From NCBI GenBank assembly GCA_048940925.1, contig JBHLOC010000008.1, forward strand, positions 1-64,000: a DNA stretch of 64,000 bases, in the 5' to 3' direction. Below the pieces are notes generated by a model. It saw only the letters and a list, made by a program, of their open reading frames with translations. It did no database searches and had not been told where the DNA came from. Within the stretch, counting starts at the first letter, position 1; every line of letters starts with the position of its first letter. Below, one piece after another: positions 1 to 64,000 of this stretch. The translations under genes and the position numbers were made by a program. The stretch is from Promethearchaeota archaeon. Lineage in GTDB: Archaea > Asgardarchaeota > Lokiarchaeia > Sigyniarchaeales > SOKP01.

Positions 1-725
1 TTTTAACGAAAAGCAGAGGGTATCCTTCAATCCTGATTGATGAGTCATTGTTGCTTGATTGTGGTGATGGAACGGCTCAAAGATTGATGGAAGTGAATTC
101 TATGAGGAGTATTAAAACAATTTGCTTATCTCACTTGCATGGGGACCATTCTATGGGTTTAATATCTCTTTTATGGTATTATGTGTTCACTAATCGTAAA
201 GAGCGATTAAAAATTATAGCACCTTCCCCGGTAAAGAAGTTTATAGAGAAAATTTTAGATATTTTTCTTCCCGGAGTTCCATTTCCATTTGAACTGGATG
301 TGTTAGAGCTGGGTGGTGAGTCTAAAGTCTTAGAGGTAGAGGGTGGCTACATCCTCGAATATGCAGACATGGACCATATAATTAAAGCATTCGGGTATCG
401 GATAGAAGGGAAAGGGGGAGTTTTGTGCTATTCTGGAGATACTCGTTTTAGGCAAAAATTGGTTGAATTAGCGAGGGATTGTGATGTATTGATCTGTGAG
501 TCTACGTTTCCAGATGATAAAGCTGAGATTGCATATCAGACGGGGCATTGTACTCCTTCCGATGCTGCGCAAATGGCGAAGAAGGCGGATTGTAAAAAGT
601 TAGTGCTGGTGCATTTTTCACCACTTTTTCCCAGGCCTGTTGAGCGCTTAATTGAGAGGATAAAGTCTATTTTTGAGAGAGAGATATTGATTGGGGAGGA
701 TTTAATGACATTAGAACTCCCTTAA
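1..725 (+). CDS. RNase Z-like metallo-beta-lactamase-fold hydrolase (5' end beyond window edge)
   Basis: HLHGDH, LLDCG, YSGDT, ICESTF and GHCTP motifs; frame is open from base 3 (LTKSRGYPSILID...), so the start lies upstream of the window. Confidence 0.85.
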   Translation, partial: LTKSRGYPSILIDESLLLDCGDGTAQRLMEVNSMRSIKTICLSHLHGDHSMGLISLLWYYVFTNRKERLKIIAPSPVKKFIEKILDIFLPGVPFPFELDVLELGGESKVLEVEGGYILEYADMDHIIKAFGYRIEGKGGVLCYSGDTRFRQKLVELARDCDVLICESTFPDDKAEIAYQTGHCTPSDAAQMAKKADCKKLVLVHFSPLFPRPVERLIERIKSIFEREILIGEDLMTLELP

Positions 726-944
726 AAGTATATAGACTAAGTTTTTTTATTTACGCTTATTTTTTTATGGTTTGTACCTTTTCCTAGATAATTTTAAGTT
801 TTGGAATAATTAATCGAATTCAGATTCTGTCATAAATATTCTTACTTTCTATTAAAATCTGTTTTGCTAAATAATTTGCCTATGGTAAATTGTGATCTAA
901 CTCACTTTTACCAAATAATCTAACTAATGATTTTTTAATAAAAG

Positions 945-1238
945 TTGGAGTATATAGTAGTGAAATACTGATACCCAAATGTTTTAGGAGATTTTCGAGA
1001 TGTTGAAATTAATTTTACTCTTTGATCTACTGTTGAGAAAGCTAAACAATGGAAACTATTAGGAGCGTCTCGAAATGTCAAAGTAGCAGCTTTATTTGAC
1101 AAGCTCGAGCACGACAATATAATGTGTATAAACAAGCTATTTAGCCACGTCTTTAAAGTTTCTGTTTTTACCGATTACGATAAAACGATTGAATGGTTGA
1201 TGAGTAAATTAGAAATCTTCCTAAAAAGATTATTTTAA
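945..1238 (+). pseudogene. Decayed SpoIIAA/STAS-SEC14-like small protein
   Basis: Frame reads LEYIVVKY*YPNVLGDFRDVEINFTL*STVEKAKQW...VSVFTDYDKTIEWL; in-frame TGA at 969 and 1023; F-x-D-x5-WL ending is typical of the family. Confidence 0.45.
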
Positions 1239-1443
1239 CAATATTTTTTCTCTTATTATTTAAGATTTTATATTGAACTGTTTTATTATCTACTGATACT
1301 TACCCCTTTGTTTCTACATCCATGTATTATATATTTCAAGGTTTCCCGATTTAAAATTTTTTTAGATACAATTGTAAAAATTTAATTTATAGAAATCCTA
1401 AGTTTATTTAGAACTGATAAATCAGATTTAGGTGTGATTTAAA

Positions 1444-2508
1444 ATTCTTTCTTTAAAGGGTTGGATAAATGGTATTACAGCTACATTTATAGTTATCTAT
1501 GGATGCATTTTTGGACTATGGTGCATATATAAATCAAGAAAAAATAATGTTAGACTCTTAGGTTACATAGGATTAGCTATAATCTTTTTATCGTTGGGTT
1601 GGTTGGGAATGGGCGTAGATTTCATAACAATTCTTTTAACAAACAAAAATGTTGATAATTCTTATGGATTAGCTGGTATTTCAAATTTTATGTGGATGCC
1701 AATTGTAGCAATTCTTTTTAACTATATAGGCATGGAGCTTTTAATTCCAGAAAAATTAACTCTCAAAAAAATAATTCTTTTCTCCTTGGTGATTATCGGT
1801 ATTATATATGAAATTTTTCTTTTTTTAGATCCTATGAGCAATTTCAATTTTGTTTATCCAGAAACCTCTGGTGAGAATTTGATTGATGGACCAATTAATA
1901 TGAATTCTCCAATAGGGATTATTAATTCTTTTTATCTTATAACGGGATTATTTGTTCTAGGAGGCGGATTTTTATTTAAAAGTTTACAGACAAAAGGAGT
2001 CGTTAGGAAAAAGTTTATTTATTTATCAGTGGGATGGCTTATTATTATTGTTTTCGGTTTTATTGAAATTTTTATTTATTTTGGTTATTATGAAGTTTTT
2101 TTAACTCTTATTAGATTGGGAATTATTTTGAGCTTCTCTTTATGGTATATTGGAATAAGAGAGGAACCTGTTGAACCTATAAAAGAACGTCCTAAAAAAG
2201 AAGTTAAAGTTGAAGAATCATTATTTAGATTAACTCAAAAACCTGATCATATCACTGAAGAAGAGGTTACCTTTCATAAGGAAAAGAAAATTTGCTTGGT
2301 GTGTAAAGGAAAACTGGAAGATTTTGTTTTTATATGTTCACACTGCGATGTGTTATATTGCGAAAAGTGTGCGAGAACATTATCTAATTTAGAAAACGCA
2401 TGTTGGGTTTGCAATACTCCAATTGACAAATCAAAACCCATAAAGCCATATAAGAAACGGGAAGATGTAGAGGATATTCCGATATCAGAAGAAATTCCAA
2501 AAAAGTGA
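1444..2508 (+). CDS. Multi-TM membrane protein with C-terminal 8-Cys RING-like zinc finger; probable ATT start
   Basis: ORF 1594..2508 extends in frame 50 codons to ATT at 1444, just after AGGTGTGA; several TM helices; CLVC..CSHC..CEKC..CWVC tail. Confidence 0.75.
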   Translation: MLSLKGWINGITATFIVIYGCIFGLWCIYKSRKNNVRLLGYIGLAIIFLSLGWLGMGVDFITILLTNKNVDNSYGLAGISNFMWMPIVAILFNYIGMELLIPEKLTLKKIILFSLVIIGIIYEIFLFLDPMSNFNFVYPETSGENLIDGPINMNSPIGIINSFYLITGLFVLGGGFLFKSLQTKGVVRKKFIYLSVGWLIIIVFGFIEIFIYFGYYEVFLTLIRLGIILSFSLWYIGIREEPVEPIKERPKKEVKVEESLFRLTQKPDHITEEEVTFHKEKKICLVCKGKLEDFVFICSHCDVLYCEKCARTLSNLENACWVCNTPIDKSKPIKPYKKREDVEDIPISEEIPKK

Positions 2509-2568
2509 TAATATTATATTATGAAATCAACTTAATTAGATGTTACTTGATTAATGGCGAACTCATAA

Positions 2569-2769
2569 TTGGATGAAGCAAAAGAAGGAACTTTTAAGGC
2601 ACTAGCAATATTAGTAATAAAAAAAGAAAATATGTTTAAGTTGTTTAAAATATTCTCCAAACAGTTACCTCCAATAAAACAGAATGAGGAAATGACGGTT
2701 TGTAGAATATGTGGTTCTATTTTATCTGCAAACTATGTTTTTTGTAATAAATGTGGTGTAAAAATGTAG
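2569..2769 (+). CDS. Short double zinc-ribbon protein or gene remnant
   Basis: CRICG...FCNKCG at C-terminus. Confidence 0.4.
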   Translation: MDEAKEGTFKALAILVIKKENMFKLFKIFSKQLPPIKQNEEMTVCRICGSILSANYVFCNKCGVKM

Positions 2770-2932
2770 ATTATCTAGATTCTAGAATATTTATGAAAGA
2801 AAGAATGGAAATGGGTTGACTTCAATAGCCAAATTACTTACCCATTTTAAAAGACATTAGAGTAATATGAATATTGAATAAATATGGAGGATATTCTTTA
2901 TTAAAAAAGACCACCACTACTTAAGCATGAAA

Positions 2933-3217
2933 CTAAAGCATCTCGCTTACTTCTAGTAATTTATTATAAATGTCTATCGCTTTCTTTGTGAGTTTAATAT
3001 GTTTTGCTCTATTATAGGTTTCGATAGTAATAAATCCTTCTCTGACTAATTTGTCTTTTATGCGAAGGAATGCGTTGTAATAGCTGAACTTATTTAGTTC
3101 CTTATAGAACGTATGTATAGTGGTTTTATAGTTCTTGAATTTAGTTAGGATCTCATAGGTATCCCAAATGCCTTTTTTCTTATAAAAAAAAGAATTAAAA
3201 TTGAAGGAAAGGTAAAT
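2933..3217 (-). pseudogene. Small winged-helix DNA-binding protein lacking a canonical start (not in ORF track)
   Basis: 94-codon open frame ...NFNSFFYKKKGIWDTYEIL...YYNAFLRIKDKLVREGFITIETYNRAKHIKLTKKAIDIYNKLLEVSEML*; wing motif IKLTKK; 5' end runs into the repeat at 3206. Confidence 0.6.
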
Positions 3218-3244
3218 TCAGCGTCTGATTTCAATGAAAATTCC
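3206..3244. repeat. Dispersed intergenic repeat, copy a
   Basis: GGAAAGGTAAATTCAGCGTCTGATTTCAATGAAAATTCC; similar copies at 5334, 9589, 10203, partial at 11738. Confidence 0.85.
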
Positions 3245-3450
3245 TTTTAAAAAAATAATCTAAAATTAAGAACTCACTTAAAAATTATTATTATATATGA
3301 TGTATTGGCTATGTTTTTATTGATTAACTCCAGATACCATGTAGCTGCACTAACAATAGGAGGATTAATTCTAGGTTTCTGGCAAATCTAATTTTATTTC
3401 CTATTTATTTTCTTAAAAAAATTTATACCAAAATTTATATTAATAATAAT

Positions 3451-3966
3451 ATGATATTTTTTCCAAAAAATATATTTGATAAAAACGATGAAGAAGATGA
3501 CTACATACAAAGAAAGTACGCAGGACATCTTCATGCAATGAAAGAGAAACCAATATATGACACCGACTCTTCAGACGTGACAATATATAGATTCCTTTAT
3601 TTAAGATCATTCAGTATTCCCATAATGATAAAAGTTATTGTTAAAAAGAACGAGAATAACCTAAGAGCAATAATCCCATCAGGACCAAGGAGCGTTCGCG
3701 AAAAAGAGATTAACAAAACCTTAAATGATAAAGAGATTCAGGAGATTGAAAAGTATATTGAGAAAATGGATTTCTGGAACTTAAATACAACTAATGATCC
3801 TCGACTACCTGTGCCGGATGAAACTCGAGGTATCCTTGAAATATATGATAAAAATAATAAATATCATGTAATAGATAGATTGTCTCCGGGTTATAAAGAG
3901 GATACCAAAAATTACGCTGAGTTAATTAATTATCTCTTAAAACTTGCCGATACTAATTTACCTTAA
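3451..3966 (+). CDS. Hypothetical protein
   Basis: 171-aa ORF with ATG start and protein-like composition. Confidence 0.65.
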   Translation: MIFFPKNIFDKNDEEDDYIQRKYAGHLHAMKEKPIYDTDSSDVTIYRFLYLRSFSIPIMIKVIVKKNENNLRAIIPSGPRSVREKEINKTLNDKEIQEIEKYIEKMDFWNLNTTNDPRLPVPDETRGILEIYDKNNKYHVIDRLSPGYKEDTKNYAELINYLLKLADTNLP

Positions 3967-4093
3967 GTACATATTCGGGGCAATGTACAAAACCTCATAA
4001 AAAAGGAGAAGAACCTCTAGATTGCAGTAAATAAGCTTAAATTTCCAACATGAAACAACTTTTTATTCCTTTCTTATAAAATATTAAACGAAA

Positions 4094-4290
4094 TTAAATC
4101 GAGCTCTTGTTTTCTTCGAATACACTTGGTAAAAAATTGACAAATTCACCCATCTCTTCTTTGTTATGCTTACGTAGTCCTTCAATAAACTGTTTTGGAA
4201 CTTCGGCAGGTAACCGAAACGTTGTGCGTAATTTTGTTCCATTTTCAATTGATTCATATTCATGTAAAAGCCAATGACTCATCAGCACTC
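4094..4290 (-). pseudogene. C-terminal fragment of a PhlG/SRPBCC-like protein
   Basis: Only the tail (LLHEYESIENGTKLRTTFRLP...LRKHNKEEMGEFVNFLP) looks like a real protein; the N-terminal part of the called ORF does not. Confidence 0.45.
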
Positions 4291-4461
4291 CAAATAGTAC
4301 GAGTGTATGGTGTTCGAAAGAGGAACAACTAGGTTTTAGTAAAAAAATTAAGACTATTGGAGAGATAAACAATTTTCACACTTTATAAAGTTTATATAAA
4401 TCGAATTTAGAGCTTATTATAAGATGAGATTTTGAACAATGATTTTATGAAAAAATTAATC

Positions 4462-5103
4462 TTAATCAAGTACGTCATCGATAAAATCCTCAGATTGTTC
4501 TTTTAGCTCCTCTATGTAGTCTTGAATCGTGTTTCCAATATATTCATTTTTAGTGATCTTTTTTATTCTTGTTTCAGCTATTTTTTTTGATTTCTTGGGA
4601 ATTATTTTTGAAAAATTAGATTCAATATTTAAAAGGCTAAGTAGGAATGTCAGTTCTTTAGTAGGATCGTTGTTGTCGATAAGCACACCAAGTATTTCAT
4701 CTGAGAGTTCTTCTTTTAATGCTGGTTTAATTAATTGATATCTTCTTTTAAGCATTTTTTTTCCCAAATATTTAATCAATTCTGAATTTTGAAATCTAGT
4801 TATTATGTTTTCGATAAATTCAGATTTGTTGGATCTTTTCATGAATTTTGTACAAAGCTCTATTAACGTTTTATCTTCTTGACTTTTTTTAATAAACTCA
4901 AGCATTTTATCTAAGATTTCTTCGTTAGTTGAGTCTTGATTAATAATTTCGATTTTAAAATTTCGTTCAGATATTGAAATCTTATTTTTTAGAACTAAAT
5001 CCATAATAAGAGCTCCATAAAGCAGATAGTCATCCCATTTAAGAATGAACTTGTTAGATTTTTCATCTATACCTATCAGAAATAATTGGTCAACTATTAA
5101 CAT
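4462..5103 (-). CDS. GOLPH3/Vps74 (GPP34) family protein
   Basis: N-terminal L-x-D-Q-L-F-L-I-G-x-D and GALIMDLVLKNKI motifs; RBS GAGGTGTG. Confidence 0.7.
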   Translation of the reverse strand: MLIVDQLFLIGIDEKSNKFILKWDDYLLYGALIMDLVLKNKISISERNFKIEIINQDSTNEEILDKMLEFIKKSQEDKTLIELCTKFMKRSNKSEFIENIITRFQNSELIKYLGKKMLKRRYQLIKPALKEELSDEILGVLIDNNDPTKELTFLLSLLNIESNFSKIIPKKSKKIAETRIKKITKNEYIGNTIQDYIEELKEQSEDFIDDVLD

Positions 5104-5333
5104 AAAAAAGATTCACACCTCTATAATTAATCAAAGTAATTCTCTAATTAATAAAAAAGTTTTCTTAAAAGATTTTATATTTGTTCTTAATCATTTATGA
5201 GTTTAGATCTCAGACAATTTTTTCGAGACTAACTCCAAAGGTATATTTGAAAATTCAAGTTTCTATACCCCATGTATTTTATAAGTACATCAACCACAAA
5301 GGTTTGGGAATTTGAACTATTTTATTAATTCTT

Positions 5334-5370
5334 GAAAGGCAAATTCAGCGTCTGATTTCTATGAAAATTT
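5334..5370. repeat. Dispersed intergenic repeat, copy b
   Basis: GAAAGGCAAATTCAGCGTCTGATTTCTATGAAAATTT. Confidence 0.85.
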
Positions 5371-5456
5371 AATGAAAAAATTTAGAAAATAATTCCCTAT
5401 TTTTTGGGATAATAGATGGAATCTTGGTGTGAAGAAAAAGTTAAAAAGAATATATA

Positions 5457-6419
5457 TTAAACTAAAATACTACCATTGTTTAGAATTTTCTTTCCATCAA
5501 TTTCAATTGTAACATCTTTCATTACACCATCATGATGAATGTTGCTATATGTTTGTCCTCCAATATTAATATTTTTTCCAATAGCTAAATGTGCTGTGCC
5601 TATCATCATTTTATCTCCTACAGTCCCAGATGGCATTTTCATTGTATGATTTGTACCAATACCTAGTTCTGCGATATTAGATGCGTTATTATCAGCAGCT
5701 TTTATTATAGCTCTTATTTTATCAGCTTCTTCAGCTCCTTCAATTTTCACAGCACGACCATTTTCTACCAATATTTTTACAGGTGTTTTAATTGCACCGA
5801 CTTTTTCAAAAAAAACATCGATGATCCAGATTCCTTGAGTTGTCCCTTCTACAGGGGCTATGGCTGCCTCAGCATATTCAGGAACAGCACCCCATGCTCC
5901 AGGTACGGCATGTCTTACTCTAAGAGGAGCTGATATTCTATCCTTGATAGATAATATAATATCGGTTCCGATTTTAGTTGTGATTTTTGCTTCTTCCCCA
6001 TTAGTCAAAATATCAGCTAATTTCTCTGTTAATTCTGTAATTTTATAAATATCTTCCTTGGTAATGTCGGGTTTAATATAAGGAACTCCCCCTACTCTTA
6101 CTCCCACGTCAGTTGCAGCCCTTCTTGCATTCATATGAAGAAATAATTGAATCGTGCTAGAGGGAAGAACGCCCATCACTACGTCTGAGTTTAGCATTTG
6201 TGTGCTTACTTCTTCAGGAGGTTCTATCTGGATATCCTTATTATCTACCTGAGTAAGTGTAACTTGAGCACCTAACGCTTCAGCTTCTTCTGCTAAAAGA
6301 TTTGCATTTCTATTAAAACCCTCTGAAAAAATGATTAACACTTTTTCTTTTGGCTTTATTCCCATACAGGTTTCTACAATAACTCGAGCTCCGTTCCTAT
6401 AATCAAGTTTTTTACTCAT
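5457..6419 (-). CDS. Thermophilic metallo-aminopeptidase (M29 family)
   Basis: EAAIAPVEG, IAELGIGTN, GTAHLAIG and HHDGV motifs. Confidence 0.85.
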   Translation of the reverse strand: MSKKLDYRNGARVIVETCMGIKPKEKVLIIFSEGFNRNANLLAEEAEALGAQVTLTQVDNKDIQIEPPEEVSTQMLNSDVVMGVLPSSTIQLFLHMNARRAATDVGVRVGGVPYIKPDITKEDIYKITELTEKLADILTNGEEAKITTKIGTDIILSIKDRISAPLRVRHAVPGAWGAVPEYAEAAIAPVEGTTQGIWIIDVFFEKVGAIKTPVKILVENGRAVKIEGAEEADKIRAIIKAADNNASNIAELGIGTNHTMKMPSGTVGDKMMIGTAHLAIGKNINIGGQTYSNIHHDGVMKDVTIEIDGKKILNNGSILV

Positions 6420-6634
6420 TTTCTCTCAACTCATTCAAAAGAAATCTTTCTAAAATATATAATTTAGTATGTTCAATGGTATTTATTAAGATATGCAAAG
6501 TGCGAATGTTTGACAAATTAAAAATTTGCAAAATTCCTGAAAGTCATTCTAATTTTATTTTTCTATTTATTCGTAAAATGAAAATTTAATTAATTTTAAA
6601 TTAAATTTTAACAATCTATTGTATAATAATTTAT

Positions 6635-7498
6635 TTGAATCTTTTTAAAGAAGGTGATAAGTTGAAGAAAAAACGAAAGTTAGATCTAAAACCAATTGAG
6701 ATGGATACTCCATGGGCAAGAAAAGTGAAGAAAAAGGCTAAATATGCCAAATTACCTATAATAAAACGAAGAATAAGAAAACGTAGGTATCCCGACGGTT
6801 TTGATAATCAAACAGGATCTGCCATACCCGTTAACATATCTATTGGTACTTTTGAGGATCAGATTGTACCCCGTAAAGTCGTAGAATACTTTATCAATAA
6901 GGCAGGTACTATACTTCTAATGGATTGTCCATGTCGCACTCACAATAAATGCAAGAATCACGATGTGACATTAGGGTGTACCTGGTTGGGGCGAGGAGCT
7001 GGCAAAATAGATCGATCTAAATGGCCTGGAGCACATCTCGCAACTAAAGAGGAAGCTTTAGAACGAGAGCGATTGGCCTATGAAAATGGTTTAGTTCCCC
7101 ATATGGGAAAGCTAAGAGCTGACGCAGTTTTATATGATGTGTTAGATTGTGAGGACGAATTTATGAGTATTTGTCATTGTTGCTCTTGTTGTTGCGTAGT
7201 AGCCTTAAGCAAATATGGTCCAGCTGATTTTAGAAAAGTATCGAAAAGAATGGAGGGTGTTGAAGTAAGAGTAGATCGTGATAAATGTACTGGTTGTGGA
7301 AAATGCTTCAAAGTTTGTATAAGAAACGGATTGAAAATGAAAAAAGGTAAAGCAATGATCAATCAAAAAAACTGTATGGGATGTGGGCGGTGTACGAGAG
7401 TATGCCCAAATAACGCCATTACCATCTCAATAGATGATTACAGTCGTATTGATGAGTTGATTGCTAGATTTGAATCACGTGTAGATATAACTGGTTAG
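6635..7498 (+). CDS. 4Fe-4S dicluster ferredoxin-domain protein (start probably TTG 6662)
   Basis: Two CxxCxxCxxxC motifs plus CPCR and ICHCCSCCC; AGGTGA just before 6662. Confidence 0.85.
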   Translation: MNLFKEGDKLKKKRKLDLKPIEMDTPWARKVKKKAKYAKLPIIKRRIRKRRYPDGFDNQTGSAIPVNISIGTFEDQIVPRKVVEYFINKAGTILLMDCPCRTHNKCKNHDVTLGCTWLGRGAGKIDRSKWPGAHLATKEEALERERLAYENGLVPHMGKLRADAVLYDVLDCEDEFMSICHCCSCCCVVALSKYGPADFRKVSKRMEGVEVRVDRDKCTGCGKCFKVCIRNGLKMKKGKAMINQKNCMGCGRCTRVCPNNAITISIDDYSRIDELIARFESRVDITG

Positions 7499-7698
7499 AA
7501 AAAGAGTATTGACATTGATCTGATGGAGTTTTGAGTTATTTCAAAAACCTATCCTATTTTTCAAAAGTTTCTACCCTTGCTTCCTTTTTATATATTTTTT
7601 ATACTTTTTTAAAAATTTATTCTGAATCTTTGGAAAGAAAAAAATTATAAGAATTAAAAATAATATTAACAATATTAATTATGTAAGGGTGCAATAAA

Positions 7699-8550
7699 AT
7701 GAGACGTGATATCTATAAATATGTGATCATAATTATGGTATTTAATCTAAATTTTATATTGCTTCTTACTCCTGCATTAGCTTATATAGAAACTAAGCCA
7801 TTCAGAGCAGTTGAAAATGCAACAATTTATGCCGAAAATCCTAATACAAATTATGGAGGGGCTAGCGAACTTGAAGTTGGACATTGGACAAATTGGACTG
7901 AATCCTTTATTAAATTTGATCTATCAAATGCCCCTATTAATTTCTCAAAAGCTGAATTAAAAATAGAATTCATCTCCGTTGAAGTAGATACCCTATTGCT
8001 AATTTGCAAAACTACTAACGATTGGAGTGAAAATAATATTACATGGAATAGCGCACCCTCAAAAGGGATTTCTATAACAATGATAAATATTACTAAAGAA
8101 GTTATATATGCATTTGATGTGTCATATACCTTTGATTTAACAAGTACTAACGAATATAAAACAAGATATTGGTCTATTTGTCTCACCTCATATGGTCTTA
8201 CTTCACATGACAATATTAGGATAAAAATGGCTTCAAAACAGTGTATCAGTAAGTATACTCCTCCAAGATTAATCTTTTATTATAATACTAGTGATTTCCC
8301 TATTCTTCTTCCGGCAACTTTATTAGTATTGGCTATGTTAGCTGGAATTTTAGGATTAAGTTGGAACGTTATGAGAATAAAAGCGCCAAAGAAGCAGGAT
8401 TCACAATTAAATGAACAACCTCAAATAGGAGTTCAGCAATCAGAAACATTAACAAAAAAAGAAGGAATAAAATATTGTATTAAATGTGGATATCCTAATA
8501 AAAAAGATAACACGTTTTGCGAGGAATGTGGAACTAAAATGCCTTTTTAA
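7699..8550 (+). CDS. Secreted DNRLRE/CBM96-like domain protein with TM anchor and cytoplasmic double zinc ribbon
   Basis: Signal peptide; NPNTNYG, SFIKFDLS and WSENNITWNSAP motifs; TM helix; CIKCG...FCEECG. Confidence 0.75.
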   Translation: MRRDIYKYVIIIMVFNLNFILLLTPALAYIETKPFRAVENATIYAENPNTNYGGASELEVGHWTNWTESFIKFDLSNAPINFSKAELKIEFISVEVDTLLLICKTTNDWSENNITWNSAPSKGISITMINITKEVIYAFDVSYTFDLTSTNEYKTRYWSICLTSYGLTSHDNIRIKMASKQCISKYTPPRLIFYYNTSDFPILLPATLLVLAMLAGILGLSWNVMRIKAPKKQDSQLNEQPQIGVQQSETLTKKEGIKYCIKCGYPNKKDNTFCEECGTKMPF

Positions 8551-8719
8551 AAAAATAAATTTAATTTTAAATACTTTTTTTTTGAAAATATGAGGGTAAA
8601 TAGAAGACAGCCCACAATTTAATGAGGAAATGATAGAATGTCGCAGTAGAGAGAGTATAAATCTCATAAAATAGTAAAAATAACTTAGTATTAAAACTTA
8701 TCATCAAAAATAATATAGT

Positions 8720-9550
8720 GTGAAAGATTTGAAACAGGAGAAAGCAAAAGTAGAAGAATTTTTTGATAAATATGCAAAAAGGTACAACTCAGGTAAATAT
8801 CCTTCAGTAATTAATGTTAATCCTCGATCAGCTATGAGTTTTGCCGATGATATTACATGGCATTTTATGCTTAAATACCTTCCAAAGAATAAAGATATCA
8901 ATATATTAGATGCTGGCGCAGGTGATGGATATTGGGCACAAAAAATTATTGAACTAGGATATCAACACATCATTCTATTAGATATTTCAGAAAAAATGTT
9001 AAATGAAGCAAAAATACGTTTATCAAAACTAAAAAAAAAGGTTGAAGTTCAATATATTAAAGGAAATATAATCAATATGAAAGATTTAAAGTCAAACACA
9101 TTTGATTATGTTTTTTCTCAATATGATGCTATTTCCTATTGTTTGAAACCGAATCTAGCACTGAAAGAATTAGCTAGAGTTGTTAAAGAACATGGTTATG
9201 TCATTGTCGTTTTAGATACAAAATTTCGGAGAGTTCCTGAATATATTGAGTCAAATCACTTAGAAGAGGCAAAAATGCTCCTTAAAACTAATATTTCAAA
9301 TGAATTCGGGTTCCCCCAATACAATCTATGCTGGGAGGAGCTAGTAGAATATTTTGAAGCCGCAAACTTAGAAGTTATAGAAGTTGTCGGTGCACCTGTT
9401 TTTATGCATCAAATAAATCATGAAATATTAGAGAAATTAGAAGAAGATCCTCATACAAGAAGAAAACTTCTGAAGTTGGAGTTAGAACATTGCACTAATA
9501 AATCATTAGTAAATTTTGCTGGTCACCTTCAAATAATAGGAAAAAAATAG
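8720..9550 (+). CDS. Class I SAM-dependent methyltransferase
   Basis: ILDAGAGDG, LDISEKML, FDYVF and ELARVVK motifs. Confidence 0.9.
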   Translation: MKDLKQEKAKVEEFFDKYAKRYNSGKYPSVINVNPRSAMSFADDITWHFMLKYLPKNKDINILDAGAGDGYWAQKIIELGYQHIILLDISEKMLNEAKIRLSKLKKKVEVQYIKGNIINMKDLKSNTFDYVFSQYDAISYCLKPNLALKELARVVKEHGYVIVVLDTKFRRVPEYIESNHLEEAKMLLKTNISNEFGFPQYNLCWEELVEYFEAANLEVIEVVGAPVFMHQINHEILEKLEEDPHTRRKLLKLELEHCTNKSLVNFAGHLQIIGKK

Positions 9551-9588
9551 AAAATTTAATTTTGTACTCAATTGCTCGAGAATTGAGT

Positions 9589-9632
9589 GGAAAGGTAAAT
9601 TCAAAGTCAAAATTCAATAAAAATTTAATGAA
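9589..9632. repeat. Dispersed intergenic repeat, copy c (diverged), preceded by a hairpin
   Basis: GGAAAGGTAAATTCAAAGTCAAAATTCAATAAAAATTTAATGAA; perfect inverted repeat ACTCAATT/AATTGAGT at 9566-9588. Confidence 0.75.
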
Positions 9633-9737
9633 AGAAGATTATATTCTAAAATTATCACAAAAATGTAAAAATTTATATGTTTAACTAGGATACTAAAACT
9701 TACAACGCAATTTAATTTTTAAAAAACTATTTAAAGG

Positions 9738-10076
9738 GTGAAAAGATTGACTTTACTTTATATGAGAAATTGGTTTCCTCCAGATCAGGCAGATAAAATA
9801 GCTAAGAGGTTCATGGATTGGATTAAGGATAATCCCCCTGATAATTCAATAGATAAGAACCTTGGTATTGGCATTACTTCGGATGAAAACGGGATGATTC
9901 TGGCTATTAGTTTAAGTGAAATAATGAAAGGAAAAGAAAAAGAAGCTTTGGAGCTTGCGACTAAGCAAAACCTGTTTATGGCTGTGGGGATTGTGGGATT
10001 TAAATACAAATCTGAAATAATACACAACTTTCCAGAGGCTTACAAAATCTTAGGCATGACAGCACCAGAAGTATAA
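9738..10076 (+). CDS. Small hypothetical protein (DUF3303-like; start may be TTG 9747)
   Basis: 112-aa ORF followed by a T-rich terminator; similar size and layout to 48115..48429. Confidence 0.6.
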   Translation: MKRLTLLYMRNWFPPDQADKIAKRFMDWIKDNPPDNSIDKNLGIGITSDENGMILAISLSEIMKGKEKEALELATKQNLFMAVGIVGFKYKSEIIHNFPEAYKILGMTAPEV

Positions 10077-10202
10077 AAACTTAAAAAATTAAATTTTTTT
10101 TTTATATATTGCATTTCTTTTTATTCTGGACGAATTTCAAATTCAAAAATGAGAATTCTAAGCCATTTTAATTATTGTCCCAATTTCCTTTGAAAGTGGG
10201 TT

Positions 10203-10247
10203 GGAAAGGTAAATTCAGAGTCTGAGTTCAATGAAAATTCCATTGAA
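10203..10247. repeat. Dispersed intergenic repeat, copy d
   Basis: GGAAAGGTAAATTCAGAGTCTGAGTTCAATGAAAATTCCATTGAA; contains TCAG/CTGA and TTCAATG/CATTGAA inverted repeats. Confidence 0.85.
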
Positions 10248-10355
10248 AAGAAAAAAAAACTTAAAATCGAAAAATGTGTACAAAATGATTGAGCAATTAA
10301 CTATCATCTTTAAATTGTAAGGAATATTTATGTAAAAAAATTTGGAGAGTATGAA

Positions 10356-11630
10356 ATGAGCGAGAAAAAAGATGTGAATACTGGTTTAAGTAGAGAAAGT
10401 GAATTTATACTAATACAGAAGCAGGATCTACAAACCATTAGTCCAGGTATACATGTTATAGGAGCGATCGGAAATTCTGTAGCTATCGAGACTGACATTG
10501 GGTTTATTCAGATCGACACTGGCAATACTAATAAAATGGCAGAAGGGATTCTGAATATACTAAGATCCATCTCAGATATCCCTGTTCATTCAATCATTTA
10601 TAGCCATGGTCATAATGGTTATAATTTCGGAGTAAAGGCTTTTCTCAAGGCAGCTGAACAACGTGGTGAACCTCGACCACAAATTATAGCTCATGATCGC
10701 CTTCCGGTACGTTATCGACGCTACCAAGAGACAGTAGAACTTCAAAATTATCTTGCTAACATTCAATTTCGATTTCCTCTTGAAACAAAAATGCAATATG
10801 TCTATGTATATCCAGATATAACTTTCAATGATATTCTGCGCCTAAATATAGGTAATCGTACAGTGGAAGTTCTATGGGCACCCTCAGAAACAGATGATTC
10901 TATTGCGGTGTGGTTACCCAAAGAACGGGTACTCTATAGTGGACCTGCTGTTATTATGAGCTGTATCAACATTGGAACGCCGTTACGTACACTAAGAGAT
11001 GCTACACGTTGGGCGGATACATTGGATATGATGATATCCCTGCGTCCAGAAGTGCTAATTCCCTCATATGGTTCTGTAATAAAAGGAACTGATGAAATTC
11101 AAAGGATACTCGGTAACATGGCTGAAGGACTTAGATACTTAAAACGTGAGGTTATAAAGCGAATGAACCAAGGTATGACTGATATAGAGATTTTACATGA
11201 TATTACTTATCCACCTGAATTATTTGACCAACAATGGACCAAACCAGTTTATGGTTGTCCTGATATGATCGTACGAGATATTTACCGCTCAGAAAATGGC
11301 TGGTGGGATCGAAATCCGACCAATCTCCATCCCGCCAGACCAGATTTAGCAACAAGAGCTATTTTTGAAGCCATTGGAGACCATAAGCGAGTGTTGGAAA
11401 AGGTTAAGCAACTCATGGATTCAGGTGAGATTCAACTAGCTCTTCACGTTGTAGACTTATTAGCACTTGTGTCTGGGGAAGAAAGCGAGATCTGGGAAGC
11501 TAAAAGACTCAAATCTGAGTTGCTACACCTCAAGTCTAAGGAAGTGCCTTCTATTGTTTCCACTAATCTCTATTTAAGCCATGCAGATCTACTTGATAAA
11601 ATAATCCAAGCTCATAATAAAGAAGGTTAA
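10356..11630 (+). CDS. Alkyl/aryl-sulfatase-like MBL-fold protein with dimerisation domain
   Basis: IDTG, PSETDD, NIGTPLR and GWWDRNPTNLHP motifs. Confidence 0.8.
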   Translation: MSEKKDVNTGLSRESEFILIQKQDLQTISPGIHVIGAIGNSVAIETDIGFIQIDTGNTNKMAEGILNILRSISDIPVHSIIYSHGHNGYNFGVKAFLKAAEQRGEPRPQIIAHDRLPVRYRRYQETVELQNYLANIQFRFPLETKMQYVYVYPDITFNDILRLNIGNRTVEVLWAPSETDDSIAVWLPKERVLYSGPAVIMSCINIGTPLRTLRDATRWADTLDMMISLRPEVLIPSYGSVIKGTDEIQRILGNMAEGLRYLKREVIKRMNQGMTDIEILHDITYPPELFDQQWTKPVYGCPDMIVRDIYRSENGWWDRNPTNLHPARPDLATRAIFEAIGDHKRVLEKVKQLMDSGEIQLALHVVDLLALVSGEESEIWEAKRLKSELLHLKSKEVPSIVSTNLYLSHADLLDKIIQAHNKEG

Positions 11631-11737
11631 ATTATTCTAAATTTTCGATATTGTGTGTACCTATTCAATTTTCCCAGAAGGTATTTTCAATGGGAAAGTT
11701 TAGGAAGCACTTGAAATCATTTATAATTTCGAAAAAA

Positions 11738-11759
11738 ATTCAATGAAAATTCCTTGGAA
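11738..11759. repeat. Partial copy e of the dispersed repeat
   Basis: ATTCAATGAAAATTCCTTGGAA matches the 3' half of copies a and d. Confidence 0.5.
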
Positions 11760-11893
11760 AATATTAAGATTTGCCAAGTTATTCTTAGAAGAATTCTTAT
11801 AATGCCTTTCTATAAGGAATGCAATTTCAAATTAGAGGATAGTTGGAATTCTTGACCTAATTACATAAGGATATTATAGGATCTTTATAAATA

Positions 11894-12577
11894 TTGGTCT
11901 ACAGATTTTATTTAATAGAATTTTCTTTACATTCTAATATGAATATGAATAATGATTTAGACAATCTTTTTAAATTAACACTAGCCTATGTTGAAAAGGC
12001 ATGTAAAGTGGCGGGTAGTGCTTTTCAAGATGATCCTTTCCCGATATTTGTATATCCTGATGAGAGAGAAAGAAAACAAAAACTACAATATGGCTTTTAT
12101 ATGATCTATAAGTATGGAATAAGAAATGGAGTAGCTTATGCTACATCTAATAATTTAGAAGGAATTATAATATGGCTACCCCCTAATAAGATTTACCCCT
12201 CCACTTGGACTATGATGAAAAATGGTGGTTTTCATGCAATGCGTAAAGTAGGTTTAAAAATGAAAGCTATGAAAAGAACTATGGCTGTTTTTAAATATGA
12301 GGAATCTACCCATAAACATCTTGTTCCCTTTGAACATTGGTATCTTCAAAATATTGCCGTTAAACCAGAAGAACAAAGAAAAGGATATGGAGGCCTACTC
12401 TTAAGCGCTATGATTAAAAAAATTGATAGTGAAGGTTTACCCATTTACTTAGAAACCAATAATGAAGAAAATTTGTCATTTTATCAGAAATATGGATTTG
12501 AAATACTTGAACATGTAATAATCCCTGAAACCGATGTACCTCTTTGGTGTATGTTAAGAAAAACAAAATACGTATAG
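11894..12577 (+). CDS. GNAT acetyltransferase (real start probably ATG ~11939-11945)
   Basis: HWYLQNIAVKPEEQRKGYG, IYLET and FYQKYGF motifs. Confidence 0.9.
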   Translation: MVYRFYLIEFSLHSNMNMNNDLDNLFKLTLAYVEKACKVAGSAFQDDPFPIFVYPDERERKQKLQYGFYMIYKYGIRNGVAYATSNNLEGIIIWLPPNKIYPSTWTMMKNGGFHAMRKVGLKMKAMKRTMAVFKYEESTHKHLVPFEHWYLQNIAVKPEEQRKGYGGLLLSAMIKKIDSEGLPIYLETNNEENLSFYQKYGFEILEHVIIPETDVPLWCMLRKTKYV

Positions 12578-12846
12578 AATAAACTCAATGATAATATAAC
12601 AAGCAAAATGATTTTGGTTTTTTATATGTGAATTTCTATGGTACTTTCCCCTATTAATAAAGAGTTCAAATTCAATTATAAAACTCTTTACATTTAAGTC
12701 ATAAGATATGATTTATTAAAAATTATTTTTTGTTAAATTCTGAATTATTTCTCATAATAACCATCTTTATATATTGTAGTTAATTTTTATTTATTAATGA
12801 AAGTTGTGAAAATTTTTTTCATAACTTAAAGGTAGAAAACTATAAA

Positions 12847-13245
12847 ATGGGAAGTTTTATGGAACAATCGGAAGGAATAATAGAAAATAAAGAATTCTCT
12901 ACACATAGTATGCCAGAAAGTATAGTAGAACTTCATACACTCGAGGATTTTGATAAATTATCAAATATTTATCCTAATAAACATATTATTATTGATTTTT
13001 GGGCAGTTTGGTGTGGACCCTGCATGTTTTTTGGACCAATATTTAAAAAGCTTCAAGAAGAATTTTTTAAAGATTTCATATTCGCTAAAGTTAATGTAGA
13101 TGAAAATGGTCTATTAGCAAGGCAATATGGCATAACAGCTATTCCTACAACCCTTATTATTAAAAGTAAAGAAATTACTAACAAGGTTGTGGGTGCTATG
13201 AACTACGATAGTATGAAAGAATTACTAGAAAAATTAAAAGAATAA
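12847..13245 (+). CDS. trxA: Thioredoxin
   Basis: DFWAVWCGPC and AIPT motifs. Confidence 0.9.
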   Translation: MGSFMEQSEGIIENKEFSTHSMPESIVELHTLEDFDKLSNIYPNKHIIIDFWAVWCGPCMFFGPIFKKLQEEFFKDFIFAKVNVDENGLLARQYGITAIPTTLIIKSKEITNKVVGAMNYDSMKELLEKLKE

Positions 13246-13298
13246 ATATTTACTTATTTACTTTTTTTTATTAAAAAAATAATTATTTGTGAGATCTA

Positions 13299-13763
13299 AT
13301 GGAAGTAATTGATAACCAGCTAAAGGAGTTTGTAGAAATTGATAAGTTATTAGATCAAAAGCAAATTTTCTCAAGTGACCGGTTATTTAAATGTATACTT
13401 GGGTTGAATAAAACAGAATCTAAATTATTTGGATATCTTTTAAAAAATAGTGATGTTGGAACATCAGAATTAACAGAAAAATTGGAAATGGATCGAAGTT
13501 CAATACAGAGAGCTGTTCAAGCTTTATTAGAGTTAAATCTTATTAAACGTAAGTCAATTTCTATGAAAGATTATATAGAAAGCAAGCAGTTAAAAAATAG
13601 TAAAAAAAAAGGATATCTTTATGTGTATAATGCGAAAAACATGGATTCAATAAAGGTTCAATTTAAAAAGTTATTAGATAAGTGGTATAACTCAATGTTA
13701 AACTATATTGAAAATCTTGAAAACCTATGTGAATGTTGCGATTTCAAGTTTAAACCATGTTAA
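13299..13763 (+). CDS. TrmB/COG3355-like HTH transcriptional regulator with Cys-rich tail
   Basis: CILGL, HTH segment SELTEKLEMDRSSIQRAVQALLELNLI, GYLYVY; ends CECCDFKFKPC. Confidence 0.75.
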   Translation: MEVIDNQLKEFVEIDKLLDQKQIFSSDRLFKCILGLNKTESKLFGYLLKNSDVGTSELTEKLEMDRSSIQRAVQALLELNLIKRKSISMKDYIESKQLKNSKKKGYLYVYNAKNMDSIKVQFKKLLDKWYNSMLNYIENLENLCECCDFKFKPC

Positions 13764-13808
13764 AATTATTTTAGAAAAAAAATAGTTAAAATATTTAAAT
13801 TATTAAAT

Positions 13809-14177
13809 TTATTTTGCAGATTCATCTTCTTCCATAATTCCAAGTTTATTACCCTCTGTATCCTTAAACATATAGATGTATCCAACACCAGGAACAGTTA
13901 TTTTAGGAGACTCAATTGATCCACCACTTTTTTCAATATTGATTCTAGCTTTCTTTACTGACTCTACATGAATATAATTAAAAATTTGGTCGGTGGGAGC
14001 CTCTCTCTTTTGTAATCCTCCATTTATACCTTCTTCATCCTCATCTCCTGCTTCAATTACCCAATATTCAAGAGGACCTTCCCATTTTTCAATTTTCCAA
14101 TTAAAAGCTTTTTCATAAAAAGTTTTTGCCCTTATAGGATCATCTGCATTAATTTCAAAATGATGAATTTTTGGCAA
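13809..14177 (-). CDS. VOC/glyoxalase family protein
   Basis: HFEINADD, FYEKAFNW, GINGG and FKDTEGN motifs; RBS GAGGTG. Confidence 0.9.
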   Translation of the reverse strand: MPKIHHFEINADDPIRAKTFYEKAFNWKIEKWEGPLEYWVIEAGDEDEEGINGGLQKREAPTDQIFNYIHVESVKKARINIEKSGGSIESPKITVPGVGYIYMFKDTEGNKLGIMEEDESAK

Positions 14178-14283
14178 GTTACCACCTCGGATAGATTTAT
14201 TTTTAAATTCTAACGTTGTTCAATTATGACATAATTAAAATACTGCTCTATTTAAATTCCTACCCAGTACTATAAAACAGACT

Positions 14284-14306
14284 TGATATTATCACAGATA
14301 ATATCA
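14284..14306. promoter_or_regulatory. Perfect palindrome, putative operator
   Basis: TGATATTATC-ACA-GATAATATCA about 110 bp upstream of the VOC gene. Confidence 0.4.
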
Positions 14307-14379
14307 CAGTATTACGAGGATTATCCCTTGATATATATATTAATTCGTAAAAGTGCCCTTTCACGAAGATTAAATAGAT

Positions 14380-16413
14380 TTAAATTTTTGATATTTTGAT
14401 TATAGTAGAAAAGTATGCTCCTGATAATTCTGATTCTTCAGGTTTATCTGGAGTTAAAAAGTTTACATTCTTATACTTATTATTAGTGAAAGGTAAACCT
14501 GAATATATTAAAGCAGTACCTGGTTTTAAATTACTTTTTTTATCTAGGACATATTTTGCTTCATTTAAATTATTAGATACCAGAACTTCTTTGTTAACTT
14601 TTAATCCAAGTGATTCGATATCAATGGGGTGCAAAAAAACTTTGCGAAAGTCATTTTTAAATTTTCTATGAATTTCACCAAATTGAGAGTGAATAAAATA
14701 TTTATGAGATGGGGAAAGTAAGTAAAACTCATCCTTATTTCGATGTAGCAAAATATCTATTTTTGAGTCAAATAACTTGATATGAGAGCTGGTGATTTGA
14801 ATTTTCCCATTAGAAGTAGGGAATTTAAAATCATTGAATGGGATATCCTCTGGTTTAAATGGGATAAAATATCCATCATTAGTTAAACTATTTCGAATTT
14901 CCTCGGGCAATAATTGAAGGCAATGTTCAACCATTTCTTTCTGAGTTTCTTGAAATATCGTATTATCTACCCATCCAATCTTTTTAGCTAATAGTTGGAA
15001 AAACTCATAATTTGAGAGACAATTAGGATATGGGCAAGATCCTCCTTGGTTTATCGAAATCCCTGGCATGAAATAAGAAGTAACTAAATCATCGCATTCA
15101 AGATCGAATTTAGCGGGGATAACAATATCGGCAAATTTCGTGGTTTCGTTTAAAAACATATCTATAACAACTGTATATAATTCATTACGGAATAATGATT
15201 TTCGTACTATATTTTGATTAGGAAGGGAGTTTGCTAAATTAAGATTATACACAAATAGCATCTTATATTTATCTGAATTTAAGGAAGACCCAAGATTTAC
15301 AAGAGGAATGGTCCTTTTAGAGGGATATTCTTTTGATAAAGTTATATATTCAATAAGAGGATATTGAAATGCTTTATTAAAATCGCTCTGAGAATAAAGA
15401 AAACCTGTGCCCGGTTTAGCTAAATTCCCCAAGATAATTTGTATTAAAGCAACCGTATTTAATATTTTTCCACCGAAGAAATACTTTTGGATTCCGAATC
15501 CTGCGATAATAAGAGTTTTTTGTTTATATTTAATAAGTAAATCTACGAATTCTTGGAGAGTTTTTTTATCTACTCCCGTTTGAGATATCAACTTGTTATC
15601 ATCAACAGTTTTAGCTACTTCAAAAAGATCATCGTAATTTTCAACATGTTGTATAATAAAATCTTTATCGTACTTTTCTGATGTAATGATTTTATTTAAA
15701 ATAAATTTGACAATCAAATGGTCAGTGCCAGGGAACGGTTGCACAAACAAATGAGCATCATCAACCAAGGGTGTTCTTATCGGATTCACAACAATTATAA
15801 ATGAACCATTTTTTATAGCATTCTTAACGAAAAAGTATGCATGATTATTTCGATCAGATAAATTAGTTCCCCAAACTATAATTAATCGATTTTTAGGGTT
15901 AAGAATTTGTAGAGGATTTGTAGTAGAATATGTACCAAACAATTCTTCTAAAGCGGAGCAACCTGCCTCATTACAAATCCCTTCATTTGTAATTGTAGCA
16001 CCGAATTTACCAAAAAATCTAAATGGAGCATATTTTGAAACTAAACCATTGTTCCCCGCATAATATGCACATAATACAGAAGACTGACTAGAGTTATTAT
16101 CAACTTGTAGCAATTTTTTAGCAACTAGATCTAATGCATTCTCTAGGTTAATTGATTTAAATGAATTATTGCCTTTAGGACCTATGCGAATTAAAGCTGT
16201 TTTTATCCTTTGAGGATGATAAAGTAATTTTTCTCGCTGATTTAATTTCGTGCAAAAGACCCCTTTAGTAAACGGATGGGCTTTTAAAGGTTTGGCGGTA
16301 AGAAACTTCTTCTCGGAGGCGTGGTCGTTCCATTCTCCAATAAAAACGCATGTCCCATAACAATCTTTAGAACAAGTTCCATATCTCCTAATAATTTCTA
16401 TCTTTTTTCTCAA
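14380..16413 (-). CDS. Molybdopterin-dependent oxidoreductase (DMSO reductase superfamily)
   Basis: N-terminal CSKDCYGTC...C Fe-S motif; IIVWGTN, PFPGTD and ETTKFADIVIP motifs. Confidence 0.85.
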   Translation of the reverse strand: MRKKIEIIRRYGTCSKDCYGTCVFIGEWNDHASEKKFLTAKPLKAHPFTKGVFCTKLNQREKLLYHPQRIKTALIRIGPKGNNSFKSINLENALDLVAKKLLQVDNNSSQSSVLCAYYAGNNGLVSKYAPFRFFGKFGATITNEGICNEAGCSALEELFGTYSTTNPLQILNPKNRLIIVWGTNLSDRNNHAYFFVKNAIKNGSFIIVVNPIRTPLVDDAHLFVQPFPGTDHLIVKFILNKIITSEKYDKDFIIQHVENYDDLFEVAKTVDDNKLISQTGVDKKTLQEFVDLLIKYKQKTLIIAGFGIQKYFFGGKILNTVALIQIILGNLAKPGTGFLYSQSDFNKAFQYPLIEYITLSKEYPSKRTIPLVNLGSSLNSDKYKMLFVYNLNLANSLPNQNIVRKSLFRNELYTVVIDMFLNETTKFADIVIPAKFDLECDDLVTSYFMPGISINQGGSCPYPNCLSNYEFFQLLAKKIGWVDNTIFQETQKEMVEHCLQLLPEEIRNSLTNDGYFIPFKPEDIPFNDFKFPTSNGKIQITSSHIKLFDSKIDILLHRNKDEFYLLSPSHKYFIHSQFGEIHRKFKNDFRKVFLHPIDIESLGLKVNKEVLVSNNLNEAKYVLDKKSNLKPGTALIYSGLPFTNNKYKNVNFLTPDKPEESELSGAYFSTIIKISKI

Positions 16414-16555
16414 TATTATAGACTCCAGACTTAAATTTCATTTTTTATAATTTTACTTCTATTAAAAGTGAGATAAAAATCTTAAATATTCTTCTTAGAA
16501 ATAATTCTTCTATAAATAAAAAAACCTTATAATCCTTAAAATCTCAATTTAAATT

Positions 16556-17620
16556 ATGAACTATTTTACAAAGGAAACTCTATTATCAACTATAGGAGAT
16601 CAGACAACTCTGATACAATTGGGATCAGATGAAAGCTCAGTTATAATTTCCGAGTTTGGAGGACGTCCTTTAGGAATCTTTCCAAGTAATGATTGCTATA
16701 ATTTATTATGGATTAATCCTAATATTAAAGAAATTATTAAATCAAGGAATTGGCAGATCGGGGGTGACAGATATTGGATTAGCCCCGAAAGAGATTTTTT
16801 CTATAAGAATCCAACAACATGGGAAGATTGGTTTTGTCCTGAAGGATTAGATCCAGCAAATTTTGAATTACTAGCTAGTTCAGAAACTTCTTGTACTGTG
16901 TCTAGTGGAATTTTTATAACAAATCAAAGTACCAAACAGGGATATCAGGGAGAAATCAGCCGACAATTCAAAGTTATAAAAGAACCATATTGGACAGGAG
17001 TTCAATATTGTGGAGTTGAAACTTTAGATGATTGTGTTTTTTATAGATCTAATCTTAATGTTAATGGATGGAGTTTAGCAACGGTTATTAGTGGTGGCCG
17101 AGATAATTCTGGAACTGTACTAATTCCTACGCTCTCCAATCCCAAACCAATATCATATTTTCGAAAAATTCCCGAGGATCGTTTGAAAATTGGAGAAAAT
17201 TATATGTCATTTAAGATCGATGTGGATGATATTTATAAACTAGCTATTCGACCTGAAGATATAAATTTCAAAGTTCCTGCCAAGATCGGATATGTGTTAC
17301 AATTGCCAGAATCGGAAGATTATGGATTCATTGTAAAATTGTCTGATGATATTCCAAAAAATCAGAATGAATGTTTTGACATTTCTCGAGATCATCCTGA
17401 TTCAGAGATTGGAGTGATCCAATCATATAATTCTGAATCACCAAATAAGCCACAACTTAATTTTGGAGAAATAGAGCTCCAATTAACCCCTTTTAAAACC
17501 ATTGAAAATGCATCTCATGGAAAGGCTAAACATCAGCTCTTTAGTTATATTGGTACAAAAGAAGAGATATTAAATGTTGTAGAAAAATACCTTGAAATTA
17601 ATAATCCTTTTCTCTTCTAA
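16556..17620 (+). CDS. Conserved hypothetical protein (DUF6786-like)
   Basis: GGRPLG, WQIGGDRYWISPE and QSYN...FGEIELQ motifs. Confidence 0.6.
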   Translation: MNYFTKETLLSTIGDQTTLIQLGSDESSVIISEFGGRPLGIFPSNDCYNLLWINPNIKEIIKSRNWQIGGDRYWISPERDFFYKNPTTWEDWFCPEGLDPANFELLASSETSCTVSSGIFITNQSTKQGYQGEISRQFKVIKEPYWTGVQYCGVETLDDCVFYRSNLNVNGWSLATVISGGRDNSGTVLIPTLSNPKPISYFRKIPEDRLKIGENYMSFKIDVDDIYKLAIRPEDINFKVPAKIGYVLQLPESEDYGFIVKLSDDIPKNQNECFDISRDHPDSEIGVIQSYNSESPNKPQLNFGEIELQLTPFKTIENASHGKAKHQLFSYIGTKEEILNVVEKYLEINNPFLF

Positions 17621-17796
17621 AATCTTCTTTAAAAACTCAGAACTTTTATTGTATTTTTTTATTAATTTATCTAACAGATAATCATCATATATAGCACATT
17701 TTTTTTTTAATTTACAAACTTTACTATTAGCGAAAATATTAAATATTTCAAAATAATCTTTTTAGTTATTCCAAAATTTTTGTTAGGGTAATCTAA

Positions 17797-19692
17797 ATGA
17801 AAAAAAGACTAGTGATATGTTTTTTAATGCTGGTAATCGCTTTTAGTTCTAAATTCTCATCAACAGAAATTAGATCCAATAACACTGAACATTCATATTA
17901 TTCTGAAGATATTAATCCAATTCTATCAAATGGGGTTGATGTTGCAGATGAATGGTATCTAACCGAAGGTTCTGCAGGTTTAGATATAGCCTATGATGTA
18001 GCTGTTTCCTCATCAACAGGATACATTTTTATTGCTGGAAGTGAAACTTTTTATGGAGATAGACTTTCAGGTTCTATAAGAATCTTTAATAGCTCTCGTT
18101 CTCCAAAGGAAATATATAGTACATTTAGTTATACTCATGATAACCATTTTTATGCGCTTATAACTGATTCCTTTGGGGATGTTATTGCGGTAGGAGATTA
18201 TTATCAAGAAGGTATAGGATTTTATTGCACGTATCTAGTGAAATTCAATAGTACAGGGGGAGTGATATGGGCAAAGACATATGGAACAAATACAGAAACA
18301 AAGTGTTATGGAATAACAGTTGATTTATCAGATAATATCTATTTAGGAGGAGAAGTAATAAATCCAAGTAGAGGAACATCAGATATGTGTGTAATAAAAT
18401 TTAATTCTAGTGGTGACTTTAAATGGATTCGTACTTGGGGAGGAAATTTTCCAGATCAATGTTTTGATGTTGCAATAGATTCATCAGGAAATATATTTTT
18501 AGCGGGAAATACTTGGAGTTATGGTTTAGGAGCTTCAGATATGTGTTTGGTTAAATTTAACAGCTCTGGAGATTATAAATGGAATACAACTTGGGGAGGA
18601 ATTTCCCTAGATTTCTGCACCTCTATTGCGGTGGATTCGACTAAAAATATCTATTTAGCAGGATATACCTTATCTACTTTTGCCGATTATGATATATGTT
18701 TAGTGAAATATAATAGTAGTGGTGATCTACAATGGAATCGAACCTGGGGTGATGTTTTCGATGATTATGGTTTTGATATAGAATTAGATTCCTTAGGGAA
18801 TATATATCTTGGAGGAGAAACAAGAATTTTTGACAGAGATTGGTCAGATATGTGTTTATTAAAATATAATACTAGCGGTGATTTACAATGGTTTTGTACG
18901 TGGGGAGGAGATAGCGAAGAAACTTGCTATGGAATTACGATAGATCCTGTAGGGAGTATTTATCTCGCAGGAAAGACACGGAGTTACGGTAATGGATTTT
19001 TTGATATGTGCATTGTAAAATATAGTTCAAAACCGAAGATAACAATAATTTCTCCAAAAACTAATGGATATCATGGTGCTATTTCTCCCTATTTCGCGCT
19101 TTCTATTTTTGAACCTGATTTAGATAAAATTTGGTATACTATTGATGAAGGGATCACAAATATAGCATGCAACTTAACAGGACAAATTGATCAAACCGAA
19201 TGGGATGAGAAAGATGATGGACCTGTTATACTTAGATTTTATGCTAAAGATATTAAAAACAATGAAGCCTTTTCGGAGATAAAAATCACAAAAGATACGA
19301 TCCCTCCCAATATAACTATTCACAAGCCCCTCCCAAACACAAGATATATAACGGGGAATCCGTGCTTCCATGTTTTAATTGAAGAAATAGGTTTGAATTC
19401 TAGCTGGTATACGATTGATAATGGTCTAACTAATATAACGATTTATAATATTGACCCATATCATTTTAATGATATTTTTGGATTTATAAGTGAAACTGAA
19501 TGGTATATTGCACCGAAAGGAAGAATCACTATAACTTTTTATGCAAAAGATGCTGCGGGAAATATTGCGAGTGCATCTGTAAATGTATATAAGGGTTCTA
19601 AGCCATTCATTCCTGGATATAATTTAATTCTAATAATTGGAATAATAAGTGTAGGATCAATTATTCCAATTATGAAATTAAAGAGACGGTAA
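17797..19692 (+). CDS. Surface protein: SBBP-type beta-propeller repeats, Ig-like domains and Loki-CTERM-like sorting tail
   Basis: Signal peptide; repeats CLVKFNSSGD.W..TWGG...DSSGNIYLAG; C-terminal IPGYN-TM-KLKRR. Confidence 0.85.
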   Translation: MKKRLVICFLMLVIAFSSKFSSTEIRSNNTEHSYYSEDINPILSNGVDVADEWYLTEGSAGLDIAYDVAVSSSTGYIFIAGSETFYGDRLSGSIRIFNSSRSPKEIYSTFSYTHDNHFYALITDSFGDVIAVGDYYQEGIGFYCTYLVKFNSTGGVIWAKTYGTNTETKCYGITVDLSDNIYLGGEVINPSRGTSDMCVIKFNSSGDFKWIRTWGGNFPDQCFDVAIDSSGNIFLAGNTWSYGLGASDMCLVKFNSSGDYKWNTTWGGISLDFCTSIAVDSTKNIYLAGYTLSTFADYDICLVKYNSSGDLQWNRTWGDVFDDYGFDIELDSLGNIYLGGETRIFDRDWSDMCLLKYNTSGDLQWFCTWGGDSEETCYGITIDPVGSIYLAGKTRSYGNGFFDMCIVKYSSKPKITIISPKTNGYHGAISPYFALSIFEPDLDKIWYTIDEGITNIACNLTGQIDQTEWDEKDDGPVILRFYAKDIKNNEAFSEIKITKDTIPPNITIHKPLPNTRYITGNPCFHVLIEEIGLNSSWYTIDNGLTNITIYNIDPYHFNDIFGFISETEWYIAPKGRITITFYAKDAAGNIASASVNVYKGSKPFIPGYNLILIIGIISVGSIIPIMKLKRR

Positions 19693-19777
19693 AAATAAAT
19701 TATTAAATTTTTTTCTTTTTCTATTAGAGTTAATCTAGTTAATGGGAGAAATAGAAATATTAAAAAAAATATAAGAA

Positions 19778-21718
19778 TCAGATCTTTAACTTGCTTCTCC
19801 AGAATTTTATTTTATTTTTCAATTCTTCTTTCTCAGAAGTACCTAACAAACTAGGATTCCTTTGGAGAGGCGCAATACTCATTCGTATTTGTCTTAAAAC
19901 TGCACTAAATCCTTTTTGTTCAAGAATATCATCTTGGAGTTTTTGTAAGCTAGAAGCTATATCAATTCCAGTCATGTTTGCAAGATTATTTAGTAGATTA
20001 TCAAACTGGACAGAAAGACTAACATCAGCAGGAATTGAAGGCGTTTTAGGCATAAACGGTTTAGGTTCTACAATTGGTGATTCAATTGTCTTAGGAGGTT
20101 TTTCGGGTATAATTGGGGATTCTTGTATAGGTTTAGAGAGAAGAGGTTTAGTTTCTTTGGGTATTTCAACTGGGATATTTGATATTACTTCTGATTTAGG
20201 TAATACAGGTTCAGTAGTTCTTTTTATTCCCTGAAGGAGCTCAAATTGATCAATTTTTACGCTTTGTATCCAGACATCTTCTAAAACTGCTGCAAATAAT
20301 TTCACATGTTCTTCCAACACAGATCCCATTCCAGCTATTTGAATCTCGCCTTTTTCTGTTTCAGATACGACACACACTACGACTTCTTCGAAATCTTTAT
20401 TTATAGACCACAAATTTTCTCTGGTATAATGTCTTATCACAATATTTGAGAAATCTTTGATTTGATTGAATCTCATCTGATCATCAGGATTTGTTAGGTC
20501 AAAATTTGTGGAAATTCTGATATTAATATGCGTTTTAAGTTTAGAAAGTGCTACAAGATCAACATCTTTTAATTGAGGAGCGACAATATGAACCCGCATT
20601 TTTACTCTTGTTAGGGATTCATTAATTTGTGCTTTAATACCCTCAACACTTCTTACAAACCATACATCTTTAAAGCTTAACATTGATGCTTGTTTTGAAC
20701 GTTCCCAGAATTCATTCATGGTTAATTCTGCACCATCTAATTGAGTAATTATGTTATTTATAATATCATTTTGAATAGATTCAAAAATCTCTTTCCGAAA
20801 CATATCCTTTAATTCTTCGATACCTCCAATGATTTCATCATAAAATCCTGAGACTCTCGCTTCCAAATCTTCTAATGTGTTTTTTAATCCCCCTTCTATA
20901 TCAATAAATACTGAACCAAGATCCACACTAATCTCACCAGCAGTGCTAGTAAGAGTTCCTAGTTGTTCCATAACTCTATCAAGCATATTTTGTGTAGTTT
21001 GCGCAAATCTATTACCAAAGTATTTTGTTATTTCTTGAAATTGCTCAGAAATTACTTTCGACACTATTTTTTCAGCCATATTTTTCAATGCGCCAACTCG
21101 AAACTGTTTTTCAAATCTACTTGATATTTCAGTCTTCATTGCATCTAAACGACTTTCCATAGCCCCAAATTCTTTGGTTACCTCGGAGGGAACAATTTCT
21201 TTTAAATTAGCTATAAACCTTCTTACATCTTGGAATCTATTTACTTGCTCAATAGCGCTATCAAATTTATCAAATTGAGTTTTAATCTGTGCTGGTAATT
21301 TTGTTTTCATAACTTGTATATATGTTCTGTAATCGTCTAATTTCTTAAGTTTTGCTGAATGTTGACCTAATGAATCAAACCGTTTTTGTAAATCCTGAGG
21401 AGCAGCTTTTTGAAATGTCTTGATGGTTTCCTTAAACTGATGAATCTGCCCTAAAAGTGCAGCATAAGGGGGTAATGCTTCATATACAGGAGTTTTACCA
21501 GGAATCTGTTTCAGAAGACCTTTTTGAAATAAGTTATCAGCGATTTGAGTTGCTCTTTCTTCAGAAACATTGGCAATAAGAGAAATCTCCCCAACCATTA
21601 CAGGACCTCTTCCTGTAATCTTAAAATAAGTATTTACTTCATCATGCGCTAATCCAATAAGTTCTAAGACTTGTTTTGTTGATGAATCTTCATCAAATGA
21701 CAAATTGAAATCAACCAC
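19778..21718 (-). CDS. TrmB-like HTH, long helical region, PLD-like domain and Pro-rich linker protein
   Basis: LELIGL..DEVNTY..LFQKGLL..YEALPPY N-terminus; RVHIVAP core; Pro/Glu/Lys-rich linker; start abuts the upstream stop codon. Confidence 0.65.
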   Translation of the reverse strand: MVDFNLSFDEDSSTKQVLELIGLAHDEVNTYFKITGRGPVMVGEISLIANVSEERATQIADNLFQKGLLKQIPGKTPVYEALPPYAALLGQIHQFKETIKTFQKAAPQDLQKRFDSLGQHSAKLKKLDDYRTYIQVMKTKLPAQIKTQFDKFDSAIEQVNRFQDVRRFIANLKEIVPSEVTKEFGAMESRLDAMKTEISSRFEKQFRVGALKNMAEKIVSKVISEQFQEITKYFGNRFAQTTQNMLDRVMEQLGTLTSTAGEISVDLGSVFIDIEGGLKNTLEDLEARVSGFYDEIIGGIEELKDMFRKEIFESIQNDIINNIITQLDGAELTMNEFWERSKQASMLSFKDVWFVRSVEGIKAQINESLTRVKMRVHIVAPQLKDVDLVALSKLKTHINIRISTNFDLTNPDDQMRFNQIKDFSNIVIRHYTRENLWSINKDFEEVVVCVVSETEKGEIQIAGMGSVLEEHVKLFAAVLEDVWIQSVKIDQFELLQGIKRTTEPVLPKSEVISNIPVEIPKETKPLLSKPIQESPIIPEKPPKTIESPIVEPKPFMPKTPSIPADVSLSVQFDNLLNNLANMTGIDIASSLQKLQDDILEQKGFSAVLRQIRMSIAPLQRNPSLLGTSEKEELKNKIKFWRSKLKI

Positions 21719-22846
21719 CTATTTTTTAAATGCATCTTCAAGAAATTCTAAATGTTTTATAGCCACATTTTTGGCTAATGTTCCTTCCATTCTATACTTT
21801 CGTATTTTTTCTATTAAATATTCTGGATAAAAAGTATGCGGATCAATATCTGATAATAAAAAGATCCAATCACTATCTTTTTCATCCTTTATAAAGGTAA
21901 CAATATTATCATTTTCTAATGACCTTAGAAAACTCCCTACTTCTTCAACGCTTTCTCCTGGACCTTTTGGTATTTTATTCAAGGGATATGCCTTCTCTCT
22001 TAATAGCGTTATAAAATCATATTTGTCTGGATTAATCATGTCTTGAGCAATAATTAAATTGTCTTGTAAATTTGGCTCGTAATCTTTAAAGAATTTTGCT
22101 ATTTTTTCAAGATATTTAGTAGCCAATTCAGGGGTAGGAAGAAGTTTTTTAGCATTTTCAATTAATTTGGTAACAGGCGTTCTCATTAACACAAAATCTG
22201 TTTGGAGGAAAAAAGTAATATCGGTATCTCCTTCAACCCAATCTTGTTTTATTAATCCTGTTTTGATGAAGGGGTCTATAGTTATTTCAATATTAGCTAC
22301 TATTTTGTGTAATTTTTCTTCTAAAATCGCTTGTAGTTCTCTTCTAGATAACGCTCTATCTTGTAAAAGCTCAAGGATTGTTCTACTTTTTTCATTATAA
22401 TAGATTTGGGCAAGTCTTTGTTCCTTAGATAAATCTTTCAATCGTTCCATAAAAAGCAGTGAAGTTTTTAAATAACCTTTCAATTCTCTAATTATTTCAT
22501 ATTGTTGCGATATATTCGTGCCCATTCGGTTTAAATAATCTAATATTGTTCTATTAACTTCTTGTATAACTGCTTCTCCAAACATATCAGGATCTTCTCC
22601 TAATTCTAACATTAGATTTATCATTATCGGTGTCGTAGACTCCATTCCCGTAAAATAGCTTGACACATTAGAATGTGCTTTCTCTAATCTTACCAAAACA
22701 TTGCCTGCTTCGCCAGCACCTGTGACATGGGCATAGAATACACGCATCATGTCATCTAAATCTACACTTAGCTTTTCTGGATGACTTAACTTGACTCTTA
22801 AACCCTCATCCTCTGTCCATTCAATTATTACATAACCTATAGGCAT
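21719..22846 (-). CDS. Longin/uDENN-like N-terminal domain plus winged-helix protein
   Basis: GYVIIEWTEDEGLRVKLSHP...SYFTG motif shared with 32907..33974; wHTH-like segment LSRRELQ...KTGLIKQDW. Confidence 0.55.
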   Translation of the reverse strand: MPIGYVIIEWTEDEGLRVKLSHPEKLSVDLDDMMRVFYAHVTGAGEAGNVLVRLEKAHSNVSSYFTGMESTTPIMINLMLELGEDPDMFGEAVIQEVNRTILDYLNRMGTNISQQYEIIRELKGYLKTSLLFMERLKDLSKEQRLAQIYYNEKSRTILELLQDRALSRRELQAILEEKLHKIVANIEITIDPFIKTGLIKQDWVEGDTDITFFLQTDFVLMRTPVTKLIENAKKLLPTPELATKYLEKIAKFFKDYEPNLQDNLIIAQDMINPDKYDFITLLREKAYPLNKIPKGPGESVEEVGSFLRSLENDNIVTFIKDEKDSDWIFLLSDIDPHTFYPEYLIEKIRKYRMEGTLAKNVAIKHLEFLEDAFKK

Positions 22847-22888
22847 AAATTTTTCACTGTCTTGTTAAATTTAATTATATATTTTTTT

Positions 22889-25800
22889 TTATGATTCTTT
22901 ATATTCACTTATTTTATTTTCCGATAATTTTGGTTCAAATTCAATAATCGCTTTTTGATCTTGAATTGTAGATTTGATAATTTCTTCCCTTTTTCCTATT
23001 GAAATTGGTTTTATTTTCTTTTCTTTCCTAATTTTCTTTCTTAATTTTCGTATCTTCCTCACTTTTGGAGGATATTTGAAATGGGTTTGATATAATGTGA
23101 AAAACATAACAAGACCAATAATTCCACCTACTAATACATATATTAACCAACTTAAATCAGGCCCAGCACTTACCGTAGGACGACTCACAATTAAAGTTAT
23201 TTCTTTACTTTCAAAATCATATTCATCGCCCCCAAAAGCAGTTATCGTTATAGTATATGTGCCTTCTGGGACATTTTCCAAAAAACCTTCATAAGTACCA
23301 TCATTATTAGTATCATTAAGTTCTCCTTGACCATAAGCCCATCTGTATGTAACTATTACATCTTTGATGGCACCTCCGAAATAAGTATCAATCAAAGTTA
23401 CCTTTAATGAGACATCATCTCCGGGTTTAGCAGTTATTTGAGAGGAAATATTGATTAGTGTGCTTATTCGGTTAATAGTAATATATGGATTAATTGTTTG
23501 AATTTTATAATTTGTTGCACGAGCTATAATTGAAAATGAGTTCACCCTAATTCCTAACCCAATAGTGTCTAATTCGATATAATATTGTTTTAGAGCGTCA
23601 TCTCTAGTCAAATTTGTTGATATTCCCTCCCCTATAAGTTCTACTATAGCATTTGGGATATAAGTTCCAGTTAGTTCTGTATATTTTACAGTTATATTTA
23701 ATTTTTCTGTTATAGTAAGGTTAAAAACGGGATTAGACGTCTTATCTTCCCCATTTAAAAATAGTTGTAGCACTGTTGCTTTTTCACCTACTTCAATGAA
23801 AAAGTTAATTGATTGAGGTTTGTAATTTTCCTTCTGTGCAAAAACAGTAACTGCAGTAATTCCCTGATCTAAAACATCTGCTCCTATAATTTTAGTATAT
23901 TGATATCCTGTATCATTTAAAGTAAGACCTAATCCTGTTAAATTAACTGTGGCACCAGCGAGATGGTTATTTGTTAAGTTATCTCTATATTGAACTGTAA
24001 TATTTATAGTTTCACCAAGTTCAACATGAACAGAATCACTATAATTCGTTGGATTTTGATTGACAAATAATTTTAAATAGGTTTCTAATTCAGTTATTTG
24101 GACCCTAATTAAGACAGATTGGGCCTCGTATTGATATTTATCTATTGAAATAAGTAGAGATTGAAGAGTAAGTGAATTATAAGCGGATGTATTACACTCC
24201 AATTCATACTGTCCTATAACGGGTTGAATTAAGTGATAATCGCCCAACCAATCAATCGAAATATTATCTTTAGCATCTATTCCAAATCCTGTATTTTTTT
24301 CAGTATAGTTAAATTTCACTGTAAAATTATCATTCCATGAGCGTGTAAAAAAATCTTTCTCGACTGTAAGAACAGTTTCTTTTACTACTTCAACAGTAAT
24401 ATTTACTTCTTTATTCAAATAATAATCATGTTCAGCATAAATTGTTATAGTATTATTACCGGCACTAGCTTTGCTTGCGTTAAATTCATACAAGTAATAA
24501 CCTGGACCTATTTCACTTAAAGGTTCAGGAGACCCTGTATAATCTGTATATACAGTAGCATTTTCTATAGCTTTATTGTTTATTAAATCATTATAAGAAA
24601 CTTTTATATTTATCACTCTATCATCAAAAACATTTTCAATGAAATCTATACCTTGATCAGGTTCGAGAGTGGAATCATGAATTACTGTAAACTTTTTATA
24701 AATAATTCCAGTTTCATTTAAATCATTGGATGAATACGAATTATTCCACAAAATAATTGCTTGGTATTCTCCTGCCTTATAACTTGGAATATCGGTATCA
24801 GGTATCATAAAAGGATCAAAGTAAACCATCCCATCACCATTAACTTGCTTTATCTGATTTTCTGCTGCCCAAATTGTACCATCTGGAAATCTTATATATA
24901 AGTGCGCCATTGTTTGTCCAACATACCCAGATATATCCAGTTGAGGACTTACAATTTTTCCAGTAATATTAATATATTCTCCGCTTAAGAAAGTATTGTT
25001 AAGTTCCCATGGTCCTGTAATTGTAGGCCCATTATAAATATCTAATTCAGAACAATAATTTGGAGATTCTGCTTCTAACTTCCAAAACATATTTGTATTG
25101 CTTGTGATGGAACTTGCAGGAATATTTATTACTTTTTTGTTTCCATATGTCCTAATAGAAGTTTGGCTGAAGGGAACTGTGAATTGAGAAAAAGATAATT
25201 TAGTTAAATTATAATCCAAAGGATATTCAATGGTTATATTCGTTTCTTCATATCCTGCCGGGATCTCCATATGTGCATAAGTTGTCCAATTAGAGTTGCT
25301 GTTATTAGATGAAATAAATGAAGATCCTTGGTATATCAAGCTGGGATCAGCAGTATAGTATGTTTCAGGAGTCAATCTAGTCGTAAATAAATTTAGATTT
25401 GCATCTAATTCAATTTTATAGCTGATTATATTCCCATCATTATCATAAGTTAGTGGCCAGTTGGCATTACTACTGAAATTCGCTATTACAGATGATTGAA
25501 GGCTTCCATTCCAATTACCTAAAACACCAAGATTGCCTTCACCATAATTTGCATTATCCTTTACATCTTTATCATTTAATTGTAATTCTAGTTGAGAGGG
25601 TTTAGCTTTAGATTTTACGATTAATGATACATTATCGAAGAGTACAGTATAGTAAGCATAATAAGCACTTGGAGCAGTTCCACTAACTCTTTTAAATTCA
25701 AAAGTAACATTTAGATTTTTCACTCCTGCAGGAAAGATTTGGGTATCTTGACTATCTATGTAAATAGGATATGGATTATACCATTGACCATTAGAATTAC

Positions 25801-26590
25801 CAGATGCATCTATCATTGATTGAAGTCCATTACCCCAAATGATTTTATCATTGATAATAATTTGTAGTACCCAGTGATTATTATAACCATCACTATATTT
25901 TGGAAATGCTGCAAAACTTAACCATGCTTCGTCTACATCGCCTCTATCTATTTGAATATTCGTTTCCCACCAACATTTATCCCCAACATCATAAGAACCA
26001 GAGTCATCCTCAACCCTTAATTCTAAGCAATCTTCAAAACCTGATGTAGAGGTTGAACCATCAAAATAATTACCACTTGTGGGATTATTGTGTGGACCAA
26101 TATCTCCATCATAGAATGTCCAATTAGCAATATACTCACTATCATTAGTTCCAGATGGAGAGCCACCAAAATTACCGGCATGAAATGTTCCATTAATCCA
26201 ATTTCGTGTATCATATAAATTTGTTATTGTGGAATTCATTTGATAACCCATCCATTCGTCATATAATTCTACTTTAGCATGAGTATCATCATAAGAATTA
26301 TTAGTAAAACTAACTGCTAAATTAGATTTGGTATAATTAGCATAATGAGTCACGTTCCAGGGAGCTCCGATACCACTATAAGAATTATCATCGTCTAGGT
26401 TTTGGGTTGCTAGATTTGTAAACTCGAAATCATTAACGTTATTTTGATCACTAATATTTTGAGTAAAGTTCATATCAATATTTCTTAAGAAAGAAATTAA
26501 AAAGAGACTGGTAAATAAAAATGATAAAATCAATAACTTCTTTTGACTATGCTTTTTCGACCTTGATAACTTATTTTGTCTTATTGCCAA
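22889..26590 (-). CDS. Large membrane-anchored surface glycoprotein with Ig-like repeats
   Basis: N-terminal signal/TM, many N-x-S/T sequons, beta-rich repeats, C-terminal TM and basic tail; RBS GGGTGTG. Confidence 0.85.
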   Translation of the reverse strand: MAIRQNKLSRSKKHSQKKLLILSFLFTSLFLISFLRNIDMNFTQNISDQNNVNDFEFTNLATQNLDDDNSYSGIGAPWNVTHYANYTKSNLAVSFTNNSYDDTHAKVELYDEWMGYQMNSTITNLYDTRNWINGTFHAGNFGGSPSGTNDSEYIANWTFYDGDIGPHNNPTSGNYFDGSTSTSGFEDCLELRVEDDSGSYDVGDKCWWETNIQIDRGDVDEAWLSFAAFPKYSDGYNNHWVLQIIINDKIIWGNGLQSMIDASGNSNGQWYNPYPIYIDSQDTQIFPAGVKNLNVTFEFKRVSGTAPSAYYAYYTVLFDNVSLIVKSKAKPSQLELQLNDKDVKDNANYGEGNLGVLGNWNGSLQSSVIANFSSNANWPLTYDNDGNIISYKIELDANLNLFTTRLTPETYYTADPSLIYQGSSFISSNNSNSNWTTYAHMEIPAGYEETNITIEYPLDYNLTKLSFSQFTVPFSQTSIRTYGNKKVINIPASSITSNTNMFWKLEAESPNYCSELDIYNGPTITGPWELNNTFLSGEYINITGKIVSPQLDISGYVGQTMAHLYIRFPDGTIWAAENQIKQVNGDGMVYFDPFMIPDTDIPSYKAGEYQAIILWNNSYSSNDLNETGIIYKKFTVIHDSTLEPDQGIDFIENVFDDRVINIKVSYNDLINNKAIENATVYTDYTGSPEPLSEIGPGYYLYEFNASKASAGNNTITIYAEHDYYLNKEVNITVEVVKETVLTVEKDFFTRSWNDNFTVKFNYTEKNTGFGIDAKDNISIDWLGDYHLIQPVIGQYELECNTSAYNSLTLQSLLISIDKYQYEAQSVLIRVQITELETYLKLFVNQNPTNYSDSVHVELGETINITVQYRDNLTNNHLAGATVNLTGLGLTLNDTGYQYTKIIGADVLDQGITAVTVFAQKENYKPQSINFFIEVGEKATVLQLFLNGEDKTSNPVFNLTITEKLNITVKYTELTGTYIPNAIVELIGEGISTNLTRDDALKQYYIELDTIGLGIRVNSFSIIARATNYKIQTINPYITINRISTLINISSQITAKPGDDVSLKVTLIDTYFGGAIKDVIVTYRWAYGQGELNDTNNDGTYEGFLENVPEGTYTITITAFGGDEYDFESKEITLIVSRPTVSAGPDLSWLIYVLVGGIIGLVMFFTLYQTHFKYPPKVRKIRKLRKKIRKEKKIKPISIGKREEIIKSTIQDQKAIIEFEPKLSENKISEYKES

Positions 26591-26863
26591 TTTTACACAC
26601 CCATATTATGTTTATATTGTCTAAAATCTTAAAAATTTTAAAATTGGTTAAAGTAAATAACTTTCCTTTAATTTGAAATAATTTTACTTGATTTATTTCC
26701 AATAATTTTTTACTTAATTTTTTACATGTTATTAGAGAAATTTAGATTAATAATAGCAATCTGATATATAAAAATCTTCTTTTTATATTCGTAATTACAA
26801 CTTATATCTCTAACTTATAAAATTCTGAAATATTTAAGTGATATCTGAAATAAAAATTATTCT

Positions 26864-27667
26864 TTAAAAAACACTCTTAACAAAACCTCCATCAACCTGA
26901 ATTACAGTCCCTGTAATAAAACTAGCTTTATCTGAGGTTAAAAATACAACTAAATTTGCTAATTCTTCAGGTTTTCCTAAACGCCCTAATGGTATAGGAT
27001 CTATCCAAAATTTTTCAACTTCCTCTAAAGATTTCCCTGTATCTTGGACTGTTTTATTTATTAATTCTTTCATCCGATCGGTAAGAGTTGGACCAGGGCA
27101 TACAACATTAACTAAAATATTATATTTTCCATATTCATTCGCTAGTGTTTTAGCAAAACCTACAACTCCCAGACGCGTGGTATTTGATAAGACCAAATTT
27201 TCCAAAGGTTGTTTCACAGAAACCGAAGTTATAGCAATAATTTTTCCAAACTTTTGTTGCTTCATGATCGGAATTACTAAATTTGTTATTTTGATGAAAG
27301 ATAACAGGTTTAAATCTATGGAATTGGACCAATCCTTCTTAGTTATATTTTCTATAGAGTCTGATGGCGGACCTCCTGCGTTATGAACCATAATATCAAT
27401 TTTTCCAAAGTTTCCTATAGTTCTTTCCACAAGGTTATTGATCTGATCGTCGTACTTTAAATCAGTAACTATGGGAAACACGCTATTTTCATTACTAGGA
27501 GATTTTAATTTCTCTATTTTTTCCTTCGCTTCCTTTAGATTTTCTTTAGAACGGCTGCAAATCACTACATTAGCACCTTCTTGATAAAATCCTTTAGCAC
27601 AAGCAAGTCCTAATCCTTTACTGGATGCCAAGACCAAGGCAACTTTATCCTTTAGCCCTAAATTCAT
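26864..27667 (-). CDS. Short-chain dehydrogenase/reductase
   Basis: ASSKGLG, HNAGGP, SNTTR and ITGTVIQVDGG motifs. Confidence 0.9.
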   Translation of the reverse strand: MNLGLKDKVALVLASSKGLGLACAKGFYQEGANVVICSRSKENLKEAKEKIEKLKSPSNENSVFPIVTDLKYDDQINNLVERTIGNFGKIDIMVHNAGGPPSDSIENITKKDWSNSIDLNLLSFIKITNLVIPIMKQQKFGKIIAITSVSVKQPLENLVLSNTTRLGVVGFAKTLANEYGKYNILVNVVCPGPTLTDRMKELINKTVQDTGKSLEEVEKFWIDPIPLGRLGKPEELANLVVFLTSDKASFITGTVIQVDGGFVKSVF

Positions 27668-27694
27668 ATTCCATTACCTTTATTTTTTTTTCAT

Positions 27695-27862
27695 TTAAGA
27701 ATTTTGATTAAAATCTTTATATATTGAGCACTTCTCGTAGAATTGATTACATCTGATACAATTTTCAGCATCATTACAAAAATTTGAATAAAGGTATTTA
27801 ACATCTCTTTTATTTAGCTTTATCATAACTCTATGAAGTCGCTTTTCTATATCATTTTTCAT
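27695..27862 (-). CDS. 55-aa Cys-motif small protein (not in ORF track)
   Basis: MKNDIEKRLHRVMIKLNKRDVKYLYSNFCNDAENCIRCNQFYEKCSIYKDFNQNS*; ends 27 bp before the SDR start. Confidence 0.5.
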   Translation of the reverse strand: MKNDIEKRLHRVMIKLNKRDVKYLYSNFCNDAENCIRCNQFYEKCSIYKDFNQNS

Positions 27863-28080
27863 GTGTCTAAAACTCTATAATATTGATCAAAATTATTAGG
27901 AATTTAATATAAATACTTTAAAAATCTTTTCTTAAATCCAATTTTTCCTATTACTCATATGAAAGATTTTAAAAAGATAATTTTATAAATTCAAATAATT
28001 ATAATAGTTTTAAAGATAGAAGAATATATTATATTATTAAGTATCGAATTACATAAAATTAATAAAAAAGGTGTGTAACA

Positions 28081-28536
28081 ATTAGTATTGATACCAAAAG
28101 CTTCGATAATATCCTCAGCAAGATTATAAAAAGTGAGAGCGGTATCAAAAAAGTAATTTTGGTTGATAGAACAGGTCTCACGATCGCAAGCGTCTCTAAA
28201 TTCTCTTATTTCCCTGCTGATGTTGATGGAATTGGCGCAATTGCCTCTGCTGTGTTTTGTGCTAGTGAAGAGCAAGGAAAGAATCTTGAGCTTGGAAATC
28301 TTGAAATTGTAACTTCCGAATTCTCGGGGGGCAAAATTTTCGCGTCGAGCTGTGGCCTTAAAGGAGTACTTACTTTGATATCTGATCCTGAGATCAATAT
28401 CGGTTTAATTAGACTCATCTTAAAGAGATCTGGAGATGAATTAAAAGAAATTTTGGACGAATTCTTAGCTGAAGTTCCAGAGACCTTAGACAGTGGTTTG
28501 GATCTTTCAGATCTGGACTCACTAACACCTGATTAA
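28081..28536 (+). CDS. Roadblock/LC7 (MglB-like) protein; probable ATT start
   Basis: VDRTGLTIAS, GAIASA and NIGLIRL motifs; frame extends 26 codons to ATT 28081 after AAGGTGTG, supplying the otherwise missing first helix. Confidence 0.85.
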   Translation: MSIDTKSFDNILSKIIKSESGIKKVILVDRTGLTIASVSKFSYFPADVDGIGAIASAVFCASEEQGKNLELGNLEIVTSEFSGGKIFASSCGLKGVLTLISDPEINIGLIRLILKRSGDELKEILDEFLAEVPETLDSGLDLSDLDSLTPD

Positions 28537-28745
28537 TTAAGTATCGAAATTTCTTCTTATCATTAGTATATCTTAGTTAAGTTCTTTAAGATTTTATTTT
28601 ATATATTGAATAAGATTCATTCTTTTCTGTAATATTAATCTTTTATTGAAAGTTCGAATAAAACCTCCACCGAGCTTATTTCACTTATATTTAGAAATAG
28701 AATTGAAAAATAATAAACTAATATTAATTAAAAAAATATATTTAA

Positions 28746-28838
28746 CTATAAATTTTTAAATCCAAAAGCATATTTCTTTGGATTTAAAATAAAATCCACC
28801 AGGAAAGCATCAAATCCCTTTTCATTCTTTTTTTCCAT
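28746..28838 (-). CDS. Micro-peptide family B, copy 1 (30 aa)
   Basis: MEKKNEKGFDAFLVDFILNPKKYAFGFKNL*; RBS-like AGGCGA; 17/30 identical to 31403..31495. Confidence 0.7.
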   Translation of the reverse strand: MEKKNEKGFDAFLVDFILNPKKYAFGFKNL

Positions 28839-28929
28839 TTTTAATTTCGCCTAATAAATTAAATATTTTATATCTTTTTTGGTTTTCTTTAAATTCCTTA
28901 ACACATTTTGCATATAATTCTTTACTCAT
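28822..28929 (-). CDS. Micro-peptide C (35 aa), unique to cassette 1
   Basis: MSKELYAKCVKEFKENQKRYKIFNLLGEIKNGKKE*; GGGGGT upstream; overlaps the start of B1. Confidence 0.45.
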   Translation of the reverse strand: MSKELYAKCVKEFKENQKRYKIFNLLGEIKNGKKE

Positions 28930-28953
28930 AATTATTGACCCCCATTTAATTAT

Positions 28954-29019
28954 TTATACATATTTTTTAATTATATTGTTCCTAACCTTGATAATTCCTT
29001 CCTTAACTTTTTTTCTCAT
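28954..29019 (-). CDS. Micro-peptide family A, copy 1 (21 aa)
   Basis: MRKKVKEGIIKVRNNIIKKYV*; RBS AGAGGT. Confidence 0.6.
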   Translation of the reverse strand: MRKKVKEGIIKVRNNIIKKYV

Positions 29020-29060
29020 TTTTCTAACCTCTTATTTCTTCTTAATTTTAATAATGAAAG

Positions 29061-29122
29061 AATTGCATATATAGTTCCTGATTAAGAACTTTTTATGAAG
29101 TTCGAAGGAAAAAGAAAGCTCT
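29061..29122 (-). promoter_or_regulatory. Conserved promoter/operator, copy 1
   Basis: + strand CATATATAGTTC-N8-GAACTT-N6-AAGTTCGAAGGAAAAAGAAAGCT; TATATATG box on the - strand. Confidence 0.8.
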
Positions 29123-29305
29123 TAAACTCGGTTTCAAGATGCATTCTTGATTGTCGTATTAACTTTTTATTGAAATGTATCAAATTTTTTTGATCTTATC
29201 TTTGATTAAACCGAAATTTCAATAAAAATATTTAAATTTTATGCGAAATAAGAAAATCTTATCTTATCACAAATTTGTAAGATATTCTCAATAAGGTGCG
29301 AATCC

Positions 29306-30388
29306 TTGAAAAAAGAAAAAATAATAGGTTTGGTATTTTCACTTGTTCTGATTTCTCTTGTGATAACCCAAGTGGTTATAAATTATCCAGGTGTAAATTA
29401 TTATGAATCCAATGATTATGTTATGGATGTTTATGTTGAAAATGACATAGCTTACTTGTTTCGATCTGAAAGTGGATTAGTAATTATGGACGTATCGAAT
29501 CCTTCAAAACCAAGCGAACTCAGCCGTATTTCTACATTAAATGGTAATAACCTTTATGTTGATGGCAATTATGCGTTTTTTACTAAAAATGGGAAGATTA
29601 AAATAATTCAAGTTAGCGATCCATCGAATCCATACCTAGTAAATAAATCAGGTTTTGAAATTAGTGATATTGATGGAATGTATATTGATTTTCCTCTCGC
29701 CTATCTAATTCATTCTTCTGAATTATCAATAGTACGTATGGGTCCTTTTTTCAATTTTTCTGAGATTGGTCATATTGGTTTAAACTGTAGTTTAGATGAT
29801 ATTCAAGTTGATGGTTCGATTGCATACATAGCTAGTTATCATGGTCTGAAGATAATAGATCTTAGTAATTTAACAAATCCAATTGAACTTAGTCAATATA
29901 CTCCTGATGATTATGATGATTGGTATCGCAGATGTCTTTTTAAAGATGATGTAATATATGTGGTAGGAGGATGGGGAGTGAATAAGGAATATATCGATAT
30001 TATAGATGTATCTAATCCATCAAATCCAATTAAACTTGGTCATTATAAAGACATGTATGGTTATCCTGAAGATTTGGCTATCCATGATAATATTTTATAT
30101 GTTGCTAATCTTCGTGGTATTTCACTTATAGACGTTTCTAATCCTTCAAAACCCGTTCAATTTGATCAAGTTAAGCTTACTGATGCTAGTGATTTATATA
30201 TCGAGTATCCAATCGCATACGTAGGATGTAGTTATAGTGGTTTCAAAATTATTAATATCTCTAATCCTTCTTCATGGGATAATATCCCTATAATTCTAAA
30301 TTTCATCATTACGATGATTAGTCTCGTGTATGTGGCTGGTATTATTCTTTTCAAATTATTAATAAAGAATAAAGAGGTAAAGAGGTGA
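29306..30388 (+). CDS. LVIVD-repeat beta-propeller membrane/surface protein
   Basis: Repeated GL.I.DVSNPS.P; N- and C-terminal TM helices; RBS AAGGTG. Confidence 0.85.
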   Translation: MKKEKIIGLVFSLVLISLVITQVVINYPGVNYYESNDYVMDVYVENDIAYLFRSESGLVIMDVSNPSKPSELSRISTLNGNNLYVDGNYAFFTKNGKIKIIQVSDPSNPYLVNKSGFEISDIDGMYIDFPLAYLIHSSELSIVRMGPFFNFSEIGHIGLNCSLDDIQVDGSIAYIASYHGLKIIDLSNLTNPIELSQYTPDDYDDWYRRCLFKDDVIYVVGGWGVNKEYIDIIDVSNPSNPIKLGHYKDMYGYPEDLAIHDNILYVANLRGISLIDVSNPSKPVQFDQVKLTDASDLYIEYPIAYVGCSYSGFKIINISNPSSWDNIPIILNFIITMISLVYVAGIILFKLLIKNKEVKR

Positions 30389-30792
30389 ATACCGTGGAAA
30401 ATTCTCAACATAGTTTAAAAAAGGATGAAATTAGATATGGACATGGGATAGCTGCTGGAGTAATTTCAATAATTTCTGTAATATTATTCATTGAACTCAA
30501 AGGATTTCTCAATGAACCATTTGCATTTGATTATTATCAAATATCATACATAATTATAGCTGTTTTAACTTTCGCCTCTTTAGTTTGTTCAAGATTTTAT
30601 CTTCTACCTGGATTGGTGATTATGACGGTTGCTTTTGTAATGGCGGTAATTAATGCATTTCTCTTTCTTTTCGTTGAATACTGGAAGTTTTGGAATGTAG
30701 CATTCACATTGATCCATTTGTTGTTTGTTATCACCTTTCTTCTAATCGGTATTAACATAAGTAATCTCGCAAAAATACTAAGAAATAAATAA
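30385..30792 (+). CDS. Four-TM membrane protein
   Basis: Hydrophobic helices; GTGA overlap with the upstream stop; RBS GAGGT. Confidence 0.7.
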   Translation: MNTVENSQHSLKKDEIRYGHGIAAGVISIISVILFIELKGFLNEPFAFDYYQISYIIIAVLTFASLVCSRFYLLPGLVIMTVAFVMAVINAFLFLFVEYWKFWNVAFTLIHLLFVITFLLIGINISNLAKILRNK

Positions 30793-30881
30793 TTTAAAAA
30801 TTTTCATTTTTTTTTTTATTTTTAGTAATTTAATAGTATTCTCATTAAAAAATAGCATAAAAAGTAAAAAGAGAAGTGTGT

Positions 30882-30914
30882 ATAACCCCCTAGTAATTAC
30901 TACTAGGAGGTTAT
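30882..30914 (-). terminator. 14-bp stem-loop followed by U-rich tract
   Basis: - strand AUAACCUCCUAGUA-GUAAU-UACUAGGGGGUUAU with one G-U pair; lies between convergent transcription units. Confidence 0.6.
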
Positions 30915-31003
30915 TTCACTTTTTTTGGTTAGATATGGAATATGGAAATGGAAATGAAAAATTAATGAAATAAGCGTGATAAATAATAATATCTTAAATA
31001 AAA

Positions 31004-31081
31004 TTATTTGATTATATCTTTGATGACAGGATGACAAACAATACCATTCTTGATTATTTCTTCCTTGCTCTTTTTTCTCAT
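31004..31081 (-). CDS. Micro-peptide family A, copy 2 (25 aa)
   Basis: MRKKSKEEIIKNGIVCHPVIKDIIK*; RBS AGAGGT. Confidence 0.7.
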   Translation of the reverse strand: MRKKSKEEIIKNGIVCHPVIKDIIK

Positions 31082-31130
31082 ATTTTTTTACCTCTTTTTT
31101 AAGTTTTTTTCTTAATTAAAATATGGATAT

Positions 31131-31192
31131 AATTACATATATAGTTCTTGATACATAACTTCTCAAGAAGTTCGAAGGAGAAAGAAAGCTCT
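31131..31192 (-). promoter_or_regulatory. Conserved promoter/operator, copy 2
   Basis: CATATATAGTTC-N8-TAACTT-N6-AAGTTCGAAGGAGAAAGAAAGCT. Confidence 0.8.
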
Positions 31193-31402
31193 AGAAGAAT
31201 TAAAACAAATCTCTAAATCACAGATAATTCCTCTAAAAAAGAGATTTGAATTATAAAGAATTTTAATATTTAACACCTGAAATATTTAAGTTTAAAACTT
31301 CGTTTATCTATTGCTAGTAATTGGTAATTTCACTTAATTCTAGAATTTAGAATTGAAAAATAATAAAAGAATATTAAGAAAAAAATAAAAAAAAATAATT
31401 AA

Positions 31403-31495
31403 TTATAAGTCTTTTACTCCAAATTTATATTTCCTTGGATGTAAAAGATAATCACTTAGGGTTGCTTCCAATCCCTTTTCTTTCTTTTTTGACAT
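31403..31495 (-). CDS. Micro-peptide family B, copy 2 (30 aa)
   Basis: MSKKKEKGLEATLSDYLLHPRKYKFGVKDL*; RBS GGAGA. Confidence 0.7.
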   Translation of the reverse strand: MSKKKEKGLEATLSDYLLHPRKYKFGVKDL

Positions 31496-31539
31496 TTTTA
31501 ATTATCTCCATAACTTTTGTTTAAAATAATAAAAAAAAA

Positions 31540-31623
31540 TTATTTGGTGATGCCACTAAAAATGGGATGGCAGATTATATCATTCCTAACCTTGATAATT
31601 CCTTTCTTAGCTGGTTTTTTCAT
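31540..31623 (-). CDS. Micro-peptide family A, copy 3 (27 aa)
   Basis: MKKPAKKGIIKVRNDIICHPIFSGITK*; RBS GAGGT; poly-T after the stop. Confidence 0.7.
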   Translation of the reverse strand: MKKPAKKGIIKVRNDIICHPIFSGITK

Positions 31624-31663
31624 TTTTTTTTACCTCGTATTTTATTAATTTTAATATAGATTT

Positions 31664-31722
31664 GATTACATATATAGTTCAAGATGCAGAACTTCTTATA
31701 AAGTTCGAAAGAGAAAGAAAGT
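31664..31722 (-). promoter_or_regulatory. Conserved promoter/operator, copy 3
   Basis: CATATATAGTTC-N8-GAACTT-N6-AAGTTCGAAAGAGAAAGAAAGT. Confidence 0.8.
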
Positions 31723-31918
31723 ATTCAAACTTATATAAAAAATCTATTAGTTAAAAATTTCGATCTATAAATAAAAAACCCAGAGATTTATCCTCCATTA
31801 GAAAAATATTTATTTCTACTGCCATAGATTTAAATATCAACATTTCTGTTTAATTTTTAGGCAGAAGCAATCTAAAATTTTGAATCCAACATTAAGATAT
31901 TTTTAATAATTTTGCTTT

Positions 31919-32905
31919 ATGAAAAAAGGTGAAATTGATCTGGGAGAACCGTCATTATTTTATGAGGAAGAAAAAGAGCCTGAAGAACAAGTTTTTAAGA
32001 TTTTATTTACTGGATTAGACGGAGCCGGTAAAACAAGCATAATTTTAGCTCTCCAGAATGAATTTTCAAAAATATCTTCAGTAGAACCAACTAGAGGTGC
32101 TCAACGGAGAGTTTTTAAATTAATGGGAAGAGAGATAAGTGAATGGGATTTAGGAGGCCAAAGAAGTTATCTTATTTCTTATATAAAAAACCCAAGTAAA
32201 TATTTTGGGGATACAGAAGTTGCTATATATGTTATAGACATTTTGGATGGTTCTCGTATTCTAGAATCATTAAGTTATTTACATGATGTTGTTGAGACAT
32301 TTAGAAAATTGGATATACATCCCCCAATCAATATTTTCTTTCATAAATATGATCCCAAATTAATCCATAATGTTAAAGTTCAAATAGATAATGAGATCAA
32401 CAAAATAAAGAATGAAATATTGGAAACTCTAAACTATGATGAGGTTTATTTTTTTGAAACTTCAATTTATAATCCTGGCACTCTCATAAACGCCATATCG
32501 AAAATTTTATTGGAATTATTTCCAAAGTCCCAGCTAATCCAAAGAACTGTTGAAGAATTTGCTGGAAAATTAAAATGTGAAAGTTTACTAATAATTAATA
32601 AAAATTCCATTCTTTTGGGTTCTTATTTTAAAGATCAAAATTCAAAACAATTATTACTTAATGCGATTGCCTATTTTTTAAGTCTTAACGATGTATTTGA
32701 GGGTATGCAGTTGGAAAAAAAAGAAGATCATATTATCGTGAAAAAATCAGAAAAGTATTTCTTATTCAAACCAATTATATTAAAGGAAGAAGATATTCAA
32801 CATTATATACTCGTTTTAAAAAAACATGAGTCATTTGATATTTCAATGATTAATCAAAATTTTACTGTATTTGTTAAGATCTTCAATGATATTCTCAAAA
32901 ACTAG
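31919..32905 (+). CDS. Arf/Rag-like small GTPase with C-terminal roadblock/longin-like domain
   Basis: G1 GLDGAGKT, G2 PT, G3 WDLGGQ, G4 HKYD, G5 TSI; ~125-aa C-terminal domain. Confidence 0.9.
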   Translation: MKKGEIDLGEPSLFYEEEKEPEEQVFKILFTGLDGAGKTSIILALQNEFSKISSVEPTRGAQRRVFKLMGREISEWDLGGQRSYLISYIKNPSKYFGDTEVAIYVIDILDGSRILESLSYLHDVVETFRKLDIHPPINIFFHKYDPKLIHNVKVQIDNEINKIKNEILETLNYDEVYFFETSIYNPGTLINAISKILLELFPKSQLIQRTVEEFAGKLKCESLLIINKNSILLGSYFKDQNSKQLLLNAIAYFLSLNDVFEGMQLEKKEDHIIVKKSEKYFLFKPIILKEEDIQHYILVLKKHESFDISMINQNFTVFVKIFNDILKN

Positions 32906-32906
32906 C

Positions 32907-33974
32907 CTATTCAACTTTAAAAAGGTTGTGTGCTTTAACAATTGATTGCAAGCGATCAAGTTCGTGTCGTACTAATTTTAATTCTTTTTTAAGACCTTCT
33001 AATTCTTGTGTAAGATTCTGTTTTTCATTAGTCACCCCCATAACTTTATTATTCAACTTCTTCACTTCGAGTTCTAGATTTTTAATTAATTCAAGATGAG
33101 ATTCATTGTCTCTATTTGATTGCAGAACTTGAAATTTTAATTTTTTATTAGTTTCTTTCATGTTATCGAGTTCTCGAGTGAGGTTCTCATTTTCAGCTTT
33201 AATTATTTTTATTTGATCAAGTAATTTTTCAGCGCCTTCTTCAATTTCCTTCTTATCATTTAAGGTGGTTTTTAATTTGGTGATACGTTCATCTTTCTGA
33301 TCTAACGCCATTTTTTGTACATTGGTTAATCTCGTCAATTCTCTATTTTTAGAAGTTAAGGTTGCATTATATTCATTTAATTCGGCCATTTGCACACTCC
33401 AGCTTTCTAATTTTGAATATAATTCAGCTATTTCACTTTTTAAAGCTTCGACATTTCTAAGATGTTCTGTTCTATCAGAAACCAATAAAGAAACTTTTTG
33501 CGCAAGATCATCAATCTTTTCCTTTTTCTCTCCTATTTCTTGTTGCAATTCTTGCTTTTCCTGCCAGTAAGCATCAAGCTCACCTTTTTCTAATAATTCA
33601 TAAGATTTAGTAAAGAGTTCATTGAATTTTTTATCTTTTCTTTTAGGTAATAATTCGAATGCAATTCTCCTTACTTGACCCTCAAAATTTCTTGGAAGGA
33701 TATCCTCATCAGAAAGAAATACTGTAATTACATGATCTCCTTTCCCAATAAAATGTTTAGATGAATGTCCTGTAAAAAAACTTGCTACACTGAGATCACG
33801 TTTAATTTGCATTTCAAGATAATTTGGACCTGTTCTTACCCTTTTGTGTTCTTCAAATACAGTTGCTAGCATGGAGTCTGTTACACCGAGTTCATTACAA
33901 ATATCTTCTGGATATTCTGTATCTATAGCTAATTCTGATTTCTTATCTAAATTCAGAATCACAATTCCTTGCAA
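32907..33974 (-). CDS. Longin-like domain plus long coiled-coil protein
   Basis: GIVILNLD...EYPE...ASFFTG N-terminal domain; heptad-rich C-terminal half. Confidence 0.7.
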   Translation of the reverse strand: MQGIVILNLDKKSELAIDTEYPEDICNELGVTDSMLATVFEEHKRVRTGPNYLEMQIKRDLSVASFFTGHSSKHFIGKGDHVITVFLSDEDILPRNFEGQVRRIAFELLPKRKDKKFNELFTKSYELLEKGELDAYWQEKQELQQEIGEKKEKIDDLAQKVSLLVSDRTEHLRNVEALKSEIAELYSKLESWSVQMAELNEYNATLTSKNRELTRLTNVQKMALDQKDERITKLKTTLNDKKEIEEGAEKLLDQIKIIKAENENLTRELDNMKETNKKLKFQVLQSNRDNESHLELIKNLELEVKKLNNKVMGVTNEKQNLTQELEGLKKELKLVRHELDRLQSIVKAHNLFKVE

Positions 33975-34087
33975 GTTCTAATCCCTAACTAGCTAATTAA
34001 TGAGTTTTTATTTAAGCTAAAATATTGTTTACTATAATATATATAATTTTACAAAAATATAAGAGTACTGCTGCTAGTCTAAATAAT

Positions 34088-35635
34088 TTAAGAATAAATC
34101 TGCGCGAAAGTTTCTGTGGTTTTATTTAAATCCAAAGACAAATAAGTTTGTTTGAATAAAGAAGCAAAGAATGCTCTATCCTCTGGATTAAAATATTTGT
34201 ATCCAAATTTCTTCCATTCCATTCTAGATTGTAATGGAGCAAAAATAGATAACTGATCTTCCACTAGATTCATCAATAACATATTCTTCTCCTGCTTATT
34301 TGTATTTGATATTAATGTTAACAAGACTTCATCATTAAAACTATCCCATGAGTCTTTAAATTGTAAACAGAGTTTTTTAATATCAAACTTATTCTCAGTT
34401 ATTAGTTTTGCTATAGTATTTATCAAATTTTGAAAAGTACCTTCTTTATTTTGGTTGTATAAAGGATTAGAGACAATTAAACCGGGAGGACTTTTAAGAT
34501 CTTTTTGGTATTGTGGGAGATTATATTCAGGTAAAAGCCGTAATTGATTTAATCCAAGTATATTTCTCACATCTGCAATAGTTCCACCTGTATCGAAGAA
34601 TTGCTTGTTAATAACATAAATTAAAAGCTTCTCAGCATGCATGTCCCCAAAGTAAGGATAATCGGTCGCAAATAAAAGGTGCTCACTCCAAGTTCTATTA
34701 TCTACTCTTTCTTTATTTTGTGAAATAAACCAATTTCGAAAACTTTCAAAGAAATTTCCTGCCCCTGCACCATGTAGCATAGAAAGATCTCCATATGTAT
34801 TTGGTTGTACTACTGTTTCATATACTTCATAATCGTCAATATTACCTTGAGCAAAATGAGCTATAATTACTTTAAAATGGGGTAATAAATCAGGATATTT
34901 CGACTTTATTTCTCTTCTTGTTGCTTCTACTAATTTTCCAATTTCTAATATTGAACCTCTTCCTCGTGTATCAAAAATAACTGGCAAAGAATGGCTTGCG
35001 GCTTCTATAAGAACTTTAACGGCTTTCTCAGAGCTAATCTTATCAATCCACCCTTCTGATCGAGGATGTAATTTCAAACCACGAAGTCCTAACACTTCTC
35101 TTGCATAGGTGACCTCATTTACTGCCTTTTCACCTTCCATAGGATCACACCGACCATATCCAATGAGTTTCATGGAAAATGGAAACCGCGTAGTAAAACG
35201 AGATATATTGATATTACTCGCTCGATATAAGGCTTCAGGGCGTTTGTCTCTAAATACATCCTGAAAGGGAAAACAAACACCCTGATCTATCAGGGAGTAA
35301 AATTTAGATTTCTCTTTTAAATCTGAATGCTGTTTTCCTAACTTTTCTAATGCTTGATATAATTTATCAGTAAAAGGATAGGGTGTAAATGACCAAGAAA
35401 TCTTAGTGAATTTACGATTCATATTTGTTGTAAACGATTGTTCCCCTGCTTTTTCCCAATCTGCCTGAATTCTCCCTTGCACATTACCCCAAAAATCAAA
35501 AGTCCCTACACCAGGCGCCAAAGGATTCATCATTGTCGCCCCATCGACATCTTGTCCAAGATGAGAATGTGAATCAATTACAAATATGTGTTCTACTCGT
35601 CTTTTTCCATCTTGTTCTATTGTTGCTGTTAGCAT
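34088..35635 (-). CDS. Amidohydrolase family (Amidohydro_2-like) protein
   Basis: IDSHSHLG, GLKLHP, IIAH and LLFATDYPY motifs. Confidence 0.85.
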   Translation of the reverse strand: MLTATIEQDGKRRVEHIFVIDSHSHLGQDVDGATMMNPLAPGVGTFDFWGNVQGRIQADWEKAGEQSFTTNMNRKFTKISWSFTPYPFTDKLYQALEKLGKQHSDLKEKSKFYSLIDQGVCFPFQDVFRDKRPEALYRASNINISRFTTRFPFSMKLIGYGRCDPMEGEKAVNEVTYAREVLGLRGLKLHPRSEGWIDKISSEKAVKVLIEAASHSLPVIFDTRGRGSILEIGKLVEATRREIKSKYPDLLPHFKVIIAHFAQGNIDDYEVYETVVQPNTYGDLSMLHGAGAGNFFESFRNWFISQNKERVDNRTWSEHLLFATDYPYFGDMHAEKLLIYVINKQFFDTGGTIADVRNILGLNQLRLLPEYNLPQYQKDLKSPPGLIVSNPLYNQNKEGTFQNLINTIAKLITENKFDIKKLCLQFKDSWDSFNDEVLLTLISNTNKQEKNMLLMNLVEDQLSIFAPLQSRMEWKKFGYKYFNPEDRAFFASLFKQTYLSLDLNKTTETFAQIYS

Positions 35636-35883
35636 ATAAAGATCAATTCTAATTTTTATTTTAGAAATTAGTAATAATAACTTAATTAAAACTTAATTAT
35701 TACTAGAATTTTAATTAAAGCAAAAGAACTAATTTTTCTTTTTATTTCTAATCTTGTAATAGTTATTATTTGAATATATGAAGCTACTTTAAGGTAAAAT
35801 TTATAAATAAAAGGTCTTTATGAGATTAGTGAGAAATCTTAAATACTCACAAGTTTAAATTTTAATTAAAAGGAGGAATTATA

Positions 35884-36513
35884 ATGTCTGAGGATTTAAT
35901 AGATTTAATAATAGATTTAGATGAGAAGGAAGCTATAACCTTAGTTCAGAAAAAGATTGAGGCTGGAGAAGACCCTTTTAAAATTTTAGAACAAATCAGA
36001 ATTGCTATGGCAAAAGTGGGAGAAAAATTTGAGAATAAAGAATTCTTCTTGCCAGATTTGATCATGTCAGGTGAAATTCTAAAGCAAATAACAGAAATTA
36101 TAGAACCAAAACTCACAGCTGGTGGCAAAGTCCAGAGCATAGGAACTGTAGTTCTTGGTACAGTATTTGGAGATATACATGACATAGGTAAAAATATAGT
36201 AAAATTTATGTTAGAAACAAATGGATTTGAAGTTTATGACCTTGGAGTAAGTGTCCCAAAAGAAAAATTTGTAGAAAAAATAAAGGAAGTGGATTCTAAA
36301 ATTGTGGGCTTGAGTGGATTCCTAACCCTAGCATATGACTCAATGAAAGAGACTATAGAAGAAATTAAAAAAGCAGGTTTAAGAGAAAAAACAAAGATAA
36401 TGATTGGTGGGGGGCAAATGAACGAGGATGTAAGAAAATATGTGGGCGCAGACTCCTATGGTAAAGATGCAATCGAAGCAGTGGCTCTAGCTAAAGAGTG
36501 GGTGGGTAATTAG
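35884..36513 (+). CDS. Corrinoid (B12-binding) methyltransferase protein, MtbC/MttC-like
   Basis: FLPDLIMSGE, GDIHDIGKN, VGLSG and IMIGGG motifs; RBS AGGAGG. Confidence 0.9.
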   Translation: MSEDLIDLIIDLDEKEAITLVQKKIEAGEDPFKILEQIRIAMAKVGEKFENKEFFLPDLIMSGEILKQITEIIEPKLTAGGKVQSIGTVVLGTVFGDIHDIGKNIVKFMLETNGFEVYDLGVSVPKEKFVEKIKEVDSKIVGLSGFLTLAYDSMKETIEEIKKAGLREKTKIMIGGGQMNEDVRKYVGADSYGKDAIEAVALAKEWVGN

Positions 36514-36553
36514 TAATAGTCCTCAGTAGAAAATTTGCAAGAGGTAATTAAAA

Positions 36554-37891
36554 ATGGAGGAGAATTCCGAAAAATTATCATTAGATGAAAAACAGGAGGA
36601 AATGTTTGAAAGATGGCTTTCGCCTGAGGGAATTGAATTTGTCAGTTCCGAAGCCGAGAACTCATATAAGGAAAGAGTCACAAGAATAAAGGACATTATT
36701 CAATTGAAGAAGAAGCCTGATAGAATACCAGTAGTTCTAATGATTGGCTTTTTTCCCGCATTTTATAGTGGTATAACTCCAAGAGAATCTATGTATGACT
36801 ACGACAAACTCTCTGCTGCTTGGAAAAAATCAGTTTTAGATTTTGAGCCAGATGCCCATATAGGTTGTTTTGTGCCTGGTCCAGGAAAGCTTTTTGACAT
36901 TCTTGATTATAAATTATATTCTTGGCCCGGTCATGGAGTCTCTCCTAATCTTTCATATCAATGCCTTGAAGGTGAATATATGAAAGCAGATGAATATGAT
37001 GCCTTTATTCAAGATCCCTCTGGCTTCTTTAGAAGTGTTTACTTTCCCCGTATATTTGGAACGTTAGAGCCCTTTAAACAATTGGCACCGCTCACCAACA
37101 TAATCGAATTACCATTTACTGGTGGCAACATTCTACCATATGGCCTTCCAGATGTCCAGGATGCACTTAAAGCCCTCATGGAAGCTGGGAGTGAGGCATT
37201 AAAATGGGCAGGAGTACTCGGAGCATTTGATAAGGAGATGGCTGAAAAAGGATTTCCAAACTTCTTTGGTGGTGCTTCAAAGGCACCTTATGATACTATA
37301 GGTGATACTCTCAGAGGTACTAAAGGGATAATGCTTGACATCTACCGACAACCTGATAAACTGCTCAAAGCTCTTGAAGTAACAACGCCTTTAATGGTTA
37401 ATATGGGCGTATCTATGGCTAAAATGAACGGAAATCCGATTGTTTTCATACCTTTACATAAAGGAGCAGATGGTTTTCTTTCTGATGAGCAATTTAAAAC
37501 CTTCTACTGGCCTTCCTTTAGAAAGCTCCTCATGGGCTTAATCAATGAAGGATGCGTACCATTTTCTTATGTGGAGGGTGGTTTTAACTCGCGGCTTGAA
37601 ATTATTAAAGATTTACCTAAAGGTAAGGTTATATGGTCGTTTGATTTAACAGATATGGAAAGAGCAAAAGAAATTTTAGGTGACTCTGCATGTATTGGGG
37701 GTAACATGCCAATCAGTTTATTAAATTTAGGTACACCCCAAGATATAAAAGATTACGCAAAAAAATTAATAGATACTGTCGGAAAAGATGGTGGTTATTT
37801 AATGATGAATGGAGCGGTCATTGATGAAGCAAAACCAGAAAATATTAAAGCTATGATTGACTTCACCAAGGAATACGGAGTATATAAATAA
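36554..37891 (+). CDS. Uroporphyrinogen decarboxylase-fold protein (methylcobamide methyltransferase-like)
   Basis: PDRIPV, FKTFYWP, CIGGN and KPENIKAM motifs; adjacent to the corrinoid gene. Confidence 0.8.
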   Translation: MEENSEKLSLDEKQEEMFERWLSPEGIEFVSSEAENSYKERVTRIKDIIQLKKKPDRIPVVLMIGFFPAFYSGITPRESMYDYDKLSAAWKKSVLDFEPDAHIGCFVPGPGKLFDILDYKLYSWPGHGVSPNLSYQCLEGEYMKADEYDAFIQDPSGFFRSVYFPRIFGTLEPFKQLAPLTNIIELPFTGGNILPYGLPDVQDALKALMEAGSEALKWAGVLGAFDKEMAEKGFPNFFGGASKAPYDTIGDTLRGTKGIMLDIYRQPDKLLKALEVTTPLMVNMGVSMAKMNGNPIVFIPLHKGADGFLSDEQFKTFYWPSFRKLLMGLINEGCVPFSYVEGGFNSRLEIIKDLPKGKVIWSFDLTDMERAKEILGDSACIGGNMPISLLNLGTPQDIKDYAKKLIDTVGKDGGYLMMNGAVIDEAKPENIKAMIDFTKEYGVYK

Positions 37892-38007
37892 AAATATTTC
37901 AATATTTTCTTTTTTTTTAAATATTAATTTAATAGTTACTTCAATCACTCAAATACATTAATAGATACGAATTTTTATTTTAAAGAGAAAATACCTATTA
38001 ATTAAAA

Positions 38008-38568
38008 ATGAATCCATTATCAGAAAAAGAAAAAATGTTGGCGGGTCAATTATATAATGCAGGAGATCCACAACTAACTAATGAGCGAAATCATGCTCAT
38101 ATTTTATGTCAACAATATAACCAATTAAATTTTTTAGATTATAGTGGAAGAAAACGAATATTAACAGAATTATTCGCATCATTTGAGGAGCCCTTAACGA
38201 TTGAACCACCATTTTATTGCGATTATGGAAAAAATATACAATTAGGAAAAAATGTTTATATGAATACTAATTGTGTAATTTTAGATGTAAATAGAGTAAA
38301 AATTGGGGATGATACAAAATTCGGACCTTATGTACAATTATATAGCGCAACTCATCCATTAGATCCAGATTTACGTAAAACTGGAGATGAATTAGGATTA
38401 CCAATTACAATTGGTAATAATGTATGGATTGGAGGTGGAGCAATAATTTGTCCAGGTATTTCAATAGGAGATGATTCTGTGATTGGAGCAGGCTCAATCG
38501 TTACTAAAAATGTACCTACACGAGTATATGCGGCTGGAAATCCATGTAAAGTTATAAAAAAACTGTAG
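38008..38568 (+). CDS. maa: Maltose/sugar O-acetyltransferase
   Basis: EKEKMLAGQLY, IEPPFYCDYG and hexapeptide repeats. Confidence 0.9.
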   Translation: MNPLSEKEKMLAGQLYNAGDPQLTNERNHAHILCQQYNQLNFLDYSGRKRILTELFASFEEPLTIEPPFYCDYGKNIQLGKNVYMNTNCVILDVNRVKIGDDTKFGPYVQLYSATHPLDPDLRKTGDELGLPITIGNNVWIGGGAIICPGISIGDDSVIGAGSIVTKNVPTRVYAAGNPCKVIKKL

Positions 38569-38842
38569 CCCAATGATTTTTGGATTTACATAATAAATAA
38601 TTGGTACTTTACCATGGAAAAACCAAAATTAGTAAAAGACTTAATTTGAAAGGTTTAATACTTGAAATTTTGTATTATTTATAATTTTTAGACTGAGAAT
38701 TAATAAATAAATACGTTTTCTTTAACATCAAATTGATGAGTGTTTATTTCAAATTTATCGATAAGGAGTAAGAGTATCTTAAATTGTTAATTGAAGGATT
38801 ATAAGAAATAAAGCTTTAAATAGTATCTGGAGAGCGAAAAAA

Positions 38843-39736
38843 ATGGTAACGTGGTGGGATATTGTCTCAAATGTGCTAATAGTAGCGATTATAGTAATTA
38901 TAATATTAATTATTTATCGAATTCTTATGAATATAATTCGACGTGGAACGAAAAAGCAAACAATACCCCTCGAAGCTATAAATGGGATTAAAATTATTGT
39001 GCGGTTAATCACTGTTTTTTTGATCATCATTGCGTTACTTACTTTTATTCCCGGAGCTGCTTCATATTTAATTTCTATATCTTCGATTACTGGTATCATT
39101 GTAGGTTTTGCCTCTACGCAGGTTGTAAGTCAATTTATTGCGGGAATTTACTTAATTTCTTCAAGACCCTTTAAAGTAAATGATTTGGTTAATATTAATG
39201 GTATTGATGGATTAATATTAGAAATTGGGCTTAATTTTACGACACTTCAAAAATTTAGTGGAACAATTGTGAAGATTCCAAATAAGACGATATTAGATAC
39301 GGAAGTTTTAAAATATACAGTTACCTTAACTGAGGATATCCTTAATAGTATAGGAAGTCCCATTGATAAGAAAAATCTGATCTTGGAAGCAAGTGAAAAA
39401 TACGTAAAGGAAGATAAAAAATCTAAGAAAAATTTGTCCAAGAAATTAAAGATAAGTGATTTAAAAAATATACTCAAGAATTATGAGATCATCAGATATA
39501 CTTTTGAGATTGCCGTTGATTTGGATCAAGTACCAGAAAGAACTGTGGAGGCAGTAGCCAAAGTATGTGATAGATATAAAAAAATTTATCGATATCGCCC
39601 ACAATTTATTTTAACGTACATTTATTGGCGTGTTCATTTTAGATTTAAAATTTATTGTGAGTCCCCATTTGTTGTAATTAAAAATCACTCCCACTTTATT
39701 AAAGATTTAATGATTGCTATTTATGGAGGTGAATAA
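38843..39736 (+). CDS. MscS-family mechanosensitive channel
   Basis: Three TM helices, RPFKVND and KIPN motifs. Confidence 0.8.
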   Translation: MVTWWDIVSNVLIVAIIVIIILIIYRILMNIIRRGTKKQTIPLEAINGIKIIVRLITVFLIIIALLTFIPGAASYLISISSITGIIVGFASTQVVSQFIAGIYLISSRPFKVNDLVNINGIDGLILEIGLNFTTLQKFSGTIVKIPNKTILDTEVLKYTVTLTEDILNSIGSPIDKKNLILEASEKYVKEDKKSKKNLSKKLKISDLKNILKNYEIIRYTFEIAVDLDQVPERTVEAVAKVCDRYKKIYRYRPQFILTYIYWRVHFRFKIYCESPFVVIKNHSHFIKDLMIAIYGGE

Positions 39737-39738
39737 AT

Positions 39739-40770
39739 TTGTTTTGGTCGATTTTCCAGGGAACAAACCCGATAGATGAATTTCTCGGTATTTTAGGATC
39801 CTTTAATATTGCTGGATGGTCAATTCCAATCATGGGACTAATTCTCCTTGTAGGAATTATTGTAGCTATTTACATTGTGTATAAATACATCTTTAGAAAG
39901 CTCAATAAACGAATTGTCTTGCAAGGTTCCACTCCTGACATTTATAATGGTCTAAAATTTGGTGTACGATTAATGATAGGCATTATAATCATTATTTTAA
40001 TCATGACTTTTCTTCAGATAGATTCAAGTTATATATTGATTGTATCTGGAATTGTTGTAAGTGCCATAGCTTTTGCGTCTATGAATGCAATAAATAACTT
40101 TATAGTGGGAATATGGCTTTTATTAGCGCGTCCATTCACAGTGGGTGATTACGTTAATATAAATGGTTCTGATGGAATTGTTGTTGAAATTTCACTCAAC
40201 TATACCAAAGTAAAACATATAGATGAAACAATTTCTCTCATTCCTAACATTAATTGTGTAAATACTAATATCATTAATCATACTATTTCTAAAAAATGGT
40301 TAGAGCAGTATATAAAACGTTTGCAACAAACAAGAGAAAAACTTCAATCGATATTAGAAGAAGAAAAAAAAGAGTTCAAAGTAATTAATGAAATAAGAGA
40401 AGAGTCGGAACAATTGCAAGAAACTTTAAAAATGATGGAAAATATGGAAGAAAGTTTCTTCCTTAGAGAGAAAGGGACTCAATTGGAGAAAATATCTCAT
40501 TCTAAATACGTGCAAAAAAATAAATTAGTACGTTATGTCTTAGAACTGAATTTAGATAAAAGAGTAAAACGTAACGAGGGTTTATTAGAAGAAATCTGCC
40601 AAAAATGGTCTGATAAGTTTTTAATTAAACCTTACTGGCAATTATATGGAGCAGATTTTTACGCTTATTATCGATTTATTCTCTTAACTCCTGATCCCCA
40701 ATTTCTTATTCGATATCTTGGAGAATTTATTAAGGATATATATAAAGCAATATATACTGAAGATAAATAA
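39739..40770 (+). CDS. MscS-family mechanosensitive channel paralog with coiled-coil insert
   Basis: RPFTVGD and LIPN motifs; RBS GGAGGTGA. Confidence 0.8.
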   Translation: MFWSIFQGTNPIDEFLGILGSFNIAGWSIPIMGLILLVGIIVAIYIVYKYIFRKLNKRIVLQGSTPDIYNGLKFGVRLMIGIIIIILIMTFLQIDSSYILIVSGIVVSAIAFASMNAINNFIVGIWLLLARPFTVGDYVNINGSDGIVVEISLNYTKVKHIDETISLIPNINCVNTNIINHTISKKWLEQYIKRLQQTREKLQSILEEEKKEFKVINEIREESEQLQETLKMMENMEESFFLREKGTQLEKISHSKYVQKNKLVRYVLELNLDKRVKRNEGLLEEICQKWSDKFLIKPYWQLYGADFYAYYRFILLTPDPQFLIRYLGEFIKDIYKAIYTEDK

Positions 40771-40944
40771 TTATTTTCTCTTTTCATCAATAGATTCAAC
40801 CTCATTTAATAATTGTAGCTCATCCATTGGGATATTTAAAAGTAGGTATTTACATTGCCGGAAGCGTAATTCTCCTGCATAAATAATAGCACGCTTACCT
40901 TCCAGTCTTAAAGATAAATATTTGTTAACTTGAAATTCTTGCAT
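40771..40944 (-). pseudogene. N-terminal remnant of a Lokiarchaeal LRR-associated protein family
   Basis: MQEFQVNKYLSLRLEG...FRQCKYLLLNIP...ESIDE, truncated at the convergent MscS stop. Confidence 0.5.
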
Positions 40945-41035
40945 AGAGACTATAGAAATAATAATCAATAGGTTATTTAAATTATAAGGCTCTAAGATTT
41001 AGTAGAAGTCGTAGTCTTTAGAGCAAAATAAAGTC

Positions 41036-42703
41036 TCATTCTCTCATTTCTTTTGGGAGCGTTAAAACTCCTGTAAGTGGATTGTTGAGAGGATCTTGGC
41101 AATATTGAATTGTAAAATAAATTAAATCGTATAAGATATTCGGATCTTCATTATTATCTAATTTATATTGATATAAACTTAACTGATATTCTGCCTCTGT
41201 TATTGGAGGTTCCGCATAAGAAACACTTCCAAAAACGGACTGTAATAAAGGCTTCATAAAGGGAGAATATAAAAATCCAAGTTCCTTCAACTCATCCTTT
41301 AAATAAAAGAACATCCGTTGCACAGCTTGGCTCATATATCTTATTGGCTGACTTTCAGGACCTAAATATTGTTCAGCGAATTCAGGATCATATTGAGCAA
41401 GCTTTTCGCGAGTGAGATCAGGAGTTGGTTTAAAAAGTGAGATTAAACCACGTTCAATTGCCCCTTGGCGATTGCTTGTTATAGTAGGTGAACCTGCATC
41501 AGGCACCCAAGTTCCTTGTTCAAGGAGCTTTTTTGCTTTATAACACATCGCTTGTATCAGCATTCCTATTCCTATTCTTCTACAAATAGAAATCTGAGCG
41601 TCACTAATCCTTATTTCAATGGTACCCCAATCTGTGAAAGGAAAGACATCTTGAAATCGACCATCTTCTAAGCTAGCCTTTTGTATAACTTGTAGAAAAT
41701 AGTTTTGTGTATTTTCATCAGAAGAGGTTATATATGGAATGTAGTGGTTAGGGTCATTATTACTTAACATTGTAGTGTTGTTCTTTAATCTTAAAGACCT
41801 TACACAGTTAGGTGCAGTTATCCTATTATTGATTATTTTTACTACATCGGTCGGTTTATTATTCAAGATTGGGGAATTACATGTAAGGGCAATAAGATGT
41901 GGTATGAAATTTCTTATCATACAATATGCTTGGACTTTTTCTAAATCTGAGCTAAAGGAGCCTATGTGCGAATGGTCTGCTTGGGACACTCCACGCATGT
42001 ACTCTTTCGTTGCAGGATTGATTGCGGAAGCGATAATATGTAAATCCTTTGGTAATGTTGCTTTCGCTAATAAAAATAAAGTTGATGCCCAATAAGCTAA
42101 TTCTTCAACATATTCGCATGGAGGAGTAACCAATTCTAAAATGTAAGTGATTGCTGTTACATTTCCATCTCTTGCAAAGGCATCTATATCGACGTGAGAA
42201 CCATTAGGGAGACTATACCTGAGATCCATGGCATATCCTTTTTCAATATCATCCTTTCCATAGGGTCTTGCTAGCACTTTTTGATGAATGTATTGAGGAA
42301 CTGGCAAAAAATCAGATCTTCCATTATATAGGACTTCATCCATAATTTTTATTGCATCTTTTACAATCTCTTTCATTCTAAAGACCATTTCATCCCCTGG
42401 AGGATATTCTCCACTGTCATCAGCAATAATTAATTCCATTTCTATACCATGAGTATATGGTAAAGGAGTCCAATGTTCAACATCTGCTAACATTTCTGCC
42501 CAAGGGCGTTCAAGGATATGTACTTCTTTATAATCCGTTCCTAAGAACATTTTATCAGCAGATCTATCAACACTTCCTCCTATTGTGTATCCTGTAGATG
42601 CAACTGCTTTTCCTTTTTTAGTGATTAGTTGAGAAAAAGTATCTGATCCTTGTTTTCCCTTTTTTTTTTTCTTTTTCTCCTTCTTTTTTTTATCTTTTGC
42701 CAT
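41036..42703 (-). CDS. Glutamate--cysteine ligase family 2 (GCS2)-like protein with poly-Lys N-terminus
   Basis: GIEMEL, LELVTP, HSHIG, LIALTCNSP and GTIEIRISD motifs. Confidence 0.75.
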   Translation of the reverse strand: MAKDKKKKEKKKKKKGKQGSDTFSQLITKKGKAVASTGYTIGGSVDRSADKMFLGTDYKEVHILERPWAEMLADVEHWTPLPYTHGIEMELIIADDSGEYPPGDEMVFRMKEIVKDAIKIMDEVLYNGRSDFLPVPQYIHQKVLARPYGKDDIEKGYAMDLRYSLPNGSHVDIDAFARDGNVTAITYILELVTPPCEYVEELAYWASTLFLLAKATLPKDLHIIASAINPATKEYMRGVSQADHSHIGSFSSDLEKVQAYCMIRNFIPHLIALTCNSPILNNKPTDVVKIINNRITAPNCVRSLRLKNNTTMLSNNDPNHYIPYITSSDENTQNYFLQVIQKASLEDGRFQDVFPFTDWGTIEIRISDAQISICRRIGIGMLIQAMCYKAKKLLEQGTWVPDAGSPTITSNRQGAIERGLISLFKPTPDLTREKLAQYDPEFAEQYLGPESQPIRYMSQAVQRMFFYLKDELKELGFLYSPFMKPLLQSVFGSVSYAEPPITEAEYQLSLYQYKLDNNEDPNILYDLIYFTIQYCQDPLNNPLTGVLTLPKEMRE

Positions 42704-42784
42704 GAACCTTTACCTTATGTTTTTAACAATTATAATTTACATAACAAATTTTTATTATATATTTTTGGTTAATACTCCTCTTCT

Positions 42785-44635
42785 TTAAAGCAATGATTCA
42801 ATAAACGTCTTGAAAATATTATAATCATTAATAAATTCGTAGGATAAAAGCAAGTTAATAATCTTACATTGATGAGAGGGAAAAATTTGTGTTAAAGTAT
42901 CATAAATTTTTCCTCCTTTGAACATTGAATCATCAATTATGAGATTAACTATATCTCCCATCCTTTTTATCTTAGAATTTAAAATTTGTATTAACTCTGG
43001 TTCAGATGAGATAATTACTGTAGGTTTCCCTAAATATGGGATAAAATCTAAATTAAAGATATATAAAGGACTTGGTATGTTGGTAAAATTTCTAAAAAAT
43101 TGAATTAGGGTATTTTTCAATACTGCTGATTCATTCTCATTATAATTCTCTTTTGAGGGATAAATATAATACGCTATGGATTTTTTTGAATTAAGTTTTA
43201 AATCACTATACACACGATCGATTAAAGGAAAAATACTGAAATTAAAACTAAATAAAGATAATATTGCTATATTAAAATCGAAGTCACCTGAGAGGAGATT
43301 ATTACTTATATTACCTCCAGTAAGACTAAAATTCTTAATACTGTTATTAATATTCGATGTATATGTATTAAGTAAATAATATTGAGAAAATATTACCTCA
43401 GATTCAACTTTTGTTCTCACTTCATCTACAAGTACATAAATAACATCAAATAAATCTTTAGTTATGCCTTCTTTGAATTCTTGATTACTTATTCCTTCAA
43501 TTATAAGATCTGCCTCTTTTGGATTTAATATTTCTGCCAGAATACGAAGTGCATTTTCAAAGAAATCTGTTACAAGCTTTCGGGTCTTTTTTTCCCTTAA
43601 GCTGGATTCAAGTGACACTAAAAGTGTCTCAATTATCTTTTTTATAATTTTAATTAATTCTGCTTGATTATTTTTTTTGTGTAATTTTCTAGCAATGTTA
43701 AACAATAGTTTAACTTTTAAGAGTTGGTCTTTTATATACTCTGTTAACTTTATTGCTAAAATTGGATCTAATTCTGTTGTTTTTCCGATTATAGTAATTA
43801 GAACGCTTTCTTGTACAGATTCATCTCCAATGAGAAATGCTATTCTTATAGCTTGTTCTGGATTTGAAGAAACTTGATCTAAAGCCAAAAGTCTATATAT
43901 TCTTTGTTGAGTATTAAGATCATTTAAATTATTAACGAGTTGCAATATTTCATTTAAATTTTTTAGCGCATAAGTCCTTACTAAATTATAATAGAAGCTT
44001 ATTTGATCACTTGGATCTGATAATTGAAGAGCTAATTCTAATGCCCTGTGGGGATTCTGAACGGCTATATATCCTTTAGCTAATTTTTTTATATGTGAAT
44101 CTATATCCTTTATTGTTATTTTAGATGTGGAATCGAGATTGGATGATTTGTAGCTTTCTTGCATAACCCTTAATTCATTTTCTGCTTGCTCTATGTCTTT
44201 AAATGACATTGAAATAGTAAAATCCTCTGGATTTAACACATCTATAGTCTCTGGGATTTTGATACTCTTTTTGTCTAAAATTTTATTGCTTTTACTTTTA
44301 GGGACTGTTTCTCTTACTTTTTGGACTTTCACCGTATATTCTACGATTTTGAGCCAAAATACATTTATAATTAATTTCCCAAAACCATCTGCAGTTGGGT
44401 TCAATCTTAAATCTATATTTTTGGTTTCACCAGGTGTGAAGTCAATTGCATTTGTTAAATTTTCTGATGTCACAGAAATAGTTAAATTTTCTCCTTCAAA
44501 TGCGAAATGAAACTTTTCATTCTTGTTTGAATTATTTATTACTTGAAGTGAAACATCATTATTACCCTCTGGAATCATTAGATTCTGTGGAAATTTCGTA
44601 ATATTTAAAGAGATGATTTTAGTTTGATTTGACAT
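42785..44635 (-). CDS. Hypothetical protein with Ig-like N-terminus and helical repeats
   Basis: 616-aa ORF. Confidence 0.7.
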   Translation of the reverse strand: MSNQTKIISLNITKFPQNLMIPEGNNDVSLQVINNSNKNEKFHFAFEGENLTISVTSENLTNAIDFTPGETKNIDLRLNPTADGFGKLIINVFWLKIVEYTVKVQKVRETVPKSKSNKILDKKSIKIPETIDVLNPEDFTISMSFKDIEQAENELRVMQESYKSSNLDSTSKITIKDIDSHIKKLAKGYIAVQNPHRALELALQLSDPSDQISFYYNLVRTYALKNLNEILQLVNNLNDLNTQQRIYRLLALDQVSSNPEQAIRIAFLIGDESVQESVLITIIGKTTELDPILAIKLTEYIKDQLLKVKLLFNIARKLHKKNNQAELIKIIKKIIETLLVSLESSLREKKTRKLVTDFFENALRILAEILNPKEADLIIEGISNQEFKEGITKDLFDVIYVLVDEVRTKVESEVIFSQYYLLNTYTSNINNSIKNFSLTGGNISNNLLSGDFDFNIAILSLFSFNFSIFPLIDRVYSDLKLNSKKSIAYYIYPSKENYNENESAVLKNTLIQFFRNFTNIPSPLYIFNLDFIPYLGKPTVIISSEPELIQILNSKIKRMGDIVNLIIDDSMFKGGKIYDTLTQIFPSHQCKIINLLLSYEFINDYNIFKTFIESLL

Positions 44636-44748
44636 AATATATTCTATTTAGTTATCTGTAATTTAATAATGATTGAAATATCTCATAACTTTTTAGGTTT
44701 AAGAATTATACACATAATACTCTTTTTACAAAAAAAGCCTATAGCAGT

Positions 44749-45480
44749 TTATTCTCCCATTCGCCTATTTCTTTGAGAGTAATCCAGTAAATCCTCGATA
44801 ACCATTTCAGTATTATAATCGGGCCACAAGTCCTTCCTAAATTTAAATTCTGCATAAGAAGAATCCCATAATAAAAATCCCGATATTCTTGCTCCATCTT
44901 CCATGCCTGTTCTAATGACATAATCTAAGGGGGGAAAATTATTTGTGTATAAATATTTCTTAATAAGTTCAGTATTGATATCCTCAGATTTAATTCCATC
45001 ATTTATTATTCCTTTCACAGCATCAACGATTTCTTCATGGCCATCATACATTATACAAAGGTTGATAAAATTTTGATCGTGATTTTTTGTAAAGTCAATT
45101 AATTCTTCAAGCTTATTTCTAGCTTCATCAGGTAACATATGAATTCGACCTATAGTGTTAAATCTCACTTTTTCTTCTTTCACAATCGACTCATTGATTA
45201 CAGTATCAACAGCTTTTATCATTATTTTATATATATATCCTAATTCTTCGGATGTTCGTTTTTTAACGTTTTCGAGTGATAATACATATAAACTTAAATA
45301 ATGAATTCCTGCCTCAAAGAAATCAAATAATCTTTTTTTAAGATTTTCATAGCCTACCAAATGACCAAAATTAACATCAAGTTTTCTCTTTTTCGCCCAT
45401 CTTCTGTTGCCATCTATAATTAAGCCCACATGTTTAGGTTTTCTGTCTAATACCTTTAGCTCGTCTAGAGTTGTTTGCAT
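44749..45480 (-). CDS. uppS: cis-prenyltransferase (undecaprenyl/polyprenyl diphosphate synthase)
   Basis: PKHVGLIIDGNRRWA, IRTG, RISGFLLW and LWPD motifs. Confidence 0.92.
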   Translation of the reverse strand: MQTTLDELKVLDRKPKHVGLIIDGNRRWAKKRKLDVNFGHLVGYENLKKRLFDFFEAGIHYLSLYVLSLENVKKRTSEELGYIYKIMIKAVDTVINESIVKEEKVRFNTIGRIHMLPDEARNKLEELIDFTKNHDQNFINLCIMYDGHEEIVDAVKGIINDGIKSEDINTELIKKYLYTNNFPPLDYVIRTGMEDGARISGFLLWDSSYAEFKFRKDLWPDYNTEMVIEDLLDYSQRNRRMGE

Positions 45481-46130
45481 TAATCTAAATAAAATGTTTT
45501 TTTTATTTCAATATTAATATTAGTATTAAAAGTATTAAATATATCGAAAATATAAAATTGAGATAGATTGTAGTAGACTCTTCTTATCAATTGTCTTGTT
45601 TTCGTAAAAAGGTCATAAATAATATTCAGAATCACAAGTAATTGAAAGTGAAAAAAGAATTTTTAATGCATCACTTAATTATGAGGATGTCTGTTGGTTG
45701 ATATATCTCGAAGAAATAAATGCATATCCCTGAAGTCTTATTTAAAAAAGAAAATATCAAAAAGTGAAAATTATATGCTATTAATTAGTTAGCTTTATAC
45801 TTGAATTTTAGAATATTATCCACTACAAAGTCAAATTCCTTATTTAAGATTGTTATATAAAGTTTTTTTGGGGGGTTTAAATTAATTATAGACATATATA
45901 TAATATACTAAAATTTAGACTAGGCTACATTACAAAAATTTAAGTTCTCAAAATTATATATAATTAATGGAGATATTAAAACTAGATATTTGAACTAAAT
46001 AGACCAATATTGAATGTTATCTGGGTTTAGAGCGATAAAAAATGAACTCTGATTGGATATTTGAAATAGAAATAATTAATTTAAATCAAATGGTTTAAAA
46101 AAAAAAAATTGTGACTTTTCAAAAAATAAG

Positions 46131-46526
46131 GTGAGCTTTATGATAGAAGTATTAAATAGACATAAGAAGAGAATAGGATTTATTGAAGAAAACAAATTCT
46201 TCAATGAGAAAAAAAAATTACTTGGATCAATAGAGAAGGGAATTGTAAAGAACGAAAAGGGTCGAGTTCTTATAAGAATTGATAAACATGATGGTATTTT
46301 TTTTGAAAATGAACAAGTAGGATTTATTCTTGAATCTACAATTTATTACAGAGAAAAACCTATCTACGAGTTTTCAAAAGAAAAAGGAGAAATTCATACT
46401 TCTGATGGGAATAAATCTTTAATTTTAAAAGGTGAGATAGAAAATCTTGAAGATGGGGATTTTTTCGGAATTGCTTCAGTCTATCTTGAATCTCAATGGT
46501 GGGAAAGAGTTACTGGAAAAAAATAA
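46131..46526 (+). CDS. Small beta-rich hypothetical protein
   Basis: 131-aa ORF; real start likely ATG 46140 after AAGGTGAG. Confidence 0.6.
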   Translation: MSFMIEVLNRHKKRIGFIEENKFFNEKKKLLGSIEKGIVKNEKGRVLIRIDKHDGIFFENEQVGFILESTIYYREKPIYEFSKEKGEIHTSDGNKSLILKGEIENLEDGDFFGIASVYLESQWWERVTGKK

Positions 46527-47081
46527 ATTAAACTCAAGAATATTTTTAAAAATATCAAATACAAATTTTTAACCTTCTCTAAAATTTTTCACTATTAATA
46601 GAGATTAACCTGTAATATATTTAAATTAAATGCCTCTTCTGTCTTCCATAATTATTGCCTTTAAAAACCAGAAATTTCAAAATTATCATAATCTCCAAGT
46701 ATTTAAGGCAAGCGTTTGGATGATAAAAGTGCTACAATATCCTTAATTGTAAGATTAGTTAGTTATTTTATTCTAGCATAAAATTATTAATCCTATTTCA
46801 CAAAATAGGTCTATGAATGCCTTTATGGGTATTGGAGTTGAATTGAATATATTGAGTAACGTTATATCCTTCTGGTGAAATGGTTACTGTCATGATGTTC
46901 TCCTTGTGTATGCCTATTACTTTAAACGGATACTTATAAAAATTAAAGAGGTTGTGGATTTTCTTCTTCTCCTTTTTTTTTATAAAATTATCTAATACTT
47001 TTTTTGACTCTTTAATAAAAATATAAATAGAAATAAAACACATCATTAATATATCCAGAATTCTATAAAAAAAAGAATTGG

Positions 47082-47837
47082 GTGAAATTAATTAGAGAAT
47101 ATAAAAATTATATTTGGATCATTGTTCTAATTGGCGGAGTTCTTACACTTGTGTCATTCTTTACCCCCGCATTCTATTATGATCGATATCCATTAGAAGA
47201 ACATTATTGGATGTGGGGATTATATTATAGTAAAAGTGTAGAGTATGGTTCTGATACATTATTCATTCCTATGGAAGAGCCCACACAATATACTATACCA
47301 ATATTTCTATCGGGTATAATTCCTGCTATGATGATATTAATTGGCGCACTAATACTTATTGCGATAGCAAATAGCGTCAGGATTGGAAGAAAAGATATAA
47401 AAAATGTTGAAAATAAGGTAATTGGTGGAGGATTATATCTAATCACAGCCTCAGTAATTTATTTAATTGGTATACAAGTTACAATGGGTAATTACATTGA
47501 ATATCTTTGGAAGATGCTAACTGATGAATATGACTATTACGATATTGTTATACCTGACTTATGGGATATCTATGAACCAGGGTTTGCAATTATTGGTCCA
47601 TTTATTGGAGCGGGTCTAGCGATTACGGCAGGGGTTGCTAGTAAAGTCACTCAACCACCAAAAGAAGTAATTAAAATTCAAGAAAGGCAAGATTTCATAG
47701 AAAAACAACCAACAACATCAATTTCACAACCAGAACCGATTTCCAACGAAATTTTATTTTGTCCAGAATGCGGGAAAAAAAGAATATATAAAGAAAGTAA
47801 ATTCTGTTCTCACTGCGGATTTGAATTTAAATCCTAA
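47082..47837 (+). CDS. Four-TM membrane protein with C-terminal double zinc ribbon
   Basis: TM helices; FCPECG...FCSHCG. Confidence 0.75.
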   Translation: MKLIREYKNYIWIIVLIGGVLTLVSFFTPAFYYDRYPLEEHYWMWGLYYSKSVEYGSDTLFIPMEEPTQYTIPIFLSGIIPAMMILIGALILIAIANSVRIGRKDIKNVENKVIGGGLYLITASVIYLIGIQVTMGNYIEYLWKMLTDEYDYYDIVIPDLWDIYEPGFAIIGPFIGAGLAITAGVASKVTQPPKEVIKIQERQDFIEKQPTTSISQPEPISNEILFCPECGKKRIYKESKFCSHCGFEFKS

Positions 47838-48114
47838 TAGAAAAAATCATTATTAATTTTACTTTTATTATTCTTCTCTCCTCCTAAAATGTGAAAGTTT
47901 GCTAAATAAAGTTCAAATGAAAGAATTAATCACAGAACTGTATATGATTATAGTAGGGGATATGCAGTATAGTTCGATGAGTTACTATTGCAATCCGAAA
48001 TTTAGGGAACTTAATCGTCTTATAATCTTAATTTTTAAGAAAAAAAAAATAAGTTTTTTAGAATATATATAATTCACTCTTGAGCTTTGAAAAAGAAAAA
48101 AAGTCCATTTAATA

Positions 48115-48429
48115 TTAACCTTTTATTTGTTTTTTCAAGTTTACCACAATTGGGAGTACCTTAACTACCTCGATAGCAGGAGTCGTTTTAATAAATTTAA
48201 TAAATCCAGGTTTAGCAATTCTCCACATATTAGCACTCTTTACCATAGCTTCTTCACTTTCGGCTTCATCTATCTCAATACCCCAATAATCCGTAGTACT
48301 AATATAATATGCTAGTTGTTTAACTCCTTCAGCTGGATAGAGTTTCTTACTAATAAGCTCTTGTGCTATCTCAGCCATTTCTCCTGGATCAAAATCAGGA
48401 TTTAACTCCCAGTATGAAATAAATATCAT
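48115..48429 (-). CDS. Small hypothetical protein (DUF3303-like)
   Basis: RBS AAGGTGG; MIFISYWE...WGIEIDEAESEE...TTPA. Confidence 0.7.
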   Translation of the reverse strand: MIFISYWELNPDFDPGEMAEIAQELISKKLYPAEGVKQLAYYISTTDYWGIEIDEAESEEAMVKSANMWRIAKPGFIKFIKTTPAIEVVKVLPIVVNLKKQIKG

Positions 48430-48926
48430 TTTTATTTACCACCTTAATATAATTTGATTTTTTAATTTGTTTTATTATTAGATTTCAGTGTAAAATACAA
48501 AGTGAAAAGTAGATATTTAAATTTATTCTAAAGTTAGGATCATAGACAAGAGATAATTTTCTATTATTTTACGATTTTATCAAAAATCGGTTTTTAAGTG
48601 TCCAAATAATAATCATACTCAATGCTATTAATTAATTTAGAAGAATCATGATGTAATAACCATTTATGGCGGGTGTCTCTATAGGTGCTACACCTTCAGT
48701 CTAAATTAATTTTACTTATATATACCACGACTTATTAGCAGGTCTACTACAGATATTTGTTTATCATTAAGTTTTCTTAATTCCGATATAAGATTGTTAT
48801 TGTGATATAATTAAAAAAAAAAAATTTAGATGCTCAATAGCTATTTTGTGATTATTGTTATCTATTAGATAGTTATATTCAAATGAATCTTCTAATGATG
48901 AAGTCATTTCTGGAATAAAAATTCTC

Positions 48927-48971
48927 TATTATTCATAGAATTTTATCGTATTATTTCATCTCATACTCTTA
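48927..48971 (+). repeat. 45-bp direct repeat, left copy
   Basis: TATTATTCATAGAATTTTATCGTATTATTTCATCTCATACTCTTA; 40/45 identical to 51062..51106. Confidence 0.85.
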
Positions 48972-49175
48972 TTGTTCTATTGATACGTTTTGTAAATTCT
49001 TAGGAACGCTTAAGAGTGTAATTTGAGTTATTTTGTTTTCAAAAAGATTTAATTCTCTTAAATTAAGTAAGTAAATAATCCATTAATTGTAATTATATTT
49101 AATAGAGTAATTGACTTAATATATTAATTATATCTTGAAATTTCTTGTCCCAAAATTCTCAAATCTTTTATAAGT

Positions 49176-50957
49176 ATGTATCAATTGAATCCTGAGGAAT
49201 TAATTAAAGCAAAAAAACTCATCAACGATGGCCAGTTAGATGAGGCTCTTCAATTAATCAACAATTACGAGGAAAAGGGTGAAACTACTATTGAGGCTCT
49301 AGTTTCATGTCATCTCCTCAAGTGTAACCTTTTATATCAGCAGGGCTTATTTGAAAATATCGTTAAACTTGCCGAACAAACTTATAAAGAGAGTCTAGAA
49401 TTAGGTAATAATCTCCTTTCGGTTGATGCGATACTTCAAATAGCTTTGGCATTAATAAACCTTTATAAATTGGAAAAAGGTTATGATCTAATTAAACAGG
49501 GGGAAGAACTACTAAAATTACTAAAATTTGAATTACCAACTGAGTATAAGCAAAGAGAGGCTAATCTAGCATATGTTAAAGGTATGTTTTACTGGCAACA
49601 AGGTGATGCTGATCAAGCATTAAAGCACTTAGAACACAGTTTAGCTTTATGTGAAGAACTCGATATTGAACCGGGAGTTGCCCAATCTCTTTTTAGAATA
49701 GCATGGATACTTGGTGTTTTTAAAGGCGAACTTGATCGTGCTTTAGAATATGCAGAACGAAGTATGGTTCTTGCTAAGGAAATTAATAATAAATTTAATG
49801 TTGCATGGAGCCTTAATGTCATGGCGGTATTACACTCTTTTAAGGGGGATTTAGGTAATGCTAATATGCTCTTTAAGCAATCCTTGGTAATTTTTGAGGA
49901 ACTTAACAATAAAATCATGACGGCAAGGGTTCTTAATAATATTACAAGTAACTATAGAAAAAGAGGGGAATTAAATCTTGCTTTAGAATCTATAGAAAAA
50001 TGTATAGCAATAAACAAAGTATTAGGAGATTTAAGACATGTAGCTAATAATCATGATTTTTTAATTAAAACATTAATTGATATGGGCGATATAAATCGGG
50101 CACAACATGCCCTTTATGAATTGGAGCAATTGAAAAACCAGTTAAACGACAAAATAATAAATTTAATGTATATTCTTGATAAGGCTTTAGTATTAAAAAC
50201 AAGCTTAAGAGCTCGCAATCGAGGTAAAGCTGAAGAATTATTTATCCAAATCCTTGAAGTTGAGGATATATCTTATGAAGACAAAATAGTAGCACTAATA
50301 AATTTATGTGAATTACTCCTAATTGAATTGCGAATAACCAACGATTTGGAGGTGTTGGACGAATTAAAGCAGTATATTACTCAACTTTTAGATATTGCTG
50401 ATCATATGCAGTCCTATTGGATTCTGTGCGAAACTTATCTTTTACAAGCAAAGTTATCACTTTTAACCTTTGATATAAAAAAAGCTAGACGATTTTTGAT
50501 ACAAGCCCAACAAATTGCTGAAAGATTTTATCTTACTCAGTTAAAAGTGAAAATTACCAATGAAAACATGGAATTACTTAAAAAGTTAGACTTATGGGAA
50601 AGATTAAAAGAAACAGATGCACCGATAGCAGAACGCATGAAATTAGCTCGTTTAGATGATAAAATTGAAATTGTGGTTCAGGACAGTACTATATTAACTG
50701 CTCAAGTCAGAGAAGAGAAAGTTGATATTTATAAAAAGAAGAAAATTTGCTTGGTTTGTCGTGGTGAAGTGTTACGATTCTCATACATCTGTGAATGTGG
50801 GACAATTTATTGCGAGAATTGTGCTCGAGCATTAACGAATTTGGAAAATGCATGCTGGACATGTGAAGCCCCAATTGATTATACAAAACCTGTTAAATTA
50901 TATAAAGAAGAAGAAAATAAGAAAATTGAGGAAAAAGGAAAGAAAAAACAAAATTAA
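49176..50957 (+). CDS. TPR-repeat protein with C-terminal 8-Cys RING-like zinc finger
   Basis: Multiple TPR helices; tail KKICLVC..CEC..YCENCAR.LENACWTC nearly identical in pattern to that of 1444..2508. Confidence 0.85.
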   Translation: MYQLNPEELIKAKKLINDGQLDEALQLINNYEEKGETTIEALVSCHLLKCNLLYQQGLFENIVKLAEQTYKESLELGNNLLSVDAILQIALALINLYKLEKGYDLIKQGEELLKLLKFELPTEYKQREANLAYVKGMFYWQQGDADQALKHLEHSLALCEELDIEPGVAQSLFRIAWILGVFKGELDRALEYAERSMVLAKEINNKFNVAWSLNVMAVLHSFKGDLGNANMLFKQSLVIFEELNNKIMTARVLNNITSNYRKRGELNLALESIEKCIAINKVLGDLRHVANNHDFLIKTLIDMGDINRAQHALYELEQLKNQLNDKIINLMYILDKALVLKTSLRARNRGKAEELFIQILEVEDISYEDKIVALINLCELLLIELRITNDLEVLDELKQYITQLLDIADHMQSYWILCETYLLQAKLSLLTFDIKKARRFLIQAQQIAERFYLTQLKVKITNENMELLKKLDLWERLKETDAPIAERMKLARLDDKIEIVVQDSTILTAQVREEKVDIYKKKKICLVCRGEVLRFSYICECGTIYCENCARALTNLENACWTCEAPIDYTKPVKLYKEEENKKIEEKGKKKQN

Positions 50958-51061
50958 TCTGATAAATTCGACAAAAAAGAAAAGTAGATTTAGGATTAGC
51001 AGCAGCAACTTATAATTAAATAAAAATTTCTTTTCTTTTTTTTTACTTCAAAAAAAATATA

Positions 51062-51106
51062 TATTATCCATAGTTTTTTGTCGTATTATTACATCTCATA
51101 CTCTTA
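51062..51106 (+). repeat. 45-bp direct repeat, right copy
   Basis: TATTATCCATAGTTTTTTGTCGTATTATTACATCTCATACTCTTA. Confidence 0.85.
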
Positions 51107-51260
51107 ATCTTCGAAATTATTATTCATATCGTTAATCTTAAATATGAATTTTTGATACTTCGTTTTAATTAGATAAGTTTTTGAATAAATAAATATTACA
51201 TTTAATAATTGATCTTATCATTGAAATAAAGGAAAATTAACACTATAAGCGATTCTATTA

Positions 51261-52895
51261 ATGCTATCTGACGACTATTTATTTTCTGACATTGGAATTG
51301 ATTCAATTGGTTTTTATGCTCCAAGGAACTACGTTAGCTTGAAAGAACTCGCATTGGAAAGAAAAGTTGATCCTGCTAAGTATGAGAAAGGACTTCTATC
51401 AAAAGAAATGCGCGTTCCTGAAGTGGATGAAGATATTATTTCTCTTGGATTGAAAGCAGGATATAGCGCATTACAACGAGGTAATATTCCTCCTAAAACC
51501 ATTGATGCATTATTTGTTGGTACTGAAACAGAAGTATATGCTGCGAAGAGTATATCAAATATCTTCGCTGAGATGTTGAATATTTCTCCCAATTCTTTAA
51601 CTCAAGATATCTATAATGCCTGTGCAGGTGGTACACTAGCAATTCTTAATGCAATTGCAATGATTGAAAAAGAAATAATTAACAAAGCTCTTATTATAAG
51701 CGCTGACATCTCATCATATCACCTAGGCTCTCCAGGTGAACCAACACAAGGCTCGGGAGCTATCGCTATGGTAATCTCAAAGGATCCTCGTATAGCATCA
51801 TTCAGTAAAAAGTTTGGAAGGATCTCCGGAAATGTCAATGATTTTTTTAGACCCCCAAATGATAAAAATGCAAGAGCCTTTGGTCAATATTCTCAAGATA
51901 GTTATATTGATTTCCAATTAAAGGCTTACGATGATTTAATTGATAATGCTGGAGATTTTCATGCAGATTTCTATACATTTCATGCTCCTTTTAGTAAATT
52001 ACCTTTAAAAATTATGCAACAAATCATATTGAAACGTTGGATAAAACACATAAGTGATTTACCAAAATTTGAACGAAATAAATTTAGATCCTCAATTTTA
52101 AAGAAAATTGATTCATTTTTACATGATGTAACTGTTTTACCAGAATATATTTACTTAAAACTAAATGAAAGAGGATTTTCTTCCTCCACACTGGAACGAC
52201 TTTCAATGTGGGTGAATACAAATGTTAAAGCACGAGTACTTCCTCAATTACGAGTTCCTATGCATTTTGGTAATATGTACAATGCGAGTGTTTGGGCACA
52301 AATAATTTTTCTTCTAGAGAATCATGTTCATGCTAATGATATAATTTATTTTGGATCTTACGGCTCCGGAGCAACATGTATTTCAGGTTTATTAAAAGTC
52401 CAAGATGATTACAATGATGTTGTCCAAAATGGTCCGAAAATAAATGATTTCATTCATTTAAAGAAGAAGAAATCAGTATTAGAATATGAACTTATAAAAA
52501 ACGGAGATGTAAAGCCAATAGTTTTATTAGGAAAGATTGCTGAGCACGAACAAAACAATCATAGGGGTTTTACACTCCATTTTTGTGATGAGGGATGTAT
52601 TATTCCGAACATAAAAGGATTAGATCGTTGTCCTAAAGGTCATACAGGCTACCATGAAAGATTTTTTCCACTTTTTGCTAAACTGACCTCTGACCCTATT
52701 GCTCAAAATGATATTGAGGACCTTAGTTATCTAAATAAAGGCCTTGTAAGAGTAGCAAGTAATGTAAGTAAGGGTAGCTCTCTAGAATATGAAATAAGGA
52801 GAGTTGAAAGAGAATTTGAAGAAAATCTCAATGCTAAAGGGCTCTTAAACTGGACTCCTTTCTATATTAATCTCCCAAATCACCATGTTTACTAG
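51261..52895 (+). CDS. mvaS: HMG-CoA synthase with C-terminal DUF35-like extension
   Basis: VGTE, NACAGG (catalytic Cys), GEPTQGSGA, FHAPF, GNMYNAS and SYGSG motifs. Confidence 0.88.
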   Translation: MLSDDYLFSDIGIDSIGFYAPRNYVSLKELALERKVDPAKYEKGLLSKEMRVPEVDEDIISLGLKAGYSALQRGNIPPKTIDALFVGTETEVYAAKSISNIFAEMLNISPNSLTQDIYNACAGGTLAILNAIAMIEKEIINKALIISADISSYHLGSPGEPTQGSGAIAMVISKDPRIASFSKKFGRISGNVNDFFRPPNDKNARAFGQYSQDSYIDFQLKAYDDLIDNAGDFHADFYTFHAPFSKLPLKIMQQIILKRWIKHISDLPKFERNKFRSSILKKIDSFLHDVTVLPEYIYLKLNERGFSSSTLERLSMWVNTNVKARVLPQLRVPMHFGNMYNASVWAQIIFLLENHVHANDIIYFGSYGSGATCISGLLKVQDDYNDVVQNGPKINDFIHLKKKKSVLEYELIKNGDVKPIVLLGKIAEHEQNNHRGFTLHFCDEGCIIPNIKGLDRCPKGHTGYHERFFPLFAKLTSDPIAQNDIEDLSYLNKGLVRVASNVSKGSSLEYEIRRVEREFEENLNAKGLLNWTPFYINLPNHHVY

Positions 52896-52997
52896 AATTT
52901 ATCCAGTTTTTTACCTGTATTGAATCTACAAAAGGTAAAGTAAAGTGTAAGAAAATTTAGACAAAACTTATTAAATTTTTGAATTTATGAAAAATTA

Positions 52998-54278
52998 ATG
53001 AAAGATTTTCATTCAGATATTTCTGGGTTTTATAAATTATCAATTGATGAACGTCTAAAATTATTATCTGAACTTATTAATTTAAGTCAAGATGAAATTG
53101 AAATACTAAAGACATTAGGTTATTTTACATCAACTCAGATTGATACATTAATCGAGAATGTAGTAGGAAGCTATCAGTTACCATTTGGTCTTGCCTTTAA
53201 CTTTAGAATTAATAACAGAGACTATATCATACCCATGGTTATTGAAGAACCTTCGGTGGTGGCAGCTGCTTCAAATGCTGCTAAAATGGCCCGAGAGCAT
53301 GGTGGATTTCACTCAGAGGAGGTAAAATCAGTAATGATCTCTCAGATTCAAATAACTCAAATTCAAGATATTGAGTATGTACGACAGCAAATTTTAAATA
53401 ACAAAGACCAAATCTTAAAAATCGCCAACGAACAAGATCCTTTATTAAATAAATTAGGTGGTGGTGCACTTGATCTTGAACTTCGAGAGTTAGATACAAA
53501 TAGAGGTAAGATGATGATAATTCATTTATTGGTTAATGTTCTAGATGCCATGGGCGCCAACATAGTTAACACAATGGCAGAAGCTATAAGCCCTTTTATT
53601 GAAGAAATCACAGAAGGAAAAATTTATTTGCGAATTTTATCGAATCTAGCTACTCATCGAATTGCTAAGAGTAAAGCAACTTTTGATAAAGAGTTATTAG
53701 GGGGAGAAGAAGTAGTGGAAGGAATACTAAATGCTTATGAATTTGCTTTAGCTGATCCATATCGTGCGACCACTCATAATAAAGGAATAATGAATGGTAT
53801 TATTGCCTTAACATTAGCAACTGGAAATGATACTCGCGCTATTGAATCAGGTGCTCATGCATTTGCCTCTTTGAGTGGAAAGTACTCTCCGTTAACTAAA
53901 TTCGGATTAGATTCAAAAGGAAATTTAGTTGGAGAAATTGAGCTACCTCTTGCTTTAGGAATTGTTGGAGGTATGACAAAAATACATCCTATGGCACGAC
54001 TAGCTTTAAAAATATTAAATGTACAAAGTGCGAATGAGCTCTCACAGGTGGGTGCTGCTCTTGGTTTGGCACAAAATGTGGCAGCTTTAAGAGCCTTAGC
54101 AGCAGAAGGTATTCAAAAGGGTCATATGGCACTCCATTCTCGTAATATTGCAAAAGTCGCAGGAGTACCTGATAAATTAGTAGAGAGAGTTGCCAAAAAA
54201 ATGATAGAAGAGAAAAAAATAAGAGTTGATTATGCAAGAGAAATTTTACAAAAAATAAATGATGATGAAAACCTTTAG
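52998..54278 (+). CDS. mvaA: HMG-CoA reductase (class II type)
   Basis: ENVVG, EEPSVVAAAS, DAMGAN, RATTHNKG and GIQKGHM motifs. Confidence 0.93.
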   Translation: MKDFHSDISGFYKLSIDERLKLLSELINLSQDEIEILKTLGYFTSTQIDTLIENVVGSYQLPFGLAFNFRINNRDYIIPMVIEEPSVVAAASNAAKMAREHGGFHSEEVKSVMISQIQITQIQDIEYVRQQILNNKDQILKIANEQDPLLNKLGGGALDLELRELDTNRGKMMIIHLLVNVLDAMGANIVNTMAEAISPFIEEITEGKIYLRILSNLATHRIAKSKATFDKELLGGEEVVEGILNAYEFALADPYRATTHNKGIMNGIIALTLATGNDTRAIESGAHAFASLSGKYSPLTKFGLDSKGNLVGEIELPLALGIVGGMTKIHPMARLALKILNVQSANELSQVGAALGLAQNVAALRALAAEGIQKGHMALHSRNIAKVAGVPDKLVERVAKKMIEEKKIRVDYAREILQKINDDENL

Positions 54279-54359
54279 TTTTATAAAAAGTGGTTCTGTA
54301 ACTCCTCTAAGAAAAACCACAATTATTATTCATATTATCAAGATAACCATGTATAGAAG

Positions 54360-55670
54360 ATGAGTTATATGGGATTTAGAGAATATATAAATAAAATAGA
54401 TAAAGAAGGAATACTCCGAAAGGTGGATGTAGAAGTTTCCAAAAGACTAGAAATTGCTGGTATTTTGAAAGAGATTGAACCAACTCCCGTAATATTTAAT
54501 AATATAAGAGAATCTGATTTTCGTGTTGTAGGTAATGTGTTCTGTACTAAGAATGTTATTGCTTCATATTTCGGTGTGACTCCTGCAGATCTCATACCAA
54601 TGCTTTCAAAAGCAATAACAGAACGTTCTGAACCGGAAATCGTATCTAATGCCCCTTGTCAAGAAGTGATCGAATCAAGTGTAGATTTAGATAAAATACC
54701 CATTTTATTTCATTGTGAAAAAGATGGTGGAAACTACATTAGTTCTGCAGTTGTTGTAACCAGAGATCCGGATTATGGGCAAAACTTAGATTTTCATCGA
54801 GCAATGCAATATTCTAAAGACAAATTTGCTACTCGAATAGTCAAAGGACGCCACTTTTATAAATTTTTAGAAAAAAATGGCGAAGTAGAAGTTGCATATT
54901 GTGTAGGTAATACCCCCAACATTCTGATAGCCGGAGCTACGTCTGTAGATATTGGTGTTGATGAATTACACATTGCTAATGCACTAGAACCAATTAAAGT
55001 TGTAAAGGCAAATTCAGTGGATCTTATAATACCCGCAGAAGCTGAGTTTGTATTAGAAGGTCGTGTTTACTTTGAAGAAAGACATGTTGAAGGTCCTTTT
55101 ATTGATCTGACTGAAACATATGATGTAATTAGAGAAGAACCTATTTTTGAAGTTAAGAGAATTACTCATAGAAAAGATGCGATTTGGCAAGCCTTATTAC
55201 CAGGAGCACTTGAACATAAAATATTAATGGGTATGCCTAGGGAACCCACTATTTTCAATAAAGTAAATGAAGCAGGAGTTAAGTGTTTGGATGTAAATAT
55301 TAGTCCTGGTGGGTCTTCTTGGTTGCATGCAATAGTCCAAATTGATAAAAAATCAGAAGAAGATGGAAGAAAGGCAATTGAAGGAACTTTTGCAGGGCAT
55401 ACAAGCTGTAAACATGCTTTTATTGTCGATAAAGATATTAATATCTATGATCCTTTATCAGTAGAATGGGCGATGGCGACTCGTTTTCAAGGAGATACTA
55501 GAATGATTGTGAAAGATAAAGAACCAGGTAGCAGTTTAGACCCAAGCGCGGAACCTGGAACAAAAATGACCACAAAAATTGGTTTTGATTTAACAAAACC
55601 TTTGGTTGTGAAAGGGAAAAGTTTTGACATTGCAGAGTTTCCTAAAGTAGATATTAATAAATATTTTTAA
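54360..55670 (+). CDS. UbiD-family prFMN decarboxylase, likely anhydromevalonate-phosphate decarboxylase
   Basis: EGPFID, VEWAMATR and GSSLDPS motifs; located in the MVA operon next to aconitase X. Confidence 0.85.
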   Translation: MSYMGFREYINKIDKEGILRKVDVEVSKRLEIAGILKEIEPTPVIFNNIRESDFRVVGNVFCTKNVIASYFGVTPADLIPMLSKAITERSEPEIVSNAPCQEVIESSVDLDKIPILFHCEKDGGNYISSAVVVTRDPDYGQNLDFHRAMQYSKDKFATRIVKGRHFYKFLEKNGEVEVAYCVGNTPNILIAGATSVDIGVDELHIANALEPIKVVKANSVDLIIPAEAEFVLEGRVYFEERHVEGPFIDLTETYDVIREEPIFEVKRITHRKDAIWQALLPGALEHKILMGMPREPTIFNKVNEAGVKCLDVNISPGGSSWLHAIVQIDKKSEEDGRKAIEGTFAGHTSCKHAFIVDKDINIYDPLSVEWAMATRFQGDTRMIVKDKEPGSSLDPSAEPGTKMTTKIGFDLTKPLVVKGKSFDIAEFPKVDINKYF

Positions 55671-55688
55671 TATTGGAGTAGTTGGAAA

Positions 55689-56882
55689 ATGAAATTAACA
55701 TCTGAAGAACAGGATATGTTAGAGGGCAAGTATGGAAAAGCTGCTAAAAAATCAATGGAAATTTTAACCACACTGGGGGAAATATTTGATGCAGAGGATA
55801 TGATCGATATAGTTGGTGTTCAGATAGCAGGCGTCTCTTATGATAATCTTGGTGAAGCAGGATTAGAATTTTTGAGTGAAATGGCAGAAGATGGTAAAAT
55901 TCGCGTTTTAACCACCTTAAATCCTGCTGGAATGGATCGTGAAAATTGGCAAAGGTTAGGTATTGATGAAGAATTTGCCAAAAACCAAAATCGTGCTATA
56001 GATGCATTTGCTAAAATGGGTATAATTACCACCTGTTCTTGTACTCCATACTTAATTGGAATTAGCCCACATTATGGACAACATCTCGCTTGGGCAGAGA
56101 GTAGTGCTGTATGTTATGCAAATTCTGTTATTGGCGCTCGAACTAATCGTGAAGGAGGGCCAAGCGCATTGGCATCAGCATTAACAGGAAAAACACCTAG
56201 ATATGGTTATCACTTGGATGAAAATCGCCACGGGCAAGTTTTAATCAAAGTGAATACTTCTGTTAATGGAACTGATGAATTTGGAGTTCTTGGAAAAATT
56301 ATTGGTGATAAATTGGGGGAATTAGGCAAAAAAATTCCCTATATAATTGGAATTCTAGCAGCTACTGTTGAAGAACTTAAGTCCTTTTGTGCATCTGTTG
56401 CTACTTATGGTGGAACAGCTTTGTTTCATATGGAGGGTATTACTCCCGAGTCTGAAAAATATCCCAAACCAAGTGATACCGTTTTTGAAATAAATCAATC
56501 TGATTTAGAAAAAACGCGAACTGAACTTATTGATGAAGATAGCGAAATTGATTTTGTCAGTATTGGTTGTCCTCACGCCTCAATCCATGAAATCGCAACA
56601 ATCGCAAATTTATTAGAAGGCAAGAAAGTAAAGAAAGAATTTTGGATAACTACTGCTCGACCAACAAAGAAAATTGCTGATGAAGCTGGGTATTCCAAAA
56701 TTATTGAAGAAGCAGGAGCGAAATTTGCAGCAGATACATGTTGTGTAGTAGCTCCTATTAAAGGACGTTTTAAAGGAATTATGGTAGATTCAGCTAAAGC
56801 ATGTTATTATGGTCGTGCAAGAAATAAATTTAAAGTAAAAATTGGCACAGTTGAAGAATGTGTTGAGGAGGCAACAAAATGA
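55689..56882 (+). CDS. Aconitase X catalytic subunit (phosphomevalonate dehydratase large subunit)
   Basis: CSCTPY, WAESSA, GARTNREGG, IGCPH and DTCCVV motifs. Confidence 0.9.
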   Translation: MKLTSEEQDMLEGKYGKAAKKSMEILTTLGEIFDAEDMIDIVGVQIAGVSYDNLGEAGLEFLSEMAEDGKIRVLTTLNPAGMDRENWQRLGIDEEFAKNQNRAIDAFAKMGIITTCSCTPYLIGISPHYGQHLAWAESSAVCYANSVIGARTNREGGPSALASALTGKTPRYGYHLDENRHGQVLIKVNTSVNGTDEFGVLGKIIGDKLGELGKKIPYIIGILAATVEELKSFCASVATYGGTALFHMEGITPESEKYPKPSDTVFEINQSDLEKTRTELIDEDSEIDFVSIGCPHASIHEIATIANLLEGKKVKKEFWITTARPTKKIADEAGYSKIIEEAGAKFAADTCCVVAPIKGRFKGIMVDSAKACYYGRARNKFKVKIGTVEECVEEATK

Positions 56883-57271
56883 AGTTACAAGGAAGAAAAA
56901 TATATAATGGAATAGTTGAGGCAGAAGCTCTAGTAACTAAGGATGGTATTTCATTTTATGGAGGGGTTGATCCTGATACTGGTAAGGTAGTCGAAGTTGG
57001 TCATGAACTTGAAGGTCAATCAGTCTCAGGAAAGGTCTTAGTATTTCCAACCGGTAAAGGTTCCACAGTAGGATCATATACAATGTATCGAATGATGAAA
57101 AACAATACTGCACCAGCTGCTATCGTAAATGAACAAATAGATACCATTATAGCCGTCGGGTGTATAATTAGTGAAATTCCTTGTGTGGACAAAATTAATA
57201 TTGATGACATAAAAACAGGTCAAAAACTCGTTGTCAATGGTTCAGATGGAACAATTGAATTAATAGATTAG
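56879..57271 (+). CDS. Aconitase X swivel subunit (phosphomevalonate dehydratase small subunit)
   Basis: ISFYGGVDP and GKGSTVGS motifs; ATGA overlap with the large subunit. Confidence 0.9.
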   Translation: MKLQGRKIYNGIVEAEALVTKDGISFYGGVDPDTGKVVEVGHELEGQSVSGKVLVFPTGKGSTVGSYTMYRMMKNNTAPAAIVNEQIDTIIAVGCIISEIPCVDKINIDDIKTGQKLVVNGSDGTIELID

Positions 57272-57278
57272 TTTTATT

Positions 57279-58298
57279 TTGATATTAATGAAATCTTCTG
57301 CAATTGCCCATTCAAATATAGCGTTGATAAAATATTGGGGTCATTGGGATAAAGTTTCCCCCGAATTAAATATACCTTTAAATGATAGCGTAAGCATGAC
57401 AAAATATGGGCTATCAGAAAATACTCACTTACAAGCTCATACAACAATTGAATTCTCAGAGAATTTCAAAGAAAATCAGGCAATATTAAATAATAACCTT
57501 TTGAAAGGAAGAGATTTAGAAAGAATATTAAAAATCATAAATCCATTAAAAAAACTGAAAAAAATTGATTACAATTTTAAAATGGTGAGTTTTAATGATT
57601 TTCCCACCCAAGCAGGTCTAGCATCTTCCGCAGCTGGGTTTGCTGCACTTACCATTGCCACTGCAAAAGCTTTGGATTTGGATCTAGCCCAAAAAGAATT
57701 ATCAACATTTGCTAGATTAGGTTCTGGTTCTGCAGCACGCTCAATTCATGGTGGGTTTGTATATTGGCATCGTGGTTTCTCCCATGAGACTTCTTATACT
57801 GAGCAGATATGTAGTTCAGAACACTTTGATATAAATGCAGTTATTGCAATAGTTGATGAAGGAAGAAAGGATGTCACCTCTGACCTTGGACATGAATTAG
57901 CAAAGACAAGTATATTTAATGCAATTCGAGTTAAAAAATCGCATGAAGAAGCTAAAGAAATTAAGAGTGCAATTCTAGACGATGATTTTAAGAAAGTTGG
58001 AATGATTGCTGAGAAAAATTGCTTATATATGCATGCTGTAATGATGACTTCTGAACCCGCTTTATTTTATTGGAATCCACTTACTTTAAAAGTAATAAAG
58101 AAAGTGTTGTATATACGAAAATCAGAAAAAATAGATTGCTTCTTTACAATCGATGCAGGTCCAAATGTACATTGTTTTTGCAGACCAGAAAATATTGATT
58201 GTATTCAAAAAATGCTAGGATCTATAGAAGGTATTGAAAAAACTATCCTTATAAAACCTGCTAATGATTCTTATCCGACAAATGAACATTTGTTTTAA
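57279..58298 (+). CDS. mvaD: (Di)phosphomevalonate decarboxylase, GHMP family
   Basis: NIALIKYWG, PTQAGLASSAAG, GSGSAARS and TIDAGPNVH motifs. Confidence 0.88.
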   Translation: MILMKSSAIAHSNIALIKYWGHWDKVSPELNIPLNDSVSMTKYGLSENTHLQAHTTIEFSENFKENQAILNNNLLKGRDLERILKIINPLKKLKKIDYNFKMVSFNDFPTQAGLASSAAGFAALTIATAKALDLDLAQKELSTFARLGSGSAARSIHGGFVYWHRGFSHETSYTEQICSSEHFDINAVIAIVDEGRKDVTSDLGHELAKTSIFNAIRVKKSHEEAKEIKSAILDDDFKKVGMIAEKNCLYMHAVMMTSEPALFYWNPLTLKVIKKVLYIRKSEKIDCFFTIDAGPNVHCFCRPENIDCIQKMLGSIEGIEKTILIKPANDSYPTNEHLF

Positions 58299-58441
58299 AA
58301 ATATACATAATTAGTATCTCTCTGATCCAACTGTTCAAATAAAATTAAAAATTATCAAAATAAGTTATAGGTTAAGAAATTTAAATAGATTTGAATATTT
58401 TCAAATTTTATCATATCATACAAAATTAATTGGTGAAAAAT

Positions 58442-59408
58442 TTGGGAACTGGAAAAGGCTTTGGAAAGACCATACTTTTTGGCGAAATTTTATCCCTCTT
58501 TCAGGTATAAACGCAAACATTTTGTAGTGTATGGCTTACCAGCAATTGCTTCAGCATTAAGTTCTTTTACTACAGCTAAAGTAAAAGTTGTTAAAGGAAA
58601 TGGTTGGGTGGTTGATGATCAAAGACCTGCTACACCTGGATATAAGGAACAAAAATATAATGATGCTATGCAATCTATTGTAAATGTGATTCAGCATTTA
58701 AACATTGATTCGGAGAATCAAAAACTTGAAATAACTTTTGCTGGTGACTTAATAGCTGCGAGTGGTGTCGGTGCATCGGCAGCTCAATGTACTTCTTTAG
58801 CTCGTGCAATAAATAATACTTTTAATCTAAACCTAAATAATGAAGAGATTAACGAAGCAGCATATGAAGGAGAGAAAGCATATCATGGGACGCCATCAGG
58901 AATTGATAATACAGCTTCTACATATGGTGGTTTGATTTGGTTCATTAAGAATTTAAGCGGTGGAAAGAATAAGATGGATTTACTACAATCACCAAAAAGG
59001 ATCCCCCTTGTGATCGGGAATACTGGAATAACTGCCTCGACTACAGAGGTTGTTTCGGATGTAAGAAGCCAAAAAGAAGAAAATCCAGAAAAGTATGAGA
59101 AAATCTTTAATGACTATAAAATATTAGCAACTAAAGCAAAGGATGCGTTATTAAGGGGTGATATCAATGAGATTGGAAGACTTATGAATCAAAATCATAA
59201 ATTATTACAAGATATAACCGTATCTGGAGAATTAAATGATAAATTAGTGGATGTAGCACTTAAAAATGGTGCTGTTGGTGCAAAAATGACTGGAACTGGA
59301 CGTGGAGGCTTGATAATAGCATTAGCTGAAAATGAAGAAATACAAGGGCAAATAGCAAATGCAATCAAGAGAGAGGGATATGATGCTTGGGAAACTATGA
59401 TTGGATGA
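58442..59408 (+). CDS. mvk: Mevalonate kinase, interrupted by a 31-nt insert (311 aa if spliced)
   Basis: RBS GGTGA, then TTG 58442 gives MGTGKGFGKTILFGE; resumes in another frame at 58518 as HFVVYG; GVGASAA, HGTPSGID and GAKMTGTGRGG motifs. Confidence 0.88.
58487..58517 (+). other. Candidate bulge-helix-bulge-type mRNA intron
   Basis: ATTTTATCCCTCTTTCAGGTATAAACGCAAA; carries an in-frame TAA; removal restores GEHFVVYG; ends form a BHB-like motif. Confidence 0.65.
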
Positions 59409-59457
59409 GAAAAAAGTTACCTAAAATTAAACACTCTGAAATTATATTTTATTTATC

Positions 59458-60162
59458 ATGAATGATCTCGACCTTGATATTCGACCAATCACTATGGACG
59501 AATGGTTACCAGATCGTTGTCTCGGAGGTGGCAAACCAATTGATCCTTCCAAACTCACACTTCAAGCTGGCTGCACCAGTCTTTGCTTGTTCTATACCGC
59601 TACCGCACTAGGGATATCACGTCAAGAATCACTTACTCAACCAGCAGATGAAATTAAGAAAAAGGCTGATCGAGAACCTGCATGTCGTAGCATGTTGGTT
59701 GAATTATATCGTGAAACAATCGAAAAACATGGAGGTTGTGGTTTTGTTGCTTGGTATGAAGGTAAAATCGTAGGGTACCATAATTTCTTCCCTCGGAATA
59801 TTGCACGCAGGATTAAGTTCTTTGGTTGGGGAGAAGATATTGACAGTTCTAAACTAACACTCATACACAATTGCATTACCCATATACGTGGAGATTACCG
59901 TCGTAAGAAGATTGGAACACGACTTGCCCGGACATCCTTGACATGGGCGAAAGAAAACGGATGGGAACGGTTTGAGGTACATCTTGTACTCCCGGACGTT
60001 GAAAATGGTTTCCGCAATGAGCAAAAGTCATGTCGTACCTTCTGGGAAAAACTGGGATTGACGGTATTTAGAACATTTTCTTCAGATGAAGAAACACAAA
60101 AAGTTTATGGTGTACCAGTCCGACACTCTATGGCGGTTGATCTGACAACGTGGAAACCCTGA
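59458..60162 (+). CDS. GNAT-fold acetyltransferase
   Basis: GFVAWYEGKIVG, YRRKKIGTRL and FWEKLG motifs; visibly more GC-rich than neighbours. Confidence 0.75.
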   Translation: MNDLDLDIRPITMDEWLPDRCLGGGKPIDPSKLTLQAGCTSLCLFYTATALGISRQESLTQPADEIKKKADREPACRSMLVELYRETIEKHGGCGFVAWYEGKIVGYHNFFPRNIARRIKFFGWGEDIDSSKLTLIHNCITHIRGDYRRKKIGTRLARTSLTWAKENGWERFEVHLVLPDVENGFRNEQKSCRTFWEKLGLTVFRTFSSDEETQKVYGVPVRHSMAVDLTTWKP

Positions 60163-60515
60163 AACTCCCAACATTAATAATATAAATAATAATTGAAAGA
60201 AATTAAATCTAAATATTACAGGTTTTATGTAATATCTTTGATTAAAAAATTTGTGGATTTATAGCTTAACAAAGAAGACCTGTTAAATTATTCCTTATTA
60301 AGATATAGGAGGATTTGCTTATAACTTCCTTCGTTCTGCATGGAAAGACCGAAAAGAAAATTCCATTTCTAATACTGTTAAAGAAATAAAAATTTTAAAA
60401 AATGAATTAAGATCTCGTGTATGGTTAATGAATTTAGATAAGATTGAAAAATTAATAGGTAGACGAGATAAATATGTTATTTTTGGGGTTTATATAGGTG
60501 GTTTCATCAATAGCT

Positions 60516-61067
60516 CTATACTGATCCCCATCTTTTTATATTGGTTTCTAAACCTATCTGGTCAAGTATTCTTCCTACAGTATGTTCAATTAATTCAGTA
60601 ACATCTTTAGGTTTAATATAGTAAGAAGGAACAGGTGGAGCGATTATAACTCCTAACCTCGCCAGTTTTAGCATATTTTCTAAATGAATTGCATTTAATG
60701 GACTTTCTCTTACAACTAATATGAGTTTTCTTTGTTCTTTTATCATTACATCTGCTGCCCGAGTAATCAAATTATCTGCATATCCGTTTGCAATTGCTGC
60801 TAATGTTTTCATTGAACAAGGCACTATAATCATATTCTCTATTTTGTATGAGCCACTCGCTGGTGGAGCAGCCAAATCGTCTACTGTGTAATTCTTTGAA
60901 GCTAAATTACGGATCTTAGAAATAGAGTAATCTGTTTCAAGCTCAATTATTTTTTGAGCACTATCAGATATAATTAATTCTCGGTTAATTTCATTTTCTT
61001 TAAGGATTTCTAATAATCGTATGGCAATTTGAACACCAGTTGCCCCTGAAATCGCAATTAACACCAT
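60516..61067 (-). CDS. ubiX: Flavin prenyltransferase
   Basis: ISGATG, PPASGS, PCSMKTLA, RAADV and RESPL motifs. Confidence 0.93.
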   Translation of the reverse strand: MVLIAISGATGVQIAIRLLEILKENEINRELIISDSAQKIIELETDYSISKIRNLASKNYTVDDLAAPPASGSYKIENMIIVPCSMKTLAAIANGYADNLITRAADVMIKEQRKLILVVRESPLNAIHLENMLKLARLGVIIAPPVPSYYIKPKDVTELIEHTVGRILDQIGLETNIKRWGSV

Positions 61068-61319
61068 AAGTTTGAAGTAGACCTTAATTTTTGTCTAATA
61101 AAATGTTTCAATTATTTTTAGGTTTTTCTAATTTTTATTATAATTCCGAAATCTAAAATGATAATCAACCTAATAAAATTTTATAATATTTAATTTAAAA
61201 CAAAAAATAATGTCATTTTAAGCTTTATAATAAAATTTAGTAATTCTCCAATCTCTATATGCATTAGTAAATGTTCTTCTTTTTCCTTTACATAAATAGA
61301 ATTATTTAGCTATAATAAA

Positions 61320-62687
61320 GTGAAATTATTTATTATTACAAATAACCAAATTGAGGAAATTCAAAAACTAATAAAAATAGAAATTGACTCCTATTACTCC
61401 AAATGTAAAAAACCTAATAGTTATTCTCAGATAGCTAAAGATCTCGGATTTAGCCCTCCGACTATTCGTAAATATGCAAAGAGATATTTAATTAGAGAAT
61501 ATGGAGAAAATGGTGGTTTAGAATTATACAATCAATACAAAAAGTTAAGTCGTAAAACACCAAATAAATGGACTTATGAGTATTTACAGGAATTAGCAAA
61601 AAGAAGAGGATTAGAAGAAAATAACATTGAAGGAAAGTTAATTACAACTAAAGATGAATTTTTCGAATCTATAAAAAGTCAATATCCAAGTGGTGTTAAG
61701 TTAAAATGGTGGTGTGGAAAAAAAAATCATGACCCATGGGAAACTTCTGGGAGTGAGGTAAAACGTAGTTGGTGTCCTAGATGTTTTAGAGAAAGAGTGA
61801 GCTTTTCATATAGTTATCTACATGCTTTAGCAAAAAAAAGAGGTTTTGAAGAAACTCGAATCGAAGGGATACTTATTACAAATAGGAAAGAATTCGCAAG
61901 ACTAATAAAAAAAGGTATCGAGCCAAGTAAAATAAAATTAAAATGGTGTTGTTGCATAAAAGATCATAATCCTTGGGAAGCTTCAGCTAAAGATATAAAA
62001 GGATATAACTCAAGAAAAGGATCTTGGTGCCCTAGATGTGCTATAGAAAAGAATAGTCTTTCATATGAAGACCTACGAGCTCTAGCCAAGAAAAGGGGCA
62101 TTGAAGAGACAGGAATAAAAGGAACGCTTATTACTAGTAAGCAAAAGTTCGAGAAATTAGCAAAAAGAGGTACTGAGCCAAGTAAAACAAAACTAAAGTG
62201 GTGGTGCTGTAATAAAGATCATGAACCATGGAAAGCTACTCCTAATAGCATAAGCAGAGGGACTTGGTGTCCGTATTGTTCACAAGGTAAGTATGAAAGG
62301 ATTTGTCGCCGTTTTTTCCAGATAATATTTAAAGAGAAATTTCGGAAAATTTCGTTATCAAATTTAATTAAGGATAGCGATATAAAAATGCACTTAGATG
62401 GGTATGCTAAAGTAAACATTCATGGTAAATTGATAAAACTAGCCTTTGAATACAATGGATATCAACATTACATATGGCCCAATGTGTACCATAACACTGT
62501 ACAAAAATTCCTTGAACAGCAAGACCGAGATATTCTAAAAAGAAAAATATGTGAAGAAAATGGAATCATTCTAATCGAGTTTCCATATAAGATAAGTCCT
62601 AGGATGAAAGAACCTGAAAAAATAAAGAATTTTATCATTAGTGGATTTGAGAATAAAACAGGTATAAAATTACCAAAATTACAATAA
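61320..62687 (+). CDS. HTH, three zinc-ribbon repeats and C-terminal Vsr/PD-(D/E)xK-like endonuclease
   Basis: SYSQIAKDLGFSPPTIRKY; 3x KLKW.C...H.PW...WCP.C; LDGY...FEYNGYQHY...DILKRKICEENGIILIEFPY. Confidence 0.75.
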   Translation: MKLFIITNNQIEEIQKLIKIEIDSYYSKCKKPNSYSQIAKDLGFSPPTIRKYAKRYLIREYGENGGLELYNQYKKLSRKTPNKWTYEYLQELAKRRGLEENNIEGKLITTKDEFFESIKSQYPSGVKLKWWCGKKNHDPWETSGSEVKRSWCPRCFRERVSFSYSYLHALAKKRGFEETRIEGILITNRKEFARLIKKGIEPSKIKLKWCCCIKDHNPWEASAKDIKGYNSRKGSWCPRCAIEKNSLSYEDLRALAKKRGIEETGIKGTLITSKQKFEKLAKRGTEPSKTKLKWWCCNKDHEPWKATPNSISRGTWCPYCSQGKYERICRRFFQIIFKEKFRKISLSNLIKDSDIKMHLDGYAKVNIHGKLIKLAFEYNGYQHYIWPNVYHNTVQKFLEQQDRDILKRKICEENGIILIEFPYKISPRMKEPEKIKNFIISGFENKTGIKLPKLQ

Positions 62688-62741
62688 CATAACTGTTCAA
62701 ACTAGTAAATCTATTTTTAAGGTGTGATAGAAATGCAAGAA

Positions 62742-63914
62742 TTAAATAAGTCCCCTTGCGACAATTTGCGATGACCTATATTTTTCCCACAGTGATAAAA
62801 ATTTCTTCAATGTCTCATCACTTGTATAAATTCTATTTCTTGCCTCTCTTTTAGCTTTTAATATTTTAAGAAACCTTTTATCTAAATTTCGGATATAATA
62901 ATCGCCTAATTTGTCTAATCTATCTCTTTTTTCCCCTAGTTTGATAGTATCTATCGCAATCTCACCTGACATCATTGCATAAGGGATCCCTTTACCACTT
63001 ATTGGATCTACAAATCCTCCAGCATCCCCTACAGCAAACACATTTTCTTTGTATAGCTGTTGTTTTAATCCAACTGGAATCAAATGAGGTTTGAAAATTT
63101 CCAGTGTTGCATCTTTTAAAGCTTGTTTTACGAAGGGGAGTGAAATGAATTTATCAAACTCTTTTCTTGAATTTTTTATTAAATTAATTTGATTACCCCA
63201 ACCTACGGTAATAGTTTCCGCTTTTGGGAATAACCATGAATAACCAATAGGTATTAAATTCTCAATTCCAAAAAACAAATGTACAGTGTCATCCCCGAGA
63301 ACTTCAGCAATTTTTGATTTAGTGCTTTTCATTTCTTTAGTGATCGTTAAAATAATATTAGTATTGTTAAAATTCGGCCAATTTAGTGATTTCAACGTTG
63401 GGGATGTAACCCCATCAGCGGCTATTACATATTTAGAAGTATATGTATCTTTTTTAGTCGTTATAAGGTATGAATCCCCTTTTCTATCTATACTAATTAA
63501 TGGTTCGTCTTCTTTTAGAATTGCTCCGCAATCTACAGCCCAATCTGTTAAAAATTTATCAAATGTGCTTCGCCAAATGACAGCACCTTTACCTTTTTTA
63601 GAGTAATCTTCTCCATCAACATGATGTAGTTCTAAAGATTCTATTATACGACTAATTTTTTCTTCAGGATAATCAATTTCTTCTACTAATTCCCAAGCTA
63701 TAGCCCCTCCACATGCCTTATATCGACCTTCTTTATTTAATTTCTCTTTCTCAAGTATACATGTTGAATATCCATTATCTGCTGCAATCTTTCCTGCAAC
63801 TGATCCTCCTGGACCTGCCCCAACAACCAAAATATCAAAATTGTTCATAAGGATTTTCTCTATTTTTATGAGATTCTTATAAGAAAGTGAAGCTGTATTA
63901 AAAATATTATACAA
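62742..63914 (-). CDS. Geranylgeranyl reductase family FAD oxidoreductase (start probably ATG 63848)
   Basis: VVGAGPGG, KACGG, AADG, YSWLFPK and GDAGGFVDPISGKGI motifs. Confidence 0.88.
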   Translation of the reverse strand: MYNIFNTASLSYKNLIKIEKILMNNFDILVVGAGPGGSVAGKIAADNGYSTCILEKEKLNKEGRYKACGGAIAWELVEEIDYPEEKISRIIESLELHHVDGEDYSKKGKGAVIWRSTFDKFLTDWAVDCGAILKEDEPLISIDRKGDSYLITTKKDTYTSKYVIAADGVTSPTLKSLNWPNFNNTNIILTITKEMKSTKSKIAEVLGDDTVHLFFGIENLIPIGYSWLFPKAETITVGWGNQINLIKNSRKEFDKFISLPFVKQALKDATLEIFKPHLIPVGLKQQLYKENVFAVGDAGGFVDPISGKGIPYAMMSGEIAIDTIKLGEKRDRLDKLGDYYIRNLDKRFLKILKAKREARNRIYTSDETLKKFLSLWEKYRSSQIVARGLI

Positions 63915-64000
63915 TAATACATACTTATTTTGAAATTTCTATTTATAAAAAAACTAATCTTTTTGCTCAGTAAGAAAAGAAAGCAAAATATTGTTGAATT

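Follow-up and report, generated by a model that had tools for sequence, protein, structure and literature searches.

Splicing of archaeal protein-coding transcripts by the tRNA splicing endonuclease (EndA) has been documented inside a coding sequence, among the papers we could search, only for the cbf5 pre-mRNA of Crenarchaeota (Watanabe 2002; Yoshinari 2006; Yokobori 2009, PMC2738675). The cbf5 introns are short (16-44 nt) and ORF-less, lie at a catalytic motif, show patchy gain and loss, and are released from an unconventional bulge-helix-bulge (BHB) motif by a hetero-oligomeric EndA that cuts between the second and third bases of each bulge. The only other archaeal mRNA substrate that we found is the BHB intron in the 5'UTR of HVO_1309 of Haloferax volcanii, which lies outside the coding sequence and was verified by circRNA-seq and in vitro (PMC7714728). 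In Asgard archaea, non-canonical BHB-type introns with repeated gains on an (αβ)2 EndA background have been described for tRNA genes in a 2026 preprint that does not mention mRNA and that names the route of intron arrival as the central open problem (bioRxiv 10.64898/2026.10.13.758758). A mechanism for the spread of ORF-less introns is, on the other hand, known from phages: in the collaborative homing of T3/T7-like phages and cyanophage S-PM2, and in trans homing by T4 mobE, a free-standing endonuclease gene lies next to an ORF-less group I intron and flanking exon sequence is co-converted (PMC2988022, PMC10448857, PMC2790892).

Here we analyze a 31-nt insert in the mevalonate kinase gene (mvk) of a Loki-type Asgard archaeon, within a window that comprises the whole analyzed stretch of 64,000 nucleotides of contig JBHLOC010000008.1 (assembly GCA_048940925.1). 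A sequence-only reading had proposed that this insert is a BHB-spliced mRNA intron, and the anatomy it described was confirmed. The TTG start opens MGTGKGFGKTILFGE, the insert follows, and HFVVYG resumes in another frame. An exhaustive test of all deletions of 1-79 nt found only three that restore the GEH motif with an open frame; all three are 31 nt long and equivalent (58485-515, 58486-516 and 58487-517), and yield a protein of 311 aa. The slide of up to 2 nt that the sequence-only reading had conceded is removed by relatives whose inserts end in AT, AG or AC. The insert is bridged without gaps by contigs of four runs from four studies and is hence not an assembly slip, although these are contigs rather than raw reads and one may be the source sample. 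The features of the locus are collected in Table 1.

Table 1. Features of the mvk locus and its surroundings (window coordinates).
Position	Strand	Feature	Supporting observation
51261..58298	+	Upstream mevalonate gene cluster: HMG-CoA synthase, HMG-CoA reductase, UbiD, AcnX large and small subunits, (di)phosphomevalonate decarboxylase	
57279..58298	+	(Di)phosphomevalonate decarboxylase gene between acnX2 and mvk	Found in this position in 20 loci, all intron-bearing and with the cassette-type spacer
58299..58441	+	143-nt spacer with RBS GGTGA (58432-36), homologous to the spacer between the HNH gene and mvk in cassette-bearing relatives	Aligns over about 135 nt to the spacer of locus L196; score above all 500 GC-matched genomic controls for 4 of 5 cassette spacers
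58442..58486	+	mvk exon 1 (TTG start, codons 1-15), with K9 and E15 of GHMP motif 1	K9/E15/H16 align with L. major MK K18/E24/H25 (PMC1851959); dN/dS 0.12
58461..58517	+	Artefactual N-terminus of the 315-aa ORF call	Same artefact in about 40 database proteins
58466..58475	+	5' arm of the exon-exon helix (CCAUAC at 58470-75)	8.4 of 9 positions pair in 53 insert-bearing genes vs 5.6 in 30 insert-free genes
58480 and 58519	+	U-A pair outside the central helix	
58481..58487	+	Central helix 5' strand GGCG (58481-84) and 5' bulge AA^A (predicted cut 58486/58487)	
58487..58517	+	31-nt relaxed-BHB intron with internal hairpin (58488-58511) and in-frame stop TAA (58508-10)	
58512..58518	+	Central helix 3' strand CGCA (58512-15) and 3' bulge AA^C (predicted cut 58517/58518)	C-G to U-A compensatory change in 3 relatives, U-G in 1
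58518..59408	+	mvk exon 2 (H16 to stop, 296 codons)	TIGR00549 215 bits, over the cut-off; dN/dS 0.125
58529..58538	+	3' arm of the exon-exon helix (codons 19-22; GUAUGG at 58529-34)	
59458..60162	+	GNAT gene following mvk	
61320..62687	+	455-aa nuclease-like ORF between ubiX and a geranylgeranyl reductase gene	PHROG homing/HNH endonuclease hits, E 2e-20

The interrupted gene ends a mevalonate gene cluster and is the only one in the genome to score above the mevalonate kinase cut-off of TIGR00549 (163 bits), the other GHMP kinases scoring 65-143 bits. The break falls inside motif 1, which is complete only after joining, and the residues of Leishmania mevalonate kinase that align with K9, E15 and H16 are catalytic or substrate-binding (PMC1851959). 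A pseudogene could be entertained because one of the other GHMP kinases reaches 143 bits on the same model, but this reading is very unlikely: of 53 insert-bearing orthologues, 50 have an intact 296-codon exon 2 and the other three are cut by assembly gaps or a contig end, and both exons are under purifying selection at a level close to that of exon 2 in intron-free genes (dN/dS 0.10). The Loki-type affiliation of the host, also put forward by the sequence-only reading, is supported by a profilin matching PDB 5YED at E 5e-66; 5YED is a Loki profilin. NCBI labels of relatives conflict (Hodarchaeota, Thorarchaeota and others), but several Lokiarchaeota labels also favor Lokiarchaeia. This clade of mevalonate kinases is far closer to Leishmania mevalonate kinase (PDB 2HFS, E 2e-75 for the protein of locus L004) than to solved archaeal or bacterial enzymes (E about 1e-28).

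The main support for an intron comes from comparative genomics. An unbiased protein search returned 27 same-genus orthologues, of which 18 carry a 30-31-nt insert at this site and nine do not. Pattern searches over 154 genomes of the order extended the set to 53 genomes with an insert at the identical site (48 of 31 nt, four of 30 nt and one of 28 nt; five genera of one family) and 30 without, and no genome has both forms. Every unspliced reading stops after 16-22 residues, including the 30-nt forms, which are in frame but carry stops. Hence, even though a 315-aa open frame exists and A/U runs are present, frameshifting cannot explain the set, and re-initiation giving the 315-aa product or a truncated kinase is likewise very improbable: the alternative N-termini vary freely and lack the catalytic Lys and Glu of motif 1, whereas exon 1 is conserved at the protein level (pN 0.05). 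Translational bypassing of the T4 gene 60 type, in which the ribosome hops between matched take-off and landing codons, might be suggested by the in-frame stop and the hairpin just after the last codon, but it appears hardly tenable, since the take-off codon GAA is not matched by the last triplets of the inserts (AAT 26, TAT 10, AAA 6, TAA 5, TAG 4, CAA 1, TAC 1) and conserved pairing joins exon 1 to the 3' end of the insert in the geometry that EndA recognizes. Six intron-bearing relatives (L070, L090-L094; L numbers denote individual loci) have ACG at the start codon position and one has CTG, while many use TTG.

The structural elements of the motif are likewise conserved. The central helix comprises four nucleotides flanked by 3-nt bulges or loops on opposite strands; its inner three pairs are standard in 53 of 53 inserts, and the terminal pair is G.A in 32, G.U in 20 and G-C in one. 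On 47 distinct sequences, 88.8% of the cells of the hairpin and central helix are paired, against about 40% in slid controls, and 35 cells change on both sides, against 14.8 in shuffles (0/500), with double-sided changes in seven of nine pairs, indicating that the intron-side helix is kept by structure rather than sequence. As kinship inflates such counts, we also used the tree: an exon-exon helix of at least eight of nine pairs follows intron state in seven of eight independent sister pairs, with none opposite (p 0.016). Synonymous variation at codons 9-22 is halved in insert-bearing genes only (0.61 vs 1.27 bits; elsewhere 1.21 vs 1.22). The 35 pattern-found inserts were selected on TTT GGY GAA, so that constraint at codons 13-15 rests on the 18 protein-found genes, which show the same. 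In intron-free alleles, TTC at codon 11 (20/30) and ATC at codon 13 (15/30) are far above their 14-17% use elsewhere in the gene. On the other hand, the motif is relaxed. It fails the strict canonical hBHBh' definition, because in this genome the terminal pair is G.A and the outer helix has one U-A pair before an internal loop. In ViennaRNA the BHB conformer of this genome lies 2.2 kcal/mol above the MFE, which instead pairs GCGAAAU with exon 2, and it prefers a 4-nt 5' bulge; in most of the 53 copies the BHB conformer is not the MFE (median +1.9 kcal/mol), and RNAalifold prefers a competing helix between exon 1 and exon 2. The region folds only modestly better than shuffles (z -1.75; insert alone, z -2.27). 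The energy model ignores enzyme binding and treats G.A as unpaired, so these results weaken but do not refute the intron reading, which therefore rests on the comparative data and not on this fold alone.

The genome also encodes the machinery that such splicing would require. Of its two EndA paralogues, the alpha subunit keeps the Y/H/K triad, the R and W recognition residues and the K-P-R of the crenarchaeal-specific loop that allows cutting of relaxed motifs (PMC3241643), whereas the non-catalytic beta paralogue lacks the triad Tyr and His, pointing to an (αβ)2-type enzyme with the broad-specificity loop; RtcB is also present. ARAGORN calls introns in 22 of 34 tRNA hits, including inserts of about 30 nt. 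The relaxed nature of the motif leaves room for removal of the insert by a different enzyme, or for its excision from the DNA, but both seem very unlikely. The predicted EndA cuts equal the frame-restoring junction, there are no terminal repeats or target duplication, and a joined junction with intron-type codons was found in none of the JGI contigs searched, nor in any of 80 metagenome loci or four joined proteins that were looked up, the best candidate (protein P0039) proving to be a genomic intron-free allele. A genome scan for the motif alone under relaxed rules gave no excess over shifted controls (241 vs 214-245) and had no power. A strict scan gave seven hits, including the mvk site and a 30-nt in-frame insert with a stop in the switch-I region of an EF-2-like gene of the same genome (contig C32, 27895-27924, minus strand), which has BHB-like ends and recurs at the same site in three other genomes of the genus.

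Taken together, these results support the sequence-only interpretation of an EndA-type mRNA intron with the predicted junction, and we place the probability of this reading at about 0.9. EndA would cut after the second base of each 3-nt bulge, and RtcB would join E15 to H16 to yield the 311-aa kinase. The sequence anatomy, its conservation and covariation, the selection on both exons and the presence of the enzymes are established by the analysis, whereas cleavage and ligation in the cell are inferred from them. The additional suggestion that splicing gates isoprenoid synthesis is not supported, as 30 close relatives lack the intron and its history looks like that of a selfish mobile element; a regulatory switch kept by selection could at most invoke the competing fold, and remains doubtful. 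The element resembles the cbf5 intron in being short and ORF-less, in its unconventional BHB motif and predicted cut positions, in the hetero-oligomeric EndA of its host, in its position at a catalytic motif and in its patchy gain and loss, but it resides in a metabolic gene of an Asgard archaeon and is associated with an HNH cassette and conversion tracts. Literature searches on archaeal or Asgard mRNA introns and homing, in which subscription journals are mostly not covered, found no report of this intron. An obligatory intron in a membrane-lipid pathway enzyme, kept in over 50 Asgard species, would extend protein-gene splicing to the closest prokaryotic relatives of eukaryotes, and it also means that public annotations of these kinases carry false N-termini.

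The distribution of the intron is patchy, and well-supported branches force at least eight changes of state. Allele pairs that are 97-98% identical in the gene body differ in intron state and at 18-31% of exon 1, with the differences concentrated around the junction (14 of 45 nt in exon 1 vs 31 of 891 downstream for L192/L193; L194/L195 are similar), and five of six sister pairs show excess junction divergence (p 0.001-0.04). Some of these mosaics come from low-coverage metagenome contigs. This pattern is that of a conversion tract centered on the intron, and not of the clean deletion expected from cDNA-mediated loss, although L041 looks like a true loss that kept intron-type codons. The intron-bearing loci L195, L196 and L199 nest among intron-free alleles 96-98% identical in the gene body and carry a 420-aa gene between acnX2 and mvk, where their intron-free sisters have the two genes abutting. 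Its product has two invariant CxxC..HH..CxNCH modules, matches PHROG HNH families (E 4e-17) and ends in a winged-helix-like domain, but its Pfam HNH scores are below cut-off, and a fold search with its predicted structure (pLDDT 87) gave only weak MarR-like winged-helix matches (E>0.01). Its best hit among 135 genomes of the family lies before an intron-bearing mvk, and so do all four further orthologues that were looked up (57-77% identity). After de-duplication, this double-HNH gene or its remnant precedes nine intron-bearing loci and none of 55 intron-free loci with known context. Behind acnX2, L196 and L199 keep the old exon 1 up to codon 13 and L224 keeps it to codon 17, while decayed stubs occur in L140, L242, L243, L245 and L136. 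The HNH gene therefore came in a cassette that inserted at the intron site and brought its own spacer, start codon, exon 1 and intron. L224 holds tandem remains (two acnX2 3' ends, two mvk 5' stubs, a divergent decarboxylase-like gene and an HNH remnant upstream of intron-bearing mvk) that point to repeated insertions at this site. In the genome studied here the HNH gene was not found and only the cassette-type spacer remains.

These observations lead us to suggest, as an inference that seems somewhat more likely than not, that the intron is the protective passenger of a mobile cassette composed of a putative double-HNH endonuclease, a spacer with its RBS, a replacement exon 1 with its own start, and the intron. 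In this view, the nuclease would cut intron-free mvk at or near the E15/H16 junction, repair would copy the intron together with flanking exon sequence, and the HNH gene would later decay or be replaced; the present locus would thus descend from the cassette, with a decarboxylase gene now in its place. Intron-bearing loci in which acnX2 abuts mvk without a cassette trace, of which there are 33, could presumably arise by recombination between the stub and the new exon 1, or by local conversion as in L193. The alternative that a single ancient gain was followed by many losses or neutral allele exchange, with the HNH gene a bystander, is possible but less likely: most intron-bearing loci have no HNH gene, but the nesting of L195, L196 and L199 among intron-free alleles, with an old exon-1 stub left behind, shows a recent gain. 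The proposed scheme resembles collaborative homing in phages, but it would operate on a cellular archaeal gene, with an enzyme-spliced BHB intron instead of a group I ribozyme and with a cassette that inserts inside the target gene. If correct, Loki-type Asgard archaea carry a composite selfish element that homes into the active-site codons of an essential metabolic gene and leaves the intron behind when the nuclease decays, which would be a concrete route for intron gain in archaeal protein-coding genes and a testable answer to how such short introns arrive.

The nuclease-like ORF of the window itself, which combines an HTH, repeated Zn-ribbon units and a C-terminal nuclease-like domain, was rejected as the driver of this process, as it is unrelated to the cassette HNH and its homologues are not on mvk contigs elsewhere. 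More distant members of the double-HNH family (L202-L220; 30-40% identity) occur at other sites in 47 of the 135 genomes, and may mobilize other introns. With the decarboxylase gene upstream of mvk, two routes to IPP may coexist here. Downstream of mvk, where this genome has a GNAT gene, relatives have isopentenyl-phosphate-kinase-like genes (PF00696), sometimes fused to an FMN-dependent isomerase-like domain.
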